DNA from: Anaeramoeba ignava BMAN
Taxonomy: Eukaryota > Protista > Anaeramoebae
Direction of reading: 5' to 3'
Assembly (NCBI GenBank): GCA_028826165.1
Contig: JAPDFW010000005.1
Location: forward strand, 36,418-100,417
DNA length: 64,000 bases
The notes under the pieces were generated by a model that was not told where the DNA came from, did no database searches, and was given only the letters and a program-made list of their open reading frames with translations. Position numbers and translations under genes: made by a program. Positions 1 through 64,000 of this stretch are shown here, piece by piece (position 1 is the stretch's first letter; every line of letters starts with the position of its first letter).

Positions 1-890
1 TTTAATTTAATTTAATTTAATTTAATTTAATTTTTGATTTTAATTTAATTTAAGTTTAATTTAAATTTGAATTTTGAATTTGGAATTTGAATTTAATTTG
101 AATTTAATTTAATTTGATTTGGAATTAATTTAATTTGATTTAATTTGAATTTAATTTGATTTTAATTTGATTTTAATTTAATTTGAATTTAATTTGAATT
201 TAATTTGAATTTAATTTGATTTTAAATTTAATTTGATTTTGAATTTAATTTGAATTTAATTTGATTTAATTTGATTTTGAATTGAATTTGATTTAATTTA
301 ATTTTTTGATTTTGATTTTGAATTTTTTGAATTTTAATTTAATTTAATTTTGAATTGAATTTTAATTTGAATTTGAATTTGATTTTGAAATTAATTTAAT
401 TTAATTTGAAATTTGAAAATTTAATTTAAAATTTAATTTAAATCAAAATTTGATTTTTAATTTGGATTTAATTTGATTTAATTTGAATTTAATTTGAATT
501 TAATTTGAATTTAATTTGATTTGAATTTAATTTGAATTTGAATTTGATTTGATTTGATTTAATTTGATTTGAATTTAATTTTAATTTGATTTTAATTAAT
601 TTGGATTTGAATTTGAATTTGGATTTAATTTGAATTTGATTTAATTTAAATTTTGAATTTGAATTTAAATTTGAAATTGAATTTAATTTGAATTTAATTT
701 GGATTTAATTTGATTTGAATTTGGATTTAATTTGAATTTAATTTGAATTTAATTTGATTTAATTTGATTTTGAAATTTAATTTGATTTTAATTTGATTTG
801 ATTTTTAAAATTTAATTTGAATTTGAAATTGAATTTGATTTAATTTGATTTTATTTAATTTGATTGAATTTGAATTTGATTTAATAATTC
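1..890. repeat. Intronic TTTAA/TTTGA/TTTGAA low-complexity microsatellite (CK1 intron)
   Basis: Degenerate 5-6 bp repeats following the GTATAT donor at 900-895 on the minus strand. Confidence 0.85.
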
Positions 891-900
891 CTTCATATAC

Positions 901-2432
901 AAGGAAGATCTTTGCATAATTCTTCAACATTTGTTGATATTTTCTTTTCAGAAATTTTATCATATTTTTGTTTCTTTGTTCCACCTCTAATTCCTTGCCA
1001 AGGTAAAGAACCTTTTAAAAAATAAATAAAAACATAACCTAAACTTTCTAAATCATCTCTTCTACTTTGAGCTATTTATATTGATTTTAATTTTGATTTT
1101 AATTTTGATTTTAATTTTAATTTTAATTTTAATTTTAATTTTAATTTTAATTTTAATTTTAATTTTAATTTTAATTTTAATTTTAATATTAATTTTAATT
1201 TTAATTTTAATTTTAATTTTAATTTTAATTTTAATTTTAATTTTAATTTTAATTTTAATTTTAATTTTAATTTTAATTTTAATTTTAATTTTAATTTTTA
1301 ATTTTAATTTTAATTTTAATTTTAATTTTAATTTATAATTTGAATTTGAATTTTAATTTTAACCAATTCCAAGATGTGTGTTAATTGAAACATATCTTGC
1401 TGTTCCTGTTAATTTCTTGTTTTCTTGATAAAGAATATGCTTTAATGTTTTTGGATTCCTATATTTTTTTGATAATCCAAAATCAATCACAAAAATTTGA
1501 TTTGCTTTTTTCTCTCTTCCAATTAAAAAATTATCAGGTTTAATATCACGATGAATAAAATTTTTAGAATGAATATATTCCAATCTTGATATCTGATTTT
1601 GATTTTAATTTTAATTTTAATTTTAATTTTGATTTTAATTTTAATTTTAATTTTAATTTTAATTTTAATTTTAATTTTTATTTTAATTTTGATTTTAATT
1701 TTGATTTTAATTTTGAATTTTGATTTTAATTTTAAATTTTAGTTTTAATTTTATAAATGAATTTTTAATTTTAAATGAATTTTAATTTTGATTTTAATTT
1801 TATAAATTAATATTAATAATTTTAAATTTTGATTTTAATTTTAATTTTAATTTTAATTTTAATTTTAATTTTAATTTTAATTTTAATTTTTATTTTGATT
1901 TTATTGAATTTTGATTTTTAATAGAAATAATTTACTAATTGATCTGCAATCATTAAAATAGTTTTTAAAGAAAATTTTCTAGAACATGAATTGAACAAAT
2001 CTTCAAGAGTTGGACCAAGTAAATCCATTATCATTACATTAAATTCACTTTCAATTCCAAACCACCTAACATACGGTATCCCTACACCTCCAGATAAAGT
2101 TCTATATACCTTACTTTCATATGATAATTGTGGATGTTTATTATTAAGACTCTCCTAAATAATTATTTAATTTAATTTCAAATTATATTTCCATTTTCCA
2201 TTTGGATTTTAGTTAAATTTTTAAAATTAATTTTCATTGATTTAATTTTATTTAAATTTTTTAATTTAATTTTTTTAAAACAAAATTCTCATGTTTTTAA
2301 ATTTTGGTTTTTTACAAGTTTTATTGCTACTTCTTCTTTTGTTGATACATTAAATCCTTCATAAATTACTCCAAATGATCCTGCACCAATTTTTCTCTCT
2401 AAACGATATTTATTTCCAACTCGCAAACTCAT
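901..2432 (-). CDS. CK1: Casein kinase 1 (delta/epsilon-like), 3'-partial; exons 2316-2432, 1936-2154, 1364-1592, 901-1071, continuing beyond window start
   Basis: Spliced translation [21 protein letters not shown]...[20 protein letters not shown]...[11 protein letters not shown].../[10 protein letters not shown]...DFGLSKKY...[28 protein letters not shown]...LPWQG; all GT-AG junctions keep frame. Confidence 0.95.
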
Positions 2433-2496
2433 CAAATTAAATTTAAAATTAAAAAATTAAAAAATTAAAAAATTAAAAAAATTAAAAATGAAAAAA

Positions 2497-3620
2497 ATTA
2501 ATTTAATATAATGAAATAAATATAAATTATTTAAAATAATTAGATTAAATTGGTTCATTTATTCTTATAAATAATTTATATTTTAAATTTATTAAAAAAT
2601 TGATTAAAATAATTTATTAATTTTATATTATGAAATGAATATAAAATATTTAATTTTTAATTAATAAATTAATTTAAAATAATTAGATTAAATTGATTCA
2701 TTTATTCTTGTAAATAATTTATCTTTTAGATTTATTTAAAAATTTGATTAAAATAATTTATTAATTTTATATTATGAAATAAATATAAAATATTTAATTT
2801 TTAATTAATAATTTAATTTTAAAATAATTAGACTAAATTGATTCATTTATTCTTATAAATAATTTATCTTTTAGATTTACTTAAAAAATTTGATTAAAAT
2901 AATTTATTAATTTTATATTATGAAATGAATATAAAAATATTTAATTTTTAATTAATAAATTATTTTAAAATAATTAGATTAAATTGATTCATTTATTCTT
3001 ATAAATAATTTATATTTTAAATTTATTTAAAAATTTGATTAAAATAATTTATTAATTTTATATTATGAAATAAATATAAAATATTTAATTTTTAATTAAT
3101 AATTTAATTTAAAATAATTAGATTAAATTGGTTCATTTATTCTTGTAAATAATTTATCTTTTAGATTTATTTAAAAATTTGATTAAAATAATTTATTAAT
3201 TTTATATTATGAAATGAATATAAAATATTTAATTTTTAATTAATAATTTAATTTAAAATAATTAGATTAAATTGGTTCATTTATTCTTATAAATAATTTA
3301 TATTTTAAATTTATTTAAAAATTTGATTAAAACTAATTTATTAATTTTATATTATGAAATGAATATAAAATATTTAATTTTTAATTAATAAATTTAATTT
3401 AAAAATAATTAGATTAAATTGATTCATTTATTCTTATAAATAATTTATATTTTAGATTTATTTAAAAATTTGATTAAAATAATTTATTAATTTTATATTA
3501 TGAAATGAATATAAAATATTTAATTTTTAATTAATAATTTAATTTAAAATAATTAGATTAAATTGGTTCATTTATTCTTGTAAATAATTTATCTTTTAGA
3601 TTTATTTAAAAATTTGATAA
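2497..3620. repeat. AT-rich tandem satellite, ~145 bp unit, ~7.7 copies
   Basis: Marker TAGAYTAAATTG recurs at about 2541, 2684, 2829, 2975, 3119, 3263, 3409, 3554. Confidence 0.92.
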
Positions 3621-3664
3621 AACAAAATTTCTTTTTTTTTTTATTAATTTTTTTTTTTATTGTT

Positions 3665-3711
3665 TAATGCAGGCAAAATTTCTTTATTTTAATTTTAATT
3701 TGCAGGCAAAA
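3665..3711 (+). promoter_or_regulatory. Duplicated TGCAGGCAAA motif upstream of the PAH gene
   Basis: TAATGCAGGCAAAA at 3665 and TGCAGGCAAAA at 3701, GC islands in nearly pure AT sequence; the same 13-mer occurs on the minus strand at 58226-58238. Confidence 0.45.
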
Positions 3712-4038
3712 ATTTTTTTCTTTTTATTTTTTTATTTAATTTAAAAAGAAAGATTTTTTCATTTTTCCCTTTTTTTTTTTCTTTCTTTTTCTTGTTCTTT
3801 TTCTTTCTTTCTTTTTCTTTTATATTATTTTTGTAATCAAAATTAACTTTTAAATTCAATTTCTTTATTAAATTAAATTAAATTTTCAAATTAAATTTTA
3901 AATTAAAAACTTTTTTTTTAAAAAAGATCAAGAAAAAGGAAAAAAAAAAGAAGAACAAAAAAAATCAATTTTCTTTTAAAAAATTCAAAAAGATTTGCGT
4001 TTTCCAAAAAAAAAATAAAAGAAGAACAAAAAAATAAA

Positions 4039-6336
4039 ATGAATGAAAACAAAGAAGATGAAGAAAAAAATGAAGAAAAATCCAAAAATGTTGATGATTT
4101 ACAGTTAAATTGTCATTTAGAATTTTCTTTTGAAAATCAAAAAGAAAATCAAAAAGAAACTAAAAATTCATCAGAATTTATTTTTAATTATTCTGAAAAG
4201 GATTTAAATGAAAAAACTATTTTAGAAACACTTTCTCAAAATGAAAATAAAAATGATAAAATTAATTTAAGTTATTGTTTAGCCAATCAAAATAATTGTG
4301 GGAATTTTGATGATAATTTTATATTTCAATCAAAAGAAGAACAAAAGAAATCACTTAATTTTTATTTTCAAAAAGAGAGAAGGTATTGGATAAAGAAAAA
4401 TAGAATTTTTTACGAATATTTCTTTTTAATTTAAATTATTTGATTTGATTTAAATATTATTTTGATTTTATTTAATTTATTTCAAAATTAATTTAATTTA
4501 ATTTTTGAATTTAAATTTAATTTAATTTGGATTTAATTTGATTTTTGATTTAATTTTTTAAAATTTAATTATTATAATTGAATTTAATTTGATTTGATTT
4601 AATTTGATTTGATTTGATTTGATTTGATTTCCAAATTTAAAAAGATTTGAACAAATTTAATTTGATTTAATTTAATTTGATTTGAAAATTTGAAGAAATT
4701 TGAAAAAATGATTTGATTTGATTTACATTTAAATTTAATTTAATTTAATTTTCTTTTAATTTGATTCAAAAAGAAATTCAAATTTGATTTAATTTTGATT
4801 TAATTTAATTTAAATTTGATTTAATTTAATTTGATTTAATTTGATTTAATTTAATTTTAATTTAATTTTAATTTAATTGAATTTAATTTGATTTAATTTA
4901 ATTTAATTTGATTTTATTTGGTTAGCCAATTTTAATTTAATTTAATTTAATTTTTTGAATTTAATTTAATTTTTTATTTCAATTTAATTTGGAAATTTTA
5001 ATTTTTATTTTCAAAAAAATTTAATTTGATTTGATTTTAAGAAAATTTGATTTAATTTAATTTTAAATTTAATTTAAATTATTTGATTTGATTTAATTTG
5101 ATTTGATTTAATTTTATTGAATTTGATTTGAATTGATTTAAATTTGAATTTAATTTGATTTAATTTTAATTGAATTGAAATTTAATTTGGATTTGATTTG
5201 ATTTGATTTAATTTGATTTAATTTAATTTAATTTAATTTAATTTGATTTAATTTGATTTAATTTGATTTAATTTAATTTAATTTAATTTGATTTTGATTT
5301 GATTTGATTTGATTTGATTTGATTTAATTTGATTTAATTTGATTTAATTTGATTTGATTTTAATTTAATTTGATTTAATTTGATTTATTTAATTTAATTT
5401 AATTTGATTTAATTTAATTTAATTTGATTTAATTTGATTTAATTTAATTTGATTTGATTTAATTTGATTTGATTTAATTTAATTTGATTTAATTTAATTT
5501 AATTTGATTTGATTTGATTTAATTTAATTTAATTTAATTTGATTTAATTTGATTTAATTTGATTTAATTTAATTTGATTTAAATTTGATTTAATTTAATT
5601 TGATTTAAATTTGATTTAATTTAATTTGATTTAAATTTGATTTAATTTAATTTGATTTAATTTGATTTTATTCAATTTTTGTAAAAAAAAAAAAAGTGAA
5701 CAAGATTTTGAAACACAAAATCAAACAACAAAAGCATTAGAATTTTTAGAAAAAGTTCAAAATAGATACAAAGAAAAACCACAAATATATCGAAATTTTT
5801 TGAATCTTATAAAACAATATAAATGCGGAAAAATGAACACACAACATTTTATTCACGAAGTGTTTTTTCTTTTCCATAAACATAAAGATCTTATTTTAGG
5901 ATTAAATAACTTTCTACCAAAAAATACAAGAATCACGGAACAAGTTTTGGAAAGAAAATTATCACAAGTTAGTTTAGCTGTTGAATTTGTATCAAAAATT
6001 CATAAAAGATTTGAAGATAACCCACAAATTTATAACGAATTTGTTCAACTTCTTTTCGGTTATCATTTGAATAAAATTTCAACTGATGAAACTCTTCAAA
6101 AAATTTCTCATTTATTTTCTGATGATCCAATTTTAATCCAAGAATTTTTGCGTTTTATTCCTCTTGGAAATCAAACTAATCAAGGTTTATTTTGTAAAAA
6201 TGATAGGAAAAACAAAAAAGGAGAACTTTTAGAATGTCCTCATTTTGTAGAATGTAAAAGGCAAAAATTGGAACAAAAAAAAAATGGAGAAAAAAAAAAT
6301 GGAGAAAAAAATGATGAAAAAAAAAATTATAATTGA
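4039..6336 (+). CDS. Stand-alone paired amphipathic helix (2x PAH, Sin3-like) protein; exons 4039-4382, 5697-6336
   Basis: ALEFLEKVQNRY...QIYRNFLNLIKQYK...VFFLFHKHKDLILGLNNFLP and AVEFVSKIHKRF...QIYNEFVQLL...ISHLFSDDPILIQEFLRFIP match the PAH consensus; the AG|GT...AAG|T junction is in frame. Confidence 0.85.
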
Positions 6337-6649
6337 AAAAAGATTATGTTTTCTTTTTTGTGTGCTTTTTTTTCTGTGTTTTGTTTTCAATTCTTCTTTC
6401 ATATTCTTATTCTTCTTCTTTCATAATTTTTTTTTATTTACATTTCTTTAAATGTGGAATTGAAAATAAAAGAAAAAAGAAGAAACAAAGAAACAAATTT
6501 AAAAAAAGATTTTATTTTTCTTTTTTCTTTTTATTTTTTATTTTTGTTTTTATTTATGTTTTTTATTTTGCCGGTTATTATTTTTTTTAAATTTTAATTT
6601 TTCATTTTTAATTTTTCATTTTTCATTTTTTTTTTTAATTAAAATCAAA

Positions 6650-9600
6650 ATGAGTAAAAAAGTTTCAAAAACAACTTTAAAAAGAAAAAAAACAATAAGT
6701 AATCTTTCAAATATTGTTTTACAATCAGATTCTACAACAAGTTTATATTCATTTGAAACAAGAGGTAAAAAAAAAAAAACAAAAACAAAAATTTAAAAAA
6801 AAAAATGCAAAAAAAAAATTTTTTAAAATGAGAAATTCATTCCAAAATTTTCATCTCAAAATTCTATGAATATTAAAATTAACACCCTATGTGCCTTTTT
6901 ATTTTTTCTAACGCGAATGAATATAAAAAAATTCTACAGATAAAAAGACATATTCAGGACCTGATATCACACCTTTTCATATCCACGATCATCCCAAAAC
7001 CGACAACAGAAAATTTCCAGTTTATTATGACATAGAAGGAAACTATTACGATATTCATTATCGACGAGTTTCTCAGGAATTAGTTACACGCAACGAACTT
7101 GAAAAAACAAAGTTAGAAACTGAAAAAAATTTAGAAACAGAACTGTCAAATGCACAAGAGGATGACATTGAGTTTATAAGAAATAAAAACAGTGCTTTGA
7201 TCTCTAACTTCCCTGATGATCTTCAGGATATTCCTTCCTTTCCAAAATCACAGGGCTTCTCTTCTTTTGATGACTTTGAACAGGCTTTAATTGCTTGGAA
7301 AAATAAAATTACTTCTCGTTTTGGTTTTGTTCAACATCCTATTTATATTGGTAGAAGTTATCCAAGACCTTATCTTGCTGCTGAACAGGTTTGTTTTATC
7401 TTTTTCACATTAAATTAAAATTCATTTATTAAATTAAAATTCATTTATAAAAATTAAAATTCATTTATAAAATTAAAATTCATTTATAAAATTCAAATTA
7501 AAATTAAAATTAAAATTCATTTATAAAATTAAAATTCATTTTTAAAATTAAAATTCATTTATAAAATTAAAATTCATTTATAAAATTAAAATTCATTTAT
7601 AAAAATTAAAATTAAATTTAAAATTAAAATTAAAATTCATTTATAAAATTAAAATTAAAATTAAAATTAAAATTAAATTTAAAATCAAAATTAAAATTCA
7701 TTTATAAAATTAAAATTAAAATTAAAATTAAAATTAAATTTATAAAATTAAAATTAAAATTAAAAATCAAAATTAAATTTAAAATTTAAAATTAAAATTA
7801 AAATTAAAATTAAAATTAAAAAAATTAAAATTAAAATCAAAATCAAATTTAAAATTAAAATTAAAATTAAAATTAAAATAAAAATTAAAATTCAAATTAA
7901 AATTAAAATTCATTTATAAAATTAAAATTAAAATTAAAATTAAAATTAAAATAAAAATCAAAATTAAAATTAAAATTAAAATTAAAATCAAAATTAAAAT
8001 TCATTTATAAAAATTAAAATTAAAATCAAAATTAAAATTCATTTATAAAAATTAAAATTCATTTATAAAATTAAAATAAAAATTAAAATTAAAATAAAAT
8101 TAAAATTAAAATTAAAATTAAAATTAAAATCAAAATTAAATTTAAAATTTAAATTAAAATTAAAATTAAAATTCATTTATAAAATTAAAATTAAAATTAA
8201 AAAGTCTGAAAAAAAACAAGATCAAGAAGAAAGATCATCAGTAACAGATTCTGAAAGAATGTCAACAGATTCAAAAAGAACTTCTGAACAAATTCCTAGA
8301 ACTTCATCAACTTCAAAAGATTCACCAAGAACTTCTTCAATTGGTAAAAGTAAAATAATAGAAACTGCTCATATAGAAAGAAGGCACAGTACTATTGATG
8401 AACATTTAGATCATTTTTCTCAAAAAAAAGTAAATTAAAATTTAAAATTTAAAATTTCAATTTAATTTAAATTAATTTAAAATTAAAATTTTTTTAGATG
8501 GATAAATTACCTGATTTTATGGAAGGAACTTCTTTATTTATTTCTGATAAAGAGCAATGGTCAAACAAATTAATTCCTCCTGAACCAAAACCTGATAATT
8601 ATTCATCATTTGAAGGTTTATTGTTAAACAAATCTAAAGAAGATTTAAATTATTTAAAATATTCAAAATATATTTAAATTAAATTATTCAAATTAAATTA
8701 TTTAAAATATTCAAAATAAAATATTTAAATTAAATTATTTAAATTAAATTAATATATTTAAATTAAAATATTTTAAATTTAAAATTTAAATTATTTAAAA
8801 TATTCAAAATATATTTAAATTAAATTGATTTAAATTCAAATTAATAAATTAAATTATTTAAATTAAATTGATTTAAATTAAATTGATTTAAATTCAAATT
8901 AATAAATTAAATTATTTAAATTAAATTATTTAAATTTAAATTAATATTTAAATAGAATTTGAAAAAGCTTTTCAAAGATGGTCTCAAATTGTTATGGGAA
9001 CTCTTCCAAAAATACCAATTCATTCAAGACAACTTTCTGAAATTTATGGAATTTTAACTGAAAAAGAAATAGAAGAAAAAGAAACAAAACGAAGAAAAGA
9101 AGAAAATGCACTTATTTTTATTGTAAAATATTCGAAAAACAAATTCATAAATATTTTAAACATTTCAAAATAAATATTTAAAATTATTCAATTTTATTGT
9201 AAAAAAGGAACGCGTTAAAAAAACAAAAAAACAAATTCCAGAAATCGATCGCTATTATTATTGGATGAAAAGACTCAATTATTCATTCTTTACATCACTT
9301 GTTAGTTCAGGAATATTATCATATGATTATTTACAATATTTAGTTTATAAAAAAACCAAAGAAGAAATTTTATCAGAAATTGAAATTGAAAAACAAAATC
9401 AAGAAAAAATGGAAATTATGAATCGAGAAAAACAAAAGAAATTAAAAAATCTTGAAAAACAAGAGAAAGAAATGGTCATGAAATTAAGCATGACACAAGA
9501 AGATCGTTCAAACATAGAACAAACCACATTTGGAAAAGATACTCCAAAAGTTAATTTAAGTGAAGAAGCAATCAAAGGAGTTCAAAATTTTTTCTCAATT

Positions 9601-12600
9601 TTAAACGAAAAAAAAGAAAAGAATTTCAGTTTTTATCGTAGTTTTTGTAAACCTATTATTGGCAAAATTCATGGTACTTTGCCAAAAAGTGATTTAGCTT
9701 TTCAACAACAAAAATTGGCTACTGAACAAAAAGGTGGTTTATTACAAACTTCAAGAGCTTCTTTGTATTTAAGAAGAACTGATTTAACTGGTCCAATGAT
9801 TAATTCTTCAATGGATTGTCCTTCTGAAGTTGATGTAGAATTCAAAATTTATTTATAAAATTAAAATTCATTTATTAAAATTAAATTATAAATTTAAAAT
9901 TTATTTATAAAATTAAAATTTAAATTTAAAATTAAAATTAAAATTAAAATTAAATTTAAAATTAAAATTAAAATTAAAATTAAAATTAAATTAAAATTAA
10001 AATTAAAATTAAAATTAAAATTAAAATTAAAATTAAAATTAAAATTTAAAATTAAAATTAAAATTCAAAATTAAAATTAAAATTAAAGGGAAAAAATGTA
10101 CTTTTTGCAGTTCCTCCTTATGAAATTTCTGATGCTTTTGATTTTGAAAAAATTTATAATGAACAATCACGAAAAGCAACAATAAGTCAAATTTCAAAAG
10201 TTGATAATCAAAAAAGACTTGATCAAATACAATTTTGGTATAATCCAGCAAAATATTCATTAGAAGTAATTCAAAAATAATTCAAAAATAATTCAAAAAC
10301 AATTCAAAAACAATTCAAAAACAATTTTTCATTTTAAAATTTTTTCATTTAATAAAAAAAAAAGAAATTTAATGAACAAAAGATAAAAATTAATCAATTA
10401 ATTAATCAATCATCAGATAAATTTACAATTGATACTTTAAGACAAATTCTTTGTATTGAAATGTGTTTAGATCAATTTACAAATTTATTATCAGATTATG
10501 TTATTTTTAAGAACAAACAAGTTCCATATTCTCAAGTTTTTTTATCATGTATTACTGCTGATAATTTTTCGGAAATTCTCAAGATTTTCCGTGAAACAAC
10601 TTCTTTTCAAATTCATGCACAGGTTTTGTTTTAAAAATTCATTTATAAAATTAAAATTAAAATTAAAATTAAAATTAAAATTAAAATTAAAATTAAAATT
10701 AAAATTAAAATTAAAATTAAAATTAAAATTAAAATTAAAATTAAAATTAAAATTAAAATTAAAATTAAAATTAAAATTAAAATTAAAATTAAAATTAAAA
10801 TTTAAATTAAAATTAAAATTAAAATTAAAATTAAAATTAAAATTAAAATCAAAATTAAAATCAAAATTAAAATTAAAATTAAAATTAAAATTAAAATTAA
10901 AATTAAAATTAAAATTAAAATTAAAATCAAAATTAAAATTAAAATTAAAATTAAAATTAAAATTAAAATTAAAATTAAAATTAAAATTAAAATTAAAATT
11001 AAAATTAAAATTAAAATTAAAATTAAAATTCATTTATAAAATTAAAATTAAAATTAAAATTAAAATTCAAATTTAAAATAAAATTAAAATTCATTTATAA
11101 AATTAATATTAAAAAATAGCTTGCACAATTTGTTTCTGAAACACTTCAAGCAGGAATTTCAAAACAAATTATTGAAAAATATGTTAGAGAACATGATGTT
11201 AATAATTTATATTATATGGCTTATGCATTTAACTTTTTAGAAGATAGTCCAATACCAATTTTCCCACAAGATTCAGAAGTTCTTTATTTATCTAAAAAGG
11301 TAGAAACAAAATTATTAAATATTCAAAAAGAAAGGAAAACAAATTAATTGAAATTTTAATCAAAAAAATTTTTTTTACTTTGTTTCTTTTAAAATGATTT
11401 TTTTATTAGCATTTTTCAGGTGCAACTTTATCATTAGAAAAAAGTATTTTTACACATTATTATTTATCATTAATTTGGAAAGGATTGAATCGAGGAAATC
11501 AAAATTTCTTGTTTGTTAATGTGAACTCACAAATTCAACAATATTTAAAGAATTTGAAAAATTCATTTGGAATGACAATTCAATCTAATTTACAATTTTT
11601 AAGAACTGATTTATTTAAAGCTATTGAATCTTCTTCTATTAAAATATCAGGGTATTATTTGTTACTTTTAATGTTTTTAATCAAAGCTGAAGATAAAGTT
11701 TTAGATGTAAATATTAATAATTTTAATAATTTTAATAATTTTAATAATTTTAATAATTTTAATAATTTTAATAATTTTAATAATTTTAATAATTTTAATA
11801 ATTTTATAAATTTAATTTTATAAATGAATTTTAATAATTTTAATAGGAAATCCTTCAATCAAAAGAAACAGCATTAATAGACAAAATCAAGTATTTAACA
11901 AACTCTAAATATACACACGTTCGGTTTTCATGCTTACAAATTTGGAATCAATTATTAACATTTCCTGGATGGACAAACTTCCTGGTCAATTATTACACAG
12001 AAAACATTGAAGTCCTTTTAAAAGAATTCACACCACCTTTACTAAACGACTTTAAAGAAAACGAAGAAGAAGACAAAAAGGCGCGATTTATGCTTGTGTT
12101 AATTGACAACCTTTTTGAGGTTGTTTTTGAAGAAATAATTTCTAAATCAAACAAAGAAAGCATTCTTATTAATCCCGATTTATATTTTGAATTGATTAAA
12201 AAATTGGAAACTTACATTCGGGAAAACTACACAAATTCAACACTAATTTATATTGGGAAATTCCTGCGAAATTTAGTCTCATCATTTTCAAGCTTAAAAT
12301 TAATTGATCCGATTAGCAAAGAAGATAAAACAAAAATAGTGACATCTCAATTTAAAAAAAAGCTTCGCATCTCAGAAGAAGATTGTCTAAGAATATTATC
12401 AATTGTTGGCAAAGCGCCGCATTCATTGGATCAAATGAAGACGTATTTAATTGAGATTGTTTGTGATTTGATTCGTCCTGAAGGAATTTTTGAGATTATA
12501 AGATCTTCAACTGGATTTTTTCCTCAATTTATTTCTTTATTTCGTGATTGCAAAAATTTCGAGCTTTCGGATCAGTTTTGGAGATTGTATTATGAGACTA

Positions 12601-14149
12601 TTTTATACCATCCAAATGTTGTTGTTCATTTCAAGAAAATCAACCATTTAAAACCAATGATTGAGTTGATATCCACAAGTTCGGATGCCTCAATTACTGT
12701 TGTTGGTCTTCAATATTTATACAAGATCCTGACTATGGACCAAAAAGAGGATCGCAGAATCCAAAGAGGCGAATCTTCTTCTCGTCCTTTTGAAAAGGAT
12801 TCTGTTAAAAAAATTGCTAAGGATGTTAAGGCTTTTGCTGATTTTTTTGATAAGAATGCTTTGTTTGTTAAGATTCATATGATTTATATGAATTTTCAAG
12901 ATAAAGCTGGTATTAAATATGGTGGCAAAAAATTTATTGTAATTTTTATCCAATTCAATTTGGAAATTTTAAATATAAACATATTTAAATAAATATAAAT
13001 ATAAATATAAATATTTAAAATAAATATAAATATAAATATTTAAATAAATATAAATATAAATATTTAAATAAATATAAATATAAATATTTAAATAAATATA
13101 AATATAAATATTTAAATAAATATAAATATAAATATAAATAAATAAAATACAAAATATTTAAAATAAATATAAATATAAATATTTTTAAATATAAATATAA
13201 AATATTTAAATAAAATAAAAATATTTAAATAAATAAAAATAAATATAAATATAAATATTTAAATAAATATAAATATAAATAAATATAAATATTTAATTTA
13301 AAATTTAAAATAAAAATATATAAATAAAAATATAAATATTTTAAATAAATATAAATATAAATATTTAAATAAACATAAATAAATATAAAACATTTCAAAA
13401 TTTAAATATAAATAAATTTAAATAAATATAAATATAAAATATTTAAAATAAAATATAAATATAAATATTTAAATAAATATAAAATATAAATATTTAAAAT
13501 AAACATAAAAAATAAATATAAAAATAAATATAAAATAAACATAAAAATAAATAAATATATAAATAAATATAAAATATAAATATTTAAAATAAACATAAAA
13601 AATAAATATAAAAATAAATATAAAATAAACATAAAAATAAATAAATATAAAAATAAATATAAAAACAAAAATATAAATATTTAAACAAAATAAAAAAATA
13701 TAAATAAAAAAAAAATAAATTATAAATATTAAAATATTTAAATAAATATAAATATAAATATTTAAATAAATATAAATATAAATATTTAAATAAATATAAA
13801 TATAAATATTTAAATAAATATAAATAAATATTTAAATAAATATAAATATTTAAATAAATATTTAAATATAAATATAAATATTTAAATAAATATAAATATA
13901 AATATTTAAATAAATATAAATATAAATATTTAAATAAATATTTAAATATAAATATAAATAAATTTGAATTAGAATTTAGCAAAAGTTTATGAAGCAATTA
14001 TGACAAATCCTTCTTGCTCAAAAATTGCTCAAACTGGATTAAAGAAATCAGATTACAAAGAAGGTATGGAACTAATTCATTCATTTTTCGGAATTGATGA
14101 AAAACAAAAAAAATCCAAAAAATCTGGAAAAAGAGGTCATAGAAAATGA
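6650..14149 (+). CDS. Large (~1290 aa) Sca1/ScaA-like scaffold protein, 12 exons (6650-6764, 6940-7388, 8205-8429, 8498-8615, 8956-9122, 9208-9834, 10089-10265, 10365-10622, 11120-11299, 11410-11706, 11847-12938, 13973-14149)
   Basis: Eleven GT-AG introns give one continuous frame ending in TGA; repeated motif [22 protein letters not shown] / [23 protein letters not shown]-terminal [10 protein letters not shown] and a helical C-terminus. The gene structure is solid; the family call is from recall and less certain. Confidence 0.7.
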
Positions 14150-14427
14150 TTTACTTTACAATTTCTACTTTTTACTTTTCAATTTCTACTTTTTACTTTT
14201 CAATTTGAATTCTTTCTTTTTTGATATTCAAGTTTAACTCCATTTTTTTCTTTTTTTCTTTTCTTTTTTCTTTTAAAATGATTTGTGAAAATTGTTGATT
14301 TTTTTTTATTCCACTTTTTCCTTTTTTCTTTTTCTTTTTCTTTCTTCTTTTTTTTTTTTGACATTTTGGAAAAGAAAAAAATCAACAATTAATTCAAAAT
14401 AAAAAAATAAAAAAATAATTTTTTTTT

Positions 14428-14472
14428 TCATTTTCATTTTCATTTTCATTTTTTTCATTTTTTTTCATTTTT
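14428..14472 (+). promoter_or_regulatory. Representative tandem TTTTCATTTT Inr-like element (equivalents precede almost every ATG in the window)
   Basis: Also at ~6600-6630, 25135-25157, 29865-29890, 36878-36890, 39035, 41585, 44977, 46455 (+) and 2485, 18870-18905, 20645-20705, 22940-22995, 34325, 36828-36848, 56088-56110, 59280-59308, 60872-60898 (-), oriented with the gene. Confidence 0.7.
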
Positions 14473-14477
14473 AAATT

Positions 14478-16350
14478 ATGTCAGAAGTAAATTAAAATTT
14501 AATCAAAATTTAATCAAAATCTTTTTTAAATTAAAATCACAATCAAAATTAAAATCAAAAAATTTCTAGAAAGAAACAAATCAAAAAGAAGAAACAAATC
14601 AAAAAGAAGAAAAAACAAATCAAATTCATCCAAGTCATAAAGAAATGTTAAAAAAAGTCACTTTAAATATTTCTGAGCAAGAAAAACCATCTAAAAGGAA
14701 AATTCAAGGAGTAAAACCACAATTACAATGGTTAAATTATCAACCTCAAAATTTACCTGTATTTATTAAAATTTAAAATTAAAAAATTAAAAATTAAAAA
14801 TTAAAATTAAAAATTAAAAATTAAAAAATTTTTTTAAAGAAATATCAAAAATATTCATCAGATGAAATTGCTAAACATAATAAACCAAGTGATTGTTGGA
14901 TTATTTTAAAAGGATTTGTTTATGATGTAACTGAATATGCAGCTTATCATCCTGGAGGAACACAATTAATTTATAAATATTCAGGAAAAGATGCAACTTC
15001 AATGTTCCGTAATTTAAATCAATTTATTATTATTAAATTAATTTATTAATATTAAATCAATTTATTAATATTTAATTAATTTATTATTATTTAATTAATT
15101 TATTAATATTTAATCAATTTATTAATATTTAATCAATTTATTAATATTTAATCAATTTATTAATATTTAATCAATTTATTAATATTAAATTAATTTATTA
15201 ATATTTAATCAATTTATTAATATTTAATTAATTTATTAATATTTAATCAATTTATTATTATTTAATCAATTTATTAATATTAAATCAATTTATTAATATT
15301 TAATTAATTTATTATTATTTAATCAATTTATTAATATTTAATTAATTTATTAATATTTAATTAATTTATTATTATTTAATCAATTTATTATTATTTAATT
15401 AATTTATTAATATTTAATTAATTTATTATTATTTAATCAATTTATTAATATTTAATCAATTTATTAATATTTAATCAATTTATTGATATTTAAATCAATT
15501 TATTAATATTTAATCAATTTATTAATATTTAATTAATTTATTAATATTAAATTAATTTATTAATATTTAATCAATTTATTAATATTAAATTAATTTATTA
15601 ATATTTAATTTATTTATTAATATTTAATTAATTTATTATTAATTAATTTATTAATATTTAATTTATTTATTAATATTTAATCAATTTATTATTATTTTAA
15701 ACTAATTTATTTATTAATATTTAATCAATTTATTATTTAATCAATTTATTAATATTTAATTTATTTATTAATATTTAATCAATTTATTAATATTTAATCA
15801 ATTTATTAATATTTAATCAATTTATTAATATTTAATCAATTTATTATTATTTAATTAAATTTATTAATATTTAATTAATTTATTAATATTAAATCAATTT
15901 ATTAATATTAAATCAATTTATTAATATTTAATCAATTTATTATTATTTAATTAATTTATTATTATTTAATCAATTTATTAATATTTATTATTATTTAATC
16001 AATTTATTAATATTTAATCAATTTATTAATATTTAATCAATTTATTAATATTTAATTAATTTATTAATATTAAATTAATTAAATATTATTTAATCAATTT
16101 ATTAATATTAAATCAATTTATTAATATTTAATCAATTTATTAATATTTAATCAATTTATTAATATTTAATTTATTTATTAATATTTAATCAATTTATTAA
16201 TATTTAATCAATTTATTATTATTTAATCAATTTATTAATATTTAATTAATTTATTATTATTTAATTAAATTTTATTTAGAAAAAATTCATGGTTATGTTA
16301 GTATTGATGCTTTACTTAAAAAAGTTTTAATTGGTGAAGTTTTAAAATAA
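14478..16350 (+). CDS. Soluble cytochrome b5-like heme-binding protein; exons 14478-14486, 14570-14758, 14840-15008, 16280-16350
   Basis: YSSDEIAKHNKPSDCWIILKGFVYDVTEYAAYHPGG...GKDATSMFQKIH; both axial His present, no C-terminal TM anchor. Confidence 0.92.
15009..16279. repeat. Intron filled with ~19 bp minisatellite (AATATTTAATCAATTTATT)n
   Basis: Direct tandem repetition through the 1.27 kb intron. Confidence 0.85.
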
Positions 16351-16419
16351 TTCAAAAATTTAATTTGTTTTCTTTTCTTCTTTTTTTTTCAAAATAAAAT
16401 TCCAAATTAAAATTCCAAA

Positions 16420-18861
16420 TTATTTTTTATCTTTATTTTCATTTTCATTTTCATTTTCATTTTCATCAAAAACAAAATATTGTTTAAGAATATGAGCAGA
16501 TTTTTGAGAAATAGTTTTATTTTTATGATTTTGAAGGAATTGAATTTTATTAAAACCACCAAATTCTTCAATAGGAATTAAATAAGGATTTTGGTCTAAA
16601 TCTTTTTCAATAAAAACTTGATTTCCAATAAATAAAATTTTTGAGATTGAATCCAAACTAAGAATAATAGTTGAAATATCATCAAGATCTAACATTTCAC
16701 ATAAAGGTTCAATATAACCTTCATAAATCAATAGAAAAATATCTTCATTTTCTCCTTGAAATGCTATATTTGCTAAACACCATGAAGCATCAATTCTAAC
16801 ACTATATTCATCTTGTTTTAAGATTTTAATAAGAATTGGTACCATTCCATAATTTACTACTTCTCTCATTTGATGAAATGAACCTCCTGTTATATTTGAG
16901 ATTATCCAACAAGCTTCTTTTCTAAATTTTTTAATTATTAATATTAATTTTAATTTTATCCGATTTTAATTTTAATTTTAATTTTAATTTTAATTTTAAT
17001 TTCAATTTTAACTCTAATTTTAATTTTATAAATGAATTTTATATTTTAATTTTATAAATGAATTTTATATTTTAATTTTATAAATGAATTTTAATTTTAA
17101 TTTACAAACCTAATCATTTCTCGACTACTAAAAAGTAAAGACTTTAATTGATTTAATATTCCTAAATCAAGAAGATATTGAGTTTGTTCTTCATATCCTG
17201 TAATGATATTTCCAATTATTTTTAAAGCTGGTGTTGAAATTCTAGAATTTGGATGACTTTTTTTAAAAAGAAAAAAAAATAAACTTATTTATTTTAAAAA
17301 AAACAAACAAAATAAAATTTACTCAAGAAAATTTATAATTTTAGGACAAATATTTAAATCAATAATTTCTTGAAGATTATCTATTGAATCTTCTGATAAA
17401 TTTGAAATTATCCAACAAGTATTTGCAATAATTTCTAAATCATCAAAACTAAGTAAGTTTTCAACAATTTGAAAAAAAGGTAAAAACTTTATTTTTTTAA
17501 AAATTTTAAAAATCGGAAAAAAATTTTTTAAAATCGGAAAAAAATTTTTCAATTAAAATTTAATTTAAAATTTTTTAAATATTTTAAACTTTTTAAAAAT
17601 ACAAACATATTCAAAATCTGGAGATGGTTTTCTTGTTGTTAAATTCAAAATAAATAAAGTTACACAATTTATCATTTTAAAATCATTCACTTGATTTAAA
17701 AAATTTATAATTTTGTTAATAATATCAAATGATAAAATAAAATCACGATATTCAATATTTTCAAAAGAAATATTATTTAATAATAAAATAATCTAAAAAA
17801 TAAATAATAAATAAATAAATAATAAATACATTTATTTAATTTTATTTGTTTTTATTTGTTTTTATTTTTTATTTTTTTTTTTACTTGTTCTTGAATTTTT
17901 GAATTATTAAAATCTAAAGAATTAAATAATTCAATTAAAGTTTTTATTCCATCATTTTCAACAACAGAATGAATTGATTTATCAGAATAATTTGTGATTT
18001 TTGTTAAAATAGAAAGGATTTCAAACTAAAATAATTTTAAATTTTATATTTAAAATTTTAAATTTTAAATTTTAATTTTAATTTTAATTTTATAAATGAA
18101 TTTTAATTTACTCGAATATCTAAATTTGAATTATTTAATAAATGAACTAATAAAGGAACTTTCCCTGATTCAAATAAAAATTCAACTGATTTTCTTGAAT
18201 CCAAATCATTTTTTAATTCTTTTAAAAATTGAAGTAAATTTTGATCATCAAATTGATTAATTTTATCAAAATTTTGAATCATTTGAATCAACTTTTTTTT
18301 TTTAAGAAAAATATAAATTTTGATTTTGATTTTGATTTAAATTTTTGATTTTGATTTTGATTTTGATTTGAATTTTTGATTTTGATTTGAATTTTTGATT
18401 TTGATTTAAATTTAAATTTTGATTTTGATTTAAATTTGAATTTTGATTTTGATTTAAATTTGAATTTTGATTTTGATTTTGATTTAAATTTGAATTTTGA
18501 TTTGAATTTTGATTTTGATTTAAATTTAAATTTTGATTTTGATTTAAATTTAAATTTAAATTTTGATTTTGATTTAAATTTGAATTTTGAATTTTGATTT
18601 AAATTTAAATTTTGATTTTGATTTAAATTTGAATTTTGATTTTGATTTAAATTTGAATTTTGATTCAAAACTTAATACAGTTTCTGGAATTTTTGTTTTT
18701 TCATCTTCTTGAATTAAACTTCTTTTATTCATAATTAAATATTCTTTTTTATTTTTACTAATTTTAATTGTAATTTCATGTCTTTTATTTTTAGCTTCTT
18801 TTAAATCAATTCTTTTTTTATTATTTCTAACTCTTTCTTTAATTCTTTTTTGATAACTCAT
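16420..18861 (-). CDS. Divergent importin subunit alpha (IBB + ARM repeats), 7 exons
   Basis: IBB-like EAKNKRHEITIKISKNKKEYLIMNKR; ARM motifs PALKIIGNIITG, RKEACWIISNITGG, DASWCLANI; C-terminal IEEFGGFNKIQFLQNHKN...ILKQYF. Confidence 0.9.
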
Positions 18862-18943
18862 TTTATAAAAAAAATGAAAAAATGAAAAAATGAAAAAATG
18901 AAAAAAAAATTTTATTAATTTTTTCTTTTAAAAAAAATTTTGA

Positions 18944-19280
18944 TTAAAAAATTCTTTTTGATTTTTTGAATTTTGATTTTGATTTTGATTTTGGATGAAA
19001 TGTTCTTAGATTTTGTCTATATTGTTGTTCTTGAATTGCATATTCTAAATGATTTTCATTTTTTTTATTAATACTAAAATCCAAAAGAAAATCAGCAAGA
19101 TTATCAATTGATTTTTCATCTTTTTCAGAAATTTCATCATGTTTTATAAATTCGGGATTTAATCTTCCAAGACGAGCTCTATTACCTCCAGTTGCATAAT
19201 GAGGAATATTTGCTTTTTTATTTCTGATCCAAACATGTTTTGTAACTTTTTTTGGATTTGATTCTTTTATTTCTTGTTTG

Positions 19281-19322
<42 letters not shown>

Positions 19323-20625
19323 GGTTTGGAATATAAATTTGGTGTTGAATCCCAATTATATTCTTTATTATTTTCTACAGGAACTAGATAAATTTTTGAA
19401 TCCCAAAGATCTTCTTCTTTGTAATTATTTGAATTTGAATTTGAATTTGAATTTGAATTTGAATTTGAATTTGAATTTGAATTTGAATTTGAATTTGAAT
19501 TTGAATTTGAATTTGAATTTGAATTTGAATTTGAATTTGAATTTGAATTTGAATTTGAATTTGAATTTGAATTTGAATTTGAATTTGAATTTGAATTTGA
19601 ATTTGAATTTGAATTTGAATTTGAATTTGAATTTGAATCCCAATCGTTTATATTTGAATTTCTATTTAAATTTAAATTTGAATTTGAATTTGAATCCCAA
19701 TCGTTTATATTTGAATTTCTATTTAAATTTAAATTTGAATTGAAATGAATTTTGAATTTGAATCCCAATCGTTTTATGAATTTGAATTTCTATTTGAAAA
19801 TTTAAATTTAAATTTGAATTTGAATCCCAATCATTTATATTTGAATTTCTATTTGAATATGAATTTGAATTTGAATTTGAATTTGAATTTGAATTTGAAT
19901 TTTGAATTTGAATTTCTATTTAAATTTGAATTTGAATCCCAATCATTTCTATTTGAATTTGAATATGAATTTGAATTTGAATTTGAATTTGAATTTGAAT
20001 TTTAATTGAATTTGAATATGAATTTGAATATGAATTTGAATTTGAATTTGAATTTGAATTTGAATTTCTATTTAAATTTGAATCCCAATCATTTCTATTT
20101 AAATTTAAATTTGAATTTGAATTTGAATTTGAATTTGAAGAATTTGGTTTATTTTGATATTTGAATTTGATTTGAATTTGAATCCCAATCATTTCTATTT
20201 GAATTTGAATTTGAATTTCTATTTAAATTTGAATCCCAATTATTTCTATTTAAATTTAAATTTGAATTTGAATTTGAATCCCAATCGTTTATATTTGAAT
20301 ATGAATTTGAATATGAATTTGAATATGAATTTAAATTTGAATTTGAATTTGAATCCCAATCGTTTATATTTGAATATGAATTTGAATTTGAATATGAATA
20401 TGAATTTGAATATGAATTGAAATTGGAATCCCAATTATTTCTATTTGAATTTGAATATGAATTGGAATTGGAATTTGTTTGTGGTTTTGATTTTCCGATT
20501 GGGACTGAATTAGCGCTTGAAATAACAAATTTTCTGTTATTGAATTCTTTTATATTTTGTTGATTTTTTGAAAATGATTTTGTTTTTTGAGAATATTCGT
20601 TGTATTGATTTTTTCGGTAACTCAT
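18944..20625 (-). CDS. N/S-rich Trp-repeat disordered protein, copy 1 (frame broken within repeats near 19740-20160; assembly error or pseudogene)
   Basis: N-terminus nearly identical to copy 2 (MSYRKNQYNEYSQK...SANSVPIGKSKPQT); shares the C-terminal domain (HYATGGNRARLGRLNPEFIKHDEISEKDEK). Confidence 0.7.
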
Positions 20626-20930
20626 TTAAGCAAACAAAGGAAAAAAAAATGAAAAAATGGAAAAATGAAAAAAATGAAAAAAATGAAAAAAATGAAAAAA
20701 ATGAAAAATAAAAAGAAATGAATGAAATGGAGATTTATTGAAATTGATTTTGAAATTGATTTTGATTTTGAAATTGGAAATTATTTGAAATTGATTTTGA
20801 AATTGAAATTGAAATTGAAATTGAAATTGATTTTGATATTGATTTTGATATTGATTTTGATTTTGAAATGGAAATTGAAATTGATTTTGATTTTGAAAAT
20901 TATTTGAATTGAGAACGATTAAAATTTTGA

Positions 20931-22922
20931 TTAAAAAATTCTTTTTGATTTTTTGAATTTTGATTTTGATTTTGATTTTGGATGAAATGCTCTTAGATTT
21001 TGTCTATATTGTTGTTCTTGAATTGCATATTCTAATTGATCATCATTTTTTTTATTAATACTAAAATCCAAAAGAAAATCAGCGAGATTATCAATTGGTT
21101 TTTCATCTTTTTCAGAAATTTCATCATGTTTTATAGATTCGGGATTTAATCTTCCAAGTTGAGTTTTATTAGTTCCAGTTGCATAACGAGGTGGTTTTAT
21201 TCTCATTCCAAAATAACCATCTTTTGATTTTGATTTTGATCTTGAATATGAATTTGAATATGAATTTGAATATGAATTTGAATTTGAATTTGTTTTCCAA
21301 TTATCATTTTGTTTTGTATTTTGATTTGAATCCCAATCATCATCTTGATTTTGATTTTGATTTTGATTTGAATTTTGATTTTGATTTTTATTCCAATTAT
21401 CATTTTGTTTTTGATTTGAATCCCAATCATCATCATTATCTTGATTTGAATTTTGATTTGAATTTTGATTTTGATTTGAATTTGAATTTTGATTCCAATC
21501 ATCATTTTGTTTTGAATTTTGATTCCAATTATGATCATTATCTTGATTTGAATTTTGATTTGAATCCCAATTATCATTTTGATTTGAATTTTGATTTGAA
21601 TTTGAATTTGAATTTGAATTTAAATTTGAATTTGAATCCCAATTATCATCTGGATTTGAATTTGAATTTGAATTTGAATTTGAATTTGATTTATTTTCTA
21701 TTTGAATTGGATTTTTTTTTGAATCCATCATCATCATCTTCTTCTTTTGAATTATTTGGATTTGAATATGATTTTGATTTGAATTTGAATTTGAATTTGA
21801 ATTTGAATTTGATTTTGAATTTGAATCCCAATCATTTCTATTTGAATTTTGATTTTGATTCCAATTATTTCTTTGTCTATTTGAATTTGGATTTTTATTC
21901 GAATCAAATCTTGGTCTTGTTTGGAATTTATTTGTTTTCCATTTTCGATTCGGAATTGTAGAGTCATCTCTTGAAGGGAAAAATCTACTTAAACCAGACT
22001 TAAAAGATTCTTTGTTACTTTTGTTTGATTTTGGATTTACTTTGACAATAATTGTTTCTCCATCAAATTGACGATTAGATTGTGAGTTTTGATATTCATT
22101 TTGATTTTCATTTTGATTTTGAATTTGATTTTGATATTGATTTTGATTTTGATATTGATTTTGATTTGAATCCCAATCATCATTTTGTTTTGGATTTTGA
22201 TTTGAATCCCAATCATCATTTTGATTTTGATTTTGATTTTGATTTTGATTTTGATTTTGATTTTGAATTTGAATTTGATTTTGATTTTGATTTTGAATTT
22301 GATTTTGATTTTGATTTTGATTTTGATTTTGATTTTGATTTTGATTTTGATTTTGATTTGAATTTTGATTTGAATTTGAATTTGAACTCCAAAAACCACC
22401 TTTTTTAAGTGTTATTGATTTTGTTTTAGTTTCACTTTGAGACTCATTTTGTTTTTCATTTTGTTTTTCATTTTGTTTTTCAATTATTTGATTTTGTTGA
22501 TTTTGATTTTGTTGATTTTGAGCTTTGAATTGTTCTATTGATAAACTATTTGAATTTGAATTTGAATTTGAATTTGAATTTCTATTTGAATTTGAAGATA
22601 AATTTGATTTATTTTCTACAGGAATTGAATAAATTTTTGAATCCCAAAGATCTTCTTCTTTGTAATTATTTGAATTTGAATTTGAATTTAAATTTGAATC
22701 CCAATTATTTCTATTTGAATTTGAATACCAATCATTTCTATTTGAATTTGAATATGAATTGGAATTGGAATTTGTTTGTGGTTTTGATTTTCCGATTGGG
22801 ACTGAATTAGCGCTTGAAATAACAAATTTTCTGTTATTGAATTCTTTTATATTTTGTTGATTTTTTGAAAATGATTTTATTTTTTGAGAATATTCGTTGT
22901 ATTGATTTCTTCGGTAACTCAT
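20931..22922 (-). CDS. N/Q-rich Trp-repeat (DDWDSN) disordered protein, copy 2, unknown function
   Basis: 663 aa intronless ORF preceded by TCA motifs, with conserved islands shared with the paralogs. Confidence 0.8.
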   Translation of the reverse strand: MSYRRNQYNEYSQKIKSFSKNQQNIKEFNNRKFVISSANSVPIGKSKPQTNSNSNSYSNSNRNDWYSNSNRNNWDSNLNSNSNSNNYKEEDLWDSKIYSIPVENKSNLSSNSNRNSNSNSNSNSNSLSIEQFKAQNQQNQNQQNQIIEKQNEKQNEKQNESQSETKTKSITLKKGGFWSSNSNSNQNSNQNQNQNQNQNQNQNQNQNQIQNQNQNQIQIQNQNQNQNQNQNQNQNDDWDSNQNPKQNDDWDSNQNQYQNQNQYQNQIQNQNENQNEYQNSQSNRQFDGETIIVKVNPKSNKSNKESFKSGLSRFFPSRDDSTIPNRKWKTNKFQTRPRFDSNKNPNSNRQRNNWNQNQNSNRNDWDSNSKSNSNSNSNSNSNQNHIQIQIIQKKKMMMMDSKKNPIQIENKSNSNSNSNSNSNPDDNWDSNSNLNSNSNSNSNQNSNQNDNWDSNQNSNQDNDHNWNQNSKQNDDWNQNSNSNQNQNSNQNSNQDNDDDWDSNQKQNDNWNKNQNQNSNQNQNQNQDDDWDSNQNTKQNDNWKTNSNSNSYSNSYSNSYSRSKSKSKDGYFGMRIKPPRYATGTNKTQLGRLNPESIKHDEISEKDEKPIDNLADFLLDFSINKKNDDQLEYAIQEQQYRQNLRAFHPKSKSKSKFKKSKRIF

Positions 22923-23311
22923 TTAAACAAACAAAGGAAAAAAAAATGAAAAAATGGAAAAATGAAAAAATGAAAAAAATGGAAAAATGAAAAATAAAAA
23001 GAAATGAATGAAATGGAGATTTATTGATATTGATTTTGAAATTGATTTTGATTTTGAAATTGGAAATTATTTGAAATTGATTTTGAAATTGAAATTGAAA
23101 TTGATTTTAAAATTGATTTTGATATTGATTTTGATTTTGAAATGGAAATTGAAATTGATTTTGATATTGAAATTGATTTTGAAATTGAAATTGAAATTGA
23201 AATTGATTTTGAAATTGATTTTGAAATTGAAATTGAAATTGGAATTGAAATTGATTTTGAAATTGATTTTGAAATTGAAATTGATTTTGATATTGAAATT
23301 GATATTGAAAA

Positions 23312-24958
23312 TTATTTGAATTGAGAACGATTAAAATTTTGATTAAAAATTCGCTTTTGATTGAAACTTCGGTTCTTTTTCTTTTTTTTAGATTTAGATT
23401 TATATGAATTTTTTTGGAATTGTTTAAATTGTTCTTGTTGAATAGCACGATTTAATTGATTTTCGTTTTTTTTATTAGTGCTAAAATCCAAAAGATTATC
23501 AACAAGATTATCAATTGATTTTTCATCTTTTTCAGAAATTTCATCATGTTTTATAAATTCGGGATTTAATCTTCCAAGTTGAGTTTTATTGGCTCCAGTT
23601 GCATAACGAGGTGGTTTTCTTCTCATTCCAAAATAATCATCTTTTGATTTTGATTTTGATTTTGATTTTGATCTTGAATATGAATTTGAATATGAATTTG
23701 AATATGAATATGAATTTGTTTTCCAATTATCATTTTGTTTTGGATTTTGATTTTGATTCCAATCATCATCATCATCATCTTGATTTGAATTTTGATTTGA
23801 ATCCCAATCATCATTTTGATTTTGATTTTTATTTTGATTTGAATTTTTATTTTGATTCCAATCATCATTTTGATTTTGATTTTGATTTTGATTTTGATTT
23901 TGATTCCAATCATCATTTTGTTTTGAATTTGAATTTTGATTCCAATTATCATTTTGATTTTCATTTTGATTTTGATTTTGATTTTTATTCCAATTATGAT
24001 TTTGTTTTGGATTTGGATTTTGATTTTGATTCCAATTATTTCTTTGTCTATTTGAATTTGGATTTTTATTCCAATCAAATCTTGGTCTTCTTTGGAATTT
24101 ATTTGTTTTCCATTTTCGATTCAGAATTGTAGAGTCATCTCTTGAAGGGAAAAATTTACTTAAACCAGACTTAAAAGATTCTTTGTTACTTTTGGTTGGT
24201 TTTGGATTTACTTTGACAGTAATTATTTTTCCATCAAATTGACGATTAGATTGTGAGTTTTGATATTGATTTGAATTTGAATTTTTATATTGATTTTGAT
24301 TTTGATTTTGATTTTGATTTTGATTTTGATTTTGATTTTGATTTTGATTTTGATTTTGATTCCAATCATCATTTTGTTTTGAATTTTTATTTTGATTCCA
24401 ATTATCATTTTGATTTTGATTTTGATTTGAATTTGAATTTGAATTTGAATTTGAACTCCAAAAACCACCTTTTTTAAGTGTTATTGATTTTGTTTTAGTT
24501 TCACTTTGAGACTCATTTTGTTTTTCATCTTGTTTTTCATTTTGTTTTTGAATCATTTGATTTTGTTGATTTTGAGCTTTGAATTGTTCTATTGATAAAC
24601 TATTTGGATTTGAATTTGGATTTGGATTTTGATTTTGATTTATATTAGTATTTAAACCTTCATTGAAATTTTGTTTTGGATAATCATTTTTGTTTCTTTG
24701 ATTTTTTTTTGAATAATTTTTTTGATTTTCTGAATAATTTTGATAACTTTTTGAATGATTTTGATAATTTCCTTGATTTCCTTGATAATTTGTTTGTTGA
24801 TAATTTCCTTGATTTCCTGAATAATTTTGATAATTTTGTGAATAATTTCCTTGATTTCCTTGATTTCTTTGATAATTTTGTGAATAATTTCCTTGATTTC
24901 CTGAATTTCTTGGAAATTTTCTTTGATTTCCTGAATTTCTTGAATAATTTTGACTCAT
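23312..24958 (-). CDS. N/Q-rich Trp-repeat (DDWNQN) disordered protein, copy 3, with N-terminal NQGNYSQNY repeats
   Basis: 548 aa ORF sharing SLSIEQFKAQ, KSITLKKGGFW, FKSGLSKFFPSRDDS and PPRYATG...LGRLNPE blocks with copy 2. Confidence 0.8.
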   Translation of the reverse strand: MSQNYSRNSGNQRKFPRNSGNQGNYSQNYQRNQGNQGNYSQNYQNYSGNQGNYQQTNYQGNQGNYQNHSKSYQNYSENQKNYSKKNQRNKNDYPKQNFNEGLNTNINQNQNPNPNSNPNSLSIEQFKAQNQQNQMIQKQNEKQDEKQNESQSETKTKSITLKKGGFWSSNSNSNSNSNQNQNQNDNWNQNKNSKQNDDWNQNQNQNQNQNQNQNQNQNQNQNQYKNSNSNQYQNSQSNRQFDGKIITVKVNPKPTKSNKESFKSGLSKFFPSRDDSTILNRKWKTNKFQRRPRFDWNKNPNSNRQRNNWNQNQNPNPKQNHNWNKNQNQNQNENQNDNWNQNSNSKQNDDWNQNQNQNQNQNQNDDWNQNKNSNQNKNQNQNDDWDSNQNSNQDDDDDDWNQNQNPKQNDNWKTNSYSYSNSYSNSYSRSKSKSKSKSKDDYFGMRRKPPRYATGANKTQLGRLNPEFIKHDEISEKDEKSIDNLVDNLLDFSTNKKNENQLNRAIQQEQFKQFQKNSYKSKSKKKKKNRSFNQKRIFNQNFNRSQFK

Positions 24959-25171
24959 TATAATTTGTGTTTGTTTTTGTTTTTGTTTTTGTTTTTGTTT
25001 TTGTTTTTGTTTTTGTTTTTGTTTTTGTTTTTGTTTTTGTTTTTGTTTTTGTTTTTGTGTGTTTGTGTTTGTGTTTGTTTTTGTGTGTTTGTTTTTATTT
25101 TTGTTTTAAAAAAAAAAAAGGAAAAAAATGAATTTTTCATTTTTCATTTTTCATTTTTCTTTTAAAAAAAA

Positions 25172-28100
25172 ATGAATCAAAATATTCCAAGTAGAAATAA
25201 AATTTAATTTTAAATAAAACTTCTATTAAAATTAAAGTATCCTTTTGCACATAAATTTTAATTTCGAAAAAAAAATAAAACAGCATATAGTTATCAACCA
25301 CCAAATATTACAAGACCAATTAATTTAGTACCAATGCAAAGACCTCGTCCAAACGCAGTTGTTGTTCCACAAAATCCACCTATTACTGTGTATATAGGAA
25401 AGATACCGCCAGCTTTAGATGATGATGTTTTACTTGCTATTTGTAGATGTTGTGGTCATGTTGTTAAGTAAAATTAATTTAATTTATAATTTTAATTTAT
25501 AATTTTATTTATAATTTATTTTATAATTTATTTTATAATTTTATTTATAATTTAATTTATAATTTTTATTTATAATTTAATTTATAATTTTATTTATATT
25601 TTTATTTATAATTTAATTTATAATTTAATTTATAATTTATTTTATAATTTAATTTATAATTTTATTTATAATTTTATTTATAATTTTATTTATAATTTTA
25701 TTTATAATTTAATTTATAATTTAATTTATAATTTAATTTATAATTTAATTTATAATTTAATTTATAATTTAATTTATAATTTAATTTATAATTTTATTTA
25801 TAATTTAATTTATAATTTAATTAATAATTTTATTTATAATTTAATTTATAATTTTATTTATAATTTAATTTATAATTTAATTTATAATTTTATTTATAAT
25901 TTAATTTATAATTTAATTTATAATTTTATTTTATAATTTAATTTATAATTTAATTTTATTTATAATTTATAATTTTATTTATAATTTTATTTATAATTTT
26001 ATTTATAATTTTAATTTATAATTTTATTTATAATTTAATTTATAATTTTATTTATAATTTTATTTATAATTTTATTTTATAATTTTAATTTTATAATTTT
26101 ATTTATAATTTTATTTATAATTTTAATTTATAATTTAATTTATAATTTTATTTTATAATTTTATTTATAATTTTTTTATAATTTATAATTTTTATTTATA
26201 ATTTTATTTTATTTTTTTTTATAATTTTTATTTATAATTTAATTTTTATAATTTTATTTTAATTTTATTTATAATTTAATTTATAATTTTATTTATAATT
26301 TTATTTTATTTATATAATTTTATTTATAATTTTATTTATAATTTTTATTTATAATTTTATTTATAATTTTAATTTATAATTTAATTTATAATTTTATTTA
26401 TAATTTAATTTATAATTTTTATTTATAATTTTATTTATAATTTTATTTATAATTTTATTTATAATTTTAATTTATAATTTAATTTATAATTTTAATTTAT
26501 AATTTAATTTATAATTTTATTTATAATTTTTATTTATAATTTTATTTATAATTTTAATTTATAATTTTAATTTATAATTTTTATTTATAATTTTATTTAT
26601 GTATTTTTATTTATAATTTATTTATAATTTAATTTTATAATTTTATTTTTTAATTTTTATTTATAATTTAATTTATAATTTTAATTTATAATTTAATTTA
26701 TAATTTTATTTTATTTAATTTATATTTTATTTATAATTTTTTATTTATAATTTAATTTATAATTTAATTTATAATTTTAATTTATAATTTTATTTATATT
26801 TTAATTTAATTTATAATTTTATTTATAATTTAATTTATAATTTAATTTATAATTTTATTTATAATTTTATTTATAATTTTATTTATAATTTTATTTATAA
26901 TTTAATTTATAATTTTTAATTTTATAATTTTATTTATAATTTTATTTATAATTTAATTTATAATTTAATTTATAATTTAATTTATAATTTAATTTATAAT
27001 TTAATTTATAATTTAATTTATAATTTTATTTATAATTTAAGTTGGAGAAGAGTTGTTGATCCAATAACAGGAAATCATAAGCAATTTGGGTATTGTGATT
27101 TTGGAAATGCTGAGTCTGCTCAAAGAGGATTGAGTTTAATTCCAAAGTGTTTTGTTAATGGAATTAATATGTGTGTTCAAGTTGATAAAAAAAATGAAGA
27201 GTTGATACAATCTTATTCTAATAATAACCAAGGAATTGATAATAAATCCAAAAATGTAAAAGATGAAAGAGCTTATCAACAAATGAATGTTTTAATTCGT
27301 GAATGGTATGATTAATTTTCAATTTAAAAAAAAAAGAAAAGAAATTTGAAATTATTCCATTTCGATTTCAAATTTATTTCAAATTTATTTCAAATTTATT
27401 TCAAATTCATTTCAAATTCAAATTTATTTCAAATTTATTCCAAATTCAAATTTATTTCAAATTTATTTCAAATTTATTTCAAATTTATTTCAAGTTTATT
27501 TCAAGTTTATTTCAAATTTATTTCAAATTTATTTCAAATTTATTTCAAATTTATTCCAAATTTATTCCAAAATTTATTTCAAATTTATTTCAAATTCAAA
27601 TTTATTTCAAATTTATTTCAAATTTATTTCAAATTTATTTCAAATTCAATTCAAATTTATTTCAAATTTATTTCAAATTCAAATTTATTTCAAATTTATT
27701 TTAAATTTATTCAAATTTATTTCAAATTCAAATTTATTTCAAATTTATTTCAAATTCAAATTTATTTTAAATTTATTTCAAATTTATTCCAAATTCAAAT
27801 TTATTTCAATTCCAAAAAAAAAAATATTTATTTAGGGAATCAAAAACAAAATCTGAACAGATTTTAATTAAACAACAAATAGAAAAGAAAAATGAAAAAA
27901 AATCTATTAATTCAAAAGAAAAATCTCGAAGTAATTCAACAAGCATACACGAACATAAAAGTTCACACAGTAGAAGAAGTTATGATAGAAAAGAATATGA
28001 AGAAAAAGAAAAAGAAAAAGAAAAACAAAGAAGAAAATACGAATCAAAATTAAGAAATTGGGAAAAAAGAGAATATGAAAAGGAAAAAAGTTTAGAACAT

Positions 28101-29834
28101 ACAGAACGTTCTAGAAACTGAAAAGGAAAAGGAAATAAGAAGAAGACGTTCTCATCTAGAATCTTTATGTCTTGATTTTAATTGGATGTCAGATTTTTCA
28201 TATTTTTTAAAAAGAGGAATTAAAAAAGATTCTAAATATCATCGTGAAAGAAATTCTAGAAAACGTTTACGTGAAAGTGAACGTTTGGATGATGAAGAAT
28301 TTGAATTTCGTGAAAAAAGAGAATTGCAAAGAAAAAAACAAGAAAAAAAAGACGAAAAAAAATCAAAAGATTCAAAAAATAAAATGCAAGAAAATTTAGA
28401 AATGCAAAATAATTCTGATAAAATGAGACAAAATCAAGATCAAAAACAAAAACTAAATCAATTTAAACCAAGTCAATTTAAACCAAATCAAATGAATCCA
28501 AATCAATTTAGACAAAATCCAAATCCAAATCCAAATCCAAATCAATTTAGACAAAGTCCAAATCCAAATCAAATGAATCCAAATAATCAATTTAACCCAA
28601 ATAATCCAATGAATCCAAATCAATTTAGACAAAATCCAAATCAATTTAATCCAAATCAATTTAAACCAAATCAAATGAAACCAAATCAAATGAATCCAAA
28701 TAATCAATTTAATTCAAATAATCAATTTAATCCAAATAATCAATTTAATCCAAATAATCAAATGAATCAAAACCAATTTAATCCAAATATGGAAATTGTA
28801 AATGAAAATGAAAACCAATTTCCAAATAGAAATTTTATGAATGAAAATCAACCAAACAATCAAATAATAGATATAAATGATTCTAATGAAAGAATGGAAC
28901 TTGAACCAAAAAAAGAATCAAGATTTGATCGAAAAACATTAACAAAACCAATAACAATTAATGTTCAATCACGAGGCAAAAAAATTGCACCATTTTCAAT
29001 TAATTCTAATAATGAAAGTGATGAAGAAGATGATGATGAATATGATATTTATACAAAATCAACTCAACAAAAAAGACCTATAATTAAACTTCCATATTCT
29101 CTTGCAGAAAACCCTAATTTACCTTTCCAATCATTTCCTCCAACAAGACTGGCAACTATGAATAAAAAGGCTATAATGGAAAGTATTCCAACAAGTCTTT
29201 CAGAAATTGCAAAAATGGAAATGTCTTGGGATATTATTGAAAAAGTAGATTTTCAATTTAAAATTAAAATTTAATATTAAAGTTCATTTATAAAATTAAA
29301 ATTCAAATTAAAATTCAAATTAAAATTAAAATTAAAATTAAAATTAAAATTAATATTAAAATTAAAATTAAAATTAAAATTAAAATTAATATTAATATTA
29401 AAATTAAAATTAAAATTAAAATTAAAATTAAAATTAAAATTAAAATTAAAATTAAAATTAAAATTAAAATTAAAATCAAAATTAAAAATTAAAATTAATA
29501 TTAAAATTAAAATTAAAATTAAAATTAAAATTAAAATTAAAATTAAAATTAAAATTAAAATTAAAATTAAAATTAAAATTTAATATTAAAATAGAATGAT
29601 ATTTTAGAAAAGAAAATTAAACCTTGGGTAGTTGGAAAAATAGAAGAACTTTTTGGTGAATCTGTTGATTCAGTTATTAATTTTATAATGGAAAGAATTT
29701 CAGAAAAAATTTCTCCTGAAATTTTAGTTGAAAAATTATCTTTTATTTTACCAGAAGAATCTGAACATTTAGTAAAAGAAATTTGGAGATTAATGATTTG
29801 TGAAATGAAATTAGTTTCATATCAAAATTATTGA
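25172..29834 (+). CDS. RBM25: RBM25/Snu71-like splicing factor (RRM + charged region + PWI); exons approx 25172-25190, 25284-25467, 27042-27305, 27836-29244, 29595-29834; one frameshift near 28110
   Basis: TVYIGKIP...CGHVVNWRRVVDPITGNHKQFGYCDF RRM; AIMESIPTS...SWDII...KIKPWVVGKIEELFGE...LVKEIWRLMICE PWI domain. Confidence 0.9.
25468..27041. repeat. Intron composed of ~12 bp (AATTTATAATTT)n minisatellite
   Basis: 1.57 kb of nearly pure A/T tandem repeat between GTAAAA donor and TAAG acceptor. Confidence 0.85.
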
Positions 29835-29897
29835 AAAAAAAGAAAACGTTTTTTTTTAATTTTTTCTTCATTTTTTCATTTTTTCATTTTTTTCAAA

Positions 29898-30437
29898 ATG
29901 ATAAATTTTATTAAAATTAAACAAAATTATTCTTTTAAATTCAAAATTCTTTTCTTTTTCTTTTCAATTCTATTCATTTTTTTATTATTTTCACATCAAG
30001 AAACAATTACAAAAAAAATCAAAACAAAAATTTTTCAAAATTTATTTCAAATTAAAAATTATTCAAATTTAGAAACTTTTAAGATGAGAAAATTATTGAC
30101 AAAAGAAAACAAATCAAAAACTATAGAATCAAATGAAATGAAAAATAATTCAACAGAAAATAATTCTAATTGTAAACCAATTGGTAAATGTGTTGCTTGT
30201 TCTCAAGATGAAAATGAAGCTTATTGTAAAGAAACTGGTTTTAAAAGAGAATATGTTTGTTCTGAATCAGAAAAGAAAGTCAATAAAATGTTTAGTTGTT
30301 TTCCTGAAGAAAATAATCAAGTTAAATCTGTTTTTATTTTTCTTATTTTTTCAATTTTGGCTTCTGTTATTTTTGCTTATTCAATTAAAAAAAGAAGAAG
30401 AAAAATTAATCAAAATGAAGAAAGACATAATATGTAA
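29898..30437 (+). CDS. JTB-like Cys-rich membrane protein
   Basis: N-terminal hydrophobic segment, CKPIGKCVAC...YCKETGFKREYVC...FSC cysteine pattern, C-terminal TM followed by KKRRRK. Confidence 0.65.
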   Translation: MINFIKIKQNYSFKFKILFFFFSILFIFLLFSHQETITKKIKTKIFQNLFQIKNYSNLETFKMRKLLTKENKSKTIESNEMKNNSTENNSNCKPIGKCVACSQDENEAYCKETGFKREYVCSESEKKVNKMFSCFPEENNQVKSVFIFLIFSILASVIFAYSIKKRRRKINQNEERHNM

Positions 30438-30539
30438 AAGAGAAAAGGAAATCAATCAATCTTTTTTTTTTTTGGAATGAAAAATAAAATCAAAAATCAA
30501 TTCCTTTATAATTTTTAAATTTATTTTTAATTTAATTTT

Positions 30540-31040
30540 AATTTGATTTTGAATTGAATTGAATTGAATTGAATTGAATTGAATTGAATTGAATTAAATT
30601 GAATTGAATTTATTTTTAATTTGAATTGAATTAAATTGATTTGATTTGAATTGATTTGATTTGATTTGAAATAAATTAAATTATTTTTGAATTGAATTGA
30701 TTTAAATTGAAATTGAATTGATTTGAATTTGAATTGAATTGAATTGAATTGAATTTGAATTGAATTAATTTGAATATTGAATTGAATATTGAATTGAATT
30801 GAATTGAATTGAATTGAATTGATTTGATTTGAATTGAATTTGATTTGAATTGATTTGAATTGATTTGAATTGAATTGAATTGAATTGAATTGAATTGAAT
30901 TTAATTGAATATTGAATTGAATATTAAATTGAATTAAATTTATTTTTAATTTGAATTGATTTGAATTGAATTGAATTGAATTGAATTGGATTAAATTATT
31001 TTTGGATTTAATTATTTTTGGATTTAATTATTTTTGAATT
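30540..31040. repeat. (GAATT)n microsatellite between convergent genes
   Basis: Direct observation. Confidence 0.8.
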
Positions 31041-31043
31041 GAA

Positions 31044-34000
31044 TTAAATTATTTTTGTTGATTTGAAATAAATTTTATGACTTTTTGGAATTAATAAAAT
31101 TTGTAATTTTGTTTATTTTTAACAGAACATCTTTTTCCTTCAAATTTGTATTCAATTATAACTTCAAGATTTCTTTTATTTGTTTTACTTGGTTTAATTT
31201 TAAGAAATCCTTCAATTTCTTCATCTACACAAATAATAATTTCATCAGGAATATTAAGAATAGATTGTTTCCAATGAGTTGGAGGAGAATAAGGAGAAGT
31301 TGAAACTACTATTGGTTTTTCTCCATGTGTAAAAGAATAAGAAAAAAAAACAATAAAAGAATGAACATAATCATTTTTTAAAGCTTTAAGAACAAATTTA
31401 TCTCTTGATATAACTTGTTCTAAAAGAATTGTTTCCAGATTAATTTCCTTTTAATTTATTTATTGAATTTAATTATTTTAAATTATTTTTAAATTTAATT
31501 CTTTTTTAATTAATTTATTTTTTAATTGAATTATTTTTAAATTAAATTATTTTTGTTCCACTTTTTTTTAAATTATTTTTGGATCAAATTAAATTATTTT
31601 TAATTTAAATTGAATTATTTTTGAATTAAATTATTTTTTAATTAAATTATTTTTGAATTGAATTAAATTATTTTTGAATTGAATTATTTTTGTTCCACTT
31701 TTTTTTAAATTATTTTTGGATTAAATTATTTTTGAATTAAATTATTTTTGGATTAAATTATTTTTAAATTAAATTATTTTTGTTCCACTTTTTTTTAAAT
31801 TATTTTTAAATTGAATTATTTTTGAATTAAATTATTTTTAAATTAAATTATTTTTGAATTAAATTATTTTTAAATTAAATTATTTTTAAATTAAATTATT
31901 TTTGAATTAAATTATTTTTAAATTAAATTATTTTTAAATTAAATTATTTTTGAATTAAATTATTTTTAAATTAAATTATTTTTAAATTAAATTATTTTTG
32001 AATTGAATTATTTTTTGAATCAAATTAAATTATTTTTAATTTGAATTATTTTTTGAATCAAATTATTTTTTGAATTAAATTATTTTTGAATTAAATTATT
32101 TTTGAATTAAATTATTTTTGAATTAAATTTAATTATTTTTAAATTAAATTATTTTTAAATTAAATTATTTTTGTTCCACTTTTTTTTGAATTATTTTTGT
32201 TGTTTTTGAAGAAAAAAAAAATACTTTTAAAAGATAATCATTTGTAACCAAATTATCTGGAGCAACAAAATCAACAAAAAGTTCGAAATCAGCTAATTCT
32301 TTCATACAAGACATATCATAACCCCAAACATCTTTCCAAACTAAAATTTTTTAAATAAATTAAAAATATTTTTTAATAAATCGATTCTTTTTGAAATTTT
32401 ATTATTTTACATTCAACTTTATGTTTTGAAGTTCTTTCATCTTCAATTGCAGAAATAAAAAGTTGAATTTGATTAGGAAACATTATTCCATCATCTTTTA
32501 ACCATTTATCTCTTGCATATATTAAATTGGGAAGCATATTTTCATAATATAAACAATATCCCATCCATTCACAAATAATAATATCTACTTTTTCAATTCC
32601 ATTTGGTAAATGATCTAATTCTTCAATAGGAGATTTGATTAATTTGATTACTATAATTATATTTATATTTAATTTATATTTAATTTATATTTAATTTATA
32701 AATATTTATATTTAATTTATATTTAATTTATAAATTTATTTAATTTATATTTTATATTTAATTTATATTTGATTTATATTTAATTTATAATTGATTTATA
32801 TTTTATATTTAATTAATATTTAATTTATATTTAATTTATATTTAATTTATATTTAATTTATATTTAATTTATATTTAATTTATATTTAATTTATATTTAA
32901 TTTATATTTAATTTATATTTAATTTATATTTAATTTATATTTAATTTATATTTAATTTATATTTAATTTATATTTTTATATTATTTAATTTATAATTTAA
33001 TTTATATTTTAATTTATATATTTAATTTATATTTAATTTATATTTAATTTATATTTAATTTATATTTAATTAATATTTAATTTATATTTAATTTATATTT
33101 GATTTATATTTGATTTATATTTAATTTATATTTAATTTATATTTAATTTATAATTGATTTATATTTTTATATTTAATTAATATTTGATTTATATTTGATT
33201 TATATTTTTTGATTTATTTATATTTATATTTTATATTTTATTAATATTTAATTTATAATTGATTTATATTTGATTTATATTTGATTTATATTTGATTTAT
33301 ATTTGAGTTTATATTTAATTTATATTTAATTTATATTTAATTTATATTTAATTTATATTTAATTTATATTTTTATTAATATTTAATTAAAATTTGATTTA
33401 TATTTAATTTATATTTAATTTATATTTATATTTAATTTATATTTAATTTATATTTGATTTATAATTAATTTTATATTTAATTTATAATTTATATTTAATT
33501 TATATTTAATTTATATTTGATTTATATTTGATTTATATTTAATTTATATTTAATTTATATTTAATTTATATTTAATTTATATTTAATTTATATTTAATTT
33601 ATAATTATTTTATATTTAATTTATATTTATTTTGATTTATATTTAATTTTATATTTAATTTATATTTAATTTATATTTAATTTATATTTAATTTATATTT
33701 AATTTATATTTAATTTATATTTAATTTATATTTAATTTATATTTAATTTATATTTAATTTATATTTAATTTATATTTAATTTATATTTAATTTATATTTG
33801 ATTAAAAAATGCTTTAAAAATGCTTTAAAAATGAGAATAAGAATAACAAACAATCAGAATATCCATTTTTTTGAATAATTTCTTCAGTTTGAGTTATAAT
33901 TGCTGAAGAATCTACCTTTATTTTTTTTTAATAAATAAATTTAAAATAAAATTAATTTTAATAAAAAATTAAAATTTTTACTCCAATAACTAATTGTGCA

Positions 34001-34301
34001 CCAGCATAAGCAGCAAATAATGAATAAATACCAACTCCACATCCAATATCTAATACTATTTTCCCTTCAAATAAATGTCTATTTTCGAGAATTGCATTTT
34101 GAAAAGCTGTCACTCTAACTGAATCTTTTAATAATTCCTTTTTTAATATAAAATTATTTTTTTTAATTTTATTTTTTAATTAAAATTTTTTATTTTTAGT
34201 TTTATTTTAACTTCATGAATTGCATGATGACTAAATGAATCATAATAATAATCTTTTGTTGTTAATTCTTGATTTTGTTTTTTTAATTTATTTTCTATCA
34301 T
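31044..34301 (-). CDS. PRMT1: Type I protein arginine N-methyltransferase (PRMT1-like), 6 exons
   Basis: DYYYDSFSHHAIHE/ELLKDSVR, VLDIGCGVG, EWMGYCLYYE double-E loop, PTHWKQ THW loop. Confidence 0.92.
32651..33850. repeat. Intronic 11 bp (TTTAATTTATA)n minisatellite
   Basis: Direct observation in PRMT intron 3; a different ~16 bp unit fills intron 31448-32224. Confidence 0.85.
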
Positions 34302-34673
34302 TTTTGAAAAAAGAAAAAGAAAAAAAATGAAAAAAAAAAATTGAAAAAAAAAAATTTATTTTATTTATTTTTTATTTTAAAATGAAAAAAAAAAATGAAA
34401 AAGGAAATATGCAAAAAAAAAGGAAAAAAAAAGGAATTAAGGAAAAAAAAATTTTTTTTCTTTTCAAATGTGGAACTTTTCAAAAATTAAAATCAAAATC
34501 AAAATCAAATTAAATTCAAAATCAAAATCAAAATTAAATTCAAAATCAAAATCAAAATCAAAATTAAAATTAAATTCAAAATCAAAATTAAATTCAAAAT
34601 TAAAATCAATTTAAAATCAAAATCAATTTAAATTCAAAATCAAAATCAAAATCAAAATCAATTTAAATTCAAT

Positions 34674-36798
34674 TTAAAAAATAGAACAACATTTGCATTT
34701 TTTAGAAGAAGAATTATTTTTTGAATTTGAATTATTTTGATTTTCATTTTGAATATTTTCTAATTCAATTTCACCGTTTTGAGGGATATTTTGAGGATTA
34801 TGAAAAAAATTAAATTGATGTAAAGGACTACTATTTATAACATTTGGATTTTCTTTTTGATTTTCAATTTCTCTTTCAAATTCAAAAGAATGTTCTTTTC
34901 TTGGAGTAAGTGGTGTTTGATTTGCACTATTAAATCCATCTCCAATTTTCAATTCAGATAATTTACTAAATTCTCTTGTTAATCGTTGTGAAAATGTTTT
35001 CCCAAAACTTGTTGTCATTCCTCCATTAGCTGGATTTGAATCCATTGTAATTCTATTTAAATTTAAAATTAAAAATCAAAATTAAAATTAAAATTAAAAT
35101 TAAAATTAAAATTCAAAATTAAAATTAAAATTATAATTAAAATAAAAATCAAAATTAAAATTAAAATTAAAATTAAAATTAAAATTAAAATTAAAATTAA
35201 AATTCAAATTAAAATTCAAATTAAAATTAAAATTAAAATTCAAATTCAAATTCAAATTCAAATTCATTTATAAAATTAAAATTTATTTTGTTTACGTTCT
35301 AGGTGATAAAATTCCATTTTCTTCTGATTTTGAGAAATCAAATTGCATAGATTCATTAAAATTATTAACTGAATAAACTTCTTGTAAAAGATTTCTTAAA
35401 TAATTATAATCAGGTTCATCTTCAAATTTTAATTCTTGATTTTTATTTTAAATTTTAAATTTTAAATTTGAATTTTTAATTTTTAATTGAAAAAAAAAAT
35501 TTACTATTAAGATATTCATAAAATTGAAGCATTTGATTAGGAAGACCTTCACATAATTTAGGTGTATTATAAAGAATTTTCATATCCTTAATTTCATCTT
35601 TTTCTTTCATTTGTTTCCAAGGTAAATCACCATGAAGAAATTCAATAAGTAAATAAAAAAGTGACCAAAGATCATCACAACGTCCTAAATCCTTTTAAAA
35701 ATAAAGAAAATAAAAATAAAAATAAAAATAAAAATAAAAATAATAAAAAAGTGGAACAAAAAAATTGAGAACTTTTTTTTTGATTTATCCAAAAATTTTT
35801 TTTTTTACTTTGGATTCATGTGAAGCTATTGAAGCATATCTTGCAGTTCCTCTAAAACCAACATTAGAACGAGGCTAAATTTATTTTTTTTGTTTTTGTT
35901 AATCCAAAAAAATTTTTCTATTTATTTTTGAATTTTATTTTTTTTTACAAGTTTAACTTGAAATTCTGAATCAACATATTTTCTTGCTAATCCAAAATCT
36001 AAAATACAACATAATGAACTAGAATCATCAGTTTTTCTTCGAAGAGCGAAATTTGACTTAAATATTTAATTTAAATTTAATTTAATTTGAAATTTGAAAT
36101 ATTTAGTTTAAATTTAGTTTAAAAATTTAAATATTTAGTTTAAATTTAATTTAGTTTAAAAATTTAAATATTTAGTTGATTTTGAATTTTTACAGGTTTA
36201 ATATCTCTATGTAAAAATCCAATCGAATGAATATCTTCAATAGCACTAACCATTTCAATTCCAAGTTTTAATGTTGTTGAAAATGAAATTTTTGAATTTG
36301 GAGATCGTCTTTTTAATTGTGATAAATTTTGACCCAATAATTCCATAACAAGAAAATTAAAATCTTCAAATCTTCCACAAGAAATATATTTAGGTGCATA
36401 TTTAGAAACTAAAATAAAAAGAAAAAAAAATTAAATTTAAATGGAAAATTTTTAAAAAAAAAGTCGAATTTAATTTCAATTCTTTTTTTATTTAAAATTT
36501 TAATTTAAATTTTATTTTCTAAACGGAAAATTACTTTGTAATTTTTTTAAAACTAAAGCTTCAAGTTTTAAAGTTTCTCGTTTATGATTACATTTTTCAA
36601 CTTTAACTGCTACATTTTCTTTTATTTCAAGATCTTTTGCAATATAAATTTCACCTTTTGAATTTAAATTGAAAAACATTTTTAATTTATTTTTATTTAA
36701 TTTTTATTTTTATTTAATTTTTATTTTTATTTACCAAAAGATCCTTGTCCTATTTTTTTTTGTAAAACCCATCGATTTTTAATTGATTTTCCAATCAT
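34674..36798 (-). CDS. Tau-tubulin kinase-like CK1-group kinase with C-terminal Cys-rich/CaaX tail, 8 exons
   Basis: KKIGQGSFG/EIY...VAVKVE...LKLEALVLKKLQ, MELLGQNL, GFLHRDIKP/SNFAL, DFGLAR, VGFRGTARYAS, DLGRCDDLWS; ends KKCKCCSIF*. Confidence 0.9.
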
Positions 36799-36901
36799 TT
36801 TATTTTTAATAATATAAAAAAGAAAAAAAATGAAAAAAAAATGAAAAAAAATAAATTTTAATTTTCCTTTTTTAATTTTTTCATTTTTTTTCTTTTTAAA
36901 A

Positions 36902-38782
36902 ATGAATGAAATTATATTTTTTGGAAGAAATGAATATCCAATCCTTTTCAAAAATGAATCATTTAGAATAACAAAACCAATTCAATTTAAATTTGAAAAT
37001 GAAAATGAAAATGAAAATGAAAAACAAAATGAAAAACAAAATGAAAAAGAAAATGAAAATGAAAATGAAAATGAAAATGAAAATGAAAATGAAAATGAAA
37101 ATGAAAAACAAATTAAACAAATTTCATCAACTTATTTTTCAACAATTTTCCTTTTTAAAAATGGAAAAGCAATAGAATATTCAGATGAAGAATATTCAAA
37201 TCAAAATCCTTCAAAAATCCAAATTGAAAATATTCAAAAAGTAACTGTTGGTTATCGAAATGAAGCTATTTTAACAAAAGAAGGAAATGTATTTGCCAAA
37301 GGAAAAGATATTAATCCAAAAAATCCAAAAGAATTTATCAATATTTCATCATTAATTGAAGATACAAATGATAGAATAATTCAAGATATTGTTTCTGGAG
37401 ATAGTGCAATTTACTTATTAACTTCAAATCAAAATGCTTATGGAATTAGTTCAAATGAATATGGTCAACTTGGTTTTGATTCTAAAACACTTAAAAAAAC
37501 AAAAAAACCAATTTTAATGATGAAAAATGTTTCTAAAATATTTTCAGGAAATTCTTCAAATCATATTTTTCTTTTAAATTCAAATCAAGAATTATTTGGA
37601 TGCGGATATAATGAATTTGGTTCTCTTGGATTAGGAGAATCAAGAAAAGAAAGAAAAATCCAAAAATTAACCAAAATCCAAAATATTCCAAAAGGTAAAA
37701 TAATTGATATTCAATGTGGGCGTTGGCATTCAATAATGTTGATTGAAAATGAAAATGAAAATGAAAATCCAAAAAGAAAACTTTATTCATGTGGATCTTC
37801 TGGATTAAATGGAATTGATAAATATGGGCAAAATACTTATGAATTTACTGAAATCAAATCATCTTTATTTGAAAATGATGATAATATTATTGATTTTTCT
37901 GTTGGGTTTCTTCATAATTTGATTTTAACTTCCAATTCAAAATTATTTTCATTTGGGAATAATGATTATGGTCAATTAGGAACTGGAAATACAAATGATC
38001 AACTAATTCCAACTCAAATTGAACTTCCTAAATTAAGATTTAATGAAAATATTTCTAATTATCATGTTTCTTGTGGATTTAACAAATCATTTCTTTATTA
38101 TTCTCCTTTTCTTTCTAATCTTGAAGAAGATTTGATAAAATTATTTGAAAGAAAAGAATTTTGTGATATTTCATTTAAAACCAAAAATGGAGAAATAATT
38201 GAAGCTCATAAATTAATATTGAAATATAGATTAAATCAAAATCAAAATCAAAATCAAAATCAAAATCAAAATGAAATTGAAAAACTTCAAGAAATTATTT
38301 CAAAAAAATCAATTAAAGAATCAAATCAAATATTTGAAATGATTTATTCAAACAGAATAATAAATCCAAAATTATATTCTGAAATCAAAGAAATTATAAA
38401 TTCAAATGAAAAAATTGAAGAAACAATGAAAAGAATTTATTTAAATGAAAATGAAAATGAAAAAGATTTTATAATTGAAAGAAAAGAAAAACAATATAAA
38501 TTCCCTAAATTAATATTAATAATGAGAAGTGAATTATATCGAGGAATGTTTTTATCTGTAACTGAAGATAAATCAAATAAAGTTACAGATTATAGTGAAT
38601 TAAGTAATAAATCATTTCAAATATTTGAATATTGGATTTATTCAAATCAAATTAAAGAAGAAATTCAAATTACACAAGAAATCATTAATGAAATTGAAAT
38701 TGGAATTGATTATTTTCAATTAAATCAAACAAATCCAAATTTATTTGATTTATTAATTAACAAATTTAATAATCAAAATTAA
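36902..38782 (+). CDS. RCC1-repeat propeller + BTB/POZ-like domains, copy 1
   Basis: GxNxxGQLG and CGxxH RCC1 motifs; LEEDLIKLFERKEFCDISF...AHKLIL BTB and a second degenerate BTB (PKLILIMRSELYRGMF...FEYWIYS). Confidence 0.92.
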   Translation: MNEIIFFGRNEYPILFKNESFRITKPIQFKFENENENENEKQNEKQNEKENENENENENENENENENEKQIKQISSTYFSTIFLFKNGKAIEYSDEEYSNQNPSKIQIENIQKVTVGYRNEAILTKEGNVFAKGKDINPKNPKEFINISSLIEDTNDRIIQDIVSGDSAIYLLTSNQNAYGISSNEYGQLGFDSKTLKKTKKPILMMKNVSKIFSGNSSNHIFLLNSNQELFGCGYNEFGSLGLGESRKERKIQKLTKIQNIPKGKIIDIQCGRWHSIMLIENENENENPKRKLYSCGSSGLNGIDKYGQNTYEFTEIKSSLFENDDNIIDFSVGFLHNLILTSNSKLFSFGNNDYGQLGTGNTNDQLIPTQIELPKLRFNENISNYHVSCGFNKSFLYYSPFLSNLEEDLIKLFERKEFCDISFKTKNGEIIEAHKLILKYRLNQNQNQNQNQNQNEIEKLQEIISKKSIKESNQIFEMIYSNRIINPKLYSEIKEIINSNEKIEETMKRIYLNENENEKDFIIERKEKQYKFPKLILIMRSELYRGMFLSVTEDKSNKVTDYSELSNKSFQIFEYWIYSNQIKEEIQITQEIINEIEIGIDYFQLNQTNPNLFDLLINKFNNQN

Positions 38783-39012
38783 TATTAAAATTAAAATTAA
38801 AATTAAAATTAAAATTAAAATTAAAATTAAAAATTAAAATTAAAATTAAAATTAAAATTAAAATTAAAATTAAAATTAAAATTAAAATTAAAATTAAAAT
38901 TAAAATTAAAATTAAAATTAAAATTAAAATTAAAATTAAAATTAAAATTAAAATTAAAATTAAAATTAAAATTAAAATTAAAATTAAAATTAAAATTAAA
39001 ATTAAAATTAAA
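38783..39012. repeat. (TAAAAT)n spacer between the tandem RCC1-BTB copies
   Basis: Near-perfect hexamer array. Confidence 0.9.
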
Positions 39013-39056
39013 AATAAATTTTAATTTTCCTTTTTTCATTTTTTTTCTTTTTAAAA

Positions 39057-40841
39057 ATGAATGATTGTTTATTTTTTGGTCAAAATAAATATCCAATCCT
39101 TTTCAAAAATGAACCAGAAAAAATAACAAAACCAATTCAATTTAAATTTGAAAATGAAAAACAAAATGAAAATGAAAATGAAAATGAAAAACAAATTAAA
39201 CAAATTGCATCAAGTTTTTTTTCAACAATTTTCCTTTTTAAAAATGGAAAAGCAATAGAATATTTAAATGAAGATGATTCAAATCAAAAACCTGAAAAAA
39301 TCCAAATTGAAAATATTCAAAAAGTAACTGTTGGTGTTCAAAATGAAGCTATTTTAACAATAGAAGGAAATGTATTTGCAAAAGGAAAAGATATTAATCC
39401 ATATAATCCAAAAGAATTTATCAATATTTCATCATTAATTGAAGATACAAATGATAGAATAATTCAAGATATTGTTTCTGGAGAGCATTCAATTTACTTA
39501 TTAACTTCAAATCAAAATGCTTATGGAATTGGTTCAAATAAATTTGGTCAACTTGGTTTAGATTCTAAAAAACTTAAAAAAGCAAAAAAACCAATTTTAA
39601 TGATGAAAAATGTTTCTAAAATATTTTCAGGAAATTCTTCAAATCATGTTTTTCTTTTAAATTCAAATCAAGAATTATTTGGATGTGGTTTAAATATTTT
39701 GGGTCAGATTGGATTAAAAAATAAATCTATTTTGGATATCTTCATTTCACATATAATCCAAATCCAAAATATTCCAAAAGGTAAAATAATTGATATTCAA
39801 TGTGGAAATATCCATTCAATAATGTTAATTGAAAATGAAAATCAAAATCAAAATCCAAAAAGAAAACTTTATTCATGTGGAGGATATAAATTAAATGGAC
39901 TTGGCAAAAATGGAAGTACAAAAGAATTTACTGAAATCAAATCATCTTTATTTGAAAATGATGATGATAATATTATTGATTTTTCTTGTGGATATTATCA
40001 TACTTTGATTTTAACTTCCAATTCAAAATTAATTGGATTTGGTGATAATGCTCATGGTCAATTAGGAACTGAAGATAAAAATGATCAATTAATTCCAACT
40101 CAAATTGAACTTCCTAAATTAAGATTTAATGAAAATATTTCCAATTATCATATTTCTTGTGGATCTTTCAAATCATTTCTTTATTATTCTCCTTTTCTTT
40201 CTAATCTTGAAGAAGATTTGATAAAACTATTTGAAAGAAAAGAATTTTGTGATATTTCATTTAAAACCAAAAATGGAGAAATAATTTCAGCTCATAAATT
40301 AATATTGAAATATAGATTAAATCAAAATCAAAATCAAATTGAAAAACTTCAAGAAATTATTTCAAAAAAATCAATTAAAGAATCAAATCAAATATTTGAA
40401 ATGATTTATTCAAACAATTCCAAAATAAATCCAAAATTATATTCTGAAATTAAAGAAATTATAAATTTAAATGAAAAAATTGAAGAAACAATGAAAAGAA
40501 TTTATTTAAATGAAAATGAAAAAGATTTTATAATTGAAAGAAAAGAAAAACAATATAAATTTCCTAAATTAATATTAATAATGAGAAGTGAATTATATCG
40601 AGGAATGTTTTTATCTGTAACAGAAGATAAATCTAATAAAGTTACAGATTATAGTGAATTAAGTGAAGAATCATTTCAAATATTTGAATATTGGATTTAT
40701 TCAAATCAAATTAAAAATGAAATTGAAATTACACAAGAAATCATTGATGAACTTCAAATTGGAATTGATTATTTTCAATTAAATCAAACAAATCCAAATT
40801 TATTTGATTTATTAATTAACAAATTTAATAATCAAAATTAA
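39057..40841 (+). CDS. RCC1-repeat propeller + BTB/POZ-like domains, copy 2 (tandem paralog)
   Basis: Colinear with copy 1, including ~45 bp of upstream sequence. Confidence 0.92.
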   Translation: MNDCLFFGQNKYPILFKNEPEKITKPIQFKFENEKQNENENENEKQIKQIASSFFSTIFLFKNGKAIEYLNEDDSNQKPEKIQIENIQKVTVGVQNEAILTIEGNVFAKGKDINPYNPKEFINISSLIEDTNDRIIQDIVSGEHSIYLLTSNQNAYGIGSNKFGQLGLDSKKLKKAKKPILMMKNVSKIFSGNSSNHVFLLNSNQELFGCGLNILGQIGLKNKSILDIFISHIIQIQNIPKGKIIDIQCGNIHSIMLIENENQNQNPKRKLYSCGGYKLNGLGKNGSTKEFTEIKSSLFENDDDNIIDFSCGYYHTLILTSNSKLIGFGDNAHGQLGTEDKNDQLIPTQIELPKLRFNENISNYHISCGSFKSFLYYSPFLSNLEEDLIKLFERKEFCDISFKTKNGEIISAHKLILKYRLNQNQNQIEKLQEIISKKSIKESNQIFEMIYSNNSKINPKLYSEIKEIINLNEKIEETMKRIYLNENEKDFIIERKEKQYKFPKLILIMRSELYRGMFLSVTEDKSNKVTDYSELSEESFQIFEYWIYSNQIKNEIEITQEIIDELQIGIDYFQLNQTNPNLFDLLINKFNNQN

Positions 40842-40849
40842 TAAAAAAT

Positions 40850-41258
40850 GAGAACTGATTTAATTTAATATTTAATTTATAAATTAATTTAAAAATATAA
40901 TTTAATATTTAATTTTATGTTTAAAACAATAATTTAATGTTTTAGATTTAAATATTTTATTATTTAAATATTTAACATATAAATATAAAAAATAAGAATA
41001 GATTTAATTTAATATTTAATTTATAAATTAATTTAAAAATATAATTTAATATTTAATTTTATGTTTAAAACAATAATTTATTGTTTTAGATTTAAATATT
41101 TTATTATTTAAATATTTAACATATAAATATAAAAAATAAGAATAGATTTAATTTAATATTTAATTTAATAAATTAATTTAAAAATATAATTTAATATTTA
41201 ATTTTATGTTTAAAATAATAATTTAATGTTTTAGATTTTAAATATTTTATTATTTAAA
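40850..41258. repeat. AT-rich tandem satellite, 144 bp unit, ~2.8 copies
   Basis: GATTTAATTTAATATTTAAT at 40857, 41001, 41145. Confidence 0.88.
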
Positions 41259-41637
41259 AATATTTTGAAAATTGATTTTTGAAATTAAAATTTTATCTTT
41301 TTGAATTAAATTGAATTAATATTAATTTGGAAATTTGTTTTAAAATTTAAATTTATTAATAATTTTTAAATTCCAAAAAAAAATTAAATTAAAAATTAAA
41401 TTAAAATAATTTTCCTTTTTTTTTAATAATAAAAATTAATAAAAATAATAATAATTTATTAATAAATTAATTTAAAATAATAAATTAAAAAGAAAATTAA
41501 ATTAATTATTAATTTAAATTTATTCTTATTTTTATATTTTTATTTATTTTCAAAATCCACTTTTTATTTATTTTTAAATTTTTTTTTCATTTTTTCCTTT
41601 TTAAAACACAAAAACACAAACAAAAACAAAAAACAAA

Positions 41638-43413
41638 ATGGATAATAATAATAATAATAACCAAATTCAAAATGCAAATCAAAACCAAAATCAAAATCAA
41701 AATGAAATGAAAAATTTAGAAAAAAAAGTAACAAAAAATTTAATTAAAGATTATTCAAACCTTTTAAATGGAAATTCATTTAAAGATTTTTCAATTTTTG
41801 TTGAGAATAAATCAAATCCTTTTGAAATTAAAGTTCATAAATCAATTTTATCTTCAAGATCTCCTTTTTTTAATAAGTTTTTAAAAGGGCAAAATGATAT
41901 TAATAAAATTTTTTTAAATCAATTTAATAAAAAAGAAATGGAATCAATTTTGAGTTATATTTATTATGGAAATATTTCTTTTGAGAATCAAGAAAATCTT
42001 ATCCAATTATTGGAAATTTCAATTTATTTTAAATTAAATTTATTGAAAGAAATTATTCAAAAAAAAATTTCAAATTCAATTAATTATTCAAATTTTTTCC
42101 AATTTTTATTCCAAAATCGAAATTTAAATTCAAATGAAATTGAAATAAAATGTTTTGAATTAATAAATCAAAATTTTTCCCAAATTCAAAATAATGAGAA
42201 TTTATTCAATTTAACTAAAGAAGAAATTATCAAATTTATTCAATTTAAACAAGAAAAAAAAGAAATTTTTCAATTTGATTTTTTTCAATTTTTGGATAAT
42301 TGGATTGAAAAAAGAATTAATTCATTAAAATTAAGGAAATATAAACACAAAATGAATGCAAAGAAAAGATTATTTCATTCTTTTTTTTCATTATTTGATA
42401 AAGATTCAATTTCAAAACAAGATTTTGATAAATTAAAACAATTTGATTTTTTTCCCAAATCTTTTTTAGTTGATATTCAAAACAAAGTTATTCAAGATAA
42501 TCAAAAAGAAATTGAAAACAAAGAGAAGGAAATTGAAGATAAAAACAAAGAAATTGAAAACAAAGAGAAAGAAAATCAACAAATGAAAATTGAAATTGAA
42601 AAGAAATGGAAGAAAGAAGTTGAAAACAAAGAGAAAGAGAATCAACAAATGAAAATTGAAATTGAAAAGAAATGGAAGAAAGAAATTAAAGAAAAAGAAA
42701 AGGAGAATGAACAAATGAAAATTGAAATTGAAAAGAAATGGAAGAAAGAAGTTGATGATTTGAAAGAAGAGAATCAAGATATGAAACCTGTTTTTGATAA
42801 ATATCGAGATCAATATCAAAAAGATTTGAAATCCAAATTTGAATTAATGGAATTACAAAAGATTTTTTCAGATTCAGGAATTGTTAAAGATATTGAATAT
42901 GTTAAGAAATTACAAGAATGGATAAATGATAATGATTTTTTTTCTAAAATGAAAAAAGGATTTTCAGCAAAAAGAGATGGATTTAATTCTCAAAATTGGC
43001 ATAAAGCAGTTGATGGGAAAGGAAAAACATTAGTTATTATCAAAACAAAAGATAATTTTATTTTTGGAGGTTTTACTCAAGTTGGATTTAAACATTCAAG
43101 TGGAGAATACATTAATGATTCAAGTGCATTTATTTTTTCATTAAGAAATGATAAAGGAGATAGAATACCTGCAAAGTTTACTTGTAAAGAACCTCAATAT
43201 GCAATTTGTTCTAATTTAAATTATGGTCCAATATTTGGTAATAATGGTGATGATTTTCGTTTAGAATCTAATTTACAACCTGGTTATTCAAATTTTGGTC
43301 ATAGTTATAATCTACCTAATGGAATTACTTATCAATCAAATGAAGCTAGAAGTTATTTAGCTGGTTCTTATTCTTCATGGATTGTTGATGAAGTTGAAAC
43401 TTATTTCATTTAA
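41638..43413 (+). CDS. BTB + BACK-like + coiled-coil repeat + TLDc domain protein
   Basis: FKDFSIFV...[18 protein letters not shown]; three KEKENQQMKIEIEKKWKKE-type repeats; FSAKRDGF...[17 protein letters not shown]...AFIFSL...YGPIFG...VDEVETY TLDc. Confidence 0.92.
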   Translation: MDNNNNNNQIQNANQNQNQNQNEMKNLEKKVTKNLIKDYSNLLNGNSFKDFSIFVENKSNPFEIKVHKSILSSRSPFFNKFLKGQNDINKIFLNQFNKKEMESILSYIYYGNISFENQENLIQLLEISIYFKLNLLKEIIQKKISNSINYSNFFQFLFQNRNLNSNEIEIKCFELINQNFSQIQNNENLFNLTKEEIIKFIQFKQEKKEIFQFDFFQFLDNWIEKRINSLKLRKYKHKMNAKKRLFHSFFSLFDKDSISKQDFDKLKQFDFFPKSFLVDIQNKVIQDNQKEIENKEKEIEDKNKEIENKEKENQQMKIEIEKKWKKEVENKEKENQQMKIEIEKKWKKEIKEKEKENEQMKIEIEKKWKKEVDDLKEENQDMKPVFDKYRDQYQKDLKSKFELMELQKIFSDSGIVKDIEYVKKLQEWINDNDFFSKMKKGFSAKRDGFNSQNWHKAVDGKGKTLVIIKTKDNFIFGGFTQVGFKHSSGEYINDSSAFIFSLRNDKGDRIPAKFTCKEPQYAICSNLNYGPIFGNNGDDFRLESNLQPGYSNFGHSYNLPNGITYQSNEARSYLAGSYSSWIVDEVETYFI

Positions 43414-43890
43414 AAATTAATTAATAATAAGAAAATCAAACTTTTTTTTTTTAATTTTTTTTTTTCAAAATTTAATTCAATTTTAATTTACTTTTAATCA
43501 AATTAATTTCTTTAAAATAATAAATAAAAAACAAATTTAATTTTAAATAATTTAATTTTAATTTAAAATATTTATTAAAAATTTAATTAATAAAAAATAA
43601 TCCAAAAAAAAAATAATAAATTTTAAAAAATTGAATATTTTTAATATAATAAATCAAAAATAAAAATTGAAAATAGAAATTAATAATAATTAAATTTAAA
43701 TTCATTAATTAAAAATATTAAAATAAAAAAAATCAAATAAAATTTATTATTAATTAATATTTAAATATTAATAAATTATAATCAAAATCAAAAAATAGAA
43801 TAATTAGTAAATTATTTTTTAGAAAGTTTATCTTATTCAATCATGTTAAATTCAATTTATTTAAAATTTTTTAATTTTTTAATTTTATTT

Positions 43891-44655
43891 TTTAATATAT
43901 TTTATTATAATTAAAATTGGAATAATAAATAATTAAAAATATTAATATAATAAATGAAAATATTATATTAAATTAAAATAAAATAAATTTAAATTAAATT
44001 ATTATTAAATATTATTAAAATTAAATATTTATATTTATTAAAATATTTATTCCACTTTTTAATATATTTTATTATAATTAAAATTAGAATAATAAATAAT
44101 CAAAAATATTAATATAATAAATGAAAATATTATATTAAATTAAATTAAAATAAATTTAAATTAAATTATTATTAATTATTATTAAAATTAAATATTTATA
44201 TTTATTAAAATATTTCAATTTTCTTTCAATTTTATTAAATTATTAAGGATAATTTTATATTATTTTAAATAAAGAAATATTAATGAAATATATAAAATAT
44301 AATTAATTCTAAATTTAATTATTTAATATTCTTTATTCCATTTTTGAAATAAAGTAATTAAAATATTTTATTAATTTTATTAAATTATTGGGAATAGTTT
44401 TATATTATTTTAAATAAAGAAATATTAATAAAATATATAAAATATAATTAATTTTAAATTTAATTATTTAATATTCTTTATTTCATTTTTGAAATAAATT
44501 AATGAAAATATTTTATCAATTTTATTAAATTATTGGGAATAGTTTTATATTATTTTAAATAAAGAAATATTAATAAAATATATAAAATATAATTAATTTT
44601 AAATTTAATTATTTAATATTCTTTATTCCATTTTTGAAATAAATTAATGAAAAGA
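43891..44655. repeat. Two adjacent AT-rich tandem arrays: 167 bp x2 (43891-44215) and 145 bp x~3 (44227-44655)
   Basis: AATATATTTTATTATAATTAAAATT at 43894 and 44061; TATTTTAAATAAAGAAATAT at 44261, 44406, 44551. Confidence 0.85.
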
Positions 44656-44958
44656 TTTTATAATTGAAAGAAAAGAAAAACAATATAAATTTCCAAAATT
44701 AATATTAATAATGAGAAGTGAATTATATCGAGGAATGTTTTTATCTGTAACAAATGATACTTCTAATAAAGTTACAGATTATAGTGAATTAAGTAATAAA
44801 TCATTTCAAATATTTGAATATTGGATTTATTCAAATCAAATTAAAGAAGAAATTCAAATTACACAAGAAATCATTAATGAAATTCAAATTGGAATTGATT
44901 ATTTTCAATTAAATCAAACAAATCCAAATTTATTTGATTTATTAATTAACAAATTTAA
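44648..44958 (+). pseudogene. 5'-truncated fragment of an RCC1-BTB gene (second BTB only)
   Basis: Near-identical to 38458-38768 and 40517-40828 (KDFIIERKEKQYKFPKLILIMRSELYRGMF...LLINKF); fused directly to the satellite. Confidence 0.85.
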
Positions 44959-45008
44959 AAATTCAAAAATTTTTTTTTCATTTTTTTCTTTCCAAATTTT
45001 ATTCAAAA

Positions 45009-46430
45009 ATGGAAACTTATTTAAATTTAGAAAAACTTTCAAATGATTTAAAAAATTTATTTCAAAATCAAAATGAAAATCAAAATGAAAATGAAAGTTA
45101 TTTTGATTTTGAAATAATTTGTGAACAAAATCAAATTTCATTTAAAACTCATAAATCAATTCTTTCTTCAAGAAGTGAATATTTTAAATCTCTTTTCAAT
45201 TCAAAAATGAAAGAATATCAAGAAAATAAATTAATTCTAAAAGATTTTTCAAGTCCAATTCTATTTTCAATATTGAATTATTTTTATTCAGGAAAAATTG
45301 AAATTAATTTAGAAAATGTTATTGAAATTTTAGTTTTTTCATCAAAATATTTAATTGATGAATTAATTGAAATTTCTTTAAAATTTATCAAAAAGAATTT
45401 CCAAATTGAAACTATTGTTGATGTTCTTAAATTATCTGAATCAATAAACTTAAATCAATTAATATATTCTTCTTATCAATTTATTTTAGAACATTTTGAA
45501 GAATTTATTAAAACTCCTTTTTTTCTTGAACTTGAAGAAAATCATTTAAATTCAATATTATTAAATGATGAAATTGAAACAGATGAATTTGAATTATTTC
45601 AATCAATAATAAAATGGGGAAAACATAAATTAAATATTAATCAAGAAAAAGAAGAAAAAGAAAGATTACAAAATCAAATTTCAAATCTTATTGATAAAAT
45701 AAGATTTATTGATTTCTCAAAAGAAGAACTTGAAGATGCATTGAAAGAAGATTTAATTCCAAATCATATTTCACAAAAATTAATTCAATTCCAAAAACTT
45801 CAAAAAGAAAAAGAAAAAGAATTAAATCAATTTATTCAAAAAGAAAATTCATTAATTTTCGAAACAAGATTTCATTTTGAATCTGATTCAGGAATTACTA
45901 AAGAAATCAAATATTTCAAGAAATTACAAGAATGGATAAATGATAATGATTTTTTTTCTAAAATGAAAAAAGGATTTTCAGCAAAAAGAGATGGATTTGA
46001 TTCTAAAAATTGGCATAAAGCAGTTGATGGAAAAGGAAAAACATTAGTTATTATCAAAACAAAAGATAATTTTATTTTTGGAGGATTTACTCAAGTTGGA
46101 TTTAATGGAAATACAGGATACATTAATGATTCAAATGCATTTATTTTTTCATTAAGAAATGATAAAAATAATAGAAAACCAGAAAAGTTCACATATAAAA
46201 ATGATGGTTATGCAATTTATTCTAATTTAAGTAATGGTGCAGTTTTTGGTGAAGGAAGTGGTGGAAATGATTTTCGTTTAAGTTCTAATTTACAACCTGG
46301 TTATTCAGATTTTGGTAGAAGTTATAATCTACCTAATGGAATTACTTATCAATCAAATGAAGCTAGAAGTTATTTAGCTGGTTCTTATTCTTCATGGATT
46401 GTTGATGAAGTTGAATCTTATTTTATTTAA
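45009..46430 (+). CDS. BTB + BACK + TLDc domain protein
   Basis: FDFEIIC...[34 protein letters not shown]...IRF BACK, TLDc closely related to that of 41638-43413. Confidence 0.93.
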
Positions 46431-46492
46431 AAAAATTAATTAATAAATCAAAATTTCATTTTTCATTTTTATTTTTTATTTTTGAATTGAAA

Positions 46493-47633
46493 ATGGAATT
46501 TGAAGATTTTTCAGTTGAAGAATTAACAACAATAGTAATAGATAATGGTTCAGGATCAACAAAAATAGGATTTTCAGGAGAAAATTCACCAAGATCAATT
46601 TTCCCATCAATAGTTGGAAGACCAAGATTTTCTGGAATGGTTGGAATGGGACAAAAAGATTCATATGTTGGAGATGAAGCATTTTCCAAAAGAGGAATAT
46701 TAAGAATTAAATTTCCAATAGAACATGGAATAGTCATAAATTGGGATGATATGGAAAAAATATGGCATCATGGTTTTTATAATGAATTAAGAGTTGCTCC
46801 TGAAGAACATCCTGTTTTAGTAACTGAGAACTTTTTGAATCCAAAATCAAACAGAGAGAAAATAACTGAAATCATGTTTGAAACATTTTCTGTTCCTGGT
46901 TTTAATCTTGAAAAACAAGCAGTTTTATCATTAATTTCAACTGGAAGATCAATTGGAATTGTTATTGAAATTGGAGATGGTGTTATTCAAATTGTCCCCA
47001 TTTATGAAAGATTTGTTTTACCAAATTCATCAAGTAAATTAAATTTAGCAGGAAGAGATTTAAATGAGTATTTAATGAAAATTTTAAATGAAAGAGGATA
47101 TCCATTTACAACAAGTGCTGAAAGACAAATTGTTAGAGATATTAAGGAAAAACATTGTTATGTTGCTTTGGATTTTGATAAAGAAATGAATGAAGAACAA
47201 ACACTAATTGAAAAAGATTATGAATTACCTGATAATCAAGTTATTACGTTTGGAAACGAAAGATTTAGAACTCCTGAAGTTTTGTTTCAACCTTCTTTTA
47301 TTGGAATGCAAGAATCAGGAATTCATCAAAAAACTTTTGATTCAATTATGAAATGTGATGAAGAAATTAGAAATGATTTGTTTTCTAATATTGTTTTATC
47401 TGGTGGTTCTTCTATGTTTCCTGGAATTAAACAAAGACTCAAAAAAGAAATTATTCAATTATCAGAAAATAAAGAAAACAAAATTAAAGTTATTGCTCTT
47501 TCTGAAAGAAAATATTCTGTTTGGATTGGTGGTTCAATGTTAGCTTCTCTTCCCTAATTTCATAGATTCATGTGTTTTAAAAGAAGAATATGATGAAATT
47601 GGACCTAAAATTATTGAAAGAAAATGTTTTTAA
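46493..47633 (+). CDS. Divergent actin paralog, intronless; 1-nt frameshift at ~47553 hides the normal C-terminus
   Basis: [47 protein letters not shown]; removing one C gives ...[28 protein letters not shown]. Confidence 0.93.
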
Positions 47634-47688
47634 AAAAGAAATTTTTTTTATTCCACTTTTTATTTCTTTAAAAAATATTATTTTGATT

Positions 47689-50600
47689 TTATAATAATGA
47701 TTTATCCATCAAATGACAAACTAATCGAATTAATAATTGTTTTTGTTTGAATCCAATTCTGCAAAAGAAACACAACCATGCAAACCAGAAAAATAAAGCA
47801 AAACAGAATTATTAATATTTTTTTTCTTTTTCAAATCACGAGAAATCAAATAATGAGTTAATTTTAAAGCTAAATTTTGAACAGGTTTTGATTGAGTATA
47901 ACTGATAATATGGAATAATTTGGAAGTTAATAAATCATAAAAAGCAGAAAATGAATCAGGAAACAATTCAACTGCAGGAGATAAAATTTCCAACAAAAAC
48001 AACTGGTCTGAATCATAATCTGATTCAGCAAGAATTGAAGCAATTAAATAAACAAGAAGAGTTGATGATATTGGATCGTGTTGAATAATTTGGTTGAATA
48101 AAAGTTGATCAATTTCTCCTTCCCAATCAAAATAATTCCCCAAATGAGACTTAAATTCTGCAATTTCTTTAGTTGGTAATGATGAAGCTAGTGCTGTTAT
48201 ATAAGATGAACGGAATCCTGTTGATTCAGTTTTGCAAGAAATATCAACAATGGTTCGAAATAAAGAAATCACAGAACTTTTCACAAAAGGCATTTTTCTT
48301 GCAGGCAATAAAATACTTGATAAAGCAAAAGAAAATCCAATTTGGAAATTGATTCCAATTATTTTCTCCATTTTAGATAGTAATCGATCTGCATCTTTGT
48401 TTTGTTTTCTGAAAGACATGAAAACATTTTCAATACTATTTGATTCGAATTTTCCTAATTTTTCAAGATCTCTTAAAATAACATCAATCATTTCAATTCC
48501 TGCTTGAAAGAAATTTGAATCTCTAAGTTGAATCAATGAAATTGCAACCCAAAACAAACTAATTTTAAGTGGAGAATCCTTATCCAATAAAGGATACAAA
48601 TGAGTCAAACACAAAATAAGCGAAATACACAAATCAACTTCTGATTCAACCATTTTTTCCTTAATAATAAGTGGTTTCATAAATATGAATATTTGTCCAA
48701 CTAATTTTGGTGGAATTGGTCTTTCAGAAAGTAATCCAAATGTTGCCATTGATCGTGATTGTATAATTGAGGGTGTAAATGCAGATTTTCTTGTCAGATC
48801 TAACCATTGTTTTTGCCATCGTTTCCCAAGATCTGTTTGCTGATAGCATTTGATAATTTCCAAAAATAATCTTGATACTGATTCTGTACTTTTCACTGGA
48901 ATTCTTTCAAGTCTAAATCTGGGTGATTTGCTTTTTTCTATTGATTTCATTATATTTATATCTTTCATTGATGGTTGATTAGTTGGTGAATCTGGGGTTA
49001 TTGAATCTTGACTATTTGATTTCTCAAGTGATATTTTTTCTACTACTTTGGGAATTGTTTTTGTTTTTAAATTCATAAATGATCCTCTTAGAATTCTTGT
49101 TGATATATTTTTCAATAAATTATCTGATTTGATAATACTTCCACTTCCCATAAACAAAACACGAAATCTTGTTTCGGTAACTTCTGCTAATAAAGCTTGG
49201 AGATTTGTCTGATTTTTCTCATCTGGAGGAGGCATTTTAGTTACCAAAGAATGAATTGAATTGATAACCAAAGAAAGTAATGCAGAACGCATAAACAAGG
49301 AATGTGTTGGAGACATCAAAACACAAATATGAAGAATACTTGGAAGTGTGTATTCCAATGTTAGAATATTTTCGAAAGAAAGATAGTGAAGAAATCTTGT
49401 TAAAACCAAAATTTCATCCCATTTTGGATAATTTTCGATTCTTTTGTCTTCAGATTTAAATTGAGATGCTGATGAAATTCTTCTCAATATTCGATCGCAT
49501 AATTTCATTGAAATATATCTTGGATCAAGTGATGCAAGTGTAACTACCAATTGTGATATCAATTCAGATTCTGTTGTATCTACTCCATATTTAAGTGATT
49601 GTTTGATAAAAACAAGTAGAATTGTTCCAAGTAAATCATGAACACCTGCAACTACTTTCCAAGTATGAACAAGAATTGCAGGATAAAGTTCTCTTTGATA
49701 AATTGTCATTTTGATCAATTCTGTAATGATTCTTGTTGCTTCTTTGTATTCTTCATGTTTCTTTTTCAACAATATTTTTGATTCATAATTATTTCCCATT
49801 TTTAGAGTGCTTAAATTACTCTCATTTCTTTTCTCCATTTCTTGATTCTTTAAATATTTTGTTGAATGAATTGTTTTTGGTGATTGATGGTAAGTATATT
49901 CCTTTAAATTGGGAAGCCAAGGAGCCATATATTCAACACATAAATGTTTTCCATGAATTGTTGTACTTTCAAAATGCTTCAAACATTCTCCCAAAAATTC
50001 AAGTGTAAGATGTTTTTCAGTTAAAGCCAATTGTTTACTTAGATTAACAACAAGAGAAGTATGTGATTTTGGAATACAAAGACCTTCTGTTTCAAGTAAT
50101 TGGGATTTAATTGAGAAATTCAAACTTCGGCATAATGCTGTTACTAAATTATATGCTGATTTTCTGAGCGTTTCAGAATCACTTCCTAAATTTATTAATG
50201 CAATGTTCAGTAGTGATCCTGGAACATCTGATGGATATACTTCTGTGAATGTATCTCGATAAGATTTAGAATCGTGAACAATTCCTCGGAATTTATTATA
50301 TTGTTGTTTCATATTTTTGATTGTTTCCACAATTTTCTTTGAATTTGGAGAATGGAAAATCAATAATTTTTGACTGTTTTTTGTGTGTATTTTAACTGAG
50401 AATTGCTCTTCATTATCTTGTGATTGTTCAATATTAATAACTTGAGTAATATGGAAAATATCAACAATATTTTCAAGTCGATCAAATAAAGATTCCTTAA
50501 TATAAATTATATGAAGTAAACGCGGAGAAATTTCAAATATAACATTTTTACGTTGATCTCGGAATGTTTGATAAATATCTGTAAATTTTTCTTTGATTGT

Positions 50601-53600
50601 TTTTTCTGTTTCCATTGTTCCTTCAGGAATTAAATGATTTTTCTCATCAATATATTCATATATTTGTGTTGGTTTATCAACAATATGAATCAATTTCAAT
50701 ACAGATGCTCTAAAATAGGGAAGAATTTTCATTGTGAATTTGCGGAAATCTGAAGAAGGTGAAATGAATATTATTTTTTTCAAATGATTATCCCAATAAC
50801 TTGGTACTAATCCTGTAAAACGATTAATCCAACTTCTATTAATTTCATTTTGATTTGAAAATAAAGTGCAATCAATTATAATTATAAAATCTTCTTCTGA
50901 ATGTTTTGAAACAAGATGCAAAATATGATAAATAAGAACTGAAATATCAATTTGAACTATTCTTCTTGGAATAAGATAAAAAACTTTCTCCTTTGCTTTT
51001 GAATATTCATGAGTATAGAAAATTGGTTCAAATTCTTTAGTTTCCCCAATTATTGACATCGAAGCCATAAAATCATGATTTCTTTGATCTCGTATTTCTG
51101 GTTCTTCAACTTGAATTTGCCATGATTCAAGACTAATTGAAACATTTTCATTCTCATTTTCACTTTGCTTTTTTTGATCTGATTTCTTTTCAATTGATAA
51201 AATATCTATTGATTCTTCTAAATTCTGAATAAGTGTTAAGAATTTACCAAAATCAAAAAGTTGTTTTTGATCTTGATTCTTTTCAAAATGTGTTTCCAGA
51301 ATTTGGTAGTTATTCATCAACTCTTTGTGAATGGTGTGGAAATCATTGTTGATTGTTTTGGGAGAAATTCCTTCAGGAACTAAATTCAATTCTTGTAAAA
51401 TATCTTTAATTTTAATTGTTGTTTTTGGATCTTCAAAAAATTCTTTCAATTTCTTTGTAATTTCTTGTGATGATTTAGCATCTCCTTCAATAAATGGAAT
51501 TTCAAAAAGTTGTTCAAGAAATCCTTCAATATTTTTGCGATTTTGACTGATGAATTTATTCATTGGAATCATATAATCCTCTTCAATTCCAAATTTTTCA
51601 TTTGATGATAATTTGTTGATTGTTTTGGATATTAAAACCAATCCTCTTCTAACTTCAGAAGGTATTCTAAATGTGAAAATATCATATTTTTCTGGTGAAA
51701 TTAATGCTGGACAAATGAAGTTATTGAAAAATATTTTGGATATGCATTCGCTTGTTTTCAAATTTGAATCATGTTTTATAAGCTTTTTGAGAAGGAATGT
51801 CATAACAAAAAATTGAATTGGAATATGATAAATTGATTCAATAATTCGATCCAAAAATTCTTGTGTAAAAATTTCCAAATTTTTCAAATTCTTATCAATA
51901 TCTTTTGTTTCTTTAACATATCTAACATCAATTTCAGTTTCTCTTTGATTAACAATAATTTCTTGCCACAAATTCTTGATTGAATCATACATAACTCTTT
52001 GTAAATATTCTGTACCAATAATTTGTGAGTAAATCTTAAGAACATTAACTTGGAAATTGTTTGTTTGAAAAAAAGATGTTTTTTCATTTTCCAAAATATT
52101 AAGTTCCTTTTCAAAAATCCAATGTAATAAATCTATTGAAGCTCCATTAACTTCAATTATTCTTAAAATTGATAAAATGAACAAATCATTATTTTCCAAA
52201 GAAGGAATAGCAACAAAAATTGTTCTCAAAAGATGAAGATCATTATCAAGTAGCATTCTAATTAAACTTCGATATTTTGATTCATTTGTTTCTACAACAA
52301 AATTGAATTCTGTTCCTTGTTTCAAAATATTTGTGAAAACATCAAGAAATGAAGCTCTTATTTCTGTATCACTAAAATATCCCAAAGGCAAAGCATGTTT
52401 CAAACCAATATTTACATTTGAATTTAATAAATTGGAAATTATGTTGATTACATGTTGAGAAATTTTCTTGTTTGTTTTGTTTTGATCTGATTCTTGTTGT
52501 ATTCTTTGAAGAATTGATGTGAAAAATTTGAAATAACTACCAAATAATTTGGAACGTTTTTCAAGATCATCTTCAGTTTGAAGAATTGGACCTGTTTTTA
52601 TGTTAAATGCCTTTTTAATAATTAATCCATTCGTTATTGAATCAATTGCCATCATAACTGCTAAGTCATGATCATTCCACATTCTATTTGTAATAATACC
52701 TGGATTAAATTCCACTTTGACTAATTTTTCAGAATCTAAATCTTCTTTAGAATTTGCTTTCATTTTAGATTTCATTTTCTCTGATGAAATTGAAAATCCT
52801 CTTTGAACATCAGAAATCCAATTTGCAATTCCTTCTAATAAACCGTTTCGGAAATTATCTTCATCTTTGAAAAGAAGATATTCTCTTTTGCGAATAATCA
52901 GCGTTAGCAAATGACAAAATTTAATTTTCATTCTGATAGTATTTTGTTCTGGAGAAAGTTGAGATAGATATTGAATTATAGAAATGATCAATTCTTCAAA
53001 ATCGAAAATTGACAAATCAATAACAATTTGGGGTTGATCCAAAATATTCTTGATAATTGAAATTGTTTGATCATAAAAAATTGTTGATTCTTCATTAGTT
53101 TCTATTCTTCCATCATCTTTGAAATTTTTCTTTATAATTTGCTTAATTTGTTCAAATAAATTTGAATAAACAAGAGATGGAAGAGATGTTAACAGAAGAA
53201 CAGTGGTTTCTCTCAAATAAATATTATTGCAAACAGCTAATGAAAGTAATTGAGAGATGAATTCATCAATAAGTAAATTTTCTGATAATAAACTTTGGTT
53301 TTTTTTGTTAGCATTTTCCTTTTTTTTCTTGTAAATCTTTTTTTTATAGATTGTTTTGATTTTTGCATAATTTGAGGTGATTTTAAATTATCAAAAATGA
53401 AATCAAAATTGCTCAAGTTTGTTGTATCAAATGGCAAGTCTTTTTATCATTATTGACAAAGCAACTGAAGATAAACTACAAAGAAATCCTGTGTAATTAT
53501 ACCATTCAGATTTGCATCTGTTGAATTCAAAATCTGAGTTTTGATATGTATCTTCCAAAGTAATACTTGATTTTGACAATTTTTTCAATAAAATTTGCTT

Positions 53601-56077
53601 CATTTCTTCATTAGTTTCAAATGAAATTGTGTATTCAATAATAAATTTTGTTGCCAAAAGCCATCTTTCATAAATATTAATCCAAGCATCCTTATTTGAA
53701 TTTGTTGCTGTAGTGACTTTTCTCAAAAGTTGTCTTATTGATTTCTGTTGTGCAAGTCTTCCTGTTGCTGATTGTGGAATTTGTGCCAATTTTCTATAAA
53801 AAGGATACATAACAAGAACTGTATTATTTTCAATTTGCTTATTGCATATAATATTTTTAGATTTTTCAATATCATCCTCGCGAGAGAAATTATTTATAAA
53901 TCCAACATTTTCAATTTCATCGCATATATAATTAAAACATTTCAATGCTTGAGATGAAACACTTGATTCTGAGTTCAATGAAAGAATTAATAGTGTTATT
54001 TCTAGTTTTGATGATACTCTATTAAGTAAAATGATTGTATCACTACTAAATGTTTTAATTTGTCTCAAATAAAACCCAAGAAATTCATTCCTTTTCTCAA
54101 GAATTTCCTTAAACAAAGAAACCAAAAGTTTTGATTGACTTGGTTCAATATTCTTGTTGTTAATAGCCATTCTTGTTATTGAATCAATAATTGGAGATGT
54201 TAGTAAATAATAAGCATCAATTTGATTTCCATAACAACATTGTTCAATGTATTTAATTTCGTGAATTTTTTTCAATGCTGAAGAGACATTTGAACGAAAT
54301 TCAAAAGAAAAATTTGGATTTAAACACGAAGCAAGACTGATGAAAAATTGTAATATATTTTTTCTGAGTTGTTGTTGATCTGAAAATTCCCAAATAAAAA
54401 CAAATTGAGGATCAATAGAAAAAATCTTAGCAATTTCATTAAGTGTTTGGAATTTAATTTCTGCTGTTTCAAATTGATCTCTTTGTCTTTTTTTCAAATT
54501 TGATGGGTTTAACGTTGTAAAATCCCATGAATATTTTTGTTGTAACAAAGTAAGTTCTTGGAAATATTTGATGAATAATCTCTTAATTGAAGGCGAGATT
54601 GAATAGGCTTCAATAAAAGAAGTGTTCCAAGGAAGTGATTCTTCAAGTGCAAGAGTATAAAGTGCTTTTGCAAGAGCTAATCTAAATAAATGAGGAGTTG
54701 ATTTTTGCAAACAAAATGTAAAAATTCCTGATAATGTTTCTCTTGGATTAACTCTAAATGATGAAACTAAAGTATCTGATAATATTTTTGTATTTCCCAC
54801 ATTTTTTGTGATAGTGAAAAGTTGTTTCTAATTTAATTTCAAAAATATTTAAATTGAATTAGAATTTTAATTCAAGTTTTTTTTTTTCTTTAAAACAAAC
54901 TTTTAAAATATTCTCAATTTTTAATACTAATCCAAGTAAAGGAGTTTTACTTGATTTGGAAATATAAGTTGCAACTTTGTAAATATCTAATAAACATTGC
55001 GCAGCAACTGAAGAACTTGATTCCTTAGAAGAGAAACTTTTTTGCAAATTTTCTATAAATTGACCTTTTGTTGAATTGAGAATATTTGATTCATTATGTA
55101 AAATTTGAGTTAAAATATCTGGACTTATTATTAATAACATGGTTTGAATTGGCCAAAAAATATATCCTTTCTTCTTTAAAGAAGAACTCCATTCCTTAAA
55201 TGATTCAAATAAAGAATCAATGTTTACATCAAATTTTTCTTGAGAAGTTGATAAATGTGAAAATTCGGATGGACAACTATTAATCCAATTCCAAATTGCT
55301 GATCTTAAAGAATCTGCAACTATTTTTTGGTGTTGTTTTTGGAAAATTGATAAATATTTGGAAATTTCTTGGAGTAATTTTCCCAATCTTGTTTTATTAT
55401 AATCAAGATATTTTATTAGTTGAATTTCATTTATTGCAATTTCTTCTGTTTGTGATAATTGTAATAATTTTAAAAATTCAAGAACTTTGTTAAAAATCAC
55501 ATCATAATTTATATGACTTAATCTTTTTATTAATTTTCCAATATATTCTTCAAACATTGAATGAAATTTATCATGATTTTTTTCAAATAATATTTTGTTC
55601 ATTAATTCAAGTAAATTTGCACAATAATTATCATTAATAATTTGAATATTTTTCTTTTTTAAATTTAATATTTCTTCATTTGACTAAAAAATAAAAAATA
55701 AAATAAAAAAATTAATAAAAAAAATAAATTAAAAAAATAAAAATAAATACCATTTCGAATTTTGATTGTAAACACATATTCATTGACTCAATTATAATTA
55801 ATAATGATTGCTCTTGTTTGATAAATAAATTATTGTCTTGTGTATTTAAATTTTCAGATAAATTTTTTGCTAAAGAAAATAATGATTTTAAAACTTCTTC
55901 AAGTTTTGTATTTGAAAGTGTAATAAATATTTCAATTTCAAGTGAACAATTTGCTATTAAAAACTTTTGTGGGTCAAAATCATCTTCTTTTGGAGGATCT
56001 GGTTTTTGACTAGGAAGTTGTGAAAATAATTTTGAGTTTAAAATTTTTAATGTTTTTTTTTCTTCTTCTTCTTCCAT
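47689..56077 (-). CDS. Neurofibromin (NF1/Ira)-like protein: HEAT scaffold, RasGAP-fold, Sec14-PH; exons 55751-56077, 54901-55683 and a long terminal exon from 54827 with frameshifts near 53440, 53270 and 47740
   Basis: SLRSAIWNWINSCPSEF, WPIQTMLL, NLLNSNVNIGLKHALPLGY, RASFLDVFTNILKQGTEF, FICPALISP, PSDVPGSLLNIALINLGS...LRKSAYNL, HLCVEYMAPWLPNL are characteristic NF1 segments. Confidence 0.9.
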
Positions 56078-56149
56078 TATTTAAAAAAAATGAAAAATAA
56101 AAAAATGAAAAAATTTTTTTGCTTTTTTTTTTTCAATAATTAAAAAAAA

Positions 56150-57372
56150 TTTAATCAATAAATTTTTCAATAAGATTTAATTTAAAATTTTTCTTATTTT
56201 TTTCTAAATAAATTATTTTATAATTTAATTCAATTTTTTCAATAAAATTATTTAATTAAAATTTTAATCAAATAAATTTAATTAATAAATTTAATTAATA
56301 AATTTTTCAATAATTTTTCAATAAGATTTAATTTAAAATTTTTCTTATTTTTTTCTAAATAAATTATTTTATAATTTAATCAAATTTTTCAATAAAATAA
56401 TTTAATTAAAATTTTAATCAAATAAATTTAATTAATAAATTTAATCAATAAATTTTTCAATAATTTTTCAATAAGATTTAATTTACAATTTATTTAAAAT
56501 TTTTCTTATTTTTTCTAAATAAATTATTTTAAAATTTATTTTAATTTTTCAATAAAATAATTTAATTAAAATTTTAATCAAATAAATTTAATCAATAAAT
56601 TTTTCACCTTTTTCAATAAGATTTAATTTACAATTTATTTAAAATTTTTTCTTATTTTTTCTAAATAAATTATTTTAAAATTTATTTTAATTTTTCAATA
56701 AAATAATCTAATCAAAATTTTAATCAAATAAATTTTAATTAATAAATTTAATTAATAAATTTTTCAATAAATTTTTCAATAAGATTTAATTTTAAATTTA
56801 TTTAAAATTTTTCTTATTTTTCTAAATAAATTATTTTATAATTTATTTTAATTTTTCAATAAAATAATTTAATTAAAATTTTAATCAGATAAATTTAATT
56901 AAAATTTTAATTAATAAATTTTTCAATAATTTTTCAATAAGATTTAATTTACAATTTATTTAAAATTTTTCTTATTTTTTTCTAAATAAATTATTTTAAA
57001 ATTTATTTTAATTTTTCAATAAAATAATTTAATTAAAATTTTAATCAAATAAATTTTAATTAATAAATTTAATTAATAAATTTTTCAATAATTTTTCAAT
57101 AAGATTTAATTTACAATTTATTTAAAATTTTTCTTATTTTTTTCTAAATAAATTATTTTAAAATTTAATCCAATTTTTTCAATAAAATAATTTAATTAAA
57201 ATTTTAATCAAATAAATTTAATTAATAAATTTAATTAATAAATTTTTCAATTTTTTTTCAATAAGATTTAATTTAAAATTTATTTAAAATTTTTCTTATT
57301 TTTTTCTAAATAAATTATTTTAAAATTTATTTCAATTTTTTCAATAAAATAATCTAATCAAAATTTTAATCA
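56150..57372. repeat. AT-rich tandem satellite, 145-163 bp unit, ~8 copies
   Basis: TAAGATTTAATT at about 56171, 56322, 56472, 56617, 56780, 56938, 57100, 57262. Confidence 0.9.
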
Positions 57373-57574
57373 AAAGAAAAAGAAAAGAAAAGAAATTGAT
57401 TTGAAAAAGATTTTTATTTATTTATTAATTTGAAAGAAAAAAAAGAACATAAAAAAAAATAATTTTAACATAATTTTAGATTATTTTCTTCTTCTTCTTC
57501 TTCTTTCTCTTCGATATTTATTTCAGATTTCCCTTTTCTTTTTTTAAAAAAGAAAAAAAAAAGAAAAAATAAAA

Positions 57575-57635
57575 TTTAATTGGTTGTTTGTGAAGAATAT
57601 CCTTTATGGATAGACTCCACAAACAACCAATTAAA
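57575..57635 (-). ncRNA. Candidate structured RNA: 61-nt near-perfect hairpin (pre-miRNA-like geometry)
   Basis: TTTAATTGGTTGTTTGTG (57575-57592) is the exact reverse complement of CACAAACAACCAATTAAA (57618-57635); inner TATCC/GGATA stem closes a 5-nt loop. The hairpin is certain, transcription is not. Confidence 0.4.
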
Positions 57636-58473
57636 ATTAAAATTAATTTCCTTTTCATTTTTCTTTCTTTTGTTCTTTTGTTCTTTTGTTCAAATTCCTA
57701 TTTAAAAAATTTTTTTATTTGTTTTTTAATAAGAAAAATTAATTATAATTAATAAAAATAAAATTAAAAAAATGTTTAAAAATAATAAAAATAAAAAAAG
57801 GTGAAAAAAATTTTTTGTTTTTTGTTAATTACAATTAAAGATCACATAGCAAATAAAAAAACTTTTATAAAAAAAATTTCGAATTTTAATTTGTATTTGT
57901 TTATTTATGTTTATTTTAATTTATATTTGAATTTATATTTTAATTTGTATTTGTGTGTATTTTTATGTTTATTTAAATTGTGAAAAGAAAAATGAAAAAA
58001 AAAAACAAAAAATTTTTTTTTCTTTTTAATCCCTCTCAAAAAAAAATAAATAAAATAAAATAATAAACAATTGAAATGATCATTTGAATTATTTTAATTT
58101 TAATTTTTAATTTTAAGTTTTAATATTAATATTAATATTTAATTTAATTTCTTTTTTGAATTTTGTTTAAGAAAAAAAAAAAGAAAAAGAAAAAGAAAAA
58201 AAATTTTTTTTTCAAAATACACGTATTTGCCTGCATTATTTTTTAAATTAAAATAAAATTTTTCAATTAGAGAATTTCTTTATTTGAAATTTAATAATTT
58301 AATAATTTAAAATTATTTAATTTTTTATTTATTTTTTTTATTGAAAAAATTTTCTAAAGATCAAAAAATAAAAAATTGAAATTTTCTTTTTTTAAAAATA
58401 AAAGGGGATTAACACTTAAAAAATAAAAATAATTTTTAATTTCTATTTAATTTCTATTTTCTTTATTATTTAT

Positions 58474-59262
58474 TTAATATAAAGTATTTTGTTGATCTTG
58501 TAAATTTTGATATAAATTTGAATTTGATTTTAAATTTAAATTTTGATTTTTTTTATTTCTTTCATTTTTTAAAAAATTTGCACGTTTATAATTTTTAATA
58601 ACTCTATTTTGTAATTGAATTCTTATTTTAGATAATTCTTTTTCTTCTTCTTTTTCTTCTTCAATTTTTTTAATTAATTCTTGATTTTTTAATGAATTTG
58701 AATTTAATTTTTTTGTTCTTTTTTTTTTAATATTTTTTTTATTAAAAAATTCATTAAGTTTTTTTGGAGGTTCTTGAACAACTTCTCCAAATTTAATAGT
58801 ATCAGGTTTTGCAAGTGATTCTTCATCTTCAATTTCTTTATCTAATTTTTTCCTTTTTTTAATTTCTTTTCTTTCTTTATTTTTTTGTTTTTGTTTTTCA
58901 AAAAATTTTTTCTTTTTTTCAGTTATTTTTTTATTTTTTAAAAAATCTTTTCTCAATATTTTTGAAGTTTCTTGATTTATTCGATTTCTATAAATCCCTA
59001 AAGGCTCATCTATTTTTCTTTGAAATGTATTTTCTTGATTTTTTTGTTGTTTATTTTGTTGTTTATTTTTTTTATAATTTGATTTTTTTTTAATTTTATT
59101 TTTTAATTTTGGATTTTTTTTTTGATTTTCAATTTGTTTTTTTTTAAATAAAATCATTCTTAAAGTTGAAGGAATATAATTATCATCATCATTATTTTGA
59201 ATATTTTTATTATTATTTTTATTATTATTTTTATTATTATTTTTATTATTTTTTGAATTCAT
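58474..59262 (-). CDS. CCDC137-like lysine-rich coiled-coil nucleolar protein
   Basis: YIPSTLRMIL, DTIKFGEVVQEPPK and LQNRVIKNYK motifs. Confidence 0.7.
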   Translation of the reverse strand: MNSKNNKNNNKNNNKNNNKNIQNNDDDNYIPSTLRMILFKKKQIENQKKNPKLKNKIKKKSNYKKNKQQNKQQKNQENTFQRKIDEPLGIYRNRINQETSKILRKDFLKNKKITEKKKKFFEKQKQKNKERKEIKKRKKLDKEIEDEESLAKPDTIKFGEVVQEPPKKLNEFFNKKNIKKKRTKKLNSNSLKNQELIKKIEEEKEEEKELSKIRIQLQNRVIKNYKRANFLKNERNKKNQNLNLKSNSNLYQNLQDQQNTLY

Positions 59263-59350
59263 TTATTATTTTGAAAAGAAAAATGAAAAAAATGAAAAAA
59301 ATGAAAAAATATTTTTTAATTTTTTTGGAATTTCTTAATTTTTTAATTTC

Positions 59351-60841
59351 TTAATTTTTAGTTCCATAACCAGTAAAATTAATTTTTGGATTTGATTGAA
59401 TACTTGTTAAAAGGATTTGTTTATTTCTTTTTTTAAATTCTTTTGAATCTTGATTTTTAAGTTTAATAATTTCTTTCCAACTATATTCTGGACCAATCCA
59501 ACCAAGTGATTTATATTGTTTAGTTAAATTTTGATGAATTTCTTCTGTTGGATAATATTGTATTTTTTGTTTGTAAATATAATTGAAATCACGATGACCT
59601 AATTTCTTTCCATTAATAACTAATTCATTAGTAGTTTCAGATACATGAGCTTGATTTAATTTAGAATATTTAATATATTTTTTAATTTTATCATCAATTT
59701 CTTTATTTTCTTCAATTTGATTTTGATTTTGAATTTGATTTTGAATTTGATTTTGAATTTGATTTTGAATTTGATTTTGATTTTGATTTTGATTTTGATT
59801 TTGATTTTGATTTTGAATTTGATTTTGATTTTGAATTTGATTTTCAATTTGATTTTGATTTTGATTTTGATTTTCAATTTGATTTTCTTTAGGATAACTT
59901 GAAGTATAATCATAAAATTCACAATATTCTTCCCAATTTGATTCATCCATATTAATTTTTGAATGACCAACATCTCTCATATGTGCTCTTACAGCTTGAA
60001 TATTATTAAATTTCTTATTGCAAAATAAACAATAATTTCCAATAACAATTTTATCATAAAAATAATGAAGAAGAGAATGAAGATCAAGGATATATTCATG
60101 ATCAGGAATAAATAAAGAATGAATTGAACTCATATGATTTAGAGCTTTATTAATTGAATCAAATTTTGCTGAACAAAATAAACAATGAGTTAAAACATCT
60201 TGAAATTTTTCATTTTCTTCAATTTGATTTTGATTTTGATTTTGATTTTGATTTTCAATTTGATTTTCAATTTGATTTTGATTTTGATTTTCAATTTGAT
60301 TTTGATTTTGATTTTCAATTTGATTTTCAATTTGATTTTGATTTTGATTTTGATTTTGATTTTGATTTTGATTTTGATTTTGATTTTCAATTTGATTTTG
60401 ATTTTGATTTTGATTTTCAATTTGATTTTGATTTTGATTTTCTTCTAAATTAACTTTCATTTCTTTAATTTCATTTTCTAATATTATTTCATCATCACTT
60501 AATTGTGAATTATCTTCAATCATATTTGCTTTTTTAAAAAATCTTCTTTGTTCTTGAAAAAATTTATATCTTTCTGCTTTTTCTGTATTTATTGATTTTT
60601 TCTTTAAAAAAAATTTTTTTTTCTTATTTTTTCTTTTTGAAATTAAATCTTGTAAATTTTTTGCAATTTGTTGATATTCTTCAAAAGTAACTATTTGTTT
60701 TTCTGATGATCTTCTTAAAAGATTATATTGATGCCAATCAGTTTTATAATGTTCAATAAGTAATTCTCTAATTTCAAATTCAGTATTACAAGAATAACAT
60801 GTAAATTTTTTAATAGGTTTTTGTTTTGAATTATTTTCCAT
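59351..60841 (-). CDS. REI1: Pre-60S maturation zinc-finger protein Rei1/ZNF622
   Basis: FTCYSC...HYKTDWHQYNLLRR, CLFC...HMSSIHSLFIPD, CLFCNKKF...AVRAHMRDVGHSKI, LGHRDFNYIYKQ. Confidence 0.93.
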   Translation of the reverse strand: MENNSKQKPIKKFTCYSCNTEFEIRELLIEHYKTDWHQYNLLRRSSEKQIVTFEEYQQIAKNLQDLISKRKNKKKKFFLKKKSINTEKAERYKFFQEQRRFFKKANMIEDNSQLSDDEIILENEIKEMKVNLEENQNQNQIENQNQNQNQIENQNQNQNQNQNQNQNQNQIENQIENQNQNQIENQNQNQIENQIENQNQNQNQNQIEENEKFQDVLTHCLFCSAKFDSINKALNHMSSIHSLFIPDHEYILDLHSLLHYFYDKIVIGNYCLFCNKKFNNIQAVRAHMRDVGHSKINMDESNWEEYCEFYDYTSSYPKENQIENQNQNQNQIENQIQNQNQIQNQNQNQNQNQNQNQIQNQIQNQIQNQIQNQNQIEENKEIDDKIKKYIKYSKLNQAHVSETTNELVINGKKLGHRDFNYIYKQKIQYYPTEEIHQNLTKQYKSLGWIGPEYSWKEIIKLKNQDSKEFKKRNKQILLTSIQSNPKINFTGYGTKN

Positions 60842-60913
60842 TTTTATTTTTATTATTATTTATTTTTTTGAAAATGAAAAAAATGAAAAAATGAAAAAAT
60901 TTGAATATTTTTT

Positions 60914-60931
60914 TTAAATGACGTCATTTAA
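60914..60931. promoter_or_regulatory. Perfect 18 bp palindrome TTAAATGACGTCATTTAA containing a CRE (TGACGTCA) upstream of REI1
   Basis: Seen directly, ~75 bp upstream of the ATG at 60841 and just upstream of the TCA repeats. Confidence 0.55.
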
Positions 60932-61173
60932 TTAAATAAAATGAATTGATTTGATTAAATAAAATAAATTGATTTAAATTGATTTAAATTGATTTGATTT
61001 GATTTGATTTGATTTGATTTGATTAAATAAAATAAATTGATTAAATTGAAATAGATTATTTTTTTGCTTTTTTATTTTTGAAAAAAAATATCAAAAAAAA
61101 ATTCCTTTTCATTTCAATTTAAATTAAATTAAATTAAATTCCTTTTCTTTTCATTTTGAAATTAAATTGAAAT

Positions 61174-64000
61174 TTAAATCTTTGATACTTTTTGAATTAA
61201 AGAAGAAACTAATTCTCCTTTTGATATCCTTCTGCTATCATTTGAAAAAATAATAAAATCATCCAAATTTCGAAATCCAAATTCAGAAGAAATAAAATCA
61301 GAATTCCATTCAGAAAGATCTGACATCATAAAATTAGTTAATTTAAGAACAGATTTTTGAACTTGATCGCTTTGAGTTCTTGATAATATTCCAAATAACT
61401 TTGGATCTAATAATCCATAAACAGTAGGAAAAACATCAGGAAAAACTTCAACTGCATAATTTAAAATATCCAAAATAAATAAATGTTCTTGATCATAATC
61501 AGATTGAATTAAAAGAGTTGTCAAAAGATAAACTATTAAATTAGCTGTTTTTGAATCTGAACAAATTTTCGGATTGAATAACAAATGAACAAGTTCTCCT
61601 TCCCAATCAAAATAATTCGCAAGTCTTTCTCTTAATTGTGATACTTCTTTAACTGACAAACAACTAGATAACAAAATAATATATGCTAATTTACTTGAAT
61701 CAATCCCTGTTTTGCATGAAACATCAACAATACACTGAAGTAAATTGAGTAATTCTGTTTTAAAAGTTGGCATTCTTCTTCCTGATAATAAAATAAATGC
61801 AAATGAATAAGAAAAATGTTCCTTAAAATTAACTCCAATTTCAGAATCAAATTTATCCAAATTTTGTTCCAAATCTTTGTTTTTTTTCTTGATATTTGGA
61901 ATACTTTTTCCATATCTTTTTCTTCAAAAACTCCAATATCATCTAAATTCTGAAGTATCACATGAAGTAGTCTCAAAGTAACTGGGAATAATTGCAAGTC
62001 TCCAAGATATAAAAGTAATATCGCAACCCAAAACATATTCAACTTGAGATTTTCTTGAGGTTTCATAAGTGGATACAAACGGGATAGAGATATAATGGAT
62101 GATATTATCATATCCTTCTGATTCTCATCTAATTTCTCAATGGGAAGAAGTTTACAAAGATGTTCAAGAATCTGAGAAATTGGTTGACTTGATATTGTTG
62201 ATCTTTCTAAAAACTCCATAAACTGTTAATGATGTTTGTTGAAAGAAATTCGATGAAAACGCAAATTCTTGAATGGATGATTTCCATTTTTATGCCAAAT
62301 ATTTCCTTGTTCCATATCCTTATAACAATCAATAACCTCAAGCAAAACTTGTGAAACAGATTCAATACTTTGAATAGGAATTTTTCCATTTTAATTTCTT
62401 TTTCATTTTTCTCAAGAAAATCTAATTGGATATTTGCTTGTTTAAGTTTCTGCATTTGCGATTTTGTAAGATCAATAACAAGCGCATTTGTCATTTCGAA
62501 AGTAGATTTTTGAATTAATTCATTTGTTGATAAATTACTTTTTCTTGCACTAACAGAACTAAAATTTTCAAATAGAAAATTTCCTTTTTCCTCCCTGATC
62601 CAAAAAATAAAACTCTAAATCTTGGTTGAGTAACTTCATGAAGAATTTTCCTTAAATTAATTTGGCTTGCATCGCCTTGAGGAGGTACTTTTGTTGCAAG
62701 AGAATGAATTGTATTGACAACTAGAGATAATAAAGCTGTTCTCATAAATAATGATTGAATTGGATATAAAAGAACAATAAATGTTAAAAAGATCAGCAAG
62801 TGTATCATTTAAAGAAATAAGATTTTCAAAACTGAGATATAATATAAATCTTATGATGATTAAAATATCCTTGAATTTCTCATGGTCTTGAATATTTGAG
62901 TTATCTTTGTTTGTTTGTTCTTTCAATAAAACAATTAATTTCATCATTTCATTGCAAAAATGAATTGAAATTAGTTTTGGATAAGTTGATGAAACTGTAA
63001 CTGCAATTTGTGCAAGCATATCAGAATTTCTTGAGTCAACTCCATAAATTATACTTCGTTGAATAAAAATCTCAAATACAGGAATCAAAATCTCAGAAAC
63101 TGTGGATATTTTCTTCCAAACATGAATCATAATTGCAGGAAGATGCTGTTTTTCTGTAAGAGAAAGATCAAGTAATTTTGTAAGAATTTCTCGAGTTAAT
63201 TGATATTTCTCTTCATAATCTTTGTTTGTTTTATCACTAAGATACAAAGTAATATATTCCTTAAGATTAGGAAGCCATGGAGAAATGTATTCCAAACAAA
63301 GATGTTTTCCATGAACACTTGATTTGTCAAAATATTTCAAACTTTCTCGAAGAAATTCAAGTGTTAAATGTGATTCATTTTGAGCCAATTCCTTGCTCAA
63401 ATCAACTATAAATGATGTTTGAGGTATACATATTCCTTCAGTTTCCAATAAACGAGATTTTGTTGAGAAATTGAAATTTTGGCAAAGAACAGTCATTAAA
63501 TTATAAGCTGATTTTCTAAGTGTTTCATTCTCATGCCCAAGATTAAGTAATGCAATATTGAGAAGTGTTCCTGGCACATTTGATGGTTGTATTTCTGCAA
63601 ATATTTCTCTTTTTTGAAGATGAGCTTTTTGATTATATTCAAATTTCTTTTTTGTTGCTTCAATTCCTTGAACTATTTCTTTGCAAAATTGGCTTTTGTA
63701 TGTTAATGTTTTCTGTTCGGATTCAATGTAACATCTCATTACAAATTGGTCTTGTTGTTGATCTGATAATTCAACACTTTGGATATTTGAAATATAAACC
63801 ATATCAATTAAATTAGTTTGTAAATTGAAAAGTGTTTCTTTTGTTTGAATAATTTGAAGGAAATTGCCAGAAATTGCCATTAAAACTTCTTTTGGTTTTG
63901 AAGATTGAGGAATATATTGAATTTGAGAGAATTTTGATTTGATGTTTGATTGAATATCAAGTGTTTCGATGGTAAACTTTGTTCTTTTTTTCAGAAATAA
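61174..64000 (-). CDS. Second neurofibromin-like paralog, C-terminal part (PH-like + HEAT), 5'-partial, at least four frameshifts
   Basis: PSNVPGTLLNIALLNLG...LRKSAYNL, HLCLEYISPWLPNL, MFWVAI, HFSYSFA, YFDWEGE colinear with the C-terminal half of the first paralog. Confidence 0.85.

Follow-up and report, generated by a model that had tools for sequence, protein, structure and literature searches.

The window analysed here, 64,000 nucleotides of Anaeramoeba ignava BMAN (contig JAPDFW010000005.1, positions 36,418 to 100,417 of the forward strand), carries two tandem genes on the forward strand, each encoding an RCC1 propeller followed by two BTB domains (coordinates below are those of the window). 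Gene A (36902..38782) is an intact ORF of 626 residues with Pfam RCC1, RCC1_2, WD40_RLD and BTB matches. Its propeller, predicted to be RCC1-like with seven blades, spans residues ~1–400 (nucleotides 36902–38101), and BTB1 and BTB2 occupy residues ~406–501 and ~505–626. Gene B (39057..40841), an intact ORF of 594 residues and a complete family member with the same kind of Pfam support, was modelled with AlphaFold2 at a mean pLDDT of 90.0 and a pTM of 0.88. Its propeller (39057..40187, residues 1–377) is followed by BTB1 (40203..40466, residues ~383–470), a BTB that is short and degenerate, contains an Asn/Gln repeat insert and was delimited by the Pfam BTB stretch and the secondary structure of the model. 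BTB2 (40479..40838, residues ~475–594) is a canonical BTB with a Pfam BTB match at residues 488–577, the phi-x-E motif V521-T522-E523 and the predicted Cul3-docking surface. Both proteins score 81–85 bits against PF00415 (cut-off 21.7) and 66–77 bits against PF13540 (cut-off 22), and PF00651 (BTB) matches two stretches per protein, with 45.2 and 39.8 bits (cut-off 20.5). The N-terminal Asn/Glu repeat is longer in gene A than in gene B in the alignment of the two. On inspection, the N-termini of the window genes lack a hydrophobic leader and the C-termini lack a CaaX box, and the proteins appear to be intracellular.

The spacer between the genes is an (AAAATT)n-type microsatellite (38830..39013), followed by a conserved, T-rich, promoter-proximal segment of ~35–45 nt on the forward strand (39012..39056), which ends in CTTTT[T/C]AAAA just 5′ of the ATG of gene B. 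A matching segment precedes gene A on the same strand (~36857–36901). Comparison of flanks, listed for 24 of the 72 sampled copies, showed the (AAAATT)n repeat on both sides of most family members; the T-rich segment is common to the upstream flanks of the sampled copies, and the sequence farther upstream is microsatellite or unrelated. A third family member remains as an orphan fragment on the forward strand (44711..45046), whose translation holds the last ~80 residues of BTB2 from MRSELYRGMF on. It is the third match of the BTB2 motif on this contig (C7:81137).

The first-pass annotation described genes A and B as closely alike with changes clustered at equivalent positions of each blade, and both points are borne out. 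The two intact ORFs share 80% amino-acid identity, and every motif pair that it named is seen in the BLASTP alignment, including SSTYFS/ASSFFS, VGYRNE/VGVQNE, CGRWHS/CGNIHS and VGFLHN/CGYYHT, as are the codons TGT GGG CGT TGG CAT and TGT GGA AAT ATC CAT in the sequences. With hypervariable columns defined from the 70 other paralogs only, leaving out A and B, the two genes differ at 29 of 37 hypervariable columns versus 59 of 545 other columns (Fisher p = 3e-19). The clustering therefore exceeds chance. Comparison of the two genes gives 0.058 for framework dS, 0.011 for framework dN and 0.93 for dN at hypervariable codons. This two-gene pattern extends to the 72 sampled copies of a family of ~1,000.

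A large family with a constant framework

A propeller motif occurs 1,083 times and a 28-nt BTB2 motif 1,259 times in the 42.8-Mb A. ignava genome, with 0 matches for the reversed-pattern control. By these counts the receptor library suggested in the first pass is not a matter of a few members: the family comprises ~1,000 genes, or about 7% of A. ignava genes. In the Anaeramoeba genome paper, 612 genes make up 4.1% of the gene set, from which a total of ~14,900 follows. The copies lie in tandem arrays with microsatellite spacers between them, and the 74 genomic matches that were scored all extend over the full length, with 81–86% identity. Every one of the best 120 public matches is an A. ignava protein, E <= 1e-10 is reached by 718 proteins, and all relatives down to ~35% identity again come from A. 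ignava. The nearest homologue identified in another species is a low-copy protein of A. flamelloides with ~30% identity, from a cluster of three sequences in two strains. On these sequence comparisons the family is a lineage-specific, and probably species-specific, expansion in A. ignava. Our search found no paper describing this RCC1–BTB family; many of its members are annotated at the source as 'BTK-binding protein-related'.

Alignment of 72 paralogs gave 582 well-aligned columns, 416 of which have an entropy below 0.5 bit and 37 of which reach 2 bits or more, the threshold for which we use the term hypervariable. All 37 lie in the propeller and none in the BTB tail. In gene A they correspond to residues 9, 11, 12, 21, 22, 78, 118, 119, 135, 167, 168, 186, 187, 198, 218, 220, 236, 238, 239, 249, 251, 252, 254, 274, 275, 299, 301, 302, 309, 336, 337, 353, 355, 366, 368, 393 and 394, and in gene B to residues 9, 11, 12, 21, 22, 54, 94, 95, 111, 143, 144, 162, 163, 174, 194, 196, 212, 214, 215, 226, 228, 229, 231, 251, 252, 276, 278, 279, 285, 313, 314, 330, 332, 343, 345, 370 and 371. 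BTB1 is nearly invariant across the family, with entropy near 0 in the sampled paralogs. The median nucleotide distance among the 72 copies is 2.6% in the framework versus 46% at hypervariable codons, and the two distances are uncorrelated (r = 0.015). The loop dipeptides are unique in almost every copy (68 haplotypes in 72 genes), the hypervariable columns are statistically independent of one another, and the family tree is star-like, without subfamily structure. Tyr makes up 17.6% of hypervariable residues versus 4.1% of framework residues. The hypervariable set is also rich in Asn, Ser, Asp and Glu and depleted in Ile, Leu and Val, a composition that AT-biased mutation alone would not yield.

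Hypervariable residues on one face of the predicted propeller

In the AlphaFold2 model of gene B (28 strands, pLDDT 90), the propeller is predicted to be an RCC1-like domain of seven four-stranded blades. Foldseek aligns it to the RCC1 and HERC2 RLD structures 3MVD, 7Q40 and 1A12 with E ~1e-22 and TM scores of 0.75–0.82; RCC1–Ran and RPGR structures are also matched, and over UVR8 and other RCC1-like domains the TM scores are 0.67–0.82. Every second inter-strand loop is hypervariable, and 36 of the 37 hypervariable residues fall in or at the edges of the face-1 loops. The variable sites, which the first-pass annotation suspected of forming a single surface, are thus predicted not to be scattered: 14 of 14 loops on one face carry them versus 0 of 13 on the opposite face, where faces were assigned from the strand order of the predicted model and not from coordinates or a solved structure. 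Residues 313–314 of gene B, the positions of a hypervariable G-x-x-H dipeptide, fall in the alignment on W and R in the GWRHT motif of UVR8. In UVR8 these two residues lie on the interaction face (PMC4501546).

The fold brings in an explanation by endogenous partners, in which the family would regulate the amoeba's own proteins, with its members acting on small-GTPase or membrane-trafficking partners as exchange factors or Cul3 adaptors and with loops matched to endogenous paralogs. RCC1-like domains are classic GTPase partners, and the Foldseek matches to RCC1–Ran and RPGR fit such a role, as do the source annotations 'claret' and 'RCC1-like G exchanging factor-like' and the strong expansion of the Rab and TBC families in Anaeramoeba reported in the genome paper. 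We nevertheless consider it unlikely. Some 1,000 receptors with near-random loops seem far beyond what the amoeba's own GTPase families need, and conserved partners should give clades with common loops, whereas the tree is star-like and the columns vary independently.

Selection, gene conversion and the origin of loop diversity

Framework polymorphisms are extensively recombined: 84% of framework site pairs fail the four-gamete test, and r2 drops to 1/n beyond ~10–30 nt, also for the 39 sites with a minor allele frequency of at least 25%. A signature of the micro gene conversion that the first-pass annotation proposed to look for is in evidence, with framework linkage gone within ~10 nt, and linkage equilibrium on this scale indicates concerted evolution. 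By our own estimate from the linkage data, ordinary conversion tracts would produce a scale of ~10 nt in a family of ~1,000 copies.

Since recombination confounds a tree-based site test, we relied on tree-free diversity ratios. In the sampled copies, framework dS is ~0.09 and framework dN 0.007–0.018 (dN/dS 0.09–0.19), and dN at hypervariable codons reaches 0.84, ~8 times framework dS. When sites were partitioned by structure only, piN/piS was 1.55 in face-1 loops, 0.50 in face-2 loops and 0.38 in the BTB tail, with pN exceeding pS in the face-1 loops of 96% of gene pairs. The loop codons taken in the first pass to be diversified accordingly have ratios above one. The non-synonymous excess is confined to the propeller, in its face-1 loops, and the BTB assigned to ligase docking is conserved.

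These values also bear on a reading of the array as a tandem gene that was amplified recently and is largely functionless or selfish, with unconstrained loops and no repertoire function. The copies do stand in tandem, and the microsatellite spacers between them would favour unequal crossing-over; a stop codon interrupts ~9% of the scored copies, the window itself holds an orphan fragment, and a transcriptome source is absent among the best 120 public records that match the family. Against it, 67 of 74 ORFs of ~1.8 kb lack an in-frame stop in a genome of ~15–19% GC, the framework is constrained, unconstrained sites under the same gene conversion would attain no more than the synonymous diversity of ~0.09 and not 0.5, and the variable residues have a non-neutral composition. 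We regard such a functionless array as very improbable.

A different account of the loops holds that their diversity comes mainly from programmed or site-targeted mutation, through error-prone repair that acts locally or micro-conversion templated by hidden donors, and that selection merely filters the products. Hypervariable codons near saturation within a framework that is 97% identical, dipeptide haplotypes that number 68 in 72 genes, and positions that are as independent as in a randomised library would all be expected from it. Synonymous diversity is, moreover, 2–3 times higher where a hypervariable site lies no more than 3 codons away, also when codons for the same amino acid are compared; this increase fits hitchhiking, and a local rise in mutation is possible. 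At the hypervariable codons themselves, however, synonymous difference between pairs with the same residue is 0.076 versus 0.044 in the framework. An excess of only 1.7-fold, set against ~28–70-fold for non-synonymous change, argues against pure hypermutation. The first and second positions change while the third base is often ancestral, including rare C, selection is needed for a bias that favours Tyr, Asn, Ser and Asp and disfavours Ile and Leu, and the ~10-nt linkage would equally be given by ordinary conversion tracts among ~1,000 copies. Targeted mutation as the main source therefore seems to us a minor contender with a low probability. A coding-independent rise in mutation rate, as from a diversity-generating retroelement-like system, was rejected on the same synonymous values and retained third bases.

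Predicted Cul3 docking and a candidate adaptor repertoire

The genome encodes a Cul3 orthologue, P0271 (locus C58), whose best PDB match is human Cullin-3 (E = 4e-127 vs 2e-107 for Cul4); it has the source annotation cullin-3a-related and also occurs in the transcriptome set. The phi-x-E motif in the α3–β4 region of BTB domains contacts Cul3 in the SPOP–Cul3 and KLHL–Cul3 structures. The predicted BTB2–Cul3 complex has an ipSAE of 0.75 versus 0.00 for the best control, a mark attained by 51 of 78 solved complexes but only 2 of 108 mismatched pairs. The runs share at least 71% of contacts, with a partner pLDDT of at least 87, and the predicted interface pairs BTB2 residues 512–523, 529–532 and 571–574 with Cul3 residues 42–55 and 110–121 (helices H2/H5). 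Since solved BTB–Cul3 complexes exist and the prediction may draw on memory of them, this pass shows likeness and not binding. Among the 72 copies, residues 505–534 of gene B are invariant except at positions 523 and 525, and the phi-x-E Glu (E523) is Asn in 14 copies and Lys in 1; the variability of this key residue weighs against the adaptor reading. Cul3 recruitment, as assumed in the first pass, is thus compatible with the orthologue in the genome and with the modelled complex.

We consider it fairly probable that genes A and B belong to a germline repertoire of ~1,000 likely Cul3 substrate adaptors that is kept diverse by selection. In such a repertoire, the near-invariant C-terminal BTB2 would dock on the N-terminal helices of Cul3, and the seven-bladed RCC1-like propeller would display 14 loops on one face, with ~37 to 66 loop residues that differ almost randomly among paralogs. 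Because these residues differ, each paralog would bind a different protein surface and would deliver the bound protein to the Cul3 ligase for ubiquitination. The repertoire would be germline-encoded and would gain copies through tandem duplication of units set apart by (AAAATT)n spacers. The scaffold would be held ~97% identical by ectopic gene conversion at very high frequency, and diversifying selection would keep the loop residues apart. Production of the proteins, their binding to Cul3 and to substrates, and the nature of these substrates are inferences.

As to the targets, we suggest tentatively, and with less confidence than the adaptor role, that the ~1,000 RCC1 binders with Tyr-rich loops and a Cul3-docking tail may detect symbiont, prey-bacterial, secreted-effector or viral proteins and mark them for ubiquitination. 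Such a foreign-protein-sensing repertoire would amount to a protist equivalent of immune receptor repertoires, and we know of no RCC1-propeller scaffold in that role. The data do not distinguish the class of target, and extreme diversity with rare-variant advantage is typical of allorecognition loci too. The repertoire might then serve self/non-self recognition among amoebae (allorecognition, mating compatibility or toxin–antidote systems) and not defence against microbes or viruses. However, the window genes have neither a hydrophobic leader nor a CaaX box, and such systems usually consist of a few highly polymorphic loci, not ~1,000 paralogs per genome; we give this option little credence.

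The proposed adaptor repertoire has counterparts in the nematode and plant F-box and MATH-BTB families, which have been proposed to recognise foreign proteins; Thomas (2006) reportedly described such E3-adaptor families as positively selected and lineage-specific. Large species-specific expansions are formed by F-box adaptors in nematodes and plants and by MATH-BTB adaptors in C. elegans and grasses (PMC8120010, PMC4091423). There, too, variation and positive selection concentrate in the substrate-binding domain, and the domain for cullin-ligase docking stays conserved. In contrast, the A. ignava binder is an RCC1-like propeller in place of a MATH, FTH or kelch domain, its copies resemble one another far more closely (~97% framework DNA identity), the variation is limited to discrete loop residues on one predicted face, and ~1,000 copies in a 43-Mb protist genome are in linkage equilibrium on a 10-nt scale. 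In architecture, the closest likeness is to human IBtk-alpha, a Cul3 substrate receptor for Pdcd4 (PMC4447969), and to RCBTB1/2, of which RCBTB1 is implicated as a Cul3 adaptor (PMC4974088). In these proteins one or two BTB domains come after the RCC1-like repeats, and the BTB engages Cul3. The likeness that we claim is one of architecture: IBtk-alpha and RCBTB1/2 are single-copy and conserved with defined substrates, and Pfam finds in genes A and B none of the ankyrin repeats that IBtk has N-terminal to its RCC1 repeats.

UVR8, HERC2 RLD2–peptide, RPGR–PDE6D and RCC1–Ran have the same fold and bind their partners via one propeller face, but their surface residues are conserved for one partner, whereas those of the A. 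ignava paralogs are randomised. MHC genes and immunoglobulin V segments are multigene families under gene conversion and diversifying selection, as treated in Ohta's models. With these and with lamprey VLR cassettes, the A. ignava family has in common a homogenised framework, Tyr/Ser-rich hypervariable contacts and mosaic exchange. Its proteins differ in that they appear to be intracellular and ligase-coupled, not secreted or membrane receptors, and in that the scaffold is a β-propeller and the repertoire, as proposed, germline. Of the antibody-like constant/variable library put forward in the first-pass annotation, the computation upholds the constant scaffold, the variable loops and the candidate Cul3 adaptor repertoire, and the term antibody-like is apt only by analogy, for a library carried in the germline.

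Genes A and B and their surroundings

Gene A (36902-38782) and gene B (39057-40841) lie in tandem on the forward strand as intact open reading frames of 626 and 594 residues, and Pfam assigns RCC1 repeats and two BTB stretches to each. The encoded proteins are 80% identical. The first-pass annotation had read these genes as a constant scaffold with variable blade loops, and all the motif pairs that it listed as differing between them were found. The clustering that it described also held when the variable columns were defined from 70 other paralogs, since genes A and B differ in 29 of the 37 variable columns versus 59 of the 545 others (p = 3e-19).

An (AAAATT)n microsatellite separates the two genes, at 38830-39013 according to the repeat coordinates. 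The same microsatellite, followed by a conserved T-rich segment of ~35 nt that ends just before the ATG, is located upstream of each family gene, and it recurs downstream of most of them, so that both sides are flanked (flanks of the genomic loci L002-L073). Unequal crossing-over could plausibly use these spacers as substrates. A second, non-repeat 3' flank is common to gene B and the loci L003 and L007, and it may mark array ends.

On the reverse strand, the first exon (MIGKSIKNRWVLQKKIGQGSFGK...) of a protein kinase gene at 36727-36951 is positioned head-to-head with gene A at ~100 nt from the ATG, and ordinary genes are therefore mixed in with family members. On the forward strand beyond gene B, two paralogous genes encode BTB and TLDc domains (41638-43413 and 45009-46430), the first also with a tandem Glu/Lys-rich coiled repeat, and constitute a second BTB family nearby with almost identical C-terminal TLDc halves. 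Between them is an orphan C-terminal fragment of a third RCC1-BTB family member (44711-45046, forward strand), which retains ~80 residues of BTB2 with the propeller absent upstream, and the 3' part of which enters the start of the next gene. The GC content of the window is 9-29% in 2-kb bins, most of which are below 20%.

Size and range of the RCC1-BTB family

The best 120 of 718 public protein matches (E <= 1e-10) all belong to Anaeramoeba ignava, and automatic annotation calls the matches claret, Btk-binding protein-related, RCC1 or BTB proteins. A first look at the window's own 42.8-Mb assembly returned 2,812 candidates, and all 74 scored genomic matches are full length with 81-86% identity, 67 of them without an in-frame stop. 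Allowing up to two mismatches, a 28-nt propeller motif occurs 1,083 times in the assembly; for a 28-nt BTB2 motif the count is 1,259, ~176 higher, and the reversed-pattern control gave no hits. As 612 genes correspond to 4.1% of all A. ignava genes in the genome paper (PMC11550330), the gene total is ~14,900 and the family accounts for ~7% of it. At ~1.8 kb per copy, we estimate that the family takes up ~2 Mb of DNA.

In a 50%-identity representative library, the family is reduced to a few clusters, and relatives down to ~35% identity are found only in A. ignava. Since the nearest homologue identified in another species is a low-copy A. flamelloides protein with ~30% identity, the family has expanded specifically within the A. 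ignava lineage. The longer A. ignava proteins P0124, P0125 and P0128 (838-1096 residues), P0001 and P0003 carry the same RCC1-BTB unit behind an extra N-terminal region, under the source name 'aardvark'. Contigs of the sequencing runs X6 and X8, from hydrothermal-vent and microbial-mat metagenomes, match the family framework at 39057-40841 (for example, identically over 89 nt and with 3 differences over 183 nt), and A. ignava or close relatives therefore occur in vent and mat habitats. The depth profile on gene B of X5, a run of unspecified kind, differs from that of the DNA run; each of the four runs aligned to gene B consists of assembled contigs.

The family is undescribed in the main text of the genome paper, in the supplement parts examined and in the literature searched. 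RCC1, BTB, ubiquitin and cullin are absent from that main text (PMC11550330). In the supplement parts, these names appear only among lateral gene transfer candidates, mostly of A. flamelloides, and none of six family locus tags was found there. The literature search returned no paper pairing Anaeramoeba with RCC1.

A variable propeller face on a homogenised framework

In an alignment of 72 intact copies, 416 of the 582 well-occupied columns have an entropy below 0.5 bit, and 37 reach at least 2 bits, with 8-17 residue types per column. All 37 hypervariable columns fall within residues 9-371 of gene B and none in the BTB half, and the hypervariable residues adjoin the RCC1 hallmark motifs G-[xx]-H and G-x-N-[xx]-GQLG. 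The AlphaFold2 model of gene B, built from a 56-sequence alignment (mean pLDDT 90.0, pTM 0.88), consists of a beta-propeller (residues 1-377) and a helical and BTB region (residues 383-594), and Foldseek matched it to RCC1, the HERC2 RLDs, RPGR and UVR8 (E ~1e-22, target TM 0.67-0.82). When its 28 strands were ordered along the chain and the loops numbered accordingly, hypervariable residues were present in every odd-numbered loop and in no even-numbered loop. The 14 odd loops (face 1) contain 36 residues of at least 2 bits with a mean entropy of 1.27 bits, versus none and 0.23 bits in the 13 even loops (face 2; p = 2e-22). Alternate loops of an up-and-down beta-meander share a face, and the confinement to odd loops thus suggests that the variable residues cover one face of the propeller, as judged from the topology of the predicted model rather than from its coordinates. 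In the HMMER alignment, residues 313-314 of gene B (the xx of CG-xx-HT) pair with the W and R in the GWRHT motifs of UVR8, residues that form the UVR8 dimer interface (PMC4501546).

The median nucleotide distance between copies is 2.6% in the framework (range 1.4-4.4%) versus 46% in the hypervariable codons; there is no correlation between the two (r = 0.015), and the copies form a star-like tree. Loop sequences are nearly gene-specific, with 68 haplotypes of one 9-codon window in 72 genes, and the hypervariable columns are statistically independent of each other. These two observations rule out the shuffling of cassettes.

In the framework, 84% of pairs among 82 informative sites violate the four-gamete test, and the mean r2 is 0.14 within 10 nt and 0.015 (= 1/n) beyond. 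Recurrent AT-biased mutation as the source of this linkage equilibrium is ruled out for 39 sites with a minor allele frequency of at least 25%, including A/T and C/A polymorphisms, at which the loss of linkage is equally seen. The paralogs are thus comparable to a population with free recombination. By our own calculation, the ratio of exchange to coalescence under conversion is ~(n-1)d/L for sites d apart, which with n ~1,000 copies and L of a few hundred nt predicts linkage loss at ~10 nt. With copies homogenised in this way, a site free of constraint is expected to rise no further than the synonymous level of ~0.09. The 0.5 observed at loop codons therefore calls for diversifying selection or, with lower probability, targeted mutation.

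Nei-Gojobori estimates from 400 random gene pairs, with sites classed by entropy, gave a dS of ~0.09 and a dN of 0.007-0.018 in the framework, ~0.11 and 0.22 in intermediate columns, and 0.35 and 0.84 in hypervariable codons. Since classing by entropy is circular, the test was repeated with a partition based on the predicted structure alone. The face-1 loops (108 codons) showed a piN/piS of 1.55, with pN > pS in 96% of pairs, and the face-2 loops, strands and BTB tail showed 0.50, 0.80 and 0.38, respectively. A parsimony (SLAC-like) tree-based test placed 66 sites above the neutral expectation, and it was not relied on because pervasive recombination inflates all counts (3.8 synonymous changes per site).

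AT-biased mutation is expected to favour Ile, Lys, Asn and Phe. The hypervariable residues are instead rich in Tyr (17.6% versus 4.1% in the framework), followed by Asn, Lys, Ser, Asp and Glu, with Ile at only 2.4%, and their composition is therefore selected itself; protein-binding surfaces have a similar one. If mutation were simply faster there, synonymous differences would increase as well. Among same-residue pairs, these are only 1.7 times as frequent in hypervariable codons as in the framework, and the ancestral third base is often retained while positions 1 and 2 change, both of which argue against a simple local increase in mutation. When the same amino acids are compared, synonymous diversity is elevated 2-3 fold in codons next to hypervariable sites, which fits hitchhiking over a few nucleotides; a 5-7 fold rise near loops was inflated by Gly codons and dropped to this level once the amino acid was matched.

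A candidate Cul3 adaptor repertoire

RCC1-plus-BTB proteins are common across organisms; IBtk-alpha has been proven to be a Cul3 receptor (PMC4447969), and RCBTB1 is implicated as one (PMC4974088). Several cullin loci are present in the A. ignava genome. The locus on contig C58 has human Cullin-3 as its best match (E = 4e-127) and is the single Cul3 locus; its public protein P0271 (736 residues) also occurs in the transcriptome set, and this annotated sequence was used for complex prediction. The Cul4-like loci L074, L075 and L079 and the Cul1/2-like locus L077 were left out. Cul1/2-like cullin genes form a tandem pair at C57:231551-239837 (G000), and the Cul4-like loci number at least three (L074, L075 and L079).

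The phi-x-E motif of BTB2, predicted to contact Cul3, is V521-T522-E523, within an invariant segment. At residue 523 (40623-40625), 57 of the 72 copies have Glu, 14 have Asn and 1 has Lys; at the neighbouring residue 525, 50 have Lys and 22 have Thr. From sequence, this dimorphism could represent two functional classes of tail.

Residues 1-200 of Cul3 and 378-594 of gene B were predicted as a complex along with three controls. The ipSAE was 0.75 versus 0.00 for the best control, a mark attained by 51 of 78 complexes with solved structures and by 2 of 108 mismatched pairs; since similar complexes have already been solved, this score shows likeness, not binding. Contacts agreed between runs by at least 71%, and the partner pLDDT was at least 87. 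The predicted interface, in which residues 42-55 and 110-121 of Cul3 face residues 512-523, 529-532 and 571-574 of BTB2, is of canonical geometry.

We consider it most likely that the family is a germline repertoire of candidate adaptors for Cul3 substrates, diversified on a propeller face and kept by duplication, gene conversion and diversifying selection. F-box and MATH-BTB genes are known expanded, positively selected adaptor families, and the present family stands out as remarkable by its scaffold, its copy number and the sharp partition into constant and variable parts. A single binder family would then make up ~7% of the gene set in this free-living, anaerobic protist. A. ignava is a unicellular eukaryote with bacterial symbionts and a bacterial diet, and the family could reveal how such a cell discriminates proteins in its cytoplasm. 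As a rigid propeller that has 14 loops on a single face and ~40 randomised positions, it would also be an experiment of nature in the design of protein libraries, and engineered binders or targeted degradation may be able to use the RCC1 propeller as a scaffold. As an instance of concerted evolution combined with diversifying selection, the family is unusually clean: linkage disappears within ~10 nt over ~1,000 copies, which allows Ohta-type models to be tested directly.

Genes A and B end without a CaaX box. A polybasic stretch and a CaaX box (CLIF or CSIF) end 7 of the 72 copies (L009, L014, L020, L037, L044, L049 and L051), which suggests a prenylated, membrane-bound subset of the family.
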